From an uncultured Bacilli bacterium (GTDB lineage Bacteria; Bacillota_I; Bacilli_A; RF39; UBA660): 51,917 nucleotides of DNA. The notes under the pieces were generated by a model that saw nothing but the letters and a program-made list of their open reading frames with translations, did no database searches and was not told where the DNA came from. Within the stretch, counting starts at the first letter, position 1. Each line of letters begins with the position of its first letter. Below, in pieces: positions 1 through 51,917 of this stretch. The DNA lies in NCBI GenBank assembly GCA_944358355.1, contig CALVQY010000003.1, positions 1 through 51,917 of the forward strand, given 5' to 3'. The position numbers and the translations under genes are program-made.

Positions 1-63
1 ATACACTATTGGTCGTACTTTTATATATACTTTTTCCTTATTTTTCAATGCCTTAACTAAAAC

Positions 64-87
64 TGTCCGTTACTCAGTGACAATACA
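64..87 (-). mobile_element. Possible IS3-family terminal inverted repeat at the window edge, interrupting folD
   Basis: Minus strand reads TGTATTGTCACTGAGTAACGGACA, fitting the TG-N3-TG-N12/13-(A/G)GACA pattern of IS3/IS150 ends. FolD homology stops here. No transposase is visible in the window. Confidence 0.35.
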
Positions 88-723
88 TCCATCACTCAAA
101 TCACTACTTTTAAAGAGATTATTAACACCTGTTGCACTTATCACAATATCACTGTTTTTTAATATATTAACTAAATCTCTAGTCTTAGAATGACACATCG
201 TAACAGTAGAGTTTTTATTTATTAAGTAATTTGCAAGAGGTCTAGATATATTATAACTTCTACCTATAACAGTAACATTCTTATCGCTTAAAGATATATT
301 ATAAAACTCTAATAGTCTTATGACAGCTAGAACTGTTGAATTAATTAATCTTGGTCTATTTATAGATAAGTAATATTGATTTAAATGATTAACACCATCT
401 ATATCTTTACTTTCATCAATCGTTTCATAACAAGTATATTTATCAATATTTTTAGGAATAGGTTCTACTAATAAAATACTATCTATATTTTTATCTTTAT
501 TTAATTCATTTATTAAGGAAGTAACTTCTAAAGTATTAGAATTATCTAGTTTGTAATGTCTAAAACATATATCTAAATCGAAACATTTATTTATTAGTAA
601 TTCACTATATTTAGATTTATTAAAAGTTATGATAGCAAGAGTTGGCTGTTTTTTCTTAATTTCTTTCTTTACTTTAGTTAATATTTCCTTTTCTAAAGTA
701 CTACATTCTAACACTCTATTCAT
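70..723 (-). pseudogene. folD: Methylenetetrahydrofolate dehydrogenase/cyclohydrolase, C-terminally truncated
   Basis: Motifs LNKDKNIDSILL, KDIDG, VIGRSYNISRP, TVTMCHSKT and DIVISATG. The ORF ends at GCIVTE* before the usual DVG...GD..TPVPGGVGP region. Confidence 0.75.
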
Positions 724-1840
724 GATTTTTTATCTCTCTTATCAAAAAGTCATCAGTCATACCAGCGATAAAATCAATTACTTGTCTTTTTATATTAGTA
801 GTTTCGATATATGTTTTATCTTGATGATTTAAAAAGATTTTGTAAATAATACTATCTTTATTGTTATACTTTATATCATTTAAGTAAATACTATATAATT
901 TATTAATACCTTTCTCATAGTAAGTACGTTCTTCTTCAGTCATTGAATGTTTATAGATATTTTCATTATTAAATTTCTTTAAAGCGAATAAAGCTTTATA
1001 AACTCTATCACTCATCTTAATATAAGGTTTATCTATACTTTCATTAATAATATCTAAGACAATGGTATTAACAATATCTCTATTATTATCACCTAATACA
1101 TCTCTTATTTCTTTAGGAATATCACTTCTTTTAAATCTATCTATCATAATAGCATCTTCTATATCTCTACCGATATATCCTATAATATCACTAATTCTAA
1201 CTACACAACCTTCTAAAGTCATAGGTCGATACTTTTTAGATTTTTCTAAATCTTTATAACTTTCATTGTACTCTCTTAAGAATTCCTTTTTATCTTTAGG
1301 CATAGGCTCATATATAGGGCTTAACATTTCTCCATTATGAGTCATAATACCATCTAATGTTTGAAGTGTTAGATTAAGACCTCTCCCATCAGTTGCCACA
1401 CTCATATAATATCTAACACCTTGAATATTATGAGCGAAATATTCTCCTAATTCTTTTAAAGATAATCTATTTAATATTGTCTCTCCTGCATGTCCTAAAG
1501 GTGTATGACCAATATCATGGCCTAAGGCAATGGCTTCTATTAGGTCTTCATTTAAGTTTAAAGCTCTACCTATTGTTCTTGCTATTTTACTAACTAACTG
1601 GACATGAGTAATTCTTCTACTGATGTGATCATTAAAGTTTAAAGTATAAACTTGAGTTTTATTTAGATACCTTGTATAGGATAAAGAGTGAATTATTCTA
1701 TCTATATCATGAAAAAATGGTGGTCTAATATCTTCATTTTCCTCTTTAAATCTAATAGCATCACTACTTTTAGTGGCATAATTACTTAAATCTTTCTCTT
1801 TTCTTAAAAAATTCTCTTTAGCTTTCTCAGAATTTTCCAT
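716..1840 (-). CDS. dgt: HD-domain deoxyguanosinetriphosphate triphosphohydrolase-like protein (dGTPase family)
   Basis: Motifs DIDRIIHS..Y..L..KTQV, RITH, ALGHDIGHTPLGHAGE, TLEGCVVRISDIIGY and DFIAGMTD. Confidence 0.85.
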   Translation of the reverse strand: MENSEKAKENFLRKEKDLSNYATKSSDAIRFKEENEDIRPPFFHDIDRIIHSLSYTRYLNKTQVYTLNFNDHISRRITHVQLVSKIARTIGRALNLNEDLIEAIALGHDIGHTPLGHAGETILNRLSLKELGEYFAHNIQGVRYYMSVATDGRGLNLTLQTLDGIMTHNGEMLSPIYEPMPKDKKEFLREYNESYKDLEKSKKYRPMTLEGCVVRISDIIGYIGRDIEDAIMIDRFKRSDIPKEIRDVLGDNNRDIVNTIVLDIINESIDKPYIKMSDRVYKALFALKKFNNENIYKHSMTEEERTYYEKGINKLYSIYLNDIKYNNKDSIIYKIFLNHQDKTYIETTNIKRQVIDFIAGMTDDFLIREIKNHE

Positions 1841-1847
1841 TTAATCA

Positions 1848-2261
1848 CTACTTTCCTGTATAATATTTTTTAGTTTTAATATTTCTCCTTTTCATCTTGA
1901 TAAAATTTTCAAAATTATCTTTTTTATAATACTTCATTTTTAATCCTTCGTTTAAATTTCTATAACATCTTAATTTTTCTTCTTCATTAAAAGTATAATA
2001 TTCAACTTTATTTTCTTCTTTAATATCATCTTCATTTAAATATAAACATTCATCATAGTTAATAATATTTAGTGTTCTATTTTCATCTTTTTTAGACTTT
2101 AAGATAGCAAAATTATTAAAGCCATCTAACTCTTCATAACCATTTTTAGTTTTAGATACAATTATCTTATCTAAAAATTCAAATTCAATATCTCCATAGC
2201 CCAAATCTTCTGCTATCATCATATATACTGGAACACAATAAAACTCTTTACTATTACTCAT
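1848..2261 (-). CDS. Hypothetical protein, distant paralogue of 2271-2693
   Basis: 137-aa ORF within the operon; N-terminal Y.VPVY...LD.I.V shared with its neighbour. Confidence 0.65.
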   Translation of the reverse strand: MSNSKEFYCVPVYMMIAEDLGYGDIEFEFLDKIIVSKTKNGYEELDGFNNFAILKSKKDENRTLNIINYDECLYLNEDDIKEENKVEYYTFNEEEKLRCYRNLNEGLKMKYYKKDNFENFIKMKRRNIKTKKYYTGK

Positions 2262-2270
2262 AATTACTTC

Positions 2271-2693
2271 TTAACCCCTTTTACTATTTTTTATTTTTTT
2301 TACTTTATCATTAACATTTTTTGTTTTTCTATTATTTACAGTCTTATATATACTATTAAAATTTGAACTATCAAAATTATCTACATAAAAATCTAAAAAA
2401 TCATCTGTTACTAGATTTTTTGGAATAAAAGCTTCTTTAAATGTAAATAATGCTACACCTCTATTTTGTTTCTTAGTCTCCAAAGTATTTCCTCTAGCTA
2501 GCTTCAACTTTAGACTATCATTATCTACCATATCTTTTGTTAAAATTTCTATATTGCAATATCCTGTTAAAAGCTCCTTAGCAAATAAATGATATGATGT
2601 TACAACAATTAAATCTAATACATTATAACTAACTAAATCATTTTGAAGTTCATATACTGGCACTTTATAATATCTAAACATTAGACTTCTCAC
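2271..2693 (-). CDS. Hypothetical protein
   Basis: 140-aa ORF overlapping the 3' end of the U32 gene; Lys-rich tail. Confidence 0.65.
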   Translation of the reverse strand: MRSLMFRYYKVPVYELQNDLVSYNVLDLIVVTSYHLFAKELLTGYCNIEILTKDMVDNDSLKLKLARGNTLETKKQNRGVALFTFKEAFIPKNLVTDDFLDFYVDNFDSSNFNSIYKTVNNRKTKNVNDKVKKIKNSKRG

Positions 2694-3870
2694 CCTTTCT
2701 AATTAATCTTATCATAGAATAAGGAATAAGTCTTCTATTAAATGGTAATTTTAATATTTCATCAGGATGTCTTGCTACATCAATTTTCTCATTATCTTCA
2801 TTATAGATAGTTTCTATTTTATAAGGATAAATCTCTCCACTAGGGGTAAATATTTCTACTTCATCACCTATTTTAAAGTAGTTACGTTCTTTTAAAATAA
2901 GAGATTTCATGTTTTCATCATAACCTATTATAAGTCCTAAATATTCTTGATTAGATACTTCTTGTCTTCCAGTATAGTACTGATCAGTTACATCTGCTAA
3001 GTGATTAAAGTACTGGGTTGTGGTATCACGATTAGCGACAGAGTCAAGACGTTTTTCATATTCTTTTAGTTTTTCATCTGTTAATGTTCCATTATAAATG
3101 CTATCTATTAAAAAACGATAACTGCCAATAACTGTGGCAAGATAATAAAGGCTTCTCATTCTTCCTTCTACTTTTAGAGAACTAACTCCAATATCTATTA
3201 AATCTTTAATGTACATTGCCATGTTTAAGTCTTTTGTAGCAAGGGTAAATTTATCAGTACTATCATAATCAAAGGCGAAGCGACATACTTGGGCACAACC
3301 ACCACGATTTGCATCTCTATTAGTAACATAATTAGATAAAGTACATCTTCCACTAAAACAAGTACACATTGCTCCATGAATAAAGACTTCTGTTTCTAGA
3401 TTAGGGATACTTGATATTTCTTTTATTTCTTCATGGGATAGTTCTCTTGCAAGTACTACTCTACTTGCTCCTAAATCACGATAAAATTTAGCACTGTCTA
3501 AATTTGTAATAGAGTCTTGTGTCGAAATATGAACTTCTACTGACTTAAAGTTATCTATTATATATTTAGCAAGATATAAATCACTGACGATAAAAGCATC
3601 AATACCACAGTCTATAACTTCTTTAATATATTCTTCCATACCTATTCTATCTTTATCATGAAAGACAATATTAGCGGTTAAATAGACACGTTTACCTAAG
3701 TTATGAGCGAAAGTACATCCCTCTTTTAATTCATCTAAACTAAAATTAGTAGCATTAGCCCTTAGTCCTAATTTTTCTCCTCCTACGTAAACAGCATCAG
3801 CTCCGTATAAAAGCACTACTTTAAGTCTTTCTAAATCTCCTGCTGGTGCTAGTAACTCTATTTTTTTCAT
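2674..3870 (-). CDS. Peptidase U32 family protein (YrrO/TrhP-like tRNA hydroxylation protein)
   Basis: Motifs ELLAPAG, YGADAVY, EVFIHGAMC...SGRC, NRGGCAQVCR and SLKVEGRMRS. Confidence 0.9.
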   Translation of the reverse strand: MKKIELLAPAGDLERLKVVLLYGADAVYVGGEKLGLRANATNFSLDELKEGCTFAHNLGKRVYLTANIVFHDKDRIGMEEYIKEVIDCGIDAFIVSDLYLAKYIIDNFKSVEVHISTQDSITNLDSAKFYRDLGASRVVLARELSHEEIKEISSIPNLETEVFIHGAMCTCFSGRCTLSNYVTNRDANRGGCAQVCRFAFDYDSTDKFTLATKDLNMAMYIKDLIDIGVSSLKVEGRMRSLYYLATVIGSYRFLIDSIYNGTLTDEKLKEYEKRLDSVANRDTTTQYFNHLADVTDQYYTGRQEVSNQEYLGLIIGYDENMKSLILKERNYFKIGDEVEIFTPSGEIYPYKIETIYNEDNEKIDVARHPDEILKLPFNRRLIPYSMIRLIRKGEKSNV

Positions 3871-3894
3871 AACAGCACTACCTTTCTCTTAATT

Positions 3895-4497
3895 TTATAT
3901 ATGAGTAGCAATAAAATCTAATACATCATCTTCATTTACTTTTATTAACTTCATATCTTCATCTGTCACATCTGTAAAATATTTATCTAGTTTTTTATAT
4001 TTAGAAATGGAATTCAAAGGATATCCAGGATTAATTTTATCACTCTTACTACTTACCATATAGAAATTATCTTTAGACCAACTATATGTAGCTTCTTCTC
4101 CTTTTTCATTAATAACTGCTAAACCATATATCCATTTACAGTTAATTTTACCATCTTTTCCATATTCTTTTACTAAGTTAGTATAATAATCAAGTGCTTC
4201 TTCATCAGTTAGGCTCTTACCATTTACACGTCTTACGAATAGTCCTGGCTGTTTTTCTTCAGGAACCCCTTCCATATATAGTGTATCATCCATACCCATA
4301 CAAGGCTTTTTTGTAAGTCTATAACACTCTCTTGCTTTTATTAAAGCATTTTCAATAGCGGTACTTCCATTTTCTTCTACATCTAATTTTATATCTATAT
4401 CTTTTAAAGATAGAACTTCTATTCCATGTTCCTTTAGTCCTCTACTAAATCTCTTTGATTTCGATTCATTTGAAGTTGCAAAAATAATTTGTTTCAT
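3895..4497 (-). CDS. Non-canonical purine NTP pyrophosphatase (Ham1/ITPase family)
   Basis: Motifs IIFATSN..K, VEENG.T..ENALIKA and DDTL......PG. Confidence 0.8.
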   Translation of the reverse strand: MKQIIFATSNESKSKRFSRGLKEHGIEVLSLKDIDIKLDVEENGSTAIENALIKARECYRLTKKPCMGMDDTLYMEGVPEEKQPGLFVRRVNGKSLTDEEALDYYTNLVKEYGKDGKINCKWIYGLAVINEKGEEATYSWSKDNFYMVSSKSDKINPGYPLNSISKYKKLDKYFTDVTDEDMKLIKVNEDDVLDFIATHI

Positions 4498-4509
4498 AAA
4501 TACTTCCTC

Positions 4510-5340
4510 CTACTTTACTTTATATATAGTCTCTCTATATAAGAACCCTCTATTATGTCCTGCTAATTCGTCTATTTTTGTTTTATTAAAATTAACAAAA
4601 GCTTTAATTAGTTCTTTATATTGATTACTACTAAATCCTCCTTGTTCTATAATTCCATAGTTAACACCAGAATCTTTTAATTCTTTATAAACATTACTTA
4701 AATTAAGACGTTTATTATAAAAGAAAGTTGTTCCATTGCTATCTTCTTTAACTAAAAACTCTTGCCCACTCTTAGGCTCTTTAATAGTTATTAAATCTTC
4801 TTTCGCTTTATTTTTATTTGCAAAATAACTAGTAAGTAAGCTTCTTCTAGACATAGCGACTACTGGATTACCAAGTAATAAAATAAATAAATCACTTTTA
4901 GTATTATGTCTAATATTAAGTACTTCATCTTTAGTTATTTCATTAGATAGATAGGCTCCTTTTACTCCTAAATCATAATACAAATTAATAGTATCACTGT
5001 TAGTGACCATATGAGTTCCATTATAGATTAAGTTAATAGTTAAATTATTCTCTTTGACTAAGGAGAGTACTGCTAAATCATAGAAGAAGACACCATCTAC
5101 TTTTATATTTTCTAGTTCTTTTAATATATTAAGTAAATCATCTAATTCATTATTAAATATCATTTTATTTATAACAACAAAACATAACTTATTACTTTTC
5201 TTATATTCTCTTATGTCAGAAATACTATAATAATTAAAATAGTCAACAGAAAAATTTTCTAATGGTAAGATGAGTCCATCTAAACTAGTATTTAAATATT
5301 CTAAATAATTATTATCTCTTATTACTCCTAATAACTTCAT
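4510..5340 (-). CDS. Peptidase U32 family protein (YrrN-like partner subunit)
   Basis: VDGVFFYD, LSNEIT and MSRRSLLTSY; lacks the Cys cluster, as YrrN does; lies near the YrrO-like gene. Confidence 0.75.
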   Translation of the reverse strand: MKLLGVIRDNNYLEYLNTSLDGLILPLENFSVDYFNYYSISDIREYKKSNKLCFVVINKMIFNNELDDLLNILKELENIKVDGVFFYDLAVLSLVKENNLTINLIYNGTHMVTNSDTINLYYDLGVKGAYLSNEITKDEVLNIRHNTKSDLFILLLGNPVVAMSRRSLLTSYFANKNKAKEDLITIKEPKSGQEFLVKEDSNGTTFFYNKRLNLSNVYKELKDSGVNYGIIEQGGFSSNQYKELIKAFVNFNKTKIDELAGHNRGFLYRETIYKVK

Positions 5341-5432
5341 AATATCAGTCCTTTACGTAACATATTTTAACACAAATAAGAGCAAAGAAAAAGAGACATC
5401 ATTAAGAAATATCTCTTCAAGTATAGTGGTAT

Positions 5433-7142
5433 CTAATTTATTACGTACGGACTACTAGCAGTCCCATCTCCAGACGTAAACCCGTTTTCAGTGGTCACAT
5501 TGATAACTGGACGCAAGGAAAGGTTACTGTTAAAAGCACCTAAATCTGCCAAAAAAGCATTTTCATAATACACTCTAACCATATTTTCATAGCCACCGTC
5601 TTCTGATGATGGTGTCATACTCCAATACCATAAAAATTCATTATCACCTGCAGTTAAATAACTATTACTTATAACTCCTCCAAAGCTTTCTCCTGCTAAT
5701 ACTAACTCATCTGCTGTTATTAATCCTGCTTTTAGTCTATATGAACCACCATAACTTTCACTTGTAGTAGGGCATTTTAAAGTCGGTGTCACATTTTCTT
5801 GCATTTCTAATCCCATCAATTTTCCAAATACTGAAGCTAATCTATCAAAACTTGCAAATACACTTCTTCCCATCATTGTTTCTTCTCTATATCCACTACT
5901 ATCACTACAGAATCTTCCACTACTTACTTTACTATCATAAATACTACTTCCTAAGGCATTTTTATACCAAGTATCTACTTCTCTTTTTATAAATGAATCT
6001 GTTCCATTATCGTAGGTATAACCTGCATACTTTGGATTATCATGCTCTAAATTATAGAAAGTATTCCCAACTGAATATGAATGTGCTAAATCACTATTAT
6101 CAGGGGTTGCACTTGTTCCATTATAGATTAATCTTAAGCTTCCATCTCCATTTACTCTTACTATCTTCCAGTACATCTTATCTCCTGCACTTGCTAACTT
6201 TACTTGAGTACATCCATCTTCATATCCAACATTAGCTTCCCTACAACTTTCTAGACTTTGATAATAAAGCCCATTATTTTCATATACATAATAATCACTT
6301 ACATATTCTCCAAATTGAACATTATTATTTGTTACCGCTCCCCTATAATAATAACTAACACCATCTTCATCATTCATACTATATAGTCCATTAGTCACTT
6401 GACTAGGTTCACTTCCATATTGAGGACCTTCCTCTGTAATTGATGCTATATAACTTCCATTACTTGCATAATTAAACATATTAGTTGTTTCTTCTTGTAA
6501 CTCATTATCTTCAAGTATCTTTTGTGTTGTCAATGGTACATATTTATCTCCTGCTTTTCCATACACATTTATTCTTACACTAAATGTTAATCCTCCTCCA
6601 TCTCCCTGGGGATTATAACTCTCATCTACATACATTCTTAGCCTATAATTATTAGATTCACTAGAGTTCATACTACTTGTATATAAACTCATCTCATTTA
6701 CTGGTCTTCCTGTATAATCATTAGCACTACTCTCTTCATTATATGTCTCAGGTACCATTAAAGCTTCTTCACTACCATCATCTGTTAATCTAATTAGATA
6801 TAACTTTATATATCTACCACCTATAGTATTACCATCTTCTTTTTTAGCACTTATCTCATAGTTGATATTTACATCACCTGTTATTTCACTACTTACACTA
6901 AAGTCAAAATACTCCCCTGGATTTAGTCTTACCATTCCAGTCTTATCAGTAGTTGGTAATGCTCCATTTAAACTTATTGTATTATCTGTTTCAGTATATG
7001 TCATTGTAATAGAACCTGTCGTTATAGAGTTTACTTTACTACCTGTTTTACTATAACTAAAGGCAGCATAACTTACTCCTATTATCGCTAGTATCATTAC
7101 TACTAACACTACTATTATTATAATATTTTCCTTTTTCTTCAT
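5433..7142 (-). CDS. Modular exported surface protein: SipW-type signal, TasA/CalY-like N-domain, variable C-terminal domain
   Basis: Signal ends GVSYA/AF. The first ~195 aa are strongly similar to 44359-45930. The C-terminal region has YYYRG, WKIVRVNGDGSLRLIY, GLITADE, YWSMTP, LRPVIN and GDGT...PY. Confidence 0.75.
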   Translation of the reverse strand: MKKKENIIIIVVLVVMILAIIGVSYAAFSYSKTGSKVNSITTGSITMTYTETDNTISLNGALPTTDKTGMVRLNPGEYFDFSVSSEITGDVNINYEISAKKEDGNTIGGRYIKLYLIRLTDDGSEEALMVPETYNEESSANDYTGRPVNEMSLYTSSMNSSESNNYRLRMYVDESYNPQGDGGGLTFSVRINVYGKAGDKYVPLTTQKILEDNELQEETTNMFNYASNGSYIASITEEGPQYGSEPSQVTNGLYSMNDEDGVSYYYRGAVTNNNVQFGEYVSDYYVYENNGLYYQSLESCREANVGYEDGCTQVKLASAGDKMYWKIVRVNGDGSLRLIYNGTSATPDNSDLAHSYSVGNTFYNLEHDNPKYAGYTYDNGTDSFIKREVDTWYKNALGSSIYDSKVSSGRFCSDSSGYREETMMGRSVFASFDRLASVFGKLMGLEMQENVTPTLKCPTTSESYGGSYRLKAGLITADELVLAGESFGGVISNSYLTAGDNEFLWYWSMTPSSEDGGYENMVRVYYENAFLADLGAFNSNLSLRPVINVTTENGFTSGDGTASSPYVIN

Positions 7143-7180
7143 CTTTCACTTTTCTCCTTTATTATTTTTCTCACACCATC

Positions 7181-7211
7181 AAAAAGAACAGAATAATACT
7201 ATCCTGCTCTT
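7181..7211 (-). terminator. Intrinsic terminator/attenuator hairpin of leader copy 1
   Basis: AAGAGCAGGATA-GTAT-TATTCTGTTCTT followed by TTT, about 40 nt upstream of the 7142 start codon. Confidence 0.75.
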
Positions 7212-7268
7212 ATATCATAATGAAAGAAAGTATTATTTAAACTACCATTCTGGTAATTTAAGCACCTT

Positions 7269-7379
7269 TTATGCCCCCCCCCAGGTAACACATTGTAAAC
7301 CTGAAGTTTTAGAAAAATGACGAATTAATTTACCCCAGAATTGACGATTTATTTTACCCTGATAAATTGAATTAGCCAT
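7269..7379 (-). CDS. Leader peptide uORF copy 1 (36 aa, ...GLQCVTWGGA*); the +1 frame extends to 7199 ending TFFHYDIRAG*
   Basis: SD AAGAAAGGAAG before the ATG; G9 tract at 7274-7282; homologous uORFs start at 28361 and 46087. Confidence 0.65.
   Translation of the reverse strand: MANSIYQGKINRQFWGKLIRHFSKTSGLQCVTWGGA
7274..7282 (-). repeat. G9 homopolymer tract in leader uORF
   Basis: ccccccccc on the + strand, in very AT-rich DNA. Confidence 0.95.
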
Positions 7380-7475
7380 ATCTACTACTTCCTTTCTTAT
7401 CTTTGTTAACTTAATCTTAACATATAATCATATCACATTACAAGTAACTTATTTGTATTTGTAACTTTCCTTATT

Positions 7476-9758
7476 TTACATATTATCTTCTTCACTATCA
7501 TCTAACTTAACAAGTACTTCTCTAGGCTTAGAACCATTAGGTGGTCCAATAATACCTCGCTCTTCTAATAAGTCAATAATACGCGCTGCTCTATTATAAC
7601 CTAGTTTAAACCTTCTTTGTAATAGTGATGCACTTGCTTTCTGAGTCTCTATAACAAACTCTACTATCTCATTATATAATGGATCATCGTACTCTTCCAC
7701 TTGAGCCATATCTTCTTTCTGTGATGCACTCTTTTCACTATCTCCAGATAAATTCATGAATGCTTGATCATACTCAGCTTTTTGTTGTTCTATTGTGTAA
7801 TCAATAATTCTTTTAATCTCATCATCAGAAATAAAGGCTCCTTGAATACGTTCTGGATCTGCTTCTCCCATTGGTAAGAATAACATATCACCTTTACCAA
7901 GTAGTTTTTCTGCACCTGTCATATCAAGAATTGTACGTGAGTCGATACTACTAGATACAGCGAAAGAAATACGACTTGGAATATTCGCTTTAACAACACC
8001 AGTAATTACATCTGTTGATGGTCTTTGAGTAGCAATAATCAAATGAATTCCGGCAGCACGAGCCATTTGGGTAATTCTCATAATAGATGCTTCTACATCT
8101 TTACTTGCAACTAACATAAGGTCTGCTAACTCATCTATTATTACGACAATAAATGGCATCTTATTCATCTGTTCATCCGCTGGTAAAGTCTTATTCATCT
8201 TCTCTACATAATCATTATAAGTTGCAATATTCTTAGTCTTAGTCTCACTAAATGTATCATAACGTCTTTCCATCTCTGAAACTATTTTAGCAAGGGCAAC
8301 TGAGGCTTCCTTAGGATCAGTTACAACTGGTCTCATTAGATGAGGAACACCATTATAACCAGAAAGTTCAACCTTTTTAGGGTCAACCATGACAAGTTTA
8401 ACTTCATCAGGTTTCGCTCTCATTAAAATAGAACAGATAATACCATTGATACATACAGATTTACCTGAACCAGTAGAACCTGCTACTAAAAGGTGTGGTG
8501 TTTTATTAATTTCACACCAAATAACATTACCCATAATATTTTTACCTAAAGGACATAATAGTTTAGAACCATCTAAAGACTTAGGTACTTTTTCTAATAC
8601 TTCTCTAAATGATACAGAAGCTGTTTCTTTATTGGCAATTTCTATACCTACAGTGTTTTTACCAGGAATTGGGGCTTGAATTCTAACATCTTTAGTAGCT
8701 ATGGCTAAAGCTATTTCTCTATGTATTGATAAAAGTTTACTAACCTTAGTACCAGAATGTAATTCTAACTCATACTGAGTAACTGTAGGACCAATATGTA
8801 CTTCTACTACTTTACCAATAATATTAAAGTCTTTTAATACTTTTTCTAGTATTTCTATATTCTTTTCAATTAAACTCTGATTAACACTATTCTTCTTTTT
8901 CTTAGGTGGATCTAATAGATTAATAGATGGCAAAACATAGTTATGTTTAACTGTAACTTTATTTTCATCTACAACATTTACTTCACTAACCTCTTTTTCA
9001 TCTTTAGAAGTATCTTCATGAACTTTCGCTTTAGTTAACTCATCGATACTAGATATAACGATTCTTTTATCATCATCTTTTATCTCACCCATAGCAGGTT
9101 CAACATTACCTGTTATGATAGGTTTCTTAGTACTAACTTCTTCATCACTACTACTCTTATCCTTCTTAGGAAATTTCTCTTTAGCAGCCTTAGCTTTGTC
9201 TTTAACAAAATCGACAATTGAAAAGCCAGTAAACAAAGAAAAGCCTATAATAATTAAGGTCCAAGCGATTATTTGCATTCCCTTATATGAGAATAATAGC
9301 ATAAATAAAACACCAAAAGTACAACCAATTATTCCTCCTCCTATAGCATTAGGCCTTGCCCCTTTCATAACATCAGAAAAGGAATTGATTAATTGATCTA
9401 CTGTTTCACTAAATACCTTTATAGCATTGCCATCATTCTGTAGTAGATAAGTTTCATGCATTAGGACCAAAACACCTATTAATAATAGATATATACCTAA
9501 CATTTTCGTTGTAAATAAATTAGGCCACTCTCTATTTATAATTAAATATACTCCTAATATTAAAAGTACAACTAATAAAGGATTATATAAAACTCCTACT
9601 AGAAATATTGCAAAAGATGCAATCATATTACCAACTGGTCCATATCTACCAATACCAAGTATTGCTGCTAAGATAAGTAATATTCCATATAGTTCTGTAG
9701 AATGAGCGAAGCCTTTTTTAGTTTCCTTCTTTTTCTTTCTTTTTGCCATAACTACCAC
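7476..9758 (-). CDS. ftsK: DNA translocase FtsK/SpoIIIE
   Basis: N-terminal TM helices; PHLLVAGSTGSGKS, IIDELADLM, ATQRPS, and gamma domain SLLQRRFKLGYNRAAR. Confidence 0.95.
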   Translation of the reverse strand: MVVMAKRKKKKETKKGFAHSTELYGILLILAAILGIGRYGPVGNMIASFAIFLVGVLYNPLLVVLLILGVYLIINREWPNLFTTKMLGIYLLLIGVLVLMHETYLLQNDGNAIKVFSETVDQLINSFSDVMKGARPNAIGGGIIGCTFGVLFMLLFSYKGMQIIAWTLIIIGFSLFTGFSIVDFVKDKAKAAKEKFPKKDKSSSDEEVSTKKPIITGNVEPAMGEIKDDDKRIVISSIDELTKAKVHEDTSKDEKEVSEVNVVDENKVTVKHNYVLPSINLLDPPKKKKNSVNQSLIEKNIEILEKVLKDFNIIGKVVEVHIGPTVTQYELELHSGTKVSKLLSIHREIALAIATKDVRIQAPIPGKNTVGIEIANKETASVSFREVLEKVPKSLDGSKLLCPLGKNIMGNVIWCEINKTPHLLVAGSTGSGKSVCINGIICSILMRAKPDEVKLVMVDPKKVELSGYNGVPHLMRPVVTDPKEASVALAKIVSEMERRYDTFSETKTKNIATYNDYVEKMNKTLPADEQMNKMPFIVVIIDELADLMLVASKDVEASIMRITQMARAAGIHLIIATQRPSTDVITGVVKANIPSRISFAVSSSIDSRTILDMTGAEKLLGKGDMLFLPMGEADPERIQGAFISDDEIKRIIDYTIEQQKAEYDQAFMNLSGDSEKSASQKEDMAQVEEYDDPLYNEIVEFVIETQKASASLLQRRFKLGYNRAARIIDLLEERGIIGPPNGSKPREVLVKLDDSEEDNM

Positions 9759-9885
9759 TCTCTTTCGTATCTTTACTACTTAAAGTATAACAAAACTAAA
9801 GAATAATTTAAAGAGATTGTCACTCATTTGACACTTTTATTTTATATGATTATTTTTATCTCATAATACTCAATCATTACACTTC

Positions 9886-10162
9886 CTATTTTTTATTATC
9901 TTTTACAGTTATATATTTCTGATTACTAGCATTACGTTTTTTATTAGTATATTCTAGTTTATTGCAATCAACAAGTAGCTTTAATATTTTATAAGCAACG
10001 TATCTTTTTGAAGAAATACCTAAATAATTCCTAATCTCTTTAGCAGTTTTTGGTTCTTTACAAAACTCTAATACATTATTAAATATTTCGCTTTGTGTAT
10101 CACTTTCTGTATCACTAACTGTATCACTTTGTTGTCCACTTACTTGTTCACTTGTACTTCTT
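9886..10162 (-). pseudogene. Start-less remnant of a Fic-like/RecG-C-type C-terminal winged-HTH domain
   Basis: Open frame ...SDTVSDTESDTQSEIFNNVLEFCKEPKTAKEIRNYLGISSKRYVAYKILKLLVDCNKLEYTNKKRNASNQKYITVKDNKK*. No ATG or SD; begins right at the antiporter stop. Confidence 0.65.
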
Positions 10163-10163
10163 A

Positions 10164-11123
10164 TTAAAAGAATAACATATATACATAATAAAGGACAAAT
10201 ACTATTAACATAATAGTTCCTTCTTTTTTACTGACTTCTCTTTCACTTCTTGCAAAAACAAATAAAAGGAATGATGATAAGAACACTGCTAGTATATCAA
10301 TAAAGCCAAAACCTTCTAGAACAATATTACCAAAAATAAGAATAGGAAGTCCTAAAACTATACATATATTAAAGATATTAGTGCCAATAATATTTCCAAT
10401 GGCCATATCAAACTCACCTTTTTTAGCACTAGTTACAGTCATAATCATCTCAGGTAAGCTTGTTCCTATTACAATAGCAGTCATAGTAATTGCTTTCTCA
10501 CTTATATTTAAAGCAGTTGCAATAGCTTTTGCAGAGTCAATAATCATCTCACTACTATAAATTATTAAAATAATAGTAATAAGCAATAAAAGGCAAGATA
10601 CTATAATAGAAAACTTTCCTTTATCTGATTCTTCTTCATTCTTCTTGTTCCTTTTAAATAACATCCCTACTAAATAAAGTATAAACATACTAAATAATAA
10701 CATCAATATTAAACTATCACTTCTTGAAAAAGTATTAGGTGTTAAAGGATTAAAACCGGCATCAAGCATTAATATAGAAAAAACTGTTGTAACAATAAAA
10801 AGTAAAGGCAATTCTTTTTTAACAGTAGCATGCCTTACTTTAATAGGCCTTATAAAACTTGCAAGACCAATAATTAAAAAAACATTTACAATACAACTAC
10901 CTATAACATTTGCAAAAGCCATTACCCCATCACCATTAGCAACACTTCTAAAAGAAATAGCAACTTCAGGAGCGCAAGTTCCAAATGATACTATAGTAAG
11001 AGCAATTAACATCTTAGGAACTCTTAATCTTAAAGCTAATGATGAAGCTGCATCTACTAAAATATCTGATGATTTAACAATAATAACAAAACCTATTAAT
11101 AAAAGAACTATATCTAAAAGCAT
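10164..11123 (-). CDS. Calcium/sodium antiporter (CaCA, YrbG-like)
   Basis: Two alpha repeats, SFGTCAPE...NVIGS and IGTSLPE...GNIIGTNIFN; about 10 TM helices. Confidence 0.9.
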   Translation of the reverse strand: MLLDIVLLLIGFVIIVKSSDILVDAASSLALRLRVPKMLIALTIVSFGTCAPEVAISFRSVANGDGVMAFANVIGSCIVNVFLIIGLASFIRPIKVRHATVKKELPLLFIVTTVFSILMLDAGFNPLTPNTFSRSDSLILMLLFSMFILYLVGMLFKRNKKNEEESDKGKFSIIVSCLLLLITIILIIYSSEMIIDSAKAIATALNISEKAITMTAIVIGTSLPEMIMTVTSAKKGEFDMAIGNIIGTNIFNICIVLGLPILIFGNIVLEGFGFIDILAVFLSSFLLFVFARSEREVSKKEGTIMLIVFVLYYVYMLFF

Positions 11124-11274
11124 AACAACACTACCTTTCTATTTATAATATTAGTATATATGATTTCAAAAGTTACTTCAAACAAAAGACATTTAGTTTA
11201 CACTAATATTATTAACAGAAAGTTATAATTTACTACAAATAATAAAGAGTGACTTTTATTCATCACTCAAATAT

Positions 11275-11883
11275 CTAGTTCATCAAACTATTATAAAGTT
11301 TATTAGCATTAGCAAAATCTGCTATCATTAAAAAGTTATCTATATAGTTACCTTTTTCATTTTTATAGTTTAAATAATAAGCATGTTCCCACATATCCAT
11401 ATTAAATAGTGGAATAAACCCAAAAGACTGAGGTAGTTCTTGATTAGATAGATTTATAACGTCTAGAGAACCCTCATCAGTTACTACTAAAAAGGTATAA
11501 CCAGATCCTTTTAAACTCATAGCCTTATTCTTAAATTCTAAAAAGAAGTTATCTATATTTCCATACTTTTTATCTATATCTTCTTTTAATTTACCACTTG
11601 GTAATATTCTATTAGGACTCATACTCTTCCAGTATAAGTTATGATTTAAGACACCACCTAGATTATATATAATATCTACCCTATCACTTTCATTAAATTC
11701 ATCAATATGATAGAATAACTCATCTATATCATAACGATAATCAAAATTATTCTTATCTAACAACTCATTTAATTTATTTAAATAATTTTGTTCATGTTTA
11801 TGATAATGAAGTCCCATTGTATGAGTATCAATATAGGGTTCTAAATCTTGAAATAAATAAGATAATACAGGTAATTTATACAT
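11275..11883 (-). CDS. sod: Fe/Mn superoxide dismutase
   Basis: Motifs LEPYID..TM.LH..KH..Y, NHNLYW and DMWEHAYY. Confidence 0.9.
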   Translation of the reverse strand: MYKLPVLSYLFQDLEPYIDTHTMGLHYHKHEQNYLNKLNELLDKNNFDYRYDIDELFYHIDEFNESDRVDIIYNLGGVLNHNLYWKSMSPNRILPSGKLKEDIDKKYGNIDNFFLEFKNKAMSLKGSGYTFLVVTDEGSLDVINLSNQELPQSFGFIPLFNMDMWEHAYYLNYKNEKGNYIDNFLMIADFANANKLYNSLMN

Positions 11884-11894
11884 AAACTCAACTC

Positions 11895-11927
11895 CAATAG
11901 TAGTTTATGTCAATCGTCTAATTATGT
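11895..11927 (-). promoter_or_regulatory. Putative sigma-K-type promoter of sod
   Basis: ACA-N15-CATAAACTA. The 15-mer CATAAACTACTATTG is identical to that upstream of gerE. Confidence 0.5.
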
Positions 11928-12003
11928 CATTATTTTAATAAAATATTCAATTATATCTCTTTTTTTGCTAAACTATAATAAAGTATTAAAGGAGTTATGT
12001 AGT

Positions 12004-12636
12004 ATGAGAAGTAAATATAGAAATTATTTAAACAAAGAGTATCATTTTGATAAATTAACAATGTTAGGAATTTTTTGTTTAATAATAGTAATATCAGGTA
12101 TGTTTGGGTGGCTCTATGAAGTGGTATTTTATTATTTTAATAGTGGTATGACTGAAATATACTGGCGTGGTGGAAACTTTTTACCTTGGATAAATATTTA
12201 TGCTATGGGTGCTATTTTAATATATGTTTTAACTTATAAGAAAAGAAAGAATCCTCTATTTGTATTTATAGTAAGTATGATATCTACTGGAATACTTGAA
12301 TATATTGGAGGATTCTTTATGGAACATATTATGCAGATAAAATGTTGGGATTATACCAATGAAATATTAAGCTTTGGTAATATTAATGGCTATGTTTGTA
12401 TAAGGAGTGTCTTAGTTTTCGGAATATCAGCTTTACTATTAATATATTTAATAGTGCCACTTTGTTTTTATCTAGCCAAAAAGATGCCTAAAAAAGCATT
12501 TCTAATATTAAGTTATACAATCTGTGGTATCTTCTTATTTGATGAGTTATATAATCTAATATTTGCTAATTTATTAAATCTTCCTAGAGCATCAGAAGTA
12601 TATAAAAATCTAGGGTTTAAGTACTTATATTTTTAA
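12004..12636 (+). CDS. Putative ABC-transporter type IV permease (CmpB/TMEM229-like)
   Basis: GWLYE, RGG.FLPWINIY, LEY.GG, WDY and NING..C; GGAG SD before the ATG at 12004. Confidence 0.75.
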   Translation: MRSKYRNYLNKEYHFDKLTMLGIFCLIIVISGMFGWLYEVVFYYFNSGMTEIYWRGGNFLPWINIYAMGAILIYVLTYKKRKNPLFVFIVSMISTGILEYIGGFFMEHIMQIKCWDYTNEILSFGNINGYVCIRSVLVFGISALLLIYLIVPLCFYLAKKMPKKAFLILSYTICGIFLFDELYNLIFANLLNLPRASEVYKNLGFKYLYF

Positions 12637-12802
12637 ATGTATCATATATATATTAACGAAACAAACTTAATTTGCTAGCCATTGGCTAGCAATTCTTATA
12701 ATATAACAAAATCAAATTTCCAACCAGTGGTTGTAAAATATTATATAAGGACCATTCTCAGTACATAATTAAATTATATATACATATTTTAAAAATATAT
12801 AA

Positions 12803-13201
12803 TCAAAACTTAATATCAATAATATTATCAAAAGATATTATAGTGTTATCTACTAAAATAATTCTTTTATATACTTCATCAACTACTTTAACATTTAAAG
12901 TTATAGTCTTATAACACCCTCCACTTTTCTTATTATCTCTAACAAAATAAGTAATTGTTACTTTAGGTCTTAATTTAATATCATTTTTTATAAGACATAA
13001 CTTCTCGTTTAGCATTAATTTTATTCCCTCATCTAGTTCTATTTTTTTAGATGTTTCTCTTGCAACTTCCTTTATCCTCTCATCATATCCAGTTAAAGCC
13101 GAAAAAGGAGCGAACTGTGCTGACCTATTTTGTAAAGACATGGGCTTTCTTATTTTAGATACATGATGGGGCATATTTATAATATCGTCATACTTATTCA
13201 T
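12803..13201 (-). CDS. YolD-like protein (Y-family polymerase partner)
   Basis: YDDII.MPHH.S....MS...R.AQFAPF.ALTG; translationally coupled to the upstream polymerase gene. Confidence 0.85.
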   Translation of the reverse strand: MNKYDDIINMPHHVSKIRKPMSLQNRSAQFAPFSALTGYDERIKEVARETSKKIELDEGIKLMLNEKLCLIKNDIKLRPKVTITYFVRDNKKSGGCYKTITLNVKVVDEVYKRIILVDNTIISFDNIIDIKF

Positions 13202-14681
13202 GATGTCCTCCTATCTGCCTATTTCTAGCCATTGTTGTTGCCCCATCTTCTAAATCCATACCTTTTAAAATAGCATTTTTCCCGTACCTTTCTTTTATCT
13301 TTAACATAGCATTTTGAAGATTGTTTTCACTTCTTAAAACTTCTCTATCATAATCTAACTTATTAGTTTCATCATCTAGACTAGAAAATAAATCTAACTG
13401 TCTATATCTAATCTTACCTTTTTCTTCCTCTTCACTTGTAAGTTTTGTAGCGGCCATAGTAACTCTTCTAATAGATAGTTTAGGATTTATAATCTTATCA
13501 TATAACTTAATCATCGCTTCAGTAATTATTTTAGATGATGACGTTTTATAATCTAAGTTAATAGTTCCATGAGCAGACTTAGGTGTAGCACGTCCATAAT
13601 GGTCTATTGTAATTTCTCCATTGTAATTATCAGTAACATTTTCGATATCATAACCAATAGTTAATACTAACTGCTCTGTTACTAATCTTTTAGAAACAAG
13701 GTCTAATGCTAAAAGTTCAGCCATTTCTCTTACTATTAATTTAGCTTTATCATATGAATATGGGCTTTGTAAAACTTGACCAGAACTTATACTTTTGGCA
13801 AGAGGTTTATAGTTTTTAATAGATTCTATTGTACAAGGCTCATAACCCCAAGCATGGTCTATTAAAAGCTCAGCATTAACCCCAAATAATTTATATAACA
13901 AGTCTTCATTATTAATAGAACACCTTGCAACATCACCCATTGTATAAATACTGTACTTCTCTAATCTTTTAGAAATACCCTTACCTACTCGCCAAATATC
14001 TGTAATAGGTACATGATTCCATAACATTTTTCTATAAGACATTTCATTAAGTTCGGCAATTCTAACTCCAAACTCATTAGGTGTGATGTGTTTTGCCACT
14101 ACATCCATAGCAACTTTAGCAAGAAATAAGTTAGTACCAATTCCCCCTGTCGCTGTAATACCAGTTGTATCATAAACATCTTTAATTATTTTTGTAATTA
14201 AGTCTTTAGAAGATAGTTTATAGTACTTTAAGTAATTAGTTATATCCATAAATACTTCATCAATAGAATAAACAAATATATCTTCTTTAGCAATATACTT
14301 TAAATAGATATTATATATTTTAGCAGAATAGTCAATATAATGAGCCATTCTAGGAGGAGCGATAATTAAATCTAATTCTTTAGTCTTATCTTTCTTTAAG
14401 ATATCATCATTAACTGCTTTACCACTAAACTTTTTATAACCATTAGATTTCCTTCGTATCTTATTAATCTCTTTAATTTTACTTAACACTTCAAAAAGTC
14501 TCGCTCTACCACCTATACCATACTGCTTCAATGCTGGACTTACCGCTAAACAAATTGTCTTTTCTGTCCTAGATTTATCAGCGACAACAAGGTTAGTTTT
14601 TAAGGGATTAAGTCCTCTTTCAACACATTCAACTGATGCATAAAAACTTTTTAAATCAATACAACTATATACCTTTTCCAT
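13194..14681 (-). CDS. umuC: Y-family error-prone DNA polymerase (UmuC/UvrX-like)
   Basis: Motifs IDLKSFYASVEC, YSIDEVF, GIGTNLFLAK and RNRQIGGH. Confidence 0.9.
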   Translation of the reverse strand: MEKVYSCIDLKSFYASVECVERGLNPLKTNLVVADKSRTEKTICLAVSPALKQYGIGGRARLFEVLSKIKEINKIRRKSNGYKKFSGKAVNDDILKKDKTKELDLIIAPPRMAHYIDYSAKIYNIYLKYIAKEDIFVYSIDEVFMDITNYLKYYKLSSKDLITKIIKDVYDTTGITATGGIGTNLFLAKVAMDVVAKHITPNEFGVRIAELNEMSYRKMLWNHVPITDIWRVGKGISKRLEKYSIYTMGDVARCSINNEDLLYKLFGVNAELLIDHAWGYEPCTIESIKNYKPLAKSISSGQVLQSPYSYDKAKLIVREMAELLALDLVSKRLVTEQLVLTIGYDIENVTDNYNGEITIDHYGRATPKSAHGTINLDYKTSSSKIITEAMIKLYDKIINPKLSIRRVTMAATKLTSEEEEKGKIRYRQLDLFSSLDDETNKLDYDREVLRSENNLQNAMLKIKERYGKNAILKGMDLEDGATTMARNRQIGGHHE

Positions 14682-14706
14682 CTAACTCACCAATATCATT
14701 TTATCA

Positions 14707-14720
14707 CGAACATTTATTCG
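14707..14720. promoter_or_regulatory. LexA (SOS/Cheo) box upstream of umuC
   Basis: CGAACATTTATTCG, one mismatch to the Bacillota consensus CGAAC-N4-GTTCG, within the palindrome TCACGAA...TTCGTGA. Confidence 0.75.
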
Positions 14721-14939
14721 TGAAAAGTAGTTTTAGTTAATTGGAAAAAATTAACAAAATATCTATAAATTGAAAAAGACTGGAAGACCGTAGTCATCTC
14801 CAGTGCTCACAAGTAAATCATACAAAAACGAGTTTGGCAAATTTATTTTTTATCCATTCGACCACTTTTCGGACACTTATTGTTTTTTTAGTGATGTCAA
14901 AATATAATAAAACTTAAAAGTCCTAGTAAATTTCTAAAA

Positions 14940-15025
14940 TGGTGCAGAAAACAAGACTCGAACTCGCACGATTAATTATAACTATCCACGTGGGAGTTGT
15001 GCGTCTAAAACACCGTCATTCCTGC
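14940..15025 (-). tRNA. Degenerate tRNA-Leu-like element (pseudo-tRNA; anticodon not assignable)
   Basis: Acceptor GCAGGAA/TTTCTGC + A-CCA, T arm GCGAG-TTCGAGT-CTTGT and Leu-like AGACGCA. The D loop and anticodon arm are non-canonical. Confidence 0.6.
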
Positions 15026-15041
15026 ATAAAGGATAGTTAAT

Positions 15042-16157
15042 TTACTTAACTATCCAAAATGTTGGTATATCTCTAAGACCATTCTCTCCGCCTGCTACTG
15101 GATGATTGATAATCTCATTATTGATTACTAAAGCACTAGAGCTACCGCCATCCATATTAGCAGCATTAACAGCACCATAGTTTTCCATTATCTCTGTTAA
15201 ATCTCCCATATCAGCACCGATTGAAGTTGCAAGGCGTCCATTAATTACTAAGAATAAGACAATACCATCTTTTCTTTGACCAATAGCAGTTCTTGGAGCA
15301 ATACCCCAACCACCATTACCTTTAACAAAACTACTTTTACCATTAACAATTAAGAAAGGCCCAAATTCAACTGCATCTCTAATTCCCATAGCAAGAGCCT
15401 CATCAGCACTCATCTTGCCAAGAACTAGTTTATCATCATTGGTAAAACCTACAAAGCCTCCACCCATCTTAGCATCATCATAATCACTTACAACTTTTCC
15501 ATCTTTAATAACTGTACCATGAGGTAGTGCACCATTTGAATTCCAATCAGGATCATAAAATCCTCCAGCATTAATAGCAACTATAGCATTTTCTCTTTTG
15601 GCAACTGTAGTAATAGTCTCTCCTCTTTTACCAAGATAATTAGTAGTAGCAATAGAAACACGTGATGGATCATATATCGCTACTAAATATCCTTGATAAC
15701 CACTACCACTAACTTCAATAACTTTATATAAGTCATTACCAGGATCTTTGGTTAAAATCTCTTTTTCATATTCATTTTCATAAATTTTTCCTTTAGTATC
15801 ATAATCTTTAAAATTAATTAAATTAGGATTAGTAGTCTCATCTACTTCAATTATATGATTATTAGATAGTACTTCATTAATAACATCATTATTATAAAAC
15901 CATGTAGCTAAATACTGATGAGACATAGAAGTCATCGCGGAAGTTATCCAAAAGTTTCTAAAGCCATCTATTGGTCCATAGAATAGAAATAAAGAAAAGG
16001 AACTACCTATTATAAATAGAGCTATTATGATTTTAGTAATTATCTTTTTTTCTTTTCTCTTTTCCTTTTTCAATTCATTAGCAATACTAGGCATCAAAAT
16101 TGTCTTATCTAAATCTCTTTTATTCACTAGGCTCAGCTCCTGTATTATTTTCATCAC
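15042..16157 (-). CDS. Phosphodiester glycosidase (NAGPA) family protein
   Basis: N-terminal TM; motifs AINAGGF, FGPFL, PRTAIGQ and NMDGGSS. Confidence 0.88.
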   Translation of the reverse strand: MMKIIQELSLVNKRDLDKTILMPSIANELKKEKRKEKKIITKIIIALFIIGSSFSLFLFYGPIDGFRNFWITSAMTSMSHQYLATWFYNNDVINEVLSNNHIIEVDETTNPNLINFKDYDTKGKIYENEYEKEILTKDPGNDLYKVIEVSGSGYQGYLVAIYDPSRVSIATTNYLGKRGETITTVAKRENAIVAINAGGFYDPDWNSNGALPHGTVIKDGKVVSDYDDAKMGGGFVGFTNDDKLVLGKMSADEALAMGIRDAVEFGPFLIVNGKSSFVKGNGGWGIAPRTAIGQRKDGIVLFLVINGRLATSIGADMGDLTEIMENYGAVNAANMDGGSSSALVINNEIINHPVAGGENGLRDIPTFWIVK

Positions 16158-16755
16158 TTATTTCTGTTTCAGTATCTTTTCTACCGTTATATTCTCTATC
16201 TCCATTTATATCTAAGTAATCTCTATCTAACTTAATTTTTTCTAATTTAGTATCACTACTACTATTATTATCATTTAACCACTCGTTATAAGAATCGATA
16301 AGGGCATTATAACTATTAACATCACTTATATATGTATTAACTACTTCTTCATATCCTGCTACTATCGCTTCACATTTATTATTAACGTCAGCATCAGGAT
16401 GTAAAACATTAATACATTTATCTTTTACCTCATCATAATCTTTATCTATTTTTCCTAAACTATCATTATAAGTTTGATACAAATCTTTATAATTTGCATC
16501 ATTATCTTTTAAGGTTTGATAATAAGTATCACTTAAAACTTCACTGTAGATATTATCTCTTATTTTATTAAAAGACTCTACATCTGTTTTAAATTCTTCA
16601 TAATACTCACGAACTACATGCATTCTCTTTTTAACTTCAGCTTGATCATTATTATAATTTATAATTACATAGGAAATAACTCCTATAACTATTAATAGAA
16701 ATCCAACAAATATCATTATTCCTAGATGTTTATTATTTTGATGCTTTGCTTCCAT
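16120..16755 (-). CDS. Hypothetical single-TM helical protein
   Basis: 211-aa ORF with one N-terminal TM, in the operon. Confidence 0.7.
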   Translation of the reverse strand: MEAKHQNNKHLGIMIFVGFLLIVIGVISYVIINYNNDQAEVKKRMHVVREYYEEFKTDVESFNKIRDNIYSEVLSDTYYQTLKDNDANYKDLYQTYNDSLGKIDKDYDEVKDKCINVLHPDADVNNKCEAIVAGYEEVVNTYISDVNSYNALIDSYNEWLNDNNSSSDTKLEKIKLDRDYLDINGDREYNGRKDTETEISDENNTGAEPSE

Positions 16756-16767
16756 AAAACTACACTC

Positions 16768-18093
16768 CTAATCTTTTAAGAAATCTTGCTTTTCTTGCTT
16801 TAATCTCTTTTTTATTTCTTTCTTGTTTTTTCTTTTACTATTATTTTTAGTATGTAATGCTATTAAGAAAATTATTAGTAATATAACAATTAAGCTTATA
16901 AGACCAATAATTATAAAAGAACTAATTCTTAATTTATCTTTTAGACTATCTACTTCTTCTTGATAATATCTTTGTATAGTCTTATCAATACTATCATATA
17001 AATATAGACCTTTTTTACCTGTTTCAACATTTTCTCCATAGACTAGATAAAATTTAGAGTCTTTATTTAATTTATAGACACTATATTCTTTACCATCTAT
17101 TTTAACAGTATATTTTTTGTAATTAGATGGTATTTTACCATTATCTAAAAGATGAATAGTAAGATTTCCATTACTTAGTTCCTTATATAAATAGTATTTA
17201 CCATTATCATAAATATAAAAGTCGATATTACCTTTATCATCTTTTAAGGCAACTAAAGTTACATTTATCGCTTCTATTTTATAAGCTGGTACTTCTTCAT
17301 CATTTATTTTAACAGTAGTCTCTACAAAGTAATCTTTAATTAAATCTTTTAATTCATCAGTTTTCCTAACAACACTTAAATTTTCTTTATTAACTTTTAC
17401 ATTAATAGGATCTTTTTCTTTAACATTAACAACAACAGTATAAGTTTTAGTAGCTCCGTTTTCAGCTTCCACCACAACATTAATAGTATTAGCACCTTCA
17501 TGGACCTCTATTTCTCCTATTCCACTTACTTTAGCTTTACTATCATTCGCCTTCGCATTTACAGTAACACTAGTAGTATCACTTTCTGCATCCACTGTAT
17601 AACTTGTAGTATCTTTATTAAACTCTGGACTTAAAGTAAGTCCTTCTACTGCTAGACTAGCAAGATTATTATCATCACTATAACTTTCTTCTACTTCTTC
17701 TCTTGCTACTAAGTTTATAACAGTACTATCTGTTGGACTTGTAACTACTTCATCCCAAGAGGCAATGGCTGTGTTTATTACTGATATTGTAGTCTTGCCT
17801 GTTCCTTTAACTCTAAAAGTATAAGTATAACTTTGATTTGTCTGTCCTTCACTAGAAACATATCCTACGACATGGGTGTTACCACTTAAAAGTTGTAAAA
17901 CATTACTATCATAATCTAAACTATATTCCCAACTTCCTAAACCACTTGGTTCATTTATATTAACTCTAACAGTAATATTTCCTCCTACTGTTCCAGATGC
18001 TGTTGTTCCGGCGATGCTTATAGAAGCAGCATTTACTATATGTGGGCAAAAGAAAAGGAAGCTAAGTCCTATTATAAATAATATCTTCTTCAT
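16768..18093 (-). CDS. Membrane-anchored protein with cohesin-like and cadherin-like beta-sandwich domains
   Basis: Signal peptide; VGGNITVRV...LDYDSNVLQL...YTFRVKGTG (cohesin-like); SDDNNLASL...LSPEF...GANTINVVV.AENG..KTY (cadherin-like); C-terminal TM plus basic tail. Confidence 0.7.
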   Translation of the reverse strand: MKKILFIIGLSFLFFCPHIVNAASISIAGTTASGTVGGNITVRVNINEPSGLGSWEYSLDYDSNVLQLLSGNTHVVGYVSSEGQTNQSYTYTFRVKGTGKTTISVINTAIASWDEVVTSPTDSTVINLVAREEVEESYSDDNNLASLAVEGLTLSPEFNKDTTSYTVDAESDTTSVTVNAKANDSKAKVSGIGEIEVHEGANTINVVVEAENGATKTYTVVVNVKEKDPINVKVNKENLSVVRKTDELKDLIKDYFVETTVKINDEEVPAYKIEAINVTLVALKDDKGNIDFYIYDNGKYYLYKELSNGNLTIHLLDNGKIPSNYKKYTVKIDGKEYSVYKLNKDSKFYLVYGENVETGKKGLYLYDSIDKTIQRYYQEEVDSLKDKLRISSFIIIGLISLIVILLIIFLIALHTKNNSKRKNKKEIKKRLKQEKQDFLKD

Positions 18094-18102
18094 GTTAACT
18101 TA

Positions 18103-19920
18103 TCACTCCTGTTCTATTACATTATTTCCAAGTATTTGTTTTTGAACTCTTAATAAGTCAACAACATCTACTTTACCATCTTTATTAATATCACTAGCTT
18201 TTTTATCATATGAAGACATACTACTACTTCCTAAAATATCTTTTTGAACTCTAAGTAAATCGACAACACTAACCTTACCATCACCATTATTATCTCCATA
18301 AATAACAATTTTATAAGACTTTGTAGTTGTTCCATTACTAATTACTAAGGTATCTCCTGTACCTACATTACCACTAGCTTTGTTTCCATATCTATCTAGA
18401 TAATCTGTAACTTTTAAGTTAGCATTTATACTACTTAGTCTATTATTAATAGTATCAATACTTGTATTAAAGGAAATATTAGAAATAGTATCACTATCTA
18501 TTTTATAGCCAGATGCTACTACTCCAGTATTAATATCAATATTAGGAGTTGTAACGATTTCTTCTTCTTTGGTATCATCTGGTAGTATTACTTCATTATC
18601 ATTAGGCATGTTATTATAAACAGGAATTAAGAATTCATAAGTGTTATCTAAAAGATTGTTATCTCTATAGCTTTTATACGTACTATAAGCTTCCTGTGAA
18701 TGAGCTCTTATATTAGTCATATATTGATGAGTATAAATAGGATATGTTGCAGATGGTGATACATTAAATTTCTGATAATATAAAGTATTTTGATTTGCAT
18801 CTATATATTTACTAACTATATACTCTGCTCCACCCATAATAGCTTTTTCTTTACTATTCCAAGGTCTATTATAATCATGGATAGAAGCATCTATTCCACC
18901 ATTAGCCCAGATAAGTCCTCTTAGTTGGGGAGACTTATAAGAACCATAGGCACCAATATTAAAGTAATTATAAATACCACTATAAGTAGTGCCATTACCA
19001 CAAGAATTTAAAGCTTCCCAAGTATTAGTATTACCTTGATAACCTAAATTAGTTAGACAATTATTATCAACTTCATAGGTGAAAGTACCACCTGTTGTAG
19101 AAATACTATCAGCACTACCTTTTTCTTGTCTAATTCTACTAGCTAGATAAACAGGACTAACATTATAAGTTTTAGCTGTCTTCATTAAAATATTTAAATA
19201 TTCATTAGTATTTAAGAAAGTACCACTAGTAACTCCTCTTACTGCATCTTCTGTTTGAATAGAGGCATTGTATTTTAAATTTTCGAACATAAAGATATAT
19301 TCTTCGGATAAGAAATTTCTTGGGTCTAAATAATAAGAAACAGTATCTCTACTTGCCACATACCAACCCGGCTCTATTTCTTTATAAGTACCATTTTGAT
19401 AATAAGGAAGTTCTTTACTTCTTAAAGACTCATCAGTTCCATCTATTAGACTAATTTCTCCATAACTTTCATTCGTAACAGCACTGTTAAAATCAAGATT
19501 AGTAAGCACAGGTGTAAAAATCCAATTAGGATGTTTTTCATGTATTGCTTTTAAATAAGGTAAATAACTTTCTAAAAATCCTTTATTTAACATCTCTTTT
19601 TCAAAGTCACCGTTTAGATCTACATCACTTACTTCAATAACTGCTTGATCACTTGAACAGATATAACCAACTTTATCATTATAACTAACTTTATACCAAG
19701 GATTGTTACAACCATGTCCACTACTACCATCTTTACTGATTAAATCAACTTTAGTACCTGCTAATAACACTCCATCATTAGCATCTTTTATTAAATCTCC
19801 TCCAGGTTTTTCTCTAAAATATTTATTAGTATTTAACACTATATAACTACTTGCAGATACCGTAGGAATAAAAGTAAAAAGCATAATAAAGATAAGTCCT
19901 ATACAAGTTATCTTCTTCAT
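18103..19920 (-). CDS. Secreted peptidoglycan hydrolase: SH3b, beta-N-acetylglucosaminidase, C-terminal dockerin
   Basis: WYKVSY..KVGYI (SH3); YYLDPRNF, YNYFNIGA and HQYMTN (glucosaminidase); duplicated GDNNGDGKVSVVDLL / DINKDGKVDVVDLL (dockerin). Confidence 0.85.
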   Translation of the reverse strand: MKKITCIGLIFIMLFTFIPTVSASSYIVLNTNKYFREKPGGDLIKDANDGVLLAGTKVDLISKDGSSGHGCNNPWYKVSYNDKVGYICSSDQAVIEVSDVDLNGDFEKEMLNKGFLESYLPYLKAIHEKHPNWIFTPVLTNLDFNSAVTNESYGEISLIDGTDESLRSKELPYYQNGTYKEIEPGWYVASRDTVSYYLDPRNFLSEEYIFMFENLKYNASIQTEDAVRGVTSGTFLNTNEYLNILMKTAKTYNVSPVYLASRIRQEKGSADSISTTGGTFTYEVDNNCLTNLGYQGNTNTWEALNSCGNGTTYSGIYNYFNIGAYGSYKSPQLRGLIWANGGIDASIHDYNRPWNSKEKAIMGGAEYIVSKYIDANQNTLYYQKFNVSPSATYPIYTHQYMTNIRAHSQEAYSTYKSYRDNNLLDNTYEFLIPVYNNMPNDNEVILPDDTKEEEIVTTPNIDINTGVVASGYKIDSDTISNISFNTSIDTINNRLSSINANLKVTDYLDRYGNKASGNVGTGDTLVISNGTTTKSYKIVIYGDNNGDGKVSVVDLLRVQKDILGSSSMSSYDKKASDINKDGKVDVVDLLRVQKQILGNNVIEQE

Positions 19921-20111
19921 AACTTATCAACTCCTATTCTTATATAAACATTATATCAGAAAGTTCGACAAAAGTAAGTATTAATATATATTTATAGATA
20001 GGAAAGCGTCAACTTGACAATAGGTGTATAGGGAAAAGTTGAAAAGAATATAATTATAGTCTATAATTATAAGGTAACTATTTTATGTTTAATACATTGG
20101 AGGTTAATTAA

Positions 20112-22163
20112 ATGAGAAAAAATAAAGAAGAAAAAAAGAATAAAAAATGCCGACTTTGGCTTGCTATTTTAAGTATTATTGTAATACTTTCAAGTCTCTT
20201 TGCAATTTATAATATATTATTATTAGGACCGATTGAAGAAGTTGTACGGTATATAGTTATTGGCGTGTTTGTCGTCTTTGATATAATTATTATCTTTAAA
20301 GTTAGGTCAAAAAGACGACATAAAGAGAAAAAAGCGAGGCTTTTAACTTTTCTTTTAATACTATATTTGATTATAAACTGTGCTATATCAGGTCTAATAA
20401 TGTATGCATATGGGACTTTATCTAGTATTAATAGAGACTATGTTACTTATTCTAGTAGCTTAATAGTTAAAAGTGATAGCGAGATTCAAGATGTAAATGA
20501 CTTAAGTGATAATAAAATAGGAATTCTTTCTGATGAGTCAAGTCCTGAAGGAAATATTATTCCTAATGAAGTTATTGATGAAAACAATTTAAAAGATGAT
20601 AATGAGATAGTTGAATATGATGATTACTTTACAGCCATGGCAGATTTATACGATGGTGAAGTTGAGGCAATATTTGTTCCAACTGATTATCCTTCAATGT
20701 TTACAAGTATGGAAACATACGCAAATATAAGTGAAGAGACCAACGTTATTTTAACTAAAGAAAAAGAGATGAAGAAAGCTAGTACTAGTGATAGAGAGAA
20801 TTCTTCAGCTGGTAAAAGTGTAACAGAACCATTTACAATTTTATTAATGGGAGTTGACTCTGCTGAGGAAGGTTTATCTAAGAATACTGTTGCTAATGGG
20901 GATAGTTTAATTTTAATTACCTTTAATCCTAATACTTTAAATGCTACAATGTTAAGTATCCCTCGTGATAGTTATGTGCCAATTGCATGTTGGAGTGGTA
21001 CTCCTGAAAATAAAATAACTCATGCGGCGGCTTATGGTACTGACTGTATGATGAGTACAATTGAAAATTACTTCGATGTTACTATTGACTATTATGCTAA
21101 AATTAATTTTAAAGGTTTAGTTACTTTAGTTGATACTTTAGGTGGAATTACTGTTGAAGTACCACAAGATTTATGTACTGATAATTCTAATCGTGAAGGA
21201 GAAGTTTGTATAAATGCAGGACTTCAAACATTAAATGGTGAACAAGCTTTGGTACTTGCGAGAAATAGAAAACAACTTGCTGCTGGGGATTTGGATAGAG
21301 GTTTAAATCAACAGTTAGTTATTCAAGGAATATTAAATAAAGTTAAAGATATGAAGAGTATTAATCAAGTAATGGATGTTTTAAATACTGTTACTAATAA
21401 TCTTGATACTAATTTTACAGAACAGCAGATTTTATCATTCTATGATATTGCTAAAGACATTATGAATAATGCTTTACAAAAAGATGATGCTGACCTTATT
21501 AATATTGAACAATTATATTTAGATGGTACTGGACAAATGATTTATGATGAGAGAAGTAGAATGGTACTTTGGGATTATGTACCAAATACTAAAAGCCGTG
21601 ATGATATTGTAGAAGCGATGAAGATTAATCTTGGTGAAAAAGAACCTGATATGGTTAAAGAGTTCTCCTTCTCTATTAATGATCCTGATTATGAGAAAAC
21701 GATAACAGGAACTGGTCCTTATAAAACGGCTTTTACATATGATTTATTAGCTGATTTTACTGGAGACAGTGAAAGTCAAGCTAGAAGTTGGTGTAATGCT
21801 CATGGTGTTAATGTTAGTTTTAGAAGGAGTGGTGGCTATGTAGTTAGTCAAAGCTTACCTGCTAATAAGAGAATAGATTTAATAAGTGGTAGCCTTGTAT
21901 TAACATTATCAGGTAGTGGATATGATGAACCAGAAGAACCTAGTTATACTCCTCCTGCTGATGATGAAGAAGATGAAGATGATACTGGTGGTGAGATACC
22001 TATTGTACCTCCAGGTGGTAGTGATAATGGAAATGGTTCTGGAGGAGATGGTAACAACGGTGGTGATCCTGGAGACTCTGGTGATGGTGGAAATGGATCT
22101 GGAGGTTCAGGAAGTGATAACACTGGAGATGGAACCACTGGCGGTACTCAACCAGATGAATAA
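20112..22163 (+). CDS. LCP (LytR-CpsA-Psr) family cell-wall glycopolymer ligase with extra binding-protein-like domain and Gly/Asp-rich tail
   Basis: Three TM helices; FTILLMGVD, LSIPRDSYV, KITHA, INFKG and ALVLARNR...DLDR. Confidence 0.9.
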   Translation: MRKNKEEKKNKKCRLWLAILSIIVILSSLFAIYNILLLGPIEEVVRYIVIGVFVVFDIIIIFKVRSKRRHKEKKARLLTFLLILYLIINCAISGLIMYAYGTLSSINRDYVTYSSSLIVKSDSEIQDVNDLSDNKIGILSDESSPEGNIIPNEVIDENNLKDDNEIVEYDDYFTAMADLYDGEVEAIFVPTDYPSMFTSMETYANISEETNVILTKEKEMKKASTSDRENSSAGKSVTEPFTILLMGVDSAEEGLSKNTVANGDSLILITFNPNTLNATMLSIPRDSYVPIACWSGTPENKITHAAAYGTDCMMSTIENYFDVTIDYYAKINFKGLVTLVDTLGGITVEVPQDLCTDNSNREGEVCINAGLQTLNGEQALVLARNRKQLAAGDLDRGLNQQLVIQGILNKVKDMKSINQVMDVLNTVTNNLDTNFTEQQILSFYDIAKDIMNNALQKDDADLINIEQLYLDGTGQMIYDERSRMVLWDYVPNTKSRDDIVEAMKINLGEKEPDMVKEFSFSINDPDYEKTITGTGPYKTAFTYDLLADFTGDSESQARSWCNAHGVNVSFRRSGGYVVSQSLPANKRIDLISGSLVLTLSGSGYDEPEEPSYTPPADDEEDEDDTGGEIPIVPPGGSDNGNGSGGDGNNGGDPGDSGDGGNGSGGSGSDNTGDGTTGGTQPDE

Positions 22164-22192
22164 AGAGATAAGCAAATCAAACTTATCTCTTT
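22162..22192. terminator. Bidirectional intrinsic terminator
   Basis: AAAGAGATAAG-N9-CTTATCTCTTT between convergent genes. Confidence 0.75.
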
Positions 22193-22194
22193 TC

Positions 22195-23472
22195 TTATGG
22201 CCTTAAAGCTGTTATTGGTACTACATATACTCCATCTGGTCTTACATATGCTGCACTACTCATTCCACATATAACACATAGTACTGAAGGTTCTTTACCA
22301 TTTTCTTCTTTTATAGAATCTCTTATATTAATTAAATTTTTTGCTGCATCATCTATTGCATTTACACCCATTTTTACCTCAAATGCACACCAATTACCAT
22401 CTTCTAATTCTATTACTGAATCTATTTCCCTATTCGAATAATCTTGATAATGATAACATTTAGCATCAAAGGAATCTGCATATATTTTTAAATCATGCTC
22501 TACCAATGCTTCAAATAAAAAGCCAAAGGTTTCTAAGTCATTAATAAGCTTTTCTTCTGTTAAATTTAAAAGTGCACAGGCTATAGAAGGATCGGCAAAA
22601 TGTCTTTTTTCAGATTGTTTAACTCTTATACTCGATCTGATATTAGTAGAAAAAGGCTCATCATTATCTAATAAAAATAATTTATCTAAAGCATTTAAAT
22701 AAGATGCTACTGTATCTATATCAATATCTTCATTGTCAACTTCTTTTATATCTTTCTTTAATGTAGCATTAGTAACAGTAGTACTTTCATTTCTAGCAAG
22801 AGATTTTAATAATAATTTTACTTTGTGTTTATCTCTATTAATACCATCTAATCTAGATAAATCATCATCTATTATTAAATTAATATACTCATTTACTGAT
22901 TTTCTTGCATCATCACTAGAATAATTTATATTACCAGGCCAACCACCTCTTATAATTAAATTAGCAAGTTTTCTTAAACTAACTTTTCCAGTATTTTTAG
23001 ATATTTTTTTACCATTACAAATATCCTTTAATGATATATCACCAGTTGAATCACCTGATTCATATAAAGACATTGTTCTTAAATGAATTTTGCCAAACCG
23101 TCCCGCTCCACTATGAGATATGCCATCTCTTTTAGGTGTTGATGAACCAGTTAATATATATTGCCCCTTTAAACCTGTTCTATCAACATCATATCTTATT
23201 TCATCCCATAAATTTGTCGCTTCTTGCCATTCATCAATAAGTTTCGGTTTTTCTCCTTCTAAAACAATTTCAGGAGATGTTTCAGCAAGTTCAACTTCAT
23301 TAGATTTTCCACCAGTTTTTGTATAAAGCAAACTCTCACTTTTTGCATGATATCTTCCAGACCAAGTTTTACCACAATACTTTGGACCTTCTATACATAT
23401 TGCACCAAATAACTTTAAATATTTTTCTATTTTTTCATCAACTATTCGTTTTTTATAATTTTTAATTTTCAT
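22195..23472 (-). CDS. AAA+ ATPase (AAA_14) with DUF4143 and C-terminal PD-(D/E)XK-like domain
   Basis: Motifs GPKYCGKT, LIDEWQ, LTGS, GGWP, HFADPS, LFEALV and EIDSVIE...AFEVK. Confidence 0.85.
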   Translation of the reverse strand: MKIKNYKKRIVDEKIEKYLKLFGAICIEGPKYCGKTWSGRYHAKSESLLYTKTGGKSNEVELAETSPEIVLEGEKPKLIDEWQEATNLWDEIRYDVDRTGLKGQYILTGSSTPKRDGISHSGAGRFGKIHLRTMSLYESGDSTGDISLKDICNGKKISKNTGKVSLRKLANLIIRGGWPGNINYSSDDARKSVNEYINLIIDDDLSRLDGINRDKHKVKLLLKSLARNESTTVTNATLKKDIKEVDNEDIDIDTVASYLNALDKLFLLDNDEPFSTNIRSSIRVKQSEKRHFADPSIACALLNLTEEKLINDLETFGFLFEALVEHDLKIYADSFDAKCYHYQDYSNREIDSVIELEDGNWCAFEVKMGVNAIDDAAKNLINIRDSIKEENGKEPSVLCVICGMSSAAYVRPDGVYVVPITALRP

Positions 23473-23530
23473 AGTTAGCCTCCTCTCAATTAATATAATT
23501 ATACATTAATTGTTTAATTAAATCAATCAT

Positions 23531-23609
23531 ATTCCGTGACATTTCTAATTTCCATTCCGTGATATTTCTAATTTTCATTCCGTGATATTTTCAATTTCCA
23601 TTCCGTGAT
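23531..23609. repeat. About 3.5 tandem 23-bp repeats (ATTCCGTGAYATTTYYAATTTYC)
   Basis: Units start at 23531, 23554, 23577 and 23600; no spacers. Confidence 0.9.
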
Positions 23610-23613
23610 TTTT

Positions 23614-24642
23614 TTAAGAATTCATATCTTCTAGATAAGACACCGCTTCATCAAATGTTCCTATTGCTTTAATTTCTATATCATAATCATGTTCTTCTTT
23701 TTCCTTTAATGCTTCTTTATAATTATCACCTTTAGGAACTAAAAATATATCTGTTCCTTTCTTAACAGCTCCATTTAACTTGTATTTAACGCCACCTATT
23801 TCTCCAACTGTTCCATCACTACTAATAGTACCAGTTCCAACAATAGTTAAACCGTTAGTTAAGTCTCCTTTAGTTAACTTATCATAAATAGCAAGTGTTA
23901 ACATTAAACCTCCACTTGGTCCTCCTTCACTATCTTTAAACTTAAGTTCTATTTTAGGATCAGTCTTATATTCATAAATAGTACTAACAGAAACACCAGT
24001 TACTTTATAATCTTCTCCTTCTTTAACAGTTGCAACTACATCAGTTTCTTTATCATTTCTAATAACTGTTACCTTAACTTTATCTCCTACTTCAAAGTTT
24101 TGTATTTCATTTGTATAATCTTCTACTTCATTTATTTCTTTACCATTTACTTTTACTAACTCATCTCCTACTCTTAGACCATTATCTTCTTTTTTATCTA
24201 CATAGATAATATAAAAGTGTTTACCACTTATACTAACCTTTTTTTCTGCTTTTTGGTACGCTAACATAATGGCAGTTTGATTAGCATTTTCTAAATATAT
24301 TCTATTTCTAAACATAATATCTTCAGGTGTTTCATCTTCATTTAACTCTACATCTTCTTGTTTTTCTATATCATATCCTGGAATTATATTACCTAAAATA
24401 AAAGATGCAACATTACCTTCTAATTCTTTTACATAAGCAAAGTTAAGAGAGCCTTTACTATTTGAGTTATTACCTTCTATTAAAACTCTATCATTAATAT
24501 CAATAGTACCTCCTCCAGCATAAATATAATAAGGTAGTGGGAAAGTAAATACAAAGTAACAAACAATTAAAAAGATAATTGTTTTATAATAATCTTTCAT
24601 AAATTTTTTTATTCTTAAATAAACTTTATTAAACATATACAT
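23614..24642 (-). CDS. ylbL: PDZ and Lon-like protease domain protein (YlbL-like)
   Basis: PDZ motif LRVGDELVKVNG; GGPSGGLM; GTGTI..DG.VG.IGGV..K; adjacent to ylbJ. Confidence 0.85.
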   Translation of the reverse strand: MYMFNKVYLRIKKFMKDYYKTIIFLIVCYFVFTFPLPYYIYAGGGTIDINDRVLIEGNNSNSKGSLNFAYVKELEGNVASFILGNIIPGYDIEKQEDVELNEDETPEDIMFRNRIYLENANQTAIMLAYQKAEKKVSISGKHFYIIYVDKKEDNGLRVGDELVKVNGKEINEVEDYTNEIQNFEVGDKVKVTVIRNDKETDVVATVKEGEDYKVTGVSVSTIYEYKTDPKIELKFKDSEGGPSGGLMLTLAIYDKLTKGDLTNGLTIVGTGTISSDGTVGEIGGVKYKLNGAVKKGTDIFLVPKGDNYKEALKEKEEHDYDIEIKAIGTFDEAVSYLEDMNS

Positions 24643-24682
24643 CAGTCCTTACTATTACATTATACCAAAAGAAGGTAATATT

Positions 24683-25594
24683 ATGAAAAAAAAGTATCAA
24701 GAACTTTTAGCAGTACTAATTATTTTATTTATTTACTTAGGAATTTTTGTTAATCCTAATCTAATTATAGAAAGCGGTATTAAAAGTATTACTATCTTTA
24801 AAGAAAAATTATTTCCTTCTATTTTTCCTTTCTTTGTTCTAGCTTCTTTACTATTAGAATTAGGAATTGCCAATAAATTAAGTATTAAATTAAATCCTAT
24901 TTTTAAGAGAGTATTTCATGTCGAAGGAAATAGTTCTTTTATTATATTAGTAAGTATTATTTCAGGATTTCCTAGTGGTTCTAAGTATATTGCTAATAGT
25001 TATAAGGAAAATACTATTAATAAAGATACTGCTAATTATCTTTTAACTTTTACTCATTTTGCTAATCCTCTTTTTATTTTAGGAACATGTGGAATAATTT
25101 TAAATAGTCTATCTCTTGCTTATAAAATATTAATTATAGAGATAGTTGCTAACTTGATTTTGGGATTTATTTTAAGACCAAAAGAGATAATAACATCTAA
25201 GAGGATATCTACTAAATGTAATAATACCTTTCTAGAAGCTTTACCTAAAGCGATAAATGAGGTAATTAAATTACTTTTATTTATGTTAGGTAGTATTACA
25301 TTCTTTATGTTTTTTAGTAAGTTAATTACAAGCTTTTTAGCTTTAAATCCGCTTTTAGAATCTATTATTACAGGAGTGCTTGATATGACTAGTGGTATTA
25401 GTTTAGTTGGAGAAATTAATACTACTTTATATATCAAAGGAATGCTTGTTCTTACATTTATTACTTTTGGTAGTTTTTCTGTTCATTTACAAGTAATAAA
25501 TAATATAAAAGAAGAAGATTTAGACTATAAATACTTCTTCTTAGGTAGAATCATAGAAACTGCTATTGCCTTAGTCTTATATATTATTTTCTAA
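24683..25594 (+). CDS. ylbJ: Sporulation integral membrane protein YlbJ-like
   Basis: LFPSIFPFF, SGFPSG, NPLFILG and SVHLQV; multiple TM helices. Confidence 0.85.
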   Translation: MKKKYQELLAVLIILFIYLGIFVNPNLIIESGIKSITIFKEKLFPSIFPFFVLASLLLELGIANKLSIKLNPIFKRVFHVEGNSSFIILVSIISGFPSGSKYIANSYKENTINKDTANYLLTFTHFANPLFILGTCGIILNSLSLAYKILIIEIVANLILGFILRPKEIITSKRISTKCNNTFLEALPKAINEVIKLLLFMLGSITFFMFFSKLITSFLALNPLLESIITGVLDMTSGISLVGEINTTLYIKGMLVLTFITFGSFSVHLQVINNIKEEDLDYKYFFLGRIIETAIALVLYIIF

Positions 25595-26100
25595 TAAGTA
25601 TAATTAACTGGACAATTTATCATAAATGAGTATGTTTCGTCGGCAAAGTTAGGATGAGTTAAGACTATAGTTATTTTTAAATAGCCATTAGCACCGCTTA
25701 AATATTCTATTTTAGAGTCTGGACTTAACATTAAATCAGCGATTGCAGGTATTTCATAATCAGTAATATTTCCACTTCTTCCATAACTAATAATTCCTTC
25801 TGTTGGTTTAATAGTAATTGTTGTTGTATATGCACTCGGACTATCAAATGATAAAGTAGCAGAATAGCCATCAGTTCCTACATTAGTTACATTAACTAAA
25901 TGGCCTTTTATTAAATCATCTTGAATTACTTTTTGTAAATTATTAGAAAATGCTACTACTTCATTATTAATTTCTTCTATTTGTTCTCTATTACGATAAC
26001 TCATTATTAAGTCAAATAGACTTACAACTATAACAGAAACAATTATAAAGCAGACAAGTAATTCTATAGCAGTTATTCCTTTATTATTTATATTTCTCAT
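25591..26100 (-). CDS. Type IV pilin-like protein
   Basis: Class III signal NNKG/ITAIELL followed by a hydrophobic helix. Confidence 0.8.
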   Translation of the reverse strand: MRNINNKGITAIELLVCFIIVSVIVVSLFDLIMSYRNREQIEEINNEVVAFSNNLQKVIQDDLIKGHLVNVTNVGTDGYSATLSFDSPSAYTTTITIKPTEGIISYGRSGNITDYEIPAIADLMLSPDSKIEYLSGANGYLKITIVLTHPNFADETYSFMINCPVNYTY

Positions 26101-26645
26101 CTTGATACCTCCATTGTTCCATACTTATGAGTATCATTAGATACATATTCTACAATTACTCTATAATAGCCTGTATTAGGCGTTTTACTAGTGTTTTTAC
26201 TATAAGTTGGTAAGTATGCTATATATTCTCTAAAATCACGTTCGAAAGTATTATTATCTTTTACAAAGTTTTTAAAAGTAGTAGTAGAATATGTTGTTAA
26301 ATATATTTTTGAAACATTATTCATAACAGTAAAAGCTCCACAGTTTCCTTCACTTTCTTCATTAGTATATAAAGCACAATCGCTAATATCTTTATAACCT
26401 TTAGTCTTAACTTCATTATAAACACTATCTGGCAGTCCTTTTAGCGCTATCATTCTTGCCCAATGTGCTATATATGTAGATTCTACGGTGTTATAATTTT
26501 TGTATCTTTCATATTCACCTACTAAAGGGAAAAAATTTGCATACAATAATGAGAAGATTCCCATAACAAAGACACTTACTATTAATGTTTCTACTAATAT
26601 AAATCCTTTTTTGCTGACTTTTTTTGATAAATTCATTATAACCAC
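26097..26645 (-). CDS. Type IV pilin-like protein
   Basis: Class III signal KKG/FILVETL followed by a hydrophobic helix. Confidence 0.8.
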   Translation of the reverse strand: MVIMNLSKKVSKKGFILVETLIVSVFVMGIFSLLYANFFPLVGEYERYKNYNTVESTYIAHWARMIALKGLPDSVYNEVKTKGYKDISDCALYTNEESEGNCGAFTVMNNVSKIYLTTYSTTTFKNFVKDNNTFERDFREYIAYLPTYSKNTSKTPNTGYYRVIVEYVSNDTHKYGTMEVSR

Positions 26646-26711
26646 CTCTTGTAATTAGGCTATTCTTAATATATAATTATTATAGTAAAAGATGAGGATA
26701 AAGTAAAGGGG

Positions 26712-28115
26712 TTGATTACTATGGTCTCATATGATATGACCAAAACACCAGTTGTTAATGTAGTAGATGATATAATCGCTAACGCCTCAAAAGCCGGGGC
26801 TAGTGATATACATTTTGATCCAAGAGAAAATAGTCTGATGGTAAGAATAAGAGTAGATGGTGATTTACAAGATTATACTGAAATACCTAAGATTTATGAA
26901 AGAAATTTAATTACAAGAATAAAACTAATCGCTAATATGAATATAACTGAAAGTAGGCTTCCTCAAGATGGATCTATAAAAGGAACTATAAAAGGAATAA
27001 ATTTAGAGACACGTGTATCAACCCTACCTACTAATGAAGGTGAAAAATGTGTTATACGTATTCTTGATTATTCTAGAAGTTTACAAGGAATTGACACTTT
27101 AGGGTTTAATGAAGATAATTTGAAAAAATTAAAGAAAATGATCGCTGAACCTAATGGTATTATCTTAATAACAGGAGCGACTGGTAGTGGTAAAAGTACT
27201 ACTGTTTATTCTATTTTACAAGTATTAAATAAAAAAGAGACTAATATTATAACTGTAGAAGATCCAATAGAAATGAATCTTGAAGGATTAAATCAAGTAC
27301 AAGTAAATAGTGAAATAGGACTTGACTTTGCTACTGTTTTAAGATCTATTTTAAGACAGGACCCTAATGTTATTCTTATCGGAGAAATTCGTGATAGTGA
27401 AACTGCTAAAATAGCGGTACGTGCTTCTATAACAGGACACTTAGTATTATCTACAATCCATACTAATAACTCTTTAAGTACAATTGAAAGATTACTTGAT
27501 ATGAATGTTGAAAGATATTTGTTATCTAGTGCTTTATCTGGTATTATATCGCAGAAGCTTGCAAAGAAGGTATGTCCACATTGTAGATTAAAAGAAGAAA
27601 CTACTCCTTATCAAAGGAAAGTATTTAAGCTTGCTTTAGATAAAGATGTTAATTATATATATAATGCTAATCCTAAAGGGTGTGATAAATGTAATAACGG
27701 TTATCATGGTCGTATTGCTATTCAAGAAGTATTGATGATTAATGATGAGATTAGAAGTGCACTAAATGAAGAAAGTTTAGAAAAAGAAGATTTAAATAAA
27801 TTAGTATATAAATCTGATGTTATTACTATGTTACAAGATGGATTATTAAAAGTTTTAGATGGTTCTACTACTTTTGATGAGATATACAAGATTATTGATG
27901 TGGATGATGACTTAGATATTTATTGTAAGATTAGAGATATAGAATATAATGAGAATAATGACAATAATGACAATAATGACAATAAAGATGTAGAAGAAAA
28001 AGAAGAAGTCAAAGATGAAAAGAAAGAAAATGATATCAATATAAGTACGGATGAAGAAGTTAATACTCCAATAATTCAAATACATAATATAACTAAGGAA
28101 GATGAGGTATTATAA
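26712..28115 (+). CDS. GspE/PilB/ComGA family pilus assembly ATPase
   Basis: ASDIHF, RLPQDG, GATGSGKS, LRQDPNVILIGEIRD, TGHLVLSTIH and CxxC...CxxC; acidic tail. Confidence 0.92.
   Translation: MITMVSYDMTKTPVVNVVDDIIANASKAGASDIHFDPRENSLMVRIRVDGDLQDYTEIPKIYERNLITRIKLIANMNITESRLPQDGSIKGTIKGINLETRVSTLPTNEGEKCVIRILDYSRSLQGIDTLGFNEDNLKKLKKMIAEPNGIILITGATGSGKSTTVYSILQVLNKKETNIITVEDPIEMNLEGLNQVQVNSEIGLDFATVLRSILRQDPNVILIGEIRDSETAKIAVRASITGHLVLSTIHTNNSLSTIERLLDMNVERYLLSSALSGIISQKLAKKVCPHCRLKEETTPYQRKVFKLALDKDVNYIYNANPKGCDKCNNGYHGRIAIQEVLMINDEIRSALNEESLEKEDLNKLVYKSDVITMLQDGLLKVLDGSTTFDEIYKIIDVDDDLDIYCKIRDIEYNENNDNNDNNDNKDVEEKEEVKDEKKENDINISTDEEVNTPIIQIHNITKEDEVL
27954..27983 (+). repeat. 9-bp tandem repeat (AATAATGAC) x3 encoding NND
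   Basis: Seen directly in the 3' end of the ATPase gene. Confidence 0.8.
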
Positions 28116-28144
28116 AAGTGAGAAGGAAAATTCTCACTTTTTTT
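28114..28144 (+). terminator. Intrinsic terminator after the pilus ATPase gene
   Basis: AAAAGTGAGAA-loop-TTCTCACTTTTTTT. Confidence 0.8.
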
Positions 28145-28208
28145 ACTGAAAATATTATCTTTATAATCCATTATATATATTATTTGTTCAAATTAAAGAA
28201 TCTAGCAT

Positions 28209-28233
28209 TGATGTGAACCCCATTTAGGAGACA
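28209..28233 (+). mobile_element. Solo IS3/IS150-like terminal inverted repeat
   Basis: TGATGTGAACCCCATTTAGGAGACA fits the TG-N3-TG-NACCCC-N7-AGACA pattern recalled for IS150-group ends. Confidence 0.45.
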
Positions 28234-28237
28234 TCAT

Positions 28238-28268
28238 AAAAAGAACAGAATACACTTATCCTGCTCTT
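28238..28268 (-). terminator. Terminator/attenuator hairpin of leader copy 2
   Basis: AAGAGCAGGATA-AGTG-TATTCTGTTCTT followed by TTT. Confidence 0.7.
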
Positions 28269-28310
28269 ATATCATAATGAAAGAAAGTATTATTAATGTT
28301 TAAACTATCA

Positions 28311-28361
28311 TTACAATAATTTAAACACCCCAGTAACATATTGTAAACAAATTCTCCTCAT
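28311..28361 (-). CDS. Leader peptide uORF copy 2 (MRRICLQYVTGVFKLL*); the +1 frame extends to 28256 ending TFFHYDIRAG*
   Basis: SD AAGAAAGAAGG; G tract reduced to G4 (28328-28331). Confidence 0.55.
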   Translation of the reverse strand: MRRICLQYVTGVFKLL

Positions 28362-28424
28362 TTTTTTACCTTCTTTCTTATCTTCGTTATCTATATATTA
28401 ACATAATTAATTAGATAATTTCAA

Positions 28425-28754
28425 TCATTTCTTATCTTTTCTTAATTCTCTACTCAATCCTATAACTTTAACATAACTAATAGTACTAATAATAATCATA
28501 CTAATATTAAGAATTAAAACTATTATTGCTAATAAATTAAAGGATGTAATACCATTAATAAGACTTGTAAGTTCATTTTCTACTAAGACATCTCTTGTAG
28601 AGAAAAAATATAATGTAAGTATTATAGTTAACAGAAAATAAACTAAAGAAAATAGTCCTAACTTAATCTTTTTAAATCTAAAGAACTTATAAGCACTAGC
28701 TACTTCTATAGCCATAAATAAAAAGATAATAACTAAAAATATATAATTCACCAT
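28425..28754 (-). CDS. Hypothetical membrane protein (3 TM)
   Basis: Hydrophobic 109-aa ORF with SD AAAGGAAG. Confidence 0.7.
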   Translation of the reverse strand: MVNYIFLVIIFLFMAIEVASAYKFFRFKKIKLGLFSLVYFLLTIILTLYFFSTRDVLVENELTSLINGITSFNLLAIIVLILNISMIIISTISYVKVIGLSRELRKDKK

Positions 28755-28769
28755 AAAACAACTTCCTTT

Positions 28770-29684
28770 CTAATATAATTCTTTAGGTAATATCTTATCA
28801 AGAGCATTACTAATTACTTCACTTGATTCTTCTAATTTCTCTTCTTCTTCATCAGTTAATTTAATATTAATAACTTTTTCTATACCATTCTTTCCTATAA
28901 TGCATGGAGTTGAAATATAAACATCATAAGTTGTATTATAATTAGAAACTGGATAAACTTTCTTTAAATCTTTTAATATCGTTAATGTTAGTTCTAGAAG
29001 ACATGCTGCTACTCCATCACTTGTATAGCCTTTATGTTTAACAATTGTTCCTCCCATATGTCTTGTTTCATCTTCTAATTCTTCTTTTTCTTCTATAGAT
29101 AAAAATTGACTTAAGTTTTCTAGACCTATATTAGCATTACTCCAAGCGATGAATTCACTATTACCATGTTCTCCTAAAACATAGACATTTATATCATTAG
29201 GTTTAATATTTATCTTTTTACTAATTAATGATTTTAATCTTGCTGTATCTAACATAGTTCCTGTACCTATTACTTTGTTATAAGGATAATCTGTATAATG
29301 AGCGACTAATTCTGTGATAACATCTAAAGGATTACAAGCAACTAAACAAATACCATTAAATGAGGTATTACGAAGGTTATTAGTAATATCTACTATTATT
29401 TCATTAGCTTTTTCTAAATCATCTAATCTATTTTTTGTAGATTGAGGCACTCCTGCTGTTATTACAACAATATCTGCATCATTACAATCATTATAAGTAC
29501 CTAGTTTTAGGTTAATGTTAGAATTACTATATACTAAAGAATGTTCTAAATCTAAGATTTCACCTGTTAGTTTTTCTTCATCTAAATCGATTAAGCTTAT
29601 ATCTAAAGCCATATCAATTAAACATATTTTTTTTAAAAACTCTAGTCCGACATTACCACAACCAATAATTACTATTTTCTTCAT
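28770..29684 (-). CDS. ldh: L-lactate dehydrogenase family protein
   Basis: Motifs IGCGNVG, VITAGVPQ, NPLD, GTGTMLDTARL and LGEHG. Confidence 0.85.
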   Translation of the reverse strand: MKKIVIIGCGNVGLEFLKKICLIDMALDISLIDLDEEKLTGEILDLEHSLVYSNSNINLKLGTYNDCNDADIVVITAGVPQSTKNRLDDLEKANEIIVDITNNLRNTSFNGICLVACNPLDVITELVAHYTDYPYNKVIGTGTMLDTARLKSLISKKINIKPNDINVYVLGEHGNSEFIAWSNANIGLENLSQFLSIEEKEELEDETRHMGGTIVKHKGYTSDGVAACLLELTLTILKDLKKVYPVSNYNTTYDVYISTPCIIGKNGIEKVINIKLTDEEEEKLEESSEVISNALDKILPKELY

Positions 29685-29778
29685 AAGTCAACTACCTTTC
29701 TATAATTAGTTTACCACAGAAAGAAAAGATTATAAATAGAAAAAATATAGAATAAACTATACTTAAAATATAAATAAA

Positions 29779-30804
29779 TTATTTATTTGGGTCAACTAAT
29801 ATCTTAACAGCAGCATCTTTACCACCAGTAAGTCTTTCGTAGGCTGATTGTACTTCATCATAACTTACTATATCATCAACAAATTTCATTACTTCTATTT
29901 GTTTATTGCTAATTAAATCTATACATGTTTTAAATTCTTCTTTAGTGTAAGCGATAGCACCTTTTATAACTAATTCATCCATAACTGCTACAACAGTTGG
30001 AATATTTATAGGACCTGTAGCAACTCCAACTAGGACAACTGTTCCTCCTGGTCTTACATTAATTAATGCCGAAGTAACAGCACTAGAGTTACCACAACAC
30101 TCTATTACTATATCGAAACCATTTTCTGTATCTTTCATTACTTCGTTTACCATGTCCTCTTTAGTAGCATCATAATACTTATCAGCAACTGCTAAGCTAA
30201 CAGCTTTTTCTCCTCTTTTAAGATTAGTCTCACTAACTGCTACAAAACTTGCTCCTTCTTTTTTGGCGAACATGGCACTGATTAAGCCAATAATTCCTCC
30301 ACCTGTTACTAGTACTTTTGATCCTACTTTAACATCTGCTAAGTGGATTCCATGTAAAGCTACCGCTGTAGGTTCAACCATAGCTGCTTCTTCATCTTTA
30401 ACATTATCAGGTACTTTTAAAACCATGTCACTTCTAATTTTAATAACTTCTGTTAAAGCTCCAGGATTATCTAATGATAGTCCTATAGCTTCAGTCCATG
30501 TTTTCCTACAGTACTGATGATTACCACTTGAACAAGCAGGACACTTTAAGCATGGAGAAATAGGTAGTGCTGTTACTCTATCTCCTACTTTTAAATCACT
30601 TCTATCACCAGGATCAATTACTTCACCACAAAACTCATGTCCTAAGATTAGGCCTTTAGGTTCTCCCAATTCAAAATAATGTAAATCAGAGCCACAGATA
30701 CCAGCTTTTAAAACTTTAACGATAACATCTTTATTATTACTAACTGGCGCATCTATCTCTTTAATTTCAAATTTTCTTTTTTCTTTTAATGCAACTGCAC
30801 GCAT
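29779..30804 (-). CDS. Zinc-dependent alcohol/polyol dehydrogenase (butanediol/sorbitol dehydrogenase-like)
   Basis: Motifs GICGSD, GHEF.G, CxxCxxC...C and GGGIIG. Confidence 0.88.
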   Translation of the reverse strand: MRAVALKEKRKFEIKEIDAPVSNNKDVIVKVLKAGICGSDLHYFELGEPKGLILGHEFCGEVIDPGDRSDLKVGDRVTALPISPCLKCPACSSGNHQYCRKTWTEAIGLSLDNPGALTEVIKIRSDMVLKVPDNVKDEEAAMVEPTAVALHGIHLADVKVGSKVLVTGGGIIGLISAMFAKKEGASFVAVSETNLKRGEKAVSLAVADKYYDATKEDMVNEVMKDTENGFDIVIECCGNSSAVTSALINVRPGGTVVLVGVATGPINIPTVVAVMDELVIKGAIAYTKEEFKTCIDLISNKQIEVMKFVDDIVSYDEVQSAYERLTGGKDAAVKILVDPNK

Positions 30805-30906
30805 TTATATCACCTCATTATCCTCATAATAGCATAAATAAATCTATTCAAAAAGAGATGTATAAAAAATTTACACATCTTTACTTTTAAAAGCTTTAGA
30901 AAAATA

Positions 30907-32112
30907 CTATATATTATTATTTTTTTCTAATAACCATTCTATAATATTTTTATGTATAACGCCATTCCTAGATAAATCTTTTTTATCTAAAGAAAGAACA
31001 TATTTAGGTGTATCATCTTTTATTTCAGCAAATGCTCCAAATTCTCTTTCTATTACTTTATCACTATCTAACAAATAGGCAACTTGTATGTACATTTTTT
31101 CATCTGTTTTTTTAGCGATAAAGTCAATCTCTCCAGTTTTAGTTTTTCCTATATAAACATCATATCCTCTTTCCAATAATTCATTATAGACAACATTTTC
31201 TATGGCAAAACTCTTATTTATTTCAAAGTTATTATTTTTTATCTGTGCTATTCCTAAATCAGTCATATAATATTTATTTAAGGTTTTTAATATTGCTTTA
31301 CCGTGAATATCATATCTATAAATCTTCTTTATTATTAAAGCTTTACATAGAGCATCTAAATAGTTATATAAAGTCTCTGTGGAAACACTTCTTCCTTCTT
31401 GTTTTAAATATTTTATAATATTATCAGCTGAAAATTCTCTTCCTGTAGTATCAACTACATATTGTAATAATAAATTGAATAAAACTATGTCTTTAAGACC
31501 TAAACGCTCTACTACGTCTCTTAAAATAATTGAATCAAATACACTGTGAAGATAATCTTTTATATTATTTTCATCTTTAAATTGTACTCTATTAGGAAGT
31601 CCTCCCCATTTTACAAAATCCCAAAATGTTTCTTCACTTTTTGGTTCTTTTAAAGCAAGCATTGTAAATTCTTTATAACTTAAAGGATATATATTAAATA
31701 GAACATATCTACCAGACAAAACAGTTGAAAGTTCATTTGATAATAATTTACTGTTTGAACCCGTTATAAATATACTTACATTTGATAGTGACGCACGTAA
31801 CGAGTTGACAACAGTTTCAAATCTTTCAACTCTTTGTATTTCATCTAAAAATATATAGTAAATTTTATTATCTTTAATATTGTCTTTAATATATTTGTTT
31901 AATTTTTTATAATCTTGTAGTTCTTCATATTCAACAAGTTCAAAGTTAATATAAATTATATGATCATTTTTTATTCCTTTTGCTTTTATTTCATCCATTA
32001 TCTGATTTAATATTACAGACTTTCCACACCTCCTTATTCCTACAAGTATCTTTACTAAATCCGAATCATAAAATCCTCTTATTCTCGATAAATAAGTTTC
32101 TCTTTTTAACAT
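30907..32112 (-). CDS. AAA+ ATPase (AAA_14) with DUF4143 and PD-(D/E)XK-like domain
   Basis: Motifs GIRRCGKS, FLDEIQ, ITGSNS, LSGRY, GGLP, KYYMTDLG and EIDFIA...YIQV. Confidence 0.88.
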   Translation of the reverse strand: MLKRETYLSRIRGFYDSDLVKILVGIRRCGKSVILNQIMDEIKAKGIKNDHIIYINFELVEYEELQDYKKLNKYIKDNIKDNKIYYIFLDEIQRVERFETVVNSLRASLSNVSIFITGSNSKLLSNELSTVLSGRYVLFNIYPLSYKEFTMLALKEPKSEETFWDFVKWGGLPNRVQFKDENNIKDYLHSVFDSIILRDVVERLGLKDIVLFNLLLQYVVDTTGREFSADNIIKYLKQEGRSVSTETLYNYLDALCKALIIKKIYRYDIHGKAILKTLNKYYMTDLGIAQIKNNNFEINKSFAIENVVYNELLERGYDVYIGKTKTGEIDFIAKKTDEKMYIQVAYLLDSDKVIEREFGAFAEIKDDTPKYVLSLDKKDLSRNGVIHKNIIEWLLEKNNNI

Positions 32113-32157
32113 GTCATATCACCTATAGTTATTTTAGTTTATAACTTCTGTTTTGTC

Positions 32158-32234
32158 AAGTTATTTCGTTTAAACGAAATAACTTTGTGTTTTTTTAAAT
32201 TAAAAAGTTATTTTTTCTCTATTAAAAATAACTT
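32158..32234. repeat. Two inverted repeats built from AAGTTATTT half-sites upstream of the AAA/DUF4143 promoter
   Basis: Perfect 28-bp palindrome at 32158-32185 and AAGTTATTTTT-N8-AAAAATAACTT at 32205-32234. They abut a minus-strand TTGACA-N17-TAAAAT. Confidence 0.8.
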
Positions 32235-32241
32235 CTATAAT

Positions 32242-33561
32242 CTATACATCTTTACTTTTAAAAGCCTTAAAGAATTTACTCCATACTTTCTCATTAGAAT
32301 AATTAAGAATGCCTACTTTATATACTTTAATACCAAAGTGTAATATCAAATATATAAATAGGACTAAAATAACAATAGATATTACTATATCAATTAATCC
32401 TATTTCTCCCATCATATAAAGACTAGGACTAACAAATGATGATAAGAATGGTACATAAGATAATATTCTAATAAGAAGAGAACCATTAAACATTCCTGCC
32501 ATCATGGCTAAGTAATATCCTCCTAAAGAAATAAATACTAGAGGTGTTTGTAACTGGGAAAAGTCTTCCATATTAACTGTCATTGATGCAAGGATTCCTG
32601 CAACTATTGAATAAGCTAAGAATGATAAGACTATTAATATTAAAGTTAGAGGTATTACATATATTAACTTTTCTATAAAACCAGATGATACTAAACTATC
32701 AAAGATTGAGGTAACTTCACTAGGTAGTGACATACCACTACTTAACATATTTGTACTTATTAATAGGCCTATAACTGTATAAACTACTAAAAGTAAGCCT
32801 TGAACAATTACAAAGATATTACTAGCAAGTATCTTTGACATTAAGTGTTGTTTAGGAGAAACATTAGAAATAATTATTTCCATACTACGTGTTGTCTTCT
32901 CTTCACATATTTCTCCTCCTACCATTTGGATTAAAATCATAGTTAACATGAAGAATGGTAAAATAATAGTTGGAAAGACACTACTCATAATAAGTCCCAT
33001 ATTTTCATCTACATTATTATCTTCATTAAGTACTACTCTATCAATTGTAACAGGACTAGATATATTATTTAAAGTAGTAGCATCTATATTATTTATAGCC
33101 ATACCAATAGTAGTTTTAGTTGAATTTAAGCTTTGTGAGATAACTTGATAAGTTAGGGTATCTATCTTTTCATTAGAAGTAACTTTAGCTTTTAAATATT
33201 CCGTATTATCACTAGTTAGTTCTACTAATATCTCATCATCTTTTAAATCATCTTTTAGTTCTTTGGAAGTCTTATCAGTCTTTTTAACTGTTATTTTCAT
33301 ATCTTCATCATTTAGACTACTAGCATAACTTTCTATATTTTTTTCAAATAAAGTATAACTATCAGTATCATTATCTACAACAATTATACTAGTCTTATTA
33401 TCAAAATCTCCTCCAAAGAAAGATACGATTGAGTTAATATTTAAAAGAAGAATTATCGCTACTGCAAGTATTATATTAGTAATAACAAACCATTTAGTCT
33501 TAAACTTCTTTCTTAAACTAACTTTTGTTAAATATAGAAATTTTCTATTCATGGATACCAC
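32242..33561 (-). CDS. ABC-2 type transporter permease (YhaP/NatB-like)
   Basis: EEKTTRSMEIIIS motif; 1+5/6 TM topology. Confidence 0.85.
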   Translation of the reverse strand: MVSMNRKFLYLTKVSLRKKFKTKWFVITNIILAVAIILLLNINSIVSFFGGDFDNKTSIIVVDNDTDSYTLFEKNIESYASSLNDEDMKITVKKTDKTSKELKDDLKDDEILVELTSDNTEYLKAKVTSNEKIDTLTYQVISQSLNSTKTTIGMAINNIDATTLNNISSPVTIDRVVLNEDNNVDENMGLIMSSVFPTIILPFFMLTMILIQMVGGEICEEKTTRSMEIIISNVSPKQHLMSKILASNIFVIVQGLLLVVYTVIGLLISTNMLSSGMSLPSEVTSIFDSLVSSGFIEKLIYVIPLTLILIVLSFLAYSIVAGILASMTVNMEDFSQLQTPLVFISLGGYYLAMMAGMFNGSLLIRILSYVPFLSSFVSPSLYMMGEIGLIDIVISIVILVLFIYLILHFGIKVYKVGILNYSNEKVWSKFFKAFKSKDV

Positions 33562-34441
33562 CTACTTTCGCTATGAAGATTTCATTTAAAGTTGGTTCTA
33601 CTACATCATACTTAGTAATATTACAGTTTTTAATTAAAGAGAATATTTTAGGAGCGACGCTTTTATCTTCTATTTTTACTTCTATTTCTCCTCTTACTTT
33701 AGAAATACCTAATACTCCTTTTACGGTCTTAATTTTATCAATAGGCAAATCTTCTCCTCTTAACATAATATTTTTAATACCAAAGTCTTCTTTTATTTGT
33801 TTTAAGGCACCACTAACAACAGGATGTCCTTTTACAAGAATTACTAATTTTTCACAGAAGTCTTCAATATATTCCATTTGGTGTGATGAAAAGATAATAG
33901 ATGTACCTTCTTTTTGAAGTTCATATATAGCATCTTTCATCATTTTAACATTAATAGGATCAAGGCCTGTGAAAGGTTCATCTAATATTAATAGTTTAGG
34001 ATGATTAATAATAGCTGATATGAATTGTATTTTTTGTTGATTACCTTTAGATAATTCTTTTATTTTTCTATTCTTATAACTACTTATTTCAAATCTTTCT
34101 AACCATTTATCAATATCTTTTTCTATTGTTCTTTCATCTAGTCCTTTTAAAACACCATAGAATTTAAGTTGTTCTAGAACTGTAAGTTTAGTAAGTAGGC
34201 TCCTTTCTTCTGTAACAAAACCTATTTTATCAGTTAAATTATAATCTATTTTCTTACCATCAAGTAATACTTCTCCACTATTTGATTCAATTAGTCCCAT
34301 GATAATTCTAAAGGTCGTTGTCTTTCCTGCTCCATTTTCTCCAAGTAAGCCAAATATTTCTCCATTTTTAACTTCAAAAGATAGATTATCAACGGCTTTA
34401 TTATTTCCATAGTATTTAACAATATTTTTAACTTTAAGCAT
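33545..34441 (-). CDS. ABC transporter ATP-binding protein (YhaQ/NatA-like)
   Basis: Motifs GENGAGKT, LSKGNQQK and ILDEPF. Confidence 0.92.
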   Translation of the reverse strand: MLKVKNIVKYYGNNKAVDNLSFEVKNGEIFGLLGENGAGKTTTFRIIMGLIESNSGEVLLDGKKIDYNLTDKIGFVTEERSLLTKLTVLEQLKFYGVLKGLDERTIEKDIDKWLERFEISSYKNRKIKELSKGNQQKIQFISAIINHPKLLILDEPFTGLDPINVKMMKDAIYELQKEGTSIIFSSHQMEYIEDFCEKLVILVKGHPVVSGALKQIKEDFGIKNIMLRGEDLPIDKIKTVKGVLGISKVRGEIEVKIEDKSVAPKIFSLIKNCNITKYDVVEPTLNEIFIAKVGGIHE

Positions 34442-34454
34442 AATTAAAACCTTT

Positions 34455-35327
34455 CTATTTTGTATTATTTAATTCTTCTTTATATCTTCTTAGAGCATCT
34501 TTATAACTAGGTAACATCGTAAAACCCATATTTACTAGTTTTTCTTTACTTAGTTTAGAGTTTCTTGGTCTATAAGCTTGTTTAGTGTTAGTTATTTTCA
34601 AATACTCTTCTGTACTTACTTCATTTACCTTTACATCTTTATTATTGATAGCGAATATATCTTTAGCAAACTCAGCCCAACTACAGTATAAGTCATTAGT
34701 AACGTTATAGGTACCGTATTTAGTAGTATTTGACATATCTACTAGGATTTTCGCTAAATCCACTGTATAAGTAGGACTTCCTATTTGATCATTTACAACA
34801 TTAACTTCTTTATGATTATCTGATAGTTTTAACATTGTCTTAATGAAGTTATGACCATTAATACCAAATACCCAAGATATTCTTGTAATAAAGTGTTTTT
34901 TATTACGTCTAACTTCTTCTTCACCTAAGTATTTAGTCTTACCATAAACACTTTTAGGATTAACTTCATCTTCTTCAGTATAATATCCTTCTTTTGTACC
35001 ATCAAAGACATAGTCTGTTGACATATAAATTACGGTAGAGTTTATTTCTAGTGAGGCATCTACAATGTTTTTAGTACCAGTAACATTAATATTATAAGCA
35101 TTATCTTCATCATCTTCTGCTTTATCAACGGCAGTATAGGCAGCACAATGAAAGATGATATCAGGTCTAAAATCTAATATTACTTTAAAAACAGCTTCTT
35201 TATTAGTAATATCCATCTCTTCTCTATCAACAGCAAGAATAGACTTTTCATCTACTCCTCTTTTTAATAATTCTCTTTTTATATCATATCCTAATTGTCC
35301 TTTATAACCTGTAATTAAGTATTTCAT
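34455..35327 (-). CDS. rfbD: dTDP-4-dehydrorhamnose reductase
   Basis: Motifs TGYKGQLG, AAYTAVDKAE, STDYVFDG and YGKTK. Confidence 0.93.
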   Translation of the reverse strand: MKYLITGYKGQLGYDIKRELLKRGVDEKSILAVDREEMDITNKEAVFKVILDFRPDIIFHCAAYTAVDKAEDDEDNAYNINVTGTKNIVDASLEINSTVIYMSTDYVFDGTKEGYYTEEDEVNPKSVYGKTKYLGEEEVRRNKKHFITRISWVFGINGHNFIKTMLKLSDNHKEVNVVNDQIGSPTYTVDLAKILVDMSNTTKYGTYNVTNDLYCSWAEFAKDIFAINNKDVKVNEVSTEEYLKITNTKQAYRPRNSKLSKEKLVNMGFTMLPSYKDALRRYKEELNNTK

Positions 35328-35899
35328 TATTTCCTCCTTGTAAATACAACTTTAGAATCTTTAAGTCTTGGATGTATTTTATCTTTATCAGATAATATTG
35401 GCTTATCAATACCATTTTCTTTAAAAAGTTTGTCCCAAGGAATACCAAGATCAGGGTCATTCCAAAGAATTCCTCCTTCTTTATCTGGTGCATAATCATT
35501 ATCTACTAGATACTGAAAAACAGTGTTATCTTCTAGTGAGATAAAACCATGAGCAAAGCCTCTTGGAACATATAATTGTCTAAAATTATCCTCAGTTAGT
35601 TTAACAGCGATATATTTTCCAAAAGTAAGAGAATCTTTTCTAATATCAACTACTACATCAATAGCAGAGCCTTTAATAACTTCTACTATCTTAGCTTGAC
35701 ACATAGGATCTTCTTGGAAGTGTAAGCCTCTAACAACTCCTTTAGAACTCATACTTCTATTAGCTTGCTTAACACCAAGAAAACCTAATTCTTTTAGTTC
35801 TTTTTCGATATAATATGGAGAAAAATATCCTCTTTCATCACCAAACTTTGCAGGTTCTAAAATATAACAATCTAAAATTTCTGTTTCTATTATTTTCAT
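35327..35899 (-). CDS. rfbC: dTDP-4-dehydrorhamnose 3,5-epimerase
   Basis: Motifs FGDERG, RGLHFQ, VVVDIR and GFAHGF. Confidence 0.93.
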   Translation of the reverse strand: MKIIETEILDCYILEPAKFGDERGYFSPYYIEKELKELGFLGVKQANRSMSSKGVVRGLHFQEDPMCQAKIVEVIKGSAIDVVVDIRKDSLTFGKYIAVKLTEDNFRQLYVPRGFAHGFISLEDNTVFQYLVDNDYAPDKEGGILWNDPDLGIPWDKLFKENGIDKPILSDKDKIHPRLKDSKVVFTRRK

Positions 35900-35902
35900 A
35901 CC

Positions 35903-36775
35903 TTACTCCTTTACTATTTCCATTAAATGCCTACCATAAGTGTTTTTCTTCATAACTTCTGCTTGTCTTAACACTTCTTCTTTTGTTAACCAGCCATTTT
36001 TATAAGCAATCTCTTCAGGACAACAAATAGTAATATTTTGATGTTCTTGAATAGTTGCAACAAAGTTAGTGGCATCAAATAAACTTTTAAAGGTTCCTGT
36101 ATCAAACCAACCATAACCTTCATTAAGAGTTATGACTTTAAGTTTATCTTCCATTAAAAACAATCTATTTAAATCAGTTATTTCTAACTCTCCTCTTTTT
36201 GATGGAGTTAGCTTCTTAGCTTTCTCTACTACTGTTTTATCATAGAAATATAGTCCTGTTATAGCATAATTACTCTTAGGCTCACTAGGTTTTTCTTCAA
36301 CACTTTTAACTTTTCCTTGTTTATCAAATTCTACGATACCAAAGCGTTCTGGATCATGAACATGATAACCAAAGACTGTAGCATAACCATCTTTAGCGTT
36401 GTTAACCGCTCTTTCTAAGACTTCCCCTAAATTAGGTCCATAGAATATATTATCACCTAGAACCATACAACAACTATCATTTCCAATAAATTCTTCTCCT
36501 AAGAGAAATGCTTGGGCAAGTCCATCAGGACTAGGTTGTTCTACATAAGAGAAATTAACCCCGAATTTAGTTCCATCTCCTAATAATTCTTTAAATCTAG
36601 GTAAATCTTTAGGAGTTGATATAATTAAGATATCTCTTATCTTCGCCTGCATTAAAACTGATAGTGGATAATATATCATAGGTTTATCATAAATAGGCAT
36701 CAATTGTTTACTAGTTACTTCTGTAAGGGGATAAAGTCTTGTTCCACTTCCCCCTGCTAAAATTATTCCTTTCAT
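35903..36775 (-). CDS. rfbA: Glucose-1-phosphate thymidylyltransferase
   Basis: Motifs [33 protein letters not shown] and WFDTGT. Confidence 0.95.
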
Positions 36776-37638
36776 TTTTTAAATCCTCCCTTAATAAATA
36801 TTCTAACATATAAAGTTATTAAAGTTAATTTTATTGTAAATTTTAATAAAAACATTTCTACTTTACTAGCATTGTTATAAACACTTTCAAAGTATAGTTG
36901 ACTTCTTTTTAGTATTTTAAATTTATTAATATAATTAATACTCTTATCAACACTAACAGAATGATCATGAATAATTGTTATGTTATTAGCAATAGCGGTT
37001 TTATAATTAGTATTTCTTAACTTACTAGCCATAATATTTTCTTCATAGTAAAGAAAAGTATTTTCATCAAAAAAGTTAACCTTTTCTAAGACTTCACTTT
37101 TTGTTAAGAAAAAGCAGAATGATAAGACATCTACATAAGTTAGTTCTCCTTTATAGTAATTATCAGGATAATAACTTTTCTTTTTAAATTTTCTTCCTAT
37201 GAAGGGTAAGTTACTAAGTATTTCACTTTTAGGAGTTGGAAAACACCACCCTCTATTTAGTCTTCCATGTTCAAAGACAACTGGTCCAAGAAGTCCTATA
37301 TCTTTTTTATCTAATAGTTTCTTTAATTCTTCTAAGTTTTCATTACTATTAATAATTATATCTGAATTAGAAAAGATAAAGTCTGCTTTCTTATATTTTT
37401 TCATTACTTCTTTAGCACCATAATTTAAGGCATAAGCGAAACCATTATTATGAAAAGTTCTAACAACAGTTAACTTATCTATTTTTAGTTTTTTTAACTT
37501 ATCATAAGAATCATCACTAGAGTGATTGTCAACAACATAGATATCATCAATTACTTTATAATCTTTGATATTATCTATAAGTCTTTTAGTTGTCTTATAA
37601 TCATTATAATTAACGATAACAAATACTAGCTTTCTCAT
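36772..37638 (-). CDS. Glycosyltransferase family 2 (rhamnosyltransferase-like)
   Basis: Motifs VIVNYN, VVDNHS.D, NSD and [11 protein letters not shown]. Confidence 0.88.
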
Positions 37639-38882
37639 TTTATTACCTCTTTTCTTTGAAATATCAATGCGACAAATATACTAACTGATGGTGCTAATAA
37701 GACATGACCTGTAATTAAAGATAGGATAATTATTAAGAAAAGTGATAAATAATTACATACTTTGGTAGGATTATCTTTTAGAGCTTTAGTATATTTAATG
37801 GCTTTTACTAAGAAATATACAAATATTGTCATATAGAGCGCGAACCCTACAATACCATGTCTAAATAGAATATCAAAATAATCCATTTCTATCATTTTTG
37901 TATCTTCTTCATTTTCATAATAACCTATACCAAAGATTTTTTCACTTACTTTAGATTCTTTATAGTCATTAAAGGTATTGTTTAGAAACTTTAATCTTGA
38001 ACTAAAGATGAAGTGATCAAATAGTTCATAGTCAGTAAAAACATCAAAGATACTATCTACTTTAAGAAAGTCTAAATGTATTTCAATATTCTTATAGAAA
38101 GCTGTCTTAGGTAAATTAATAACCATAAAACTAGTAAGTGCTACTAATAATAAGAGTAAAAGAGAAATCTTCTTATAATACTTTTCTTTTATTAAATAGA
38201 TAAAGTATATAATTAGAACTACTCCTATTATAATAAGAAAGGAAAGAAGTGGTCCTTTAGTACCAATACTTAAAATATCAAAGACTAATACTCCTACTAA
38301 TAGTACTGTTAGAATAAAATTTCTCTTATTATAAAGATATAATAGGAAAATAGGCATTAAAATCGAGATAATTGCACTAATTTCATTGGCAGTATTGAAA
38401 AAGCCAATACTTCCTGTTTTAGTTACTTCATAACTATCAAAACCTATTCCTAATATATCAGGAATAAAGATACCTAAGAGATAAATAATATAGACAGTTA
38501 TAATTGTTTTATCACTAATAAAGGCTTTATTTTCTTTACTAATAGCATAGAAGGATATTAGTAATATTGGCAGATAAAATGTTTTAAGGGCATTTTTCGC
38601 TTCGAAAAGTAAAATATTAATATCTTTATTTACACCCATAACTAATAAGAAGATAACTAAATAGATAAAGATACTACCTAGTATTAGTAATAAGTATTTT
38701 TTATCTTTTCTTTTATAAATAAATATTAGATAAAGTAGGCATATTAAGATAATAATAAATCTAACAATCATACCGATAGTAAAGTCTATGTTTAATACTT
38801 TAAGCATAAATGCTGTTAACATATCAAATAAAGGACTTAATATTAAAAACAATTCTATTAGTTTAACTATTTTTTCTTTCAT
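37635..38882 (-). CDS. O-antigen ligase/polymerase-like membrane protein
   Basis: Multiple TM helices; GFFNTANEIS, SIGTK, FSSR, EMDYFD and TGHVL. Confidence 0.8.
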   Translation of the reverse strand: MKEKIVKLIELFLILSPLFDMLTAFMLKVLNIDFTIGMIVRFIIILICLLYLIFIYKRKDKKYLLLILGSIFIYLVIFLLVMGVNKDINILLFEAKNALKTFYLPILLISFYAISKENKAFISDKTIITVYIIYLLGIFIPDILGIGFDSYEVTKTGSIGFFNTANEISAIISILMPIFLLYLYNKRNFILTVLLVGVLVFDILSIGTKGPLLSFLIIIGVVLIIYFIYLIKEKYYKKISLLLLLLVALTSFMVINLPKTAFYKNIEIHLDFLKVDSIFDVFTDYELFDHFIFSSRLKFLNNTFNDYKESKVSEKIFGIGYYENEEDTKMIEMDYFDILFRHGIVGFALYMTIFVYFLVKAIKYTKALKDNPTKVCNYLSLFLIIILSLITGHVLLAPSVSIFVALIFQRKEVIK

Positions 38883-38937
38883 AACAAAAAACCTTTCTAA
38901 TTACTTTAATAATAACATAGAAAAGATTCTTTTTAAA

Positions 38938-39843
38938 TTAATTTCTTCTATTTTTACTAACTAATTCTAAAGATGTAGTCAGTTGTTTAATTCTCTCAAC
39001 AATTCTCTTAGCTTTTACTTTAGAAACACCATCACTAGTAGTACTAAGATTTGTCTCTAATTCTTTTAAAGTTAAATTAGAAGTAAAGAAAGTTGGTAAT
39101 TCTTCTTCCATACGGTATTGAAGGATTGGTCCTAAGACTTCATCACGACTCCAAGAGGTTGTATTTTCTGCTCCTATATCATCTATAAGAAGTAAGGGAA
39201 CTGTTTTAATATAGTTAAATTTTTCTTCATAATCAGTTTGAAATGATGATTTTAAAGTTCTTAATAGTTCTGGATAATAAACTAAGGCTGAACTTATATC
39301 TTTTTTAGCAAGTTCATTGAATAAAGCAGCGATTAGATAGGTTTTACCACTTCCAAAAGAACCACTTAAATATAGACCTTTAACTTGTTTTTTATTTAGA
39401 TAATCATCTATAAATTCTTTAAAATATTTAAATATTGGCAATCTTTTATTATCATCACGATAGGCATCTTTAAAAGAAGCATTACTAATATCTTTAGGAA
39501 TATCAAAACATCTAATATTTTTCTTATAAGCATAGCTTTTTTCTTCTTTTATAAACTTTTTACAAGGTAAATAAGAAAAGTTAAGAGCATCATTATCTTT
39601 TATAGCAGTTAAAACATGGCCTTTTAAAGTATTAGGACATGATTTAAGGGAAGGACAGTTTTTACAATTTTCTTCTTCTTTAAGACAATCTTCAATATTA
39701 GATGTATAATTTATTAAAACATCATCACTTAAGTCTAATTTATCTACATATTCTTTAAATAAAGGATTGTTTAGGGCTTCTCCATAATAGCTTTTTAATT
39801 TGACTATATCAGTCTTCTTAACAATTGTATTAACTTTTCTCAT
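38938..39843 (-). CDS. dnaI: Primosomal helicase loader DnaI
   Basis: Zn motif CxxC...C...H; GSFGSGKT, LLIDDIGAE, RDEVLG.ILQYRM and TFFTSN. Confidence 0.92.
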   Translation of the reverse strand: MRKVNTIVKKTDIVKLKSYYGEALNNPLFKEYVDKLDLSDDVLINYTSNIEDCLKEEENCKNCPSLKSCPNTLKGHVLTAIKDNDALNFSYLPCKKFIKEEKSYAYKKNIRCFDIPKDISNASFKDAYRDDNKRLPIFKYFKEFIDDYLNKKQVKGLYLSGSFGSGKTYLIAALFNELAKKDISSALVYYPELLRTLKSSFQTDYEEKFNYIKTVPLLLIDDIGAENTTSWSRDEVLGPILQYRMEEELPTFFTSNLTLKELETNLSTTSDGVSKVKAKRIVERIKQLTTSLELVSKNRRN

Positions 39844-39931
39844 ATATCACTACCTACTTTCTTAATGTCTGTAAACATATTTTATCACTGTTACTTAAAA
39901 TTAGACAAGAGAAAAGATTAAAGTCAAAACC

Positions 39932-40468
39932 TTAATCTTCATATAATCCATGTATCTTTTCTAAATCTTCATTATCTATTTTTTCTAATACCCATTTTTT
40001 ATTATCTTTTACTAAATCAAAATTAATAGTATAACTAGCTTTATCAGTAACTTCTTTCATAGCATTTATTCTATAGTGATCTATTTTTTCTTCACTAGGT
40101 TCCTTATCATCATCTAAAAATTCATCAGGATGTTCTTCAATATAATCATCCGCTTCTGTTAGAGCATTGTTATAATCAAATACTTCTAATTCTACGATAA
40201 CAGTCGCATCATCTCCATCCGTTTGTTCATTCTTTATTTTATAAGATAGATTTTGATATTGCTTTATCATTAGTTCTTTATATTCTTCTTTATACTTTTC
40301 ACTATAATCACTATTATCTACTACTTCATCTAATTCTGTAAGAACACTACTATCTAATATTTGATATTTCCCAAGATATTCCTCTACTCTTTTAGTTGGA
40401 GTGTTCATCATATCATTACAGCCAGTTAAAAATATAAATATTACTAATAATGCTAAAACTTTTTTCAT
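39932..40468 (-). CDS. Putative lipoprotein
   Basis: Lipobox FLTG/C. Confidence 0.75.
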   Translation of the reverse strand: MKKVLALLVIFIFLTGCNDMMNTPTKRVEEYLGKYQILDSSVLTELDEVVDNSDYSEKYKEEYKELMIKQYQNLSYKIKNEQTDGDDATVIVELEVFDYNNALTEADDYIEEHPDEFLDDDKEPSEEKIDHYRINAMKEVTDKASYTINFDLVKDNKKWVLEKIDNEDLEKIHGLYED

Positions 40469-40516
40469 TTTTCTTCACCTCTAGTAGTAATATTTACATT
40501 AATTAACAAAATATAC

Positions 40517-41170
40517 CTATTTTTTCTTAATAGTTGTTAGTTTTAATAAACTATATAACTTATTATGAAAGTCATTATAATCTTTTTCTATTTCTAATTT
40601 TAATTTATCTATTTTAGTTGCAAAATCTAAATTTTCTTTAGAAAAGAATTCTTCATATAAATAATTTAATTTTGATATTTCTTTATTACTCTTTATTTTC
40701 TTTAATTCTTTAAATAAAAACTCTTTTATTTCCTTTTCTCTTCTAGTTAAATATAACTCTTCTTTACTAGTATCTAAAACTTCATATTTTAAATCTGTCT
40801 TTTCTAAATCTTCTACTATATCTAATACTTCTTCTTCTTCATCTAAAAGCATAGCACTTTTATATAGAACTTCTCCTTTATTATTTAACTCTAATGCTAT
40901 AGCTTTCTTATTATTTGAGACTATTACAGCATAATCTATGATATCTATATCATTATGAAAATACCCTTCAGCTTTATTTTTTATTTTACTTAAGAATGAT
41001 ATATCTATTTTAAGTTTAGAAGTTAATAAGTCTTTTATTACTTTATCACTAACCCTAAAAATAGGAATTTTTTTTATGTGTTCTAAATCATCTTCTAAAT
41101 TCCATTCAAAAAACTCTATTAAATGTAAATTTTTAGTCCAGTTAAGGAGAATATCATAAGTATAAATCAT
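40517..41170 (-). CDS. DUF3603 / YjbA-like protein
   Basis: YDILLNW...FFEW..ED..EHIKKIP and KS.ML.DEE. Confidence 0.7.
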   Translation of the reverse strand: MIYTYDILLNWTKNLHLIEFFEWNLEDDLEHIKKIPIFRVSDKVIKDLLTSKLKIDISFLSKIKNKAEGYFHNDIDIIDYAVIVSNNKKAIALELNNKGEVLYKSAMLLDEEEEVLDIVEDLEKTDLKYEVLDTSKEELYLTRREKEIKEFLFKELKKIKSNKEISKLNYLYEEFFSKENLDFATKIDKLKLEIEKDYNDFHNKLYSLLKLTTIKKK

Positions 41171-41373
41171 TTTTTCTTTTCCTTTCTATATAAAGATATT
41201 AATAGTAATATAATACCTAGTAGTAAAATATAAGTTTTAAAGTTTGTAGTCATAAAAAGTAAATACTCTTTAAATGAATAACCAAATGTGAATAGGTTAA
41301 AGTAAATAATAAAATAGAAAAAACCCATAGTAGTAAGGATAAACCCTATTATACCTATAATTATATTTTTTAT
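41167..41373 (-). CDS. Small 2-TM membrane protein (YizD-like) with non-ATG start; missing from the ORF track
   Basis: 68 codons, IKNIIIGIIGFILTTMGFFYFIIYFNLFTFGYSFKEYLLF...RKEKKK*. SD AGGTGA precedes ATT/ATA, and the stop overlaps the next ATG (ATGA). Confidence 0.65.
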   Translation of the reverse strand: MKNIIIGIIGFILTTMGFFYFIIYFNLFTFGYSFKEYLLFMTTNFKTYILLLGIILLLISLYRKEKKK

Positions 41374-41419
41374 AATATCACCTAATATAATTTATTCTAT
41401 TTTACTATTTTTAGTATTA

Positions 41420-41451
41420 AAAAAAATTGTTAAATTATACTTAACAATTTT
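41420..41451 (-). terminator. Intrinsic terminator after rmuC
   Basis: AAAATTGTTAA-loop-TTAACAATTTT with a T run on the minus strand. Confidence 0.6.
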
Positions 41452-42518
41452 CATTCTATTTCTTTTACATCTTTAAATTCAACTTTATTAATACTTTCAA
41501 ACTTTTTACTTATTTTATCTGTTGTAATAGAGACATTTTCAACATCCTTATTTACAGCTTGAATGCTTCTTGATAGTTTATCCCAACGTTCTTTATATCT
41601 TGCAAACTCTAGACTTAATTTATTTAATTCTTCATGAATAATAGATGTATATTTATCTTTTTCCATATTTTTGATAATCATTTGAATTACAGTTAGAGTT
41701 GACATTAAAGTAGTTGGACTAGTTAACCATACTCTTCTTTTATAAGCATATTCTATTAAATCAGGATGATGAGCATTAAGTTCTGCAAATATTGCTTCAG
41801 CTGGTAAAAACATAATTGCTTGGTCACTTGTTACTCCATCTATTATATATTTACTACTAATAGCATCAATATGTTTTTTGACATCAGCTTTAAAAGCTTT
41901 AGTAGCAGATTCTCTTTCACTCTTAGATAAATCTGTATTTACCATTATTTGATAATGCTCTAAAGGAAATTTAGAGTCTATAGCGATAGTTCCTAAAGGA
42001 TCAGGTGCAAAAAGAACAGAATCAGCGATAGTACCATTAGGTAGAGTATATTGCAATCTATAAATAGAATCATTCTTTTCTCCAAAGACATTTACTAAAA
42101 TATGTTTTAGATTAACTTCACCATAGATACCTCTTGTCTTTTTATCAGTTAAAATACTTTGTAAAGAGATAATATCAGTAGATAGTGTATCTATCTTCTT
42201 TTGAGCTTCATCTATCTTACTAAGACGTTCTATTACTGAGGTAAATGTTTTATTAGTCTTTTCAAAGTTTTGATTAATACGTTCATTAACTGCCTCATTG
42301 ATAGCAAGTAATCTTTTCTCTAAACTTTCATTTAATTTAGTAAAATCTTCATTTAAATTTCTAGTTAAACCATCCTTAAATTCATTTAATTCTTTAATAG
42401 TATTAATCTCCAAATTATTAAGTCTATCTGTTATTTTAGACTCATTAATATTTTTCATAAGTGATATAACTATTAATATTATTATTAATACAAGTAATCC
42501 TATAATTAAGTAATCCAT
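41451..42518 (-). CDS. rmuC: DNA recombination protein RmuC
   Basis: TM plus coiled coil; KTRGIYGE, IDSKFP, ISSKYI and MFLPAE. GGAGG SD before the ATG at 42518. Confidence 0.92.
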   Translation of the reverse strand: MDYLIIGLLVLIIILIVISLMKNINESKITDRLNNLEINTIKELNEFKDGLTRNLNEDFTKLNESLEKRLLAINEAVNERINQNFEKTNKTFTSVIERLSKIDEAQKKIDTLSTDIISLQSILTDKKTRGIYGEVNLKHILVNVFGEKNDSIYRLQYTLPNGTIADSVLFAPDPLGTIAIDSKFPLEHYQIMVNTDLSKSERESATKAFKADVKKHIDAISSKYIIDGVTSDQAIMFLPAEAIFAELNAHHPDLIEYAYKRRVWLTSPTTLMSTLTVIQMIIKNMEKDKYTSIIHEELNKLSLEFARYKERWDKLSRSIQAVNKDVENVSITTDKISKKFESINKVEFKDVKEIE

Positions 42519-42572
42519 ATATAAATCCTCCCATATATATAATATACAGTTAGAACAAATTTTCGTCAAGAA

Positions 42573-42848
42573 TTATTTCTCATAACCTTTCTTTATACTA
42601 TAAGTATGATAGCCTTTATTATTTAAAATAGTTGACAATCTTTTACTATTAAAACCTGTTTCGCAGATTAAGTAATATGTTTTATCTAAAGATAGATACT
42701 TATCAGGCATTGTTCTTAAAACTCTTAAAGGAATATTAATAGATCCCTTAAGATGGTCTCTTTCATATAAATAATGTTCTCTAATATCAATTATATTAAT
42801 ATTATCTAAATATTTAATATCTTCATAATCTATTTCCATACATAACAC
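42573..42848 (-). CDS. Rhodanese-like domain protein
   Basis: Motifs IIDIRE, HLKGSINIP and ICETG. Confidence 0.85.
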   Translation of the reverse strand: MLCMEIDYEDIKYLDNINIIDIREHYLYERDHLKGSINIPLRVLRTMPDKYLSLDKTYYLICETGFNSKRLSTILNNKGYHTYSIKKGYEK

Positions 42849-42892
42849 CGTTATATTATATGAAAAAAAGAAAAAAGAGGTAATAATCTAAC

Positions 42893-43154
42893 CTACATAA
42901 GCTTTGCTATTTGTTTTTTAGATAACCCAGTTAGTTCACTAATTAGAGGTATATCCATTTTTTTAGCAAGCATTGATTTAGCAATAGATTTCTTCTCATT
43001 ATTAGCACTGTTTTTTACAACTTTTTTTAATACCTTCTTTCTCTCCTTCTGCTTTAAGACTATTCATCATCTTTTCATTTTCTTCTGCTTCATCATAAAG
43101 ACCTACTGTATTAATATCTAAACTTAATCTTTTTAATTCATTAGCAACTTCCAT
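42893..43154 (-). pseudogene. Second, frameshifted copy of the Rpn C-terminal module (RpnS-like) with a different tail
   Basis: MEVANELKRL...EGIKK, then a +1 shift near the A7 run (43022-43028) to ...ANNEKKSIAKSMLAKKMDIPLISELTGLSKKQIAKLM*. Confidence 0.75.
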
Positions 43155-43435
43155 TAATTCAACATCTCCTTACCTAAGATTTACTACTTGTTTTTTTGAA
43201 AGGCCTGTATATTCACACACTTTAGGAATAGGTAATCCATCTTTAAGAAGATTCTTAGCAATAGATTTTTTCTCATTATTAGCGCCTTTTTTGATACCTT
43301 CTTTCTCTCCTTCTGCTTTAAGACTATTCATCATCTTTTCATTCTCCTCTGCTTCATCATAAAGACCTACTGTATTAATATCTAAACTTAATCTTTTTAA
43401 TTCATTAGCAACTTCCATTAATTCAACATCTCCTT
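43030..43435. repeat. 142-bp direct repeat (43030-43171 and 43294-43435) with 2 mismatches
   Basis: Direct comparison of the two segments. Confidence 0.9.
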
Positions 43436-44054
43436 CCGCTATTCTCTCTATTTCATCTATTTTTCTTAATCTTAATATTAACATTTCTTTTTCTAGTTTA
43501 CTAAGTTCTAATCCTTTTTTATACTTCTTATAAACTTTCTTAAAACTTAAATGGTATTTTTCCCATTTTACACTTTCTACTACCCCATTTTCATCTCTTG
43601 ATTTAAAGACTTCTTTTACATTCTTCTTATTAAGATGATTAAAATTATTTAAATTTATCTGTATTGCTTTTGGCATATTCTCATAAGTATAATTTTTATT
43701 AGATATATCTATTTTTATTTTATCTAAGTAATCATCATTTCTAATTATAGTCGCTAAACTATATCTATTGTTTAACTCATAGTTGATAATGTAACCCTCT
43801 ATACCAAATAGTATATCAGATCTTTTTCCACGTTCTAAAGCGTTACTTATAACAAATTCCGTATTCTTTTCATAATAAGTTTTAAGTATTAAATCTTTAG
43901 GTATATCAGTTATCCTGTAAGTCATATCTGCTTTAAAAAGCAAACAATTAGTCATAATAGATTTATAAATATAATCATTACTGGCAGAAAAGACTTCTCC
44001 CTTTTCTTGTAACTCTTTTATTCTTTCTTCTGGAGTCTTTTTTGACGATTTCAA
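43170..44054 (-). CDS. Rpn family / PD-(D/E)XK nuclease (PDDEXK_2-like)
   Basis: ND..YK, KRSDIL...IINYELN and AIQINLNNF; C-terminal EG.KEG.KKG...IAKNLL..G.....V..YTGLS. Confidence 0.75.
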   Translation of the reverse strand: MKSSKKTPEERIKELQEKGEVFSASNDYIYKSIMTNCLLFKADMTYRITDIPKDLILKTYYEKNTEFVISNALERGKRSDILFGIEGYIINYELNNRYSLATIIRNDDYLDKIKIDISNKNYTYENMPKAIQINLNNFNHLNKKNVKEVFKSRDENGVVESVKWEKYHLSFKKVYKKYKKGLELSKLEKEMLILRLRKIDEIERIAEGDVELMEVANELKRLSLDINTVGLYDEAEENEKMMNSLKAEGEKEGIKKGANNEKKSIAKNLLKDGLPIPKVCEYTGLSKKQVVNLR

Positions 44055-44311
44055 CTAATCATCTCCTTTCTGCAATACATATATCATAATCTAAAATACA
44101 TTGCAAAAAGGCAATTTTGTAAATTCAAGAAAATTAGAACTTCAATTTTTAATTTTCTCTAGGCGAATTTTCAATTTTGAACTCTAAAAATACCCTCAAT
44201 TTACAAAATTCATACTTTTTTATTTTTTTACATCACTCCTTCTTTTCCATCTTCTAGTAAAGTCTCCCATATATTTATAAAGTATCATAATAGATAACAT
44301 TAGTCAAGAGG

Positions 44312-44339
44312 AAAAAGAGCAGCTGGGTAGTTGCTCTTT
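44312..44339 (-). terminator. Intrinsic terminator after the DUF285 surface protein gene
   Basis: AAAGAGCAAC-loop-GCTGCTCTTTTT on the minus strand. Confidence 0.65.
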
Positions 44340-44358
44340 AATGTTTCTTTGTAATCCT

Positions 44359-45930
44359 TTATACATAAGTAAAGTCAGTTACTCCACTATCTGCAATAGT
44401 AGAATTAGGTATAGTCCAAGTATCTCTTGTTACAAGTATCTCTGTTATGTTAGCCATATCATTAAACATTGTATTATAACTCGTTACTTTAGAAGTATCA
44501 AAACTTGTTAAATCTAAGTGAGTAAGATTCTCACAATGCTGAAACATCTGGGACATAGAAGTAACATTCGAAGTGTCAAAGTTACTTAAGTCTAAATCTG
44601 TTAAACTTCTACAGCCATAAAACATTTGAGACATTATAGTTACTTTATTTGTATTAAAGGAACTAACGTCTAAATTATTTAAATATCTACAATATGAAAA
44701 CATCATTGACATATTAGTAACATTTGAGGTGTCAAAATTTTTTCCAAATACTACTTTTGTTAAAGACATATAAGTGTTACTTGAAAACATACTGCCAGAA
44801 AACATCATTGACATACTAGTAACATTTGAGGTATCAAATGAACTTAAATCTAATACTGTTAAACTTCTACAATCATAAAACATCATTGACATATTAGTAA
44901 CATTTGAGGTGTCAAAATAATCACTAAAAATTATATTGTTTAACAATTTATTACCTGTACCAAGCACAGCAGATCCAACAGATCCAAACATAGAAGACAT
45001 ATCAGTAGTTAAACTTGTATTCAAATAACTTAAATCCATTGTAATACAATTGGGAAAGCCATCAAAATATTGTTGCATATTAGTATTAGCAATTATACTA
45101 CCTTCTCCACCTATTGTTACTTTATATGTTCCAGCACCTGTTCCGTCATCTTCTATATATGCTATTACACTTTCATTTTGTTTCTCTGATATATCCCAAC
45201 TTTCTATTACTCCTTCTGGTATTATTGTATCGCCTTTTGTTACTATACTTGTTATTTTACTTTTATATTCATCAGTGTGAAAGTCACTAGGATTACTGGA
45301 ATCATATGCCATCATCATTCTATCTTCCATGGATAAGCCATCTTTTCCATAGACATTTATTTGTACTGAAAAAGTAAGATTTCCTCCATCTCCTTGTGGA
45401 TTATAATCTTCATCTACATACATTCTAAGTCTATATCTATTACTTTCACTAGAATTCATACTACTTGTATATAAACTCATCTCTCCTGATGGACGTCCTG
45501 TATAACTATTAGTAGTACTCTCTTCACTATATACTCTAGGTGTCATTATTTCTTCTTCACCATCATCTGTTAATCTTGTTAGATATAACTTTATATTAGA
45601 ACCATCTATTGTTCCATTACCTACTTCTTTAGCACTTATTTCATAGTTAATATTTACATCCCCTGTAATAGTACTACTTACAGTAAAATCAAAATATTCT
45701 CCAGAATTTAATCGTTTTTTTCCTGTCTCATCAGTTGTTGGTAGGGCTCCGTTTAAACTAATAGTATTACTACTTTCTTCATAACTCATTGTAATAGAAC
45801 CTGTTGTTATTGTATTTAGCTTAGTTCCTTCTCCTGTAAATCTAAAGGCTGCGTATGATACTCCTAACACTGCTATTATTAATACTACCATTAATCCTAA
45901 TATTACTACTTCTTTCTTTTTATTTACCAT
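44359..45930 (-). CDS. Modular exported surface protein: SipW-type signal, TasA/CalY-like N-domain, BspA/DUF285 leucine-rich repeats
   Basis: GVSYA/AF; N-domain shared with 5433-7142; repeats of LDLS.FDTSNVT.MS.MF..C..L. Confidence 0.85.
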   Translation of the reverse strand: MVNKKKEVVILGLMVVLIIAVLGVSYAAFRFTGEGTKLNTITTGSITMSYEESSNTISLNGALPTTDETGKKRLNSGEYFDFTVSSTITGDVNINYEISAKEVGNGTIDGSNIKLYLTRLTDDGEEEIMTPRVYSEESTTNSYTGRPSGEMSLYTSSMNSSESNRYRLRMYVDEDYNPQGDGGNLTFSVQINVYGKDGLSMEDRMMMAYDSSNPSDFHTDEYKSKITSIVTKGDTIIPEGVIESWDISEKQNESVIAYIEDDGTGAGTYKVTIGGEGSIIANTNMQQYFDGFPNCITMDLSYLNTSLTTDMSSMFGSVGSAVLGTGNKLLNNIIFSDYFDTSNVTNMSMMFYDCRSLTVLDLSSFDTSNVTSMSMMFSGSMFSSNTYMSLTKVVFGKNFDTSNVTNMSMMFSYCRYLNNLDVSSFNTNKVTIMSQMFYGCRSLTDLDLSNFDTSNVTSMSQMFQHCENLTHLDLTSFDTSKVTSYNTMFNDMANITEILVTRDTWTIPNSTIADSGVTDFTYV

Positions 45931-45966
45931 TTTTACTCCTCCTCCATTATTTTTTTTCTACACATC

Positions 45967-45997
45967 AAAAAGAACAGAATATAATTATCCTGCTCTT
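45967..45997 (-). terminator. Terminator/attenuator hairpin of leader copy 3
   Basis: AAGAGCAGGATA-ATTA-TATTCTGTTCTT followed by TTT, 36 nt upstream of the 45930 start. Confidence 0.75.
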
Positions 45998-46039
45998 ATA
46001 TCATAATGAAAGAAAGTAATTATCTTACTATTTCTATGT

Positions 46040-46087
46040 CTAAACTGCCCCCCCCCAGGTAACAAGTTGTAAACAAATTCTTCTCAT
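46040..46087 (-). CDS. Leader peptide uORF copy 3 (MRRICLQLVTWGGAV*); the +1 frame extends to 45985 ending TFFHYDIRAG*
   Basis: SD GAAAGAGGG; G9 tract at 46048-46056. Confidence 0.65.
   Translation of the reverse strand: MRRICLQLVTWGGAV
46048..46056 (-). repeat. G9 homopolymer tract in leader uORF
   Basis: ccccccccc on the + strand. Confidence 0.95.
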
Positions 46088-46112
46088 TTTTTAACCCTCT
46101 TTCTCATTATCT

Positions 46113-46658
46113 TTATCTTGTTTGTTCACCAGTTATTCTAAGTTTTCCTTTCCATACTTGACCACCAAAGTCTCCATCTATTTCTACTGTTGGCCAAACT
46201 CTTAAAACATAACTGTTTGTTTCATTACTTGTTAGAGTTCCTTGATCTAATATTCTAGAACCATCTTCTCCTAATGTCTCTAAATATTCTGCTGTTCCTA
46301 CACTATCATTTTTATCTAAGCTATATTTCAAATACATTTCATCCAACTTAACATCAGGAGATGTTATTTCTATATCATCTAAATAAATAACATAATCTGC
46401 TGTAGCAGTACCTGTATTTTCTAATGTAAAATCATAACCATCTAGTGCTAGACCGTCACTATCTGTCAAAGGATAAGTATCTACTAAATTAATAGTGTTG
46501 CCTTCAGTCAAGTTAAGTTTTAAAGTACCTGAAGTAATTACATTTTCTCTTTGACCTTCTCCTAAGAACCTAAAGGCAGCATATGATAATACTATTATTA
46601 TAATTATTAATGCTACTAGTAAGACAACTAACATTATTTTATTTCTTTTCTCATTCAT
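46113..46658 (-). CDS. Single-domain TasA/CalY-like exported protein (SipW-type signal)
   Basis: LSYA/AF...N.ITSGTL, FTLENTG and Y.LRVW...FGGQ.WKG.L.I; SD AGGTGA before the ATG at 46658. Confidence 0.7.
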   Translation of the reverse strand: MNEKRNKIMLVVLLVALIIIIIVLSYAAFRFLGEGQRENVITSGTLKLNLTEGNTINLVDTYPLTDSDGLALDGYDFTLENTGTATADYVIYLDDIEITSPDVKLDEMYLKYSLDKNDSVGTAEYLETLGEDGSRILDQGTLTSNETNSYVLRVWPTVEIDGDFGGQVWKGKLRITGEQTR

Positions 46659-46724
46659 ATTCTCACCTACATTATATATCAAGTATAGCATTAATAAATA
46701 TTTCTTTCAATAAATTTTTAATTT

Positions 46725-47675
46725 TTAATTTAAACTACTTTTAGTAATTGTCTTTATCTCTTTATTATCAACTTCAAAGCTTATAGTATTAACATCATAA
46801 TTTGCAAAGACAGAGTAACTAAGTGTATATAATACTTCTTCTTTAAGAATGCTAGTACTATCAAATAAAGCACTATTAAAATTCAATATGAATAAATCAC
46901 TATCTACTATTTCTTTATCTATTAACTCCACATTTTCATTTAAGATACTTCTTAAGTTATCTTCATATATGTAGCTTGTTGTCAACTCTTCTACTATTAT
47001 ATCAATTTTATCTTTATTGTCATTATTATTTATATATTTAGTAACTGGTACATAATATATATCTTCATCTATATCTTCACCATAAAATATAACAACTTTG
47101 GTAATATTATCTAAAGTATTATAAGTATATTCATTATTAATACCAATATCTCTAGTTAGAGGTAAAGTTATTTTCTTATTACTATTTGGATATGTTTCTA
47201 AAGGAAGAGAATCTACTTCAATATTTACTTTAGTAATATTATCTAGTTCTGTTATAGAATAGACAATCGCTTCTATTAATTTAACTGATAAACCTTCATC
47301 TATATTTAATAGTTCTTTAGAAAAATCTAATGTAACTAAATCATTATCTACTGTAATAGTTTTTAATTTAGTATTTTTAGGAATAATAGCTTTTAATTGA
47401 TCAGGGAATTTACTTTCATTAGTAATTGTTAAGTTATTGATAATACTTTTAATATTATCTTCTATTTTTTCATTATCTAATAATACTTTAGTTTTAACTA
47501 AATAATTATTATCATCTAATAAATAGATTGATGAGTTAGCAAGATCTGTAATGTATTCAAATTCTAAGTTAGTCTCAAGTGTTTTTTCTGTTAATGGAAT
47601 TAGATAGATAGTCATAATAATGAATAGACTCATAGTTGTAATAAATATTTTTCTTAAAGCTTTTTTTCTTAGCAC
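46725..47675 (-). CDS. gerM: GerMN-domain spore germination protein GerM-like
   Basis: IYLLD.N.YLV, VTLDFSKE, EAIVYSITE...V.I.VD and YYVPVT; tandem GerMN layout; next to gerE. Confidence 0.8.
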   Translation of the reverse strand: MLRKKALRKIFITTMSLFIIMTIYLIPLTEKTLETNLEFEYITDLANSSIYLLDDNNYLVKTKVLLDNEKIEDNIKSIINNLTITNESKFPDQLKAIIPKNTKLKTITVDNDLVTLDFSKELLNIDEGLSVKLIEAIVYSITELDNITKVNIEVDSLPLETYPNSNKKITLPLTRDIGINNEYTYNTLDNITKVVIFYGEDIDEDIYYVPVTKYINNNDNKDKIDIIVEELTTSYIYEDNLRSILNENVELIDKEIVDSDLFILNFNSALFDSTSILKEEVLYTLSYSVFANYDVNTISFEVDNKEIKTITKSSLN

Positions 47676-47724
47676 ATAAATCACCTAGTAAATCATATTA
47701 AAAAAAGTACCTGTTTAGTACTTT

Positions 47725-47928
47725 TTATAATGCTATTTCTTTTAATTTTAAAAGCTCTATTACAGCGTTTGCTCTTCCTTTAACTCCTAATTTTTGCATA
47801 ACATTAGATATGTGATTTCTTACAGTTTTTTCACTTATGTTTAAGGTGTGAGCTATTTCTTTGGTCGAAAGACCAGTTACTAAAAGTTCAAAGACTTCTT
47901 TTTCTCTTGGTGTTAATATTCCTCTCAT
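47725..47928 (-). CDS. gerE: Spore coat transcriptional regulator GerE (stand-alone LuxR HTH)
   Basis: LTPREKEVFELLV...KEIA..L.ISEKTVRNHISNVMQKLGVKGR..AVIELL, very close to Bacillus GerE. Confidence 0.88.
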   Translation of the reverse strand: MRGILTPREKEVFELLVTGLSTKEIAHTLNISEKTVRNHISNVMQKLGVKGRANAVIELLKLKEIAL

Positions 47929-47960
47929 ATTTATCCCCTTTCCCTAATTCTTGAAGCTTT

Positions 47961-47995
47961 CAATAGTAGTTTATGAGAAAAGAGATATTTGTTGT
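47961..47995 (-). promoter_or_regulatory. Putative sigma-K promoter of gerE
   Basis: An AC-containing -35 region followed by CATAAACTA (CATAnnnTA). Confidence 0.55.
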
Positions 47996-48006
47996 AGATA
48001 AAAGAA

Positions 48007-48525
48007 CTAGCTGCCTTCAAATTTAACTGTTATTGTTTTTTTAGTATCATATTCACTTTGAATTGTACGCATGATATTATTTGCTAGTGTCACATCATGT
48101 TTTTTCTTAGCTGCGACTACTGTAATTGTATTAGATTCTACTTTAACAAAACTATTTAAATTATGTTCTTTCTTTATTAATTTTTCTAGTTTTTCTTCTT
48201 CACCTTCAATTACTGATAGGTATTTTAGTTGTTCGTAAGCATTGTTTTTTTCATCAGTTGTAGCTTCTTCATTAGTCATAGCCTTTTTTAATTCTGCTTT
48301 TTCTTTGTCACGTTCTTCATCTAAACTTACTCTTAGTGCTGTTAAGTCATCTACTTCACTAATAGTATTTTCTTCATCTTCTTCAGTAGTAGTTTTATTT
48401 TCTTCTTTAGATTGTGTAGAATTACTGGCTATTAACAAATCATTCGGCATTGTTATATAGTAAACACTAAGAACTAAAATAAGACTAAAAAGAGTTAAAA
48501 ACCATAAGTTTTGTTTATTGATCAT
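48007..48525 (-). CDS. spoIIIAH: Stage III sporulation protein AH-like
   Basis: KQNLWFLTLFSLILVLSVYY; EK.NAY..L...E..LE.LIK; TITVV. Confidence 0.88.
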   Translation of the reverse strand: MINKQNLWFLTLFSLILVLSVYYITMPNDLLIASNSTQSKEENKTTTEEDEENTISEVDDLTALRVSLDEERDKEKAELKKAMTNEEATTDEKNNAYEQLKYLSVIEGEEEKLEKLIKKEHNLNSFVKVESNTITVVAAKKKHDVTLANNIMRTIQSEYDTKKTITVKFEGS

Positions 48526-48550
48526 TTGTCTTCCTCCCTTTTACTAATAT

Positions 48551-48580
48551 ACTCTATGAGGGAGGTTATAGTTTTATGAC
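48551..48580 (-). promoter_or_regulatory. Putative sigma-E promoter of spoIIIAH
   Basis: GTCATAAA-N14-CATAGAGT matches the sigma-E consensus. Confidence 0.5.
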
Positions 48581-49818
48581 TTTAAATTATTAAGGGCCTT
48601 AGCAGCATTTATAACAGCAAGACGACCATAGGTATAAGTAAGGGAACCTTGTTGATAAGCAATATAAGGAGGTCTTAGTGGTCCATCACATGATAGTTCT
48701 ATTGATGAGCCTTGGGTAAATGAACCACTGGCCATGATAATTTTATCTGTATAACCTGGCATATCATCAGGAATAGGTAGTGAGTTTGAATCTACCGGTG
48801 AATTAGCTTGAATTCCTTGGGTATATTTTATAAGAAGGTCTTCATCTTCAAAGATAATGTTTTCAACAATATCAGCACGTTCTTCATTATATTTAGGATC
48901 TACTTTATAACCTAATTCTTCAAGGAAAGAGGCAGTAAAGATAGCAGTTTTTAAAGATGAAGCGATAACTGAGGGAGCTAGAAATAAGCCTTGTAGTATT
49001 TGTTTATTAATACCTAAAGATGGTCCTACTTCCTTTCCTTCACCTGGTAGGGTTAACCGTTCTCCACAAAGTTCTATTAAATCATTTCTTCCAACTATAT
49101 ATGCACCATTAGGAGCAATACCTCCTCCTAAGTTCTTAATAAGAGAACCAACAACAATATCAGCACCTACTTCTATAGGTTCCTTAGCACTTACAAATTC
49201 ACAGTAACAGTTATCAACCATAATAATGATATTTTTATCAATGGATTTAATAAAACTAATAACAGACTCTACTTTGTCTATAGTAAGACTCTTTCTAGTA
49301 GAATATCCTTTACTTCTTTGAATTTCTATTACTTTAATTTTATTAGTAGTAATAACTTCTTTTATTTTATCGTAATCAAAATCATTATTAACTAAATCTA
49401 CTTGTTTATAGTTTATACCAAAACTTTTTAAAGACGAAGGATTATCCTTAAGTCCTATTACTTCGTCCATAGTATCATAGGGCTTACCTGTAATACTTAA
49501 AAGTATATCTCCTGGACGAAGAAGAGCGAAGAAAGCGACAGTCAAGGCATGACTTCCTGATATAAATTGATTTCTAACTAAGGCAGATTCAGCTTTAAAG
49601 ATATCGGCATAGATTTTTTCTATTTTGTCACGTCCTAAATCATTATAACCATAACCTGTAGTAGCATTAAAGTCAGTCTCTGCTACTTGTTCTTTAATAA
49701 AGGCATTTAAGACCTTTTCACTGTTTAGACGTTCTAACTCATCAACTTTTTCTAATTCTTCTTTTATTTTTAAATCAACTTTTCTTATTAATTCCTCAAA
49801 CACGTTTAACACCACCAT
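48574..49818 (-). CDS. Methionine gamma-lyase family / aluminium resistance protein (YnbB-like)
   Basis: TTGYGYND.GRD, IQRSKGY, VDNCY.EF, GSLIKNLGGG and FTQGSSIELS.DGP. Confidence 0.88.
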   Translation of the reverse strand: MVVLNVFEELIRKVDLKIKEELEKVDELERLNSEKVLNAFIKEQVAETDFNATTGYGYNDLGRDKIEKIYADIFKAESALVRNQFISGSHALTVAFFALLRPGDILLSITGKPYDTMDEVIGLKDNPSSLKSFGINYKQVDLVNNDFDYDKIKEVITTNKIKVIEIQRSKGYSTRKSLTIDKVESVISFIKSIDKNIIIMVDNCYCEFVSAKEPIEVGADIVVGSLIKNLGGGIAPNGAYIVGRNDLIELCGERLTLPGEGKEVGPSLGINKQILQGLFLAPSVIASSLKTAIFTASFLEELGYKVDPKYNEERADIVENIIFEDEDLLIKYTQGIQANSPVDSNSLPIPDDMPGYTDKIIMASGSFTQGSSIELSCDGPLRPPYIAYQQGSLTYTYGRLAVINAAKALNNLKS

Positions 49819-50539
49819 CTATTCTAATAATAGAGTCATTTATATAACTTGACTTATCTGTTCCAAGAAAATAAGCTAAATAAGCTATTTCTTCAGGTTC
49901 GGCAAAACGACCTAATAGTATTTTATTAGTTTCATCTTTTATAAACTCTTCATCTAAATCTTTGTTCATATCAGTATTAATCCAACCTGGACAAATAGTA
50001 TTAACTCTAATATATGGAGCAAAGTAATTAGCAAGATTATGATTAAGAGAAATAATACCTGCTTTAGAAGCATCATAGTCTATAGATTCTGGATAAGTTG
50101 TTTCTAGACCATTAGTAGAAGAAATGTTAATAATATTACCCTTTTTAGCCTCTTTCATCTTAAGACCTATTTTCTTAGATAAAAGATAAGTACCAACAAG
50201 ATTAGTTTCTAAAGTTTTCATAAAATCTTCTTTAGTTTTTAATTCAAAGTCTTGATCTAGAGCGATAGAAGCATTATTAACTAGAATATCAAGATGACCA
50301 AACTCTTTATATATTTCATCTATCATATTATCAATCTCTTCTTCTTTAGAAATATCGCATCCTATTACTAAGGATTTTACTTTATAGTTAGATTCTATAT
50401 AATCTTTTAATTCTAAAGCTTTATCTTTAGAGTTATTATAATTGATAATAACATCATATCCATGTTTAGCATATTCTATAACAATTGCTTTACCTAATCC
50501 TCTACTACTTCCTGTTACCAATACATTCATTTTAATCAC
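49796..50539 (-). CDS. Short-chain dehydrogenase/reductase (FabG-like)
   Basis: Motifs TGSSRGLG, LVNNA, Y.ASK, PGWINT and IDGG. Confidence 0.88.
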   Translation of the reverse strand: MIKMNVLVTGSSRGLGKAIVIEYAKHGYDVIINYNNSKDKALELKDYIESNYKVKSLVIGCDISKEEEIDNMIDEIYKEFGHLDILVNNASIALDQDFELKTKEDFMKTLETNLVGTYLLSKKIGLKMKEAKKGNIINISSTNGLETTYPESIDYDASKAGIISLNHNLANYFAPYIRVNTICPGWINTDMNKDLDEEFIKDETNKILLGRFAEPEEIAYLAYFLGTDKSSYINDSIIRIDGGVKRV

Positions 50540-50625
50540 TCCTCGTATTACATTTTAACAGATTTTAATTTGTTTTTAAAGTGCTATGAGAAGTTTAATT
50601 AAGACTTATATAATAGTCTTATAAA

Positions 50626-50654
50626 AAAGAAAAAGCATTGCTGAAGCAATGCTA
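50626..50654 (-). terminator. Intrinsic terminator
   Basis: AGCATTGC-loop-GCAATGCT followed by a T run on the minus strand. Confidence 0.7.
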
Positions 50655-50661
50655 ATTATTA

Positions 50662-51717
50662 TTAGTTATGAAGTCTTCTATATGCTAATGCTGTACCTGC
50701 AAAACCGATAACAGTTAAACTTAAGAATATTAGAACTCCATCACTAGTTTCTGGATTTTCTACTTCATTTTTAACTTCTTCAGGAGTTTCTGGTACATCA
50801 GTTACTGGAGTTAATTCTTCAAGAACTAAATTACCATCATCATCAGTTGTAACATTATAATCATCAGTTACATCTTTATTAACTGCTCTATCATATATTG
50901 CATAATCAGTCTTGTCAGTAGCAGAGTTTAAAGTTGCATTAGTAATATTTAAACTACTAAAGTCTTTATTAGTACTATCAATTTGATGTCTAATAGCAGA
51001 ATTTTCTACTGATGTAAATGTTCCTCCTGTTACAGTAGCAGTTCCTAAGTTATCTAAAGCAAAAGTTTTTTGACTATTGAAAGTACCATTTGTAATTGTA
51101 ACAGCGGTATTTTCATTATTTCTAATGGTATCTTGTACTGCTTCAAAAGTACCACCATTAATTGTCATAGTTGGTAAATCTGCACTATTCTCATTATATT
51201 TAATATTACCAATCAATGAAGTTGTTTGAGAATTAGTTGTAAAGATACCTCCGTTAATTGTAAGATTAATACCCTCATTTCTTACTACATAAGTATCTGT
51301 ACTTGTTGTAAAGTTACCACTTTCAATTATTAATGTTCCATAGTTAGTAATAGGACCATAAGTAGATTGTACTAAATTAGTTACAGTACCAGTACCTACA
51401 CTATCGATGATAGTTAAAACTCCACCTTTTGCTACTTTAATCGCTTCACAAGGAGCTTTTTGGCCATCTTGAAGATAATTAGTTAAAGTAAACCCAGCTA
51501 AGTCAAGAGTAACTGTTTGGCCAGCTAAAACTTCAAAGTCCTCATCAGCATTTCCTGTTAGAGTAACTTTATATTTGTTTTCTCCTAAATCATCTACTGT
51601 AACATTACTACCAGGATATTCTACATTATCTACAGTACTTGCTTCTACATTCATCATTGGAATAAAAACGCAACATCCAACAATAATCATAGATAAAATT
51701 GTTTTTAAGTTTTTCAT
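50662..51717 (-). CDS. Cell-surface protein with beta-helix-like repeats and NPxT sorting-type C-terminus
   Basis: Signal peptide; repeated T..I.GGTF; ENPETSD followed by TM and RR. Confidence 0.75.
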   Translation of the reverse strand: MKNLKTILSMIIVGCCVFIPMMNVEASTVDNVEYPGSNVTVDDLGENKYKVTLTGNADEDFEVLAGQTVTLDLAGFTLTNYLQDGQKAPCEAIKVAKGGVLTIIDSVGTGTVTNLVQSTYGPITNYGTLIIESGNFTTSTDTYVVRNEGINLTINGGIFTTNSQTTSLIGNIKYNENSADLPTMTINGGTFEAVQDTIRNNENTAVTITNGTFNSQKTFALDNLGTATVTGGTFTSVENSAIRHQIDSTNKDFSSLNITNATLNSATDKTDYAIYDRAVNKDVTDDYNVTTDDDGNLVLEELTPVTDVPETPEEVKNEVENPETSDGVLIFLSLTVIGFAGTALAYRRLHN

Positions 51718-51917
51718 ATTTCCTCCTCATTTTGAATATATTAGATAGTTTTCCTATCTTCATAATAAGCATACTAAATATTCTGATTTAAGTCAATCTA
51801 CAAAAAAATATATTTTTCTTTTTATCTTGTTTCTTTCTTAATTAACTTAGCATGCATAACGATTCTATTACCAAAATTATCTTTACAGGTTGACAGTGTT
51901 AACACTTTATCACTTGT

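What the first reader, a model, noticed from the sequence alone, without database searches (positions are those of the whole stretch)
7181..7425. Repeated poly-G uORF/terminator leader: candidate frameshift- or phase-controlled attenuator for surface proteins (copy 1 of 3)
Seen: on the minus strand, an SD and ATG (7379) open a uORF that passes ...LQCVT-W-GG through G9 and stops at 7269. Removing one G (+1 frame) gives ...WGGHKRCLNYQNGSLNNTFFHYDIRAG*, whose stop (7201-7199) lies at the top of a 12-bp hairpin with a T tail about 40 nt before the surface-protein gene. The same architecture recurs at 28238-28377 and 45967-46103. The linker between the G tract and TFFHYDIRAG differs in length (14, 13 and 10 codons) and sequence, yet stays stop-free and at the same +1 offset. 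Hairpin stems are invariant, loops vary (GTAT/AGTG/ATTA), and the stop varies TAG/TAA. Known: homopolymer tracts cause slipped-strand phase variation, and ribosomes occupying a terminator's 5' arm cause antitermination. Inference: tract length (G8/G11 ON, G9/G10 OFF), or programmed +1 slippage, decides whether a ribosome runs into the terminator, so the switch is moved out of the cargo gene into a reusable leader. I do not recognise this as a described system.
Basis: partly seen in the sequence, partly recalled or inferred. Interest (0 to 1): 0.92.

Follow-up and report, generated by a model that had tools for sequence, protein, structure and literature searches.

The report
Poly-G leader-peptide switch before surface genes
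A small upstream reading frame interrupted by a run of nine Gs ends, in only one of its three frames, on top of a transcription terminator in front of surface-protein genes, so the element most likely switches those genes on and off by G-run length, a mechanism already shown once in a Streptococcus but here built differently and copied dozens of times per genome.

Summary
At 7181-7425 (minus strand) an SD-ATG leader ORF runs into a G9 tract and stops. The +1 frame stays open and stops at the apex of a 12-bp terminator hairpin, 39 nt before a 569-aa surface-protein gene. Copy 3 (45967-46103) has the same architecture. Copy 2 (28238-28377) is a relic: its tract is GGGGTG and it has no cargo gene.

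The module is genus-wide. The 5' part (TTTACAAnnnGTTACCT + poly-G) occurs in 35 of 52 genomes of the genus, up to 38 times per genome, and in 0 of 194 genomes of 97 other genera. Of 115 modules analysed, 110 have a terminator after the tract. In 92 of these exactly one frame stops inside the hairpin. In the window's genome, 10 of 11 G/C runs of 7 nt or more lie in this module.

The best reading is a slipped-strand, phase-variable leader-peptide attenuator. This mechanism is already described experimentally for S. gallolyticus pil1/pil3, which uses GCAGA repeats (Danne 2014). The element here is therefore a non-homologous new variant: a homopolymer in a portable multi-copy cassette.

Tract switching and read-through are inferred, not shown. 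A SecM-like "IRAG-stop" arrest is possible but weakly supported.

The parts
7414..7422 (-). Extended -10-like TGTTAAGAT upstream of leader 1; putative leader promoter
   Evidence: Read. TGnTAnnnT lies within 70 nt upstream of the leader ATG in 73 of 102 modules. My rough chance estimate is about 15%. This is inferred; the consensus scan did not list it because no -35 element is present.
7388..7394 (-). Shine-Dalgarno-like AAGGAAG of leader 1
   Evidence: it lies 8 nt before ATG 7379. Other copies carry AGAAAGAAGGT-type sequences.
7269..7379 (-). Leader ORF 1 as assembled (36 aa plus TAA); OFF frame
   Evidence: MANSIYQGKINRQFWGKLIRHFSKTSGLQCVTWGGA*.
7283..7299 (-). Conserved 5' module TTTACAATGTGTTACCT (reads LQxVT-W)
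   Evidence: found in 35 of 52 genomes of the genus; the reversed-pattern control gave 0.
7274..7282 (-). G9 homopolymer, the proposed slipped-strand switch
   Evidence: 10 of the 11 G/C runs of 7 nt or more in the 1.5-Mb genome follow the 5' module.
7199..7273 (-). Continuation frame (+1): HKRCLNYQNGSLNNTFFHYDIRAG plus TAG; read only if the tract is G8 or G11
   Evidence: The frame is open in 67 of 68 box-bearing copies, while the other two frames are open for at most 14 nt (one exception of 76 nt).
7200..7231 (-). Conserved 32-nt box ACTTTCTTTCATTATGATATAAGAGCAGGATA
7181..7211 (-). Intrinsic-terminator hairpin (7211-7200 paired with 7195-7184, loop 7199-7196) and T run 7185-7181; the leader stop TAG 7201-7199 sits at its apex
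   Evidence: -12.8 kcal/mol, z -3.5; 91.9% of cells paired across 74 hairpins, with C-G/U-A compensation; the simple scanner did not call it.
5433..7142 (-). Cargo 1: 569-aa protein with an N-terminal hydrophobic anchor/signal
   Evidence: Its N-terminal 198 aa are 71% identical to cargo 3. No significant Pfam or NCBIfam match. More than 4190 homologues, all unnamed or hypothetical.
28311..28361 (-). Leader ORF 2 (MRRICLQYVTGVFKLL*), with the decayed tract GGGGTG at 28331-28326
28238..28288 (-). Box plus terminator of copy 2 (arms 28268-28257 and 28252-28241, loop AGTG, stop TAA 28258-28256); no cargo gene follows
   Evidence: -12.7 kcal/mol; no ORF on the same strand downstream.
46040..46087 (-). 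Leader ORF 3 as assembled (MRRICLQLVTWGGAV*), starting 25 nt after the stop of the upstream 192-aa ORF
46048..46056 (-). G9 tract of copy 3 (5' module at 46073-46057)
45967..46047 (-). Continuation frame (QFRHRNSKIITFFHYDIRAG*), box 46017-45986, and terminator (arms 45997-45986 and 45981-45970, loop ATTA, stop TAA 45987-45985, T tail to 45967)
   Evidence: -12.6 kcal/mol.
44359..45930 (-). Cargo 3: 523-aa anchored protein with DUF285 / PARCEL (BspA-type LRR) repeats
   Evidence: PF03382, E 1.3e-34. TIGR02167, E 3.7e-47.

Best explanation
The element is a phase-variable leader-peptide transcription attenuator, built as a portable cassette.

Proposed sequence of events:
1. A promoter and SD-ATG start a short leader ORF, either short (MRRICLQxVTWGG...) or long (MANSIYQGKINRQFWGKLIRHF...LQxVTWGG...).
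2. The ORF runs into a poly-G tract with a modal length of G9.
3. Slipped-strand mispairing changes the tract length and so sets the reading frame behind it.
4. In two frames the ribosome meets a stop within about 2-20 nt of the tract, at least 22 nt before the terminator. The hairpin then forms and transcription ends before the cargo (OFF).
5. In the third frame the ORF stays open for 10-25 codons and ends with its stop codon at the junction of the 5' arm and the loop of the hairpin. A ribosome translating or terminating there covers the 5' arm, the hairpin cannot form, and RNA polymerase reads on (ON). The surface-protein gene starts about 35 nt further on and has no promoter of its own in most copies.

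With 10-38 such cassettes per genome, each cell would display a stochastic subset of its paralogous surface proteins.

Shown here: the anatomy, its conservation, the frame logic, the hairpin covariation, and tract-length differences between genomes. Inferred: switching of the tract within a population, and dependence of read-through on leader translation.
For: 1. Frame logic.
- In 67 of 68 box-bearing copies from 19 genomes the box frame is open back through the tract. The other two frames are open for at most 14 nt, with one exception.
- All 90 distinct linkers have at least one open frame, and 87 have exactly one. In 300 shuffles the mean was 57.6 of 90 and the maximum 70.

2. Stop position.
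- Among 115 non-redundant 5' modules, 110 have a terminator within 160 nt of the tract.
- In 92 of these exactly one frame stops in the hairpin.
- The end of the stop codon lies 1 nt past the 5' arm in 64 of 100 cases.
- This holds across four different arm sequences, which encode RAG*, RIE*, LKE* and KQD*.

3. OFF stops. In 76 OFF copies the leader-frame stop ends 22-58 nt before the hairpin base (median 34); none is closer than 15 nt. In S. gallolyticus, OFF isolates stop at least 28 nt before the terminator.

4. All three states occur. The frame that reaches the hairpin is the leader frame in 16 modules, +1 in 51 and +2 in 25. Tracts run from G3 to G11, with G9 in 66, G10 in 20 and G8 in 10.

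5. The tract is the variable site. The same locus in three species-level genomes is 100% identical for about 200 nt after the tract. The tract itself reads G9 (in frame), G10 (out of frame) and GAG7 (creating a TGA).

6. Genome-wide specificity. In the window's genome, 10 of 11 G/C runs of 7 nt or more follow the 5' module.

7. The hairpin is real. 91.9% of cells pair, against 47-74% when the partner is slid. The C-G/U-A compensation is 50:14. Nineteen cells change on both sides, matched in 0 of 500 shuffles. Fold z-scores are -3.5 to -4.0.

8. The cargo depends on read-through. The spacer from terminator to cargo ATG has a median of 35 nt and is 60 nt or less in 89 of 107 copies. None of 80 short spacers has a promoter-like site.

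9. Cargo. The cargoes are paralogous anchored proteins; one is a DUF285/PARCEL protein.

10. A sister design in the same genome (contig C7). There the open frame runs through an SD-sequestering hairpin and stops within the first codons of the cargo, with no terminator. This suggests that leader translation is the transmitted signal.

11. Precedent. The same logic was proven by mutagenesis in S. gallolyticus pil1 and seen in pil3 (PMC3894217; abstract and passages read).
Against: - No direct evidence for heterogeneous tract lengths within one population.
- G9 is kept very uniformly. It accounts for 66 of 115 tracts. Clusters of diverged paralogues are all G9 (7 of 7, 4 of 4 and 2 of 2). All 4 near-identical pairs have equal tract lengths. 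This could mean a selected fixed length rather than free switching.
- mutS (with MutS_I and MutS_V domains) and mutL are present, so hypermutability cannot be ascribed to missing mismatch repair.
- The terminator is modest: -12.7 kcal/mol, three G-C pairs and five U. The consensus scanner found 0 terminator-like sites in 7100-7520.
- In 9 of 16 long-spacer copies a promoter-like TTGAN-17-19-TAnnnT lies between terminator and cargo. That would bypass the switch.
- For 14 of 110 modules no frame stops in the hairpin by my criteria.
- Synonymous sites of the T-F-F codons are invariant in 67-68 of 68 copies, while the D codon varies (T38/C26/A4). Some constraint at nucleotide level is therefore not explained by this model.
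- Ribosome-RNA polymerase coupling is reported to be loose in Bacillus subtilis (recalled, not checked).
- Tract lengths come from short-read MAG assemblies and may be off by one.
Confidence: 0.7

Rival explanations
1. Constitutive recoding rather than heritable switching. The tract is held at G9, and a fixed fraction of ribosomes (+1 frameshift on the run of GGG codons) or of transcripts (RNA polymerase slippage on C9/G9) reaches the terminator frame. This would set a tuned low level of read-through in every cell.
For: G9 dominates (66 of 115 tracts), and 40 of the 51 copies that need a +1 shift are G9. Diverged paralogue clusters all keep G9. A run of GGG codons allows perfect re-pairing after a slip; that it is shift-prone is my inference.
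Against: Twenty-five copies need +2 and 16 are already in frame, so there is no single programmed direction. The 0-frame stop is not adjacent to the slip site; it lies 2-20 nt behind the tract. Tract length differs at an otherwise identical locus, G9/G10/GAG7. A modal G9 could also reflect mutational bias, as reported for Campylobacter (recalled, not checked).
Confidence: 0.12
2. A stand-alone phase-variable small-protein gene. The 27-64-aa peptide (...LQxVTWGG...TFFHYDIRAG) is the functional product, and the hairpin is simply its own terminator. Cargo expression would be independent of it.
For: Copy 2 and other copies exist without a cargo. Nine of 16 long-spacer copies have a promoter-like site after the terminator. 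The peptide ends and the N-terminal QGKINRQF repeats are conserved.
Against: No promoter-like site occurs in 0 of 80 short spacers, so most cargoes have no other source of transcription. C-termini differ with the hairpin type (RAG*, RIE*, LKE*, KQD*), while the position of the stop in the hairpin is kept. The peptide has no Pfam match and no significant PDB match (best E 0.23). The C7 variant couples the leader frame directly to the cargo start.
Confidence: 0.07
3. An RNA-level device in which the ORF is incidental. The G tract pairs with the conserved C/U box (CUUUCUUUC) in cis, or with a C/U-rich small RNA in trans as in H. pylori RepG-tlpB. Tract length would tune that pairing and thereby termination or stability.
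For: Nucleotide-level invariance of ACTTTCTTTC, including synonymous sites. RNAfold pairs tract and box in the minimum-energy fold of 27 of 68 copies. The unrelated type-C leaders also carry pyrimidine-rich runs after the tract. The RepG precedent rests on the abstract of PMC8295292 in the listing.
Against: Thirty-seven of 68 minimum-energy folds have no such pairs, and the median expected number of pairs in the ensemble is 1.5. There is no covariation, because both partners are invariant. This model does not explain why exactly one frame is open in 87 of 90 linkers. It does not explain the SD-ATG either, nor the stop at the hairpin apex. No Rfam family matched.
Confidence: 0.06
4. A recombination or gene-conversion anchor. 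The conserved 5' module and box are kept identical because they serve as homology blocks for shuffling cargo genes between loci or genomes, not for regulation.
For: Stretches of about 200 nt are 100% identical between species-level genomes. Arrays occur with a module roughly every 2 kb. An Rpn-family nuclease/transposase-like ORF lies beside cargo 3. Many modules sit at contig ends.
Against: This does not explain the frame architecture, the stop at the hairpin apex, or the restriction of poly-G to this site. All three window copies are in direct orientation. It is compatible with the main model as an additional property.
Confidence: 0.05

Closest known systems
Streptococcus gallolyticus pil1/pil3 leader-peptide phase-variation attenuator (Danne et al. 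2014, PMC3894217; abstract and passages read)
   Same: A simple-sequence repeat inside an SD-ATG leader ORF sets the frame. In the OFF state the leader stops well upstream of a stem-loop terminator (at least 28 nt). In the ON state it stops next to or inside the stem-loop, the ribosome prevents the hairpin, and the surface-structure genes are transcribed. The design is re-used at a second locus (pil3).
   Different: - The repeat is a G homopolymer (modal G9), not 13-22 GCAGA pentamers. There is no sequence homology.
- Only one of three frames reaches the terminator here; in S. gallolyticus both out-of-frame states give long leaders.
- The stop sits precisely at the hairpin apex.
- The cassette has conserved flanks and occurs 10-38 times per 1.0-1.7-Mb genome, in arrays.
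- The cargo is anchored DUF285/PARCEL-type proteins, not sortase pili.
- The host is an uncultured chicken-gut member of the Bacilli.
- Nothing here has been tested experimentally.
Classical homopolymer contingency loci (poly-G/C in Campylobacter, Neisseria, Haemophilus; recalled, with the abstract of PMC8355987 seen in the listing)
   Same: G/C homopolymers of 8-11 nt in an AT-rich genome, associated with surface proteins, with ON and OFF frames mixed among loci.
   Different: In those loci the tract lies in the cargo ORF or in its promoter. Here it lies in a separate leader ORF, the cargo ORF itself is never frameshifted, and the effect is passed on through a terminator.
Leader-peptide attenuators trp and pyrBI of E. 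coli (recalled; trp is discussed in PMC3894217)
   Same: The position of the ribosome on a leader ORF decides whether an intrinsic terminator forms. In pyrBI the leader ORF runs through the terminator.
   Different: Those sense tRNA charging or UTP through ribosome or polymerase speed. Here the input would be a heritable frame change. No 2:3 antiterminator alternative was found.
Invertible-DNA switches acting on leader-RNA termination in Clostridioides difficile (cwpV recalled; flgB switch PMC5386303 seen in the listing only)
   Same: Phase variation of surface structures that acts after transcription initiation, in the 5' leader.
   Different: There the switch is recombinase-mediated inversion. 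No leader peptide and no repeat tract are involved.
SecM / RAPP-like ribosome arrest peptides (PMC10192921 abstract; PMC10987492 passages)
   Same: The type-A leader ends ...(D/G)IRAG, matching GIRAG of the SecM motif FSTPVWISQAQGIRAGP. It is a conserved C-terminal stretch of a regulatory upstream ORF. Arrest at stop codons is known for other peptides (NSP-stop, NAP-stop, DGMK-stop).
   Different: A stop codon replaces the proline, and that proline is crucial in RAGP (the YwcI P91A mutant loses arrest). Sister leaders end in RRIE*, LKE* or KQD*. The element is not upstream of sec or yidC genes.
[quoted passage not shown]
   Same: A variable G-repeat in an mRNA leader of a surface or LPS-related operon. 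Pairing with a C/U-rich partner is conceivable.
   Different: That case involves a trans-acting sRNA and translational control, with no leader ORF or terminator logic. No sRNA was sought here.

Membership tests
SSR-controlled leader-peptide attenuator (S. gallolyticus pil1 type) | A simple-sequence repeat lies inside a short leader ORF that has its own SD and ATG | tested here: met
   112 of 115 modules have an ATG in the LQxVTW frame, and SD-like AAGG/GAAGG sequences lie upstream.
SSR-controlled leader-peptide attenuator (S. gallolyticus pil1 type) | An intrinsic terminator stem-loop lies between leader and cargo | tested here: met
   110 of 115 modules; z -3.5 to -4.0; 91.9% of cells paired, with compensatory C-G/U-A. 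Against: the simple scanner did not call copy 1.
SSR-controlled leader-peptide attenuator (S. gallolyticus pil1 type) | A change in repeat number moves the leader stop from far upstream to within or next to the terminator | tested here: met
   In silico only. In 92 of 110 modules one frame stops in the hairpin. OFF stops end 22-58 nt upstream.
SSR-controlled leader-peptide attenuator (S. gallolyticus pil1 type) | The repeat number varies reversibly within a population | tested here: inconclusive
   Lengths differ between genomes at an otherwise identical locus and among copies (G3-G11). No within-population data were obtained.
SSR-controlled leader-peptide attenuator (S. gallolyticus pil1 type) | Cargo transcription depends on leader translation and on the terminator | not testable with these tools
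   This needs reporters or 3'-end mapping.
SSR-controlled leader-peptide attenuator (S. gallolyticus pil1 type) | Homology to the pil1 leader (GCAGA repeats) | tested here: not met
   The repeat is poly-G and the flanks are unrelated. This is an analogue, not a homologue.
SecM / RAPP-like arrest peptides | C-terminal R-A-(G/P)-P with proline decoded in the A site | tested here: not met
   RAG is followed by a stop codon. The proline is crucial in RAGP (PMC10987492).
SecM / RAPP-like arrest peptides | The motif is conserved throughout the homologous family | tested here: not met
   Sister leaders end in RRIE*, LKE*, KQD*, IRTE* or RRTG*.
SecM / RAPP-like arrest peptides | The ribosome stalls on the motif | not testable with these tools
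   This needs toeprinting or peptidyl-tRNA assays.
Classical intragenic homopolymer contingency gene | The tract lies within the ORF (or the promoter) of the regulated gene | tested here: not met
   The tract lies in a separate leader ORF 130 nt or more upstream of the cargo ATG. The cargo ORFs carry no G/C run of 7 nt or more.
Any Rfam cis-regulatory RNA family | A match at the gathering score | tested here: not met
   0 matches in the window; the best hit was 18.5 bits against a cut-off of 48.4.

The most novel reading that the evidence does not exclude
The cassette may be a complete, self-synchronising attenuator driven by a contingency tract. Three things would work together:
- The G tract pairs with the invariant CUUUCUUUC box to form a pause hairpin that holds RNA polymerase until the leader ribosome arrives.
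- In the ON frame, the conserved nascent chain ...SN(K/I)(I/V)TFFHYDIRAG stalls the ribosome at the stop codon on the hairpin apex. This would be a SecM-like RAG motif acting on termination instead of on proline, and it would lock the terminator open.
- The modal G9 state additionally leaks through +1 slippage.

That would be a new arrest-peptide class wired to a mutational switch.
Probability: 0.12. Interest if true: 0.8.

Novelty: new variant of a known kind. Interest (0 to 1): 0.6.

Why it matters
In the library I searched, phase variation acting through a leader peptide and a terminator appears only for S. gallolyticus pili. This finding matters for four reasons.

1. It is an independent, non-homologous invention of the same logic. 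That suggests the design is a general solution and not a curiosity.
2. It is packaged as a portable cassette that places dozens of paralogous surface-protein genes under separate stochastic switches in a 1.5-Mb genome. The cargo ORFs themselves are never interrupted, so there are no truncated proteins and any gene can be plugged in.
3. Standard screens for contingency loci look for tracts inside or just upstream of long ORFs and would mis-assign such switches. Annotators would call the cargo genes constitutive.
4. For uncultured chicken-gut Bacilli it predicts extensive surface variation, which bears on colonisation and immune evasion. It also gives a simple sequence signature for reading the ON/OFF repertoire from metagenomes.

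Tried and rejected
Read-level heterogeneity. The look-up of sequencing runs found 20 runs that hold the stretch or a part of it (23 listed), all chicken, bird or gut metagenomes kept as Logan contigs. Read laying on X1, X2, X4 and X5 gave only short unitigs that break at 7182-7228. No listed piece bridges the G tract, so there is no information either way on tract heterogeneity or on RNA ends.

Metagenome contig scans. The flanks of copy 1 with a variable gap gave 0 hits. A general tract-to-box pattern gave 2 contigs. That is too few for same-locus comparisons.

Near-identical pairs. At 93% or more identity in both flanks there are only 4 pairs, and all have equal tract length. This gives no support for hypermutability. 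Looser clustering and the three-genome alignment did show G9/G10, G9/G11 and GAG7 differences.

Rfam. There were no matches at gathering scores. With E-value thresholds on 7100-7500 only chance-level hits appeared.

SecM-like arrest. I considered this because of (D/G)IRAG-stop. I downgraded it after finding other C-termini in sister leaders and the reported need for proline.

G-tract:CU-box helix. It appears in the minimum-energy fold of only 27 of 68 copies and cannot be tested by covariation. It stays unexplained rather than accepted.

Missing mismatch repair as the cause of mutability. Rejected: mutS and mutL are present.

Leader peptide as a known protein. There is no Pfam hit at E up to 1, and the only PDB hit has E 0.23.

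Classic 2:3 antiterminator. By eye I found no convincing alternative pairing for the 5' arm. I ran no systematic test.

Supplementary files of papers were not opened; the supplementary figures of Danne et al. (isolate sequences) were seen only as legends. Novelty rests on three full-text searches of the held library only.
Full report
OBSERVATION

On the minus strand of the window, an SD-like AAGGAAG and ATG 7379 open a 36-codon ORF, MANSIYQGKINRQFWGKLIRHFSKTSGLQCVTWGGA. It passes through a G9 run (7282-7274) and stops at TAA 7271-7269. The +1 frame stays open for 24 more codons (HKRCLNYQNGSLNNTFFHYDIRAG). It stops at TAG 7201-7199, which spans the junction between the 5' arm and the loop of a 12-bp hairpin (7211-7200 paired with 7195-7184). 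A run of five T follows, and the ATG of a 569-aa ORF lies 39 nt further on (7142).

The hairpin folds at -12.8 kcal/mol, z -3.5. The tool's simple terminator scanner did not call it (0 sites in 7100-7520). It has only three G-C pairs, and one of its five T is counted in the stem.

The 32-nt box ACTTTCTTTCATTATGATATAAGAGCAGGATA is exact three times in the window, against 0 expected. Copy 3 (45967-46103) has the same anatomy with a short leader (MRRICLQLVTWGGAV*), a G9 tract and a 10-codon linker. Copy 2 (28238-28377) keeps the leader, box and hairpin. Its tract has decayed to GGGGTG and no gene follows on that strand.

HOW FAR IT EXTENDS

The window's genome is 1.50 Mb in 93 contigs, 27% G+C. 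It holds nine copies of the box at up to 7 mismatches.

The box at up to 3 mismatches occurs in 18 of 36 other genomes of the same genus and in 0 of 24 genomes of other genera.

The 5' part, TTTACAAnnnGTTACCT plus G run, is more widespread.
- It occurs in 35 of 52 genomes of the genus, up to 38 times in one genome, with 372 matches in all. The reversed-pattern control gave 0.
- It was not found in 194 genomes of 97 other genera of the same order.

In the window's genome there are only 11 G or C runs of 7 nt or more, and 10 of them follow this 5' module. Runs that hold the stretch are chicken, bird or gut metagenomes. A 72-74% identical homologue of cargo 1 is named as a hypothetical protein of Candidatus Onthousia excrementipullorum, in Bacilli incertae sedis.

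IS IT CODING?

I found 71 distinct box copies in the fetched loci and the window's genome, and 68 could be analysed. Two lay at locus edges and one had no G run.
- In 67 of 68 the box frame is open back through the G tract. The other two frames are open for at most 14 nt, with one exception of 76 nt.
- All 90 distinct tract-to-hairpin linkers have at least one open frame, and 87 have exactly one. After mononucleotide shuffling the mean is 57.6 of 90 and the maximum 70, in 300 replicates.

Copies are related, so these are not independent trials. Even so, linkers range from 18 to 60 nt and differ greatly in sequence.

THE FRAME LOGIC ACROSS THE FAMILY

I analysed 115 non-redundant 5' modules with enough flanking sequence.
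- 110 have a perfect stem of 7 bp or more followed by a T-rich tail within 160 nt of the tract.
- In 92 of these exactly one frame has its stop in the hairpin. In 4 two frames do, and in 14 none does.
- The end of the stop codon lies 1 nt beyond the 5' arm in 64 of 100 cases, and within 3 nt in 95.

This holds for different hairpin sequences:
- AGAGCAGGATA / TATTCTGTTCT, encoding ...IRAG*
- AGAATAGAGTA / TATTCTATTCT, encoding ...RRIE*
- AAAGAATAGAG / TTCTATTCTTT, encoding ...LKE*
- AACAAGATT / AGTCTTGTT, encoding ...KQD*

Across 74 distinct hairpins, 91.9% of cells pair, against 47-74% with slid partners. One pair alternates C-G (50) with U-A (14). Nineteen cells change on both sides, matched in 0 of 500 shuffles.

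Relative to the leader (LQxVTW) frame, the frame that reaches the hairpin is:
- the leader frame itself (ON) in 16 modules
- +1 in 51 modules
- +2 in 25 modules

In the 76 OFF modules the leader-frame stop ends 22-58 nt before the hairpin base (median 34). Eight are under 28 nt and none is under 15 nt.

Tract lengths are G3 x1, G5 x1, G6 x7, G7 x5, G8 x10, G9 x66, G10 x20 and G11 x5.

The spacer from terminator to cargo ATG has a median of 35 nt and is 60 nt or less in 89 of 107. None of 80 short spacers has a promoter-like site, whereas 9 of 16 long ones do.

CARGO

The downstream ORFs belong to a few related families with an N-terminal hydrophobic segment followed by ...SYAAF......YFSYAMFTV... 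or ...TYAYF.... Cargo 1 and cargo 3 of the window share 71% identity over their first 198 residues and then diverge. Cargo 3 carries DUF285 / PARCEL (BspA-type LRR) repeats. Cargo 1 has no family match but more than 4190 unnamed homologues. In some genomes the modules stand in arrays, about one per 2 kb gene.

IS THE TRACT THE VARIABLE SITE?

The same locus in three species-level genomes (G006, G008, G023) is 100% identical for about 200 nt after the tract and nearly so before it. The tract reads G9 (leader in frame), G10 (out of frame) and GAGGGGGGG (creating a TGA). Another pair differs G9/G11.

Against this, four near-identical pairs have equal lengths, and several clusters of diverged paralogues are uniformly G9. 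mutS and mutL are present. I obtained no within-population data; the failed read and contig attempts are in Tried and rejected.

MECHANISM

The anatomy fits ribosome-mediated anti-termination set by the reading frame. In the two OFF frames the ribosome leaves the mRNA at least 22 nt before the hairpin. In the ON frame it translates the 5' arm and terminates with the stop at the apex, so the hairpin cannot form while RNA polymerase passes the U tract.

A variant in the same genome supports translation as the signal. On contig C7 (G10 tract) there is no terminator. The one open frame runs through a hairpin that sequesters the cargo SD and stops within the first codons of the cargo, which looks like translational coupling. 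This reading of C7 is an inference from one copy.

COMPARISON WITH WHAT IS KNOWN

A full-text search found Danne et al. 2014 (PMC3894217); I read the abstract and passages. In S. gallolyticus the number of GCAGA repeats in a leader-peptide gene sets the frame. Leaders that stop 4 bp before or within the stem-loop terminator give high pil1 transcription, and leaders that stop at least 28 nt upstream give low transcription. Mutants in the ATG/RBS, in stops in all three frames and in the terminator confirmed "translation-mediated anti-termination". pil3 has the same design.

The present element is not homologous to it. It has a homopolymer rather than pentamers, unrelated flanks, and only one productive frame. 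It is also a conserved, amplified cassette. Two further searches found no homopolymer or multi-copy version in the held library.

UNEXPLAINED FEATURES

Two features go beyond the simple model.

1. The box is conserved at nucleotide level. The synonymous sites of ACT TTC TTT are invariant in 67-68 of 68 copies, while the D codon varies GAT/GAC/GAA 38/26/4. The G tract can pair with CUUUCUUUC, and this appears in the minimum-energy fold of 27 of 68 copies. It might be a pause hairpin, but I could not test it.

2. The type-A peptide ends (D/G)IRAG-stop, which resembles the SecM arrest motif ...GIRAGP (abstract of PMC10192921). However, the proline is reported to be crucial in RAGP (PMC10987492), and sister leaders end differently. 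I therefore give arrest a low probability.

VERDICT

The element is a genus-specific, portable, poly-G version of the leader-peptide phase-variation attenuator. It probably controls a large repertoire of surface proteins in an uncultured chicken-gut lineage of Bacilli.

Noticed in passing
own genome, contig C7, about 4000-4250 (minus strand; not in the window): A terminator-less variant of the cassette with a G10 tract. The single open frame runs through a hairpin that sequesters the cargo SD and stops (TAA) within the first codons of a downstream ORF that begins MSNIVLKDKNGK.... It looks like phase-variable translational coupling.
   Followed up: partly
window 7300-7379 (minus strand), and L093, L004, L013: The long leader N-terminus contains a 24-nt in-frame tandem unit (QGKINRQF / WGKLIRHF). 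One genome (G008) has one unit fewer. This is a second, frame-neutral repeat polymorphism in the leader.
   Followed up: partly
window 46113-46691 (minus strand): A 192-aa ORF ends ...VWKGKLRITGEQTR* 25 nt before leader 3. The same C-terminal coding sequence recurs directly upstream of leaders in other genomes. Some cassettes therefore sit inside an operon behind a conserved small protein of unknown function.
   Followed up: no
own genome contigs C11, C22, C36, C87; loci L079, L091, L092: Copies with a spacer of about 100 nt carry a conserved promoter-like GTCAAAAATATTGATA-N17-TAAAAT/TAATAT between terminator and cargo (9 of 16 long spacers). This would give the cargo a second, switch-independent promoter.
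   Followed up: partly
window 43170-44054 (minus strand): An ORF with a sub-threshold match to the Rpn-family recombination-promoting nuclease / putative transposase (TIGR01784, E 2.5e-10, below the cut-off) lies just downstream of cargo 3.
   Followed up: no
window 26712-28115 (plus strand): A type II/IV secretion ATPase (T2SSE, E 6e-122) converges on the relic copy 2. The relic may mark a lost cargo gene.
   Followed up: no
own genome, contig C50, 2453-2460: This is the only G/C run of 7 nt or more (G8) that is not in a leader module. It lies in a GAAGAAGAAGGGGGGGGC context, apparently inside an ORF, and is a useful internal control tract.
   Followed up: no
G007, G015, G018, G020 and other genomes: Many modules lie within 60-350 nt of contig ends. 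Assemblies of these genomes tend to break at the cassette, so copy numbers are lower bounds.
   Followed up: no
own genome contigs C2 (about 4790) and L013 (G023): Two independent copies have a G-to-A change inside the tract that creates TGA in the leader frame (ACC TGA GGG...). This interrupts the homopolymer and would lock the switch.
   Followed up: partly

Follow-up and report, generated by a model that had tools for sequence, protein, structure and literature searches.

Several known systems resemble parts of the locus described here. The poly-G/C contingency loci of Campylobacter jejuni, Neisseria and Haemophilus combine G runs of about 8-11 with surface-structure genes and an A+T-rich genome; length changes of +/-1 switch expression and G9 is a common resting length. 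In Clostridioides difficile a phase-variable element lying between the promoter and the surface-protein gene cwpV decides whether an intrinsic terminator forms in the leader RNA. Control by a ribosome on a leader is also well established, the position of that ribosome deciding the fate of a terminator in pyrBI and trp and that of a Shine-Dalgarno (SD)-masking helix in ermC. Attenuation of the trp type is discussed, within the sections used here, in the paper on the closest described system, the pil1 pilus locus of Streptococcus gallolyticus (PMC3894217). In those sections the pil1 switch is proven by mutation of the start codon, by added stops and by deletion of the terminator (Danne 2014, PMC3894217). 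According to the same sections the short leader peptide stops 39 bp before the terminator in UCN34 and at least 28 nt before it in other low-expressing isolates, while the long peptides end in or after the hairpin, with the ribosome keeping the terminator from forming (PMC3894217).

The present locus lies in a 51,917-nt stretch (the window) of contig CALVQY010000003.1, from the assembly GCA_944358355.1 of an uncultured Bacilli bacterium. Between the gene for a 181-aa secreted protein and that for a 523-aa surface protein there is a cassette that is probably, at a probability of roughly 60%, a phase-variable leader-peptide attenuator, here inside an operon. Its features and those of its neighbours are, in the order of transcription:

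46682 to 46710, minus strand: promoter-like site of the 181-aa gene, TTGAAA-17 nt-TATACT with TG before the second hexamer (10/12 consensus matches only)
46113 to 46658, minus strand: gene for the 181-aa secreted protein, a stand-alone N-terminal domain of the gated family (sequence comparison and model)
46115-46113, minus strand: stop codon TAA of the 181-aa gene (read from the sequence)
46095 to 46105, minus strand: SD-like GAGAAAGAGGG of the leader ORF, 7 nt 5' of the leader ATG
46040 to 46087, minus strand: leader ORF as assembled (G9, OFF), MRRICLQLVTWGGAV and stop, 15 codons, ATG at 46087-46085
45985 to 46087, minus strand: long leader ORF predicted for G8 or G11, ending in WGGQFRHRNSKIITFFHYDIRAG and the stop TAA at 45987-45985 in the hairpin top
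46057 to 46074, minus strand: near-invariant 18-nt motif GTTTACAA-NNN-GTTACCT, directly 5' of the tract and in frame as L-Q-x-V-T-(W)
46048 to 46056, minus strand: G9 tract, proposed slippage site (scan for G runs of at least 8)
46042-46040, minus strand: early stop UAG at G9, 42 nt ahead of the hairpin
46003 to 46019, minus strand: CU box UUACUUUCUUUCAUUAU, 5' strand of helix P1, inside the long frame (T-F-F-H-Y; MFE fold and covariation)
45967 to 45997, minus strand: intrinsic terminator AAGAGCAGGATA/ATTA/TATTCTGTTCTT and T5, with a 12-bp stem and a 4-nt loop
45933 to 45950, minus strand: 3' strand of P1, AUAAUGGAGGAGGAGUAA, holding the entire Shine-Dalgarno of the PARCEL gene
44359 to 45930, minus strand: gated gene for the 523-aa surface protein, with the family N-terminal domain and PARCEL/DUF285 leucine-rich-type repeats (Pfam/NCBIfam)

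A sequence-only reading of this stretch had described a leader with G9, and an alternative frame ending in the hairpin, between the 181-aa and DUF285 genes, and on re-reading of the coordinates all of its factual statements held. It saw no room for a separate promoter after the stop of the 181-aa gene, and only 25 nt lie between that stop and the leader ATG. It had further named a promoter between the hairpin and 45930 as a finding that would overturn its interpretation. In a scan of the 45700-46900 region no promoter-like site was found there on the minus strand, the best minus-strand site being that at 46710-46682 upstream of the 181-aa gene. The same region contained one terminator-like site only (0.1 expected), at 45967-45997, and this terminator is specific to the minus strand because its stem has G-U pairs. 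The PARCEL/DUF285 gene starts at 45930, 36 nt past the T run. The long frame is entered with one G fewer or two more than G9, and its TAA spans the boundary between the 5' arm of the hairpin and the loop, with two bases in the arm and one in the loop. G runs of at least 8 are present at two places only in the window, 7274-7282 and 46048-46056, where 0.04 are expected from shuffles. A search of the whole window against Rfam gave no matches at gathering score and, at E up to 10, only L20_leader (18 bits, gathering 58.7) and SSRC34 (17.8 bits, gathering 64).

The identification of the downstream gene as one of a DUF285 adhesin type was borne out by both protein family databases, the 523-aa protein matching Pfam DUF285 at E 1.3e-34 (118.9 bits vs a cut-off of 25) and the NCBIfam PARCEL repeat TIGR02167 in four stretches (157.4 bits vs a cut-off of 30). 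The 181-aa protein is without a Pfam or NCBIfam match and aligns with residues 1-188 of the 523-aa protein at 30% identity (E 6e-16). Its earlier description as a 'TasA-like' subunit is weakly supported by modelling. When 48,161 chains were compared with an AlphaFold2 model (mean pLDDT 77), the TasA fibre 8aur_A came first, at Z 8.2 with rmsd 3.3 for 130 aligned residues (next Z 7.0), and there are three TIGR02228 matches above cut-off to SipW-type (archaeal-type) peptidases in the genome, on contigs C6 and C34. The other side of that label is that Pfam Peptidase_M73 (PF12389) had no match, at E up to 10, in the 181-aa protein and two N-terminal domains; in addition, a Foldseek search of the model against the PDB gave weak beta-sandwich matches only, TasA being absent from the top 50. 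A separate observation, which is a lead only, is that an Atlas cluster at a score of 0.97 carries PF12389 on 54% of its members.

The idea that the cassette is an intra-operon gate was partly supported overall. There is a promoter-like site before the 181-aa gene, the leader, tract and terminator all lie between the two genes, and the arrangement of gene, leader and gene is seen again in other genomes (L040, L138 and L047). Under the attenuator reading transcripts initiated at the 181-aa gene's promoter would continue into the short translated leader ORF with its G tract. In the OFF configuration (G9 as assembled, or G10) the ribosome would halt at one of two conserved early stops and the terminator would form, and any read-through RNA would fold P1, burying the Shine-Dalgarno of the PARCEL gene. 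In the ON configuration (G8 or G11) the ribosome would read past the CU box, enter the hairpin by its 5' arm and stop in the hairpin top, where it would block both the terminator and P1, and the PARCEL gene would be transcribed and translated. That the ON frame should relieve termination and unmask the SD is suggested by analogy with S. gallolyticus pil1. Slipped-strand changes of the tract during replication would give heritable, random switching copy by copy, presumably within populations, and, given twelve or more cassettes in each genome, a population would then show varying sets of surface proteins. In Bacillus subtilis transcription reportedly outruns translation, which would weaken ribosome-mediated antitermination. 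The proposed gate fits all the sequence evidence.

Two further copies of the cassette are present in the window:

7181 to 7379, minus strand: copy 1, with leader MANSIYQGKINRQFWGKLIRHFSKTSGLQCVTWGGA and stop at 7379-7269, G9 at 7282-7274, CU box at 7233-7217 and terminator at 7211-7181
28238 to 28361, minus strand: copy 2, decayed, with tract GGGGTG, CU box and terminator intact and no downstream gene on the minus strand

Copy 1 would gate the gene for a 569-aa paralogue (5433-7142, minus strand), which shares 71% identity with the 523-aa protein over the N-terminal 198 residues and is divergent beyond, and copy 2 matches covariance model R1 at 36.9 bits. Both intact copies in the window thus have exactly G9, as had been stated, the third being decayed. 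A 3' block is common to the three copies, and a 27-mer of it is exact at six places in the genome. That genome is of 1.50 Mb with 27% G+C, and 10 of its 11 G/C runs of at least 7 are preceded by the 18-nt motif. Wherever the motif occurs exactly, a G run or what is left of one comes next, which gives 12 cassette copies in the genome.

The range of the cassette was examined by several scans. Among other genomes of the genus 22/36 contained the motif followed by at least G7, with up to 32 matches in one genome, and among 24 genomes from 23 other genera there were none. A one-genome-per-species scan gave at least 110 motif stretches, all of those listed coming from MAGs titled uncultured Bacilli, Tenericutes, bacterium or Candidatus Onthousia. 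No match was obtained in scans of metagenomes, whether with a locus-specific pattern allowing a variable gap over the tract or with the motif carrying the CTT triplet of the 46048 copy, and a scan of viral contigs was likewise without a match. Family statistics were compiled from 118 non-identical copies, taken from the fetched loci and the genome, in 109 of which a hairpin and T run follow within 160 nt. Nearly all of the proteins downstream of these 109 copies have a signal-anchor N-terminus in common, with a basic stretch and a membrane-spanning segment, then (S/T)YA(A/M/Y)F. Of the 20 ORFs that a crude N-terminal pattern picked out in the genome, some 4 of which are false, eight have a cassette upstream.

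Conservation of the reading frame is evident across the family. Of the three frames downstream of the tract, 107/109 copies have one, and only one, that is open as far as the hairpin stop, and the intervening sequences and lengths are diverse among the 109. Shuffling of the 37-77 nt between tract and hairpin leads to the one-open-frame pattern in 32.8/109, a comparison that does not amount to a probability because the copies are related by descent. In copies fitting the pattern the first base of the long-frame stop falls at -8 to +4 from the start of the loop, while the other two frames close early. None of the 217 early stops comes closer than 21 nt to the hairpin's 5' arm (median 31).

The length of the tract varies. 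Among the 118 copies G9 was found in 75, G10 in 24, G11 in 8, G8 in 7, G7 in 2 and G6 and G13 in one each. Ten of the 109 copies with a hairpin are in frame (ON) as assembled, eight of them with the canonical ..FFH.. ending, vs about 36 if states were random. The 99 OFF copies, spread over G6-G11, comprise 70 that need one G fewer (60 of them G9) and 29 that need one more. When the 120 nt upstream and 200 nt downstream were compared between different assemblies, four out of five locus pairs with flanks at least 98% identical differed in tract length. In one such comparison L042 has G9 (OFF) and L078 has G11 (ON) with flanks that are 100% identical. L043, whose flanks are 98% and 93% identical to those of window copy 1, has G10 and is in frame; L040, with the same order of 181-aa gene, leader and gene as the present locus and an upstream protein 81% identical, has G8 and is in frame, reading MSLQYVTWGGQFNSKIVTFFHYDIRAG. 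Homopolymer error may underlie part of these differences because the sequences are consensus assemblies of different MAGs, some at about 10x coverage (short-read consensus; record titles). Contigs from four sequencing runs are short and broken around the cassette, and the record from run X5 alone spans the tract, gapless and with no indel listed there. A lack of mismatch repair was considered as a driver of slippage and rejected: MutS and MutL are both present in the genome and therefore no repair defect raises slippage.

The sequence-only reading had left two meanings for the G9 tracts, a default OFF state or programmed slippage. In the latter the tract would be fixed in the DNA and a set fraction of polymerases, or of ribosomes shifting on the rare GGG codons, would slip, leading to a constant low downstream output and no heritable switch. 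G9 is indeed the modal length, a G9 run is as long as the RNA-DNA hybrid of transcription, the same change is needed in 60 of the 99 OFF copies, the ON fraction among assemblies is low, and the flanking motif is invariant at the nucleotide level, as is often the case in recoding signals. Recoding alone should, however, show one uniform shift and no in-frame alleles, whereas the shift needed is split 70/29, in-frame alleles exist at G8, G9, G10, G11 and G13, and tract length varies between loci with identical flanks. Nor was a consistent RNA partner found for the motif, the dG being -5.8 vs -7.6 for the shuffled motif. The uneven shifts, the alleles already in frame and the varying tracts speak against programmed slippage as the sole mechanism, and fixed recoding is held to be unlikely. 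Heritable phase variation is favoured over it because of the tract differences between near-identical flanks, the in-frame alleles and the non-uniform shift in OFF copies. The two are not mutually exclusive and programmed slippage is possible as an added layer. An observation on the other side is that the scarcity of ON copies and the OFF configuration shared by 60/99 would also suit a programmed shift or strong selection for OFF.

The nucleotide-level invariance of the 18-nt motif is not explained by the leader-attenuator model. Its 15 fixed positions, third codon positions included, each agree in 104-110 of the 110 copies, 103 of which carry the rare codon ACC. A larger idea, considered rather unlikely, is that the motif and the G run together constitute a dedicated signal, which would either program polymerase or ribosome slippage, giving a set small ON share from G9, or be the target of a factor for regulated switching or cassette exchange. 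With the double lock of terminator and SD-masking helix, and copied ahead of some twelve to thirty surface-protein genes and of phage tail genes, such a signal would make up a genome-wide programmable surface-variation system in a gut lineage with a reduced genome.

Returning to the phase-variable attenuator, the leader ORF is likely to be translated, judging by conservation of the start and SD, avoidance of stops and maintenance of the frame. In 108/118 copies the frame of L-Q-x-V-T-W-G-G is opened by a start codon with an SD-like word ahead of it. The central variable triplet of the motif is represented by 19 codons with no stops in 110 copies, about 13 stops being expected from position frequencies (our own arithmetic). 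The part of the leader ahead of the L-Q-x-V-T-W motif is variable, from 2 to 29 codons, and the residues after T-F-F-H vary with the hairpin sequence (YDIRAG, SVKRIE, YGLKE and HTIRTG); what is conserved is therefore the site at which translation ends and not a protein.

This bears on a different view of the small ORF, that it is a gene of its own for a secreted or regulatory peptide and that the hairpin is merely its terminator, adjacent to surface-protein genes by chance. Many copies do possess a promoter-like site, an SD and a terminator of their own, and copy 2 is without a downstream gene. The terminator T run is followed by the downstream start after 21-39 nt in 83/109 copies, but the gap is 61-200 nt in 21/109, as might suit an independent gene. 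A promoter-like TTGATA-N17-TAnnnT was found in 14 of these 21, and in those 14 the gate therefore cannot be complete. One of the 109 has a gap of more than 200 nt and four have no downstream gene. The peptide is, however, conserved only in L-Q-x-V-T-W-G-G and T-F-F-H, ranges widely at its N-terminal end and follows the hairpin at its C-terminal end; 99/109 copies are out of frame, and the covariation of P1 involves the SD of the gene that follows. An independent peptide gene is thus very unlikely.

Evidence for the RNA structure comes from folding and from covariation. The read-through RNA of the 46048 copy is predicted to form a 17-bp P1 around the terminator with a dG of -25.6 kcal/mol (z -4.6, none of 200 shuffles as stable), and P1 appears in the MFE fold of 5/6 copies, the exception being window copy 1. 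The duplex between the CU box and the SD region has an energy of -13.6 vs -7.8 kcal/mol for a shuffled CU region, and is lower in 75/76 distinct copies. By duplex energies type II 5' strands pair better with the 3' strand of their own type (-12.0 vs -8.4), and type I 5' strands show no such preference.

A covariance model built from 5 seeds gave 91 matches, which were aligned for counts of pairing and covariation; in this alignment, whose fitting to the model structure favours pairing, 91.1% of cells are paired vs 81.8% in shuffles. The covariation score over the 91 matches is 0.344 vs 0.186 when shuffled (reached in 0/500) and 0.035-0.067 with slid partners, and 24 of the 33 pairs change on both sides, in the terminator and in the flanking helices alike. 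The terminator stem (helices 7-8) is 95-98% paired, with 8/12 pairs changing on both sides. RNAalifold applied to 75 copies aligned with MAFFT gave no pairs because the hairpin variants were misaligned; applied to 20 short leaders it paired the G run with CUUUCUUU in the CU box, all columns being invariant. Because the CU box is part of the long leader frame, translation in the ON frame would open P1 as well as the terminator.

The same block has features that could be taken for a promoter, with TGATATAAG as an extended -10, in which case the cassette would be a terminator-promoter junction and the G tract would change the spacing to an upstream activator site. The window copies read TATGATATAAG, which resembles TGnTATAAT, and GTTTAC-N5-GTTAC resembles a direct-repeat binding site, which we take to be comparable to response-regulator boxes. 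The -10-like word is, however, lost in other copies (TAGTGTAAAAAG, TAATGTAAGAAG and TATGGCTTAAAAG), the distance from tract to block runs from 37 to 77 nt without helical phasing, the promoter scan reports no minus-strand site at the block and the covariation supports an RNA helix, so that a promoter is even less likely than an independent gene. Least likely of all is a metabolic attenuator in which Trp-Gly-Gly(-Gly) codons respond to tRNA charging in the manner of trp- or his-type leaders. The tract does place several rare GGG glycine codons behind a Trp codon, but folding revealed no alternative antiterminator hairpin, the stop after the tract in the assembled frame leaves the terminator free whether or not a ribosome stalls, and the gated genes encode surface proteins and not biosynthesis. 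The independent-gene, promoter and amino-acid-sensor readings each fail on these specific counts.

In the literature surveyed, at the level of titles and abstract openings, only the S. gallolyticus work concerned leader-peptide/terminator phase variation and none of it was in Onthousia; the sections used of a review on recoding (PMC5009743) do not mention such a switch. Among the literature found, phase variation of this kind has been proven only in the two pilus loci of one streptococcus. Their logic seems to have evolved separately, with a homopolymer and an added translational lock, in an uncultured genus of chicken-gut Bacilli, where the cassette is spread over a whole family of genes for secreted fibres and adhesins. 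The cassette also accounts for many of the contig breaks in MAGs of the genus. If the phase-variable attenuator is real, individual cells would differ in the set of tips that they display on a shared TasA-like domain, with possible roles in evasion of immunity and phages and in niche sampling, from a 1.5-Mb genome. It would also follow that annotation pipelines for MAGs entirely miss such regulation, and that a compact (about 150 nt), portable stochastic switch may be available for Gram-positive synthetic biology.

Compared with the systems introduced at the outset, the cassette differs from the poly-G/C contingency loci in the site of its tract: theirs belongs to the regulated gene itself, in its coding sequence or its promoter spacer, whereas here a separate leader ORF holds it. 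Unlike those loci, the cassette would act through a terminator and SD masking. In contrast to pyrBI, trp and ermC no metabolite or antibiotic would be sensed; the input would be a heritable change of frame, and an antiterminator hairpin is not needed. cwpV switches by site-specific inversion of DNA without a leader peptide.

The closest likeness is to pil1 and pil3 and lies in the layout of the mechanism. Several of the elements that characterise that type are present: a leader ORF with SD and start, a non-triplet repeat, a terminator before the gene, and short and long frames. As in the described pil1/pil3 arrangement a repeat-bearing leader ORF is followed by an intrinsic terminator and then by a surface-appendage operon, an early stop lies well before the hairpin (here by the distances given above), and the majority of cells or alleles are OFF (PMC3894217, sections used here). 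New here relative to pil1/pil3, as those sections present them, are the homopolymer input, G6-G13 in place of GCAGA x 13-23; an ON state in one frame of three, where out-of-frame changes in pil1 generally gave long peptides that terminate inside the hairpin or beyond it; a covarying, SD-masking helix as a second lock, nothing like which figures in those sections; a multi-copy cassette, with 12 copies here and up to 32 motif matches in a relative vs two S. gallolyticus loci; and the intra-operon position of the 46048 copy, where the pil1 and pil3 elements stand at the head of their operons (PMC3894217).

Two copies of the cassette in the source genome carry a damaged tract, and a third, within a prophage, has a diverged motif.
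28238-28361 of the window: copy 2, a relic cassette with the tract decayed to GGGGTG and with CU box and terminator intact
about 4755-4900 of contig C2 of the source genome: the copy at locus L001, with the interrupted tract TGAGGGGGG
4060-4195 of contig C7 of the source genome, minus strand: the diverged copy at locus L157, motif with ACA replacing ACC, tract G10
The gene next to copy 2 encodes a T2SSE-type ATPase (26712-28115) and is convergent with it, so that copy 2 is usable only as a terminator for the 109-aa gene upstream. At L001 the interruption TGAGGGGGG brings an in-frame TGA immediately 3' of V-T, and the gene behind the cassette encodes a 454-aa member of the family; this copy looks like a locked-OFF allele. 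The L157 copy lies in the tail module of the prophage, downstream of the tape-measure gene, with a 656-aa ORF on one side and small ORFs leading toward the tail-fibre gene on the other. In its predicted fold the CU-rich stretch is again paired with the SD of the next gene, around the hairpin, at a z-score of only -1.2. A scan of viral contigs found no match.

Variation was also found within the leader itself and in the spacer that follows the terminator.
7300-7379 of the window: long-type leader, N-terminus MANSIYQGKI(I/N)RQFWGKLIR.., with similar leaders elsewhere
45950-45957 of the window, minus strand: A8 run between the terminator and the 3' strand of P1
Inside the long-type leaders lies a near-repeat, GKIxRQFWGKLIRx, which varies in copy number and in frame from one leader copy to the next. 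One leader, at position 1490 of contig C11 of the source genome, crosses the motif in a different frame and at G10 is in frame to the hairpin. The A8 run, ahead of the gene for the 523-aa surface protein, lacks one base in contigs from sequencing runs X5 and X7, and a contig of X6 lacks two; a second homopolymer of the cassette therefore differs from sample to sample. Its position is an unpaired spacer. Directly 3' of the surface protein gene is a 294-aa ORF (within 43012-44054), which scored 40.6 bits against the Rpn family of recombination-promoting nucleases, below the cut-off of 52.1, and the same region holds two direct repeats of 160 nt each (43012-43171 and 43276-43435) that are 95% alike.

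Genome-wide, the sole G/C run of at least 7 outside the cassette was a C8 at 2453-2460 of contig C50. In related MAGs, the ends of many contigs lie 30-270 nt away from the motif (e.g. with motif matches at 27-51, 61-85 and 102-126), which makes the multi-copy cassette a common site of assembly breaks in the genus. Among the 109 copies with a detected terminator, 21 are followed by a spacer of 61-200 nt; these comprise copies on contigs C11, C22, C36 and C87 of the source genome and 17 loci from other genomes. A strong promoter-like site (TTGATA, 17 nt, TGnTAAnAT) precedes the gene in 14 of these 21 spacers, and read-through at such copies could either add to, or interfere with, the spacer promoter.
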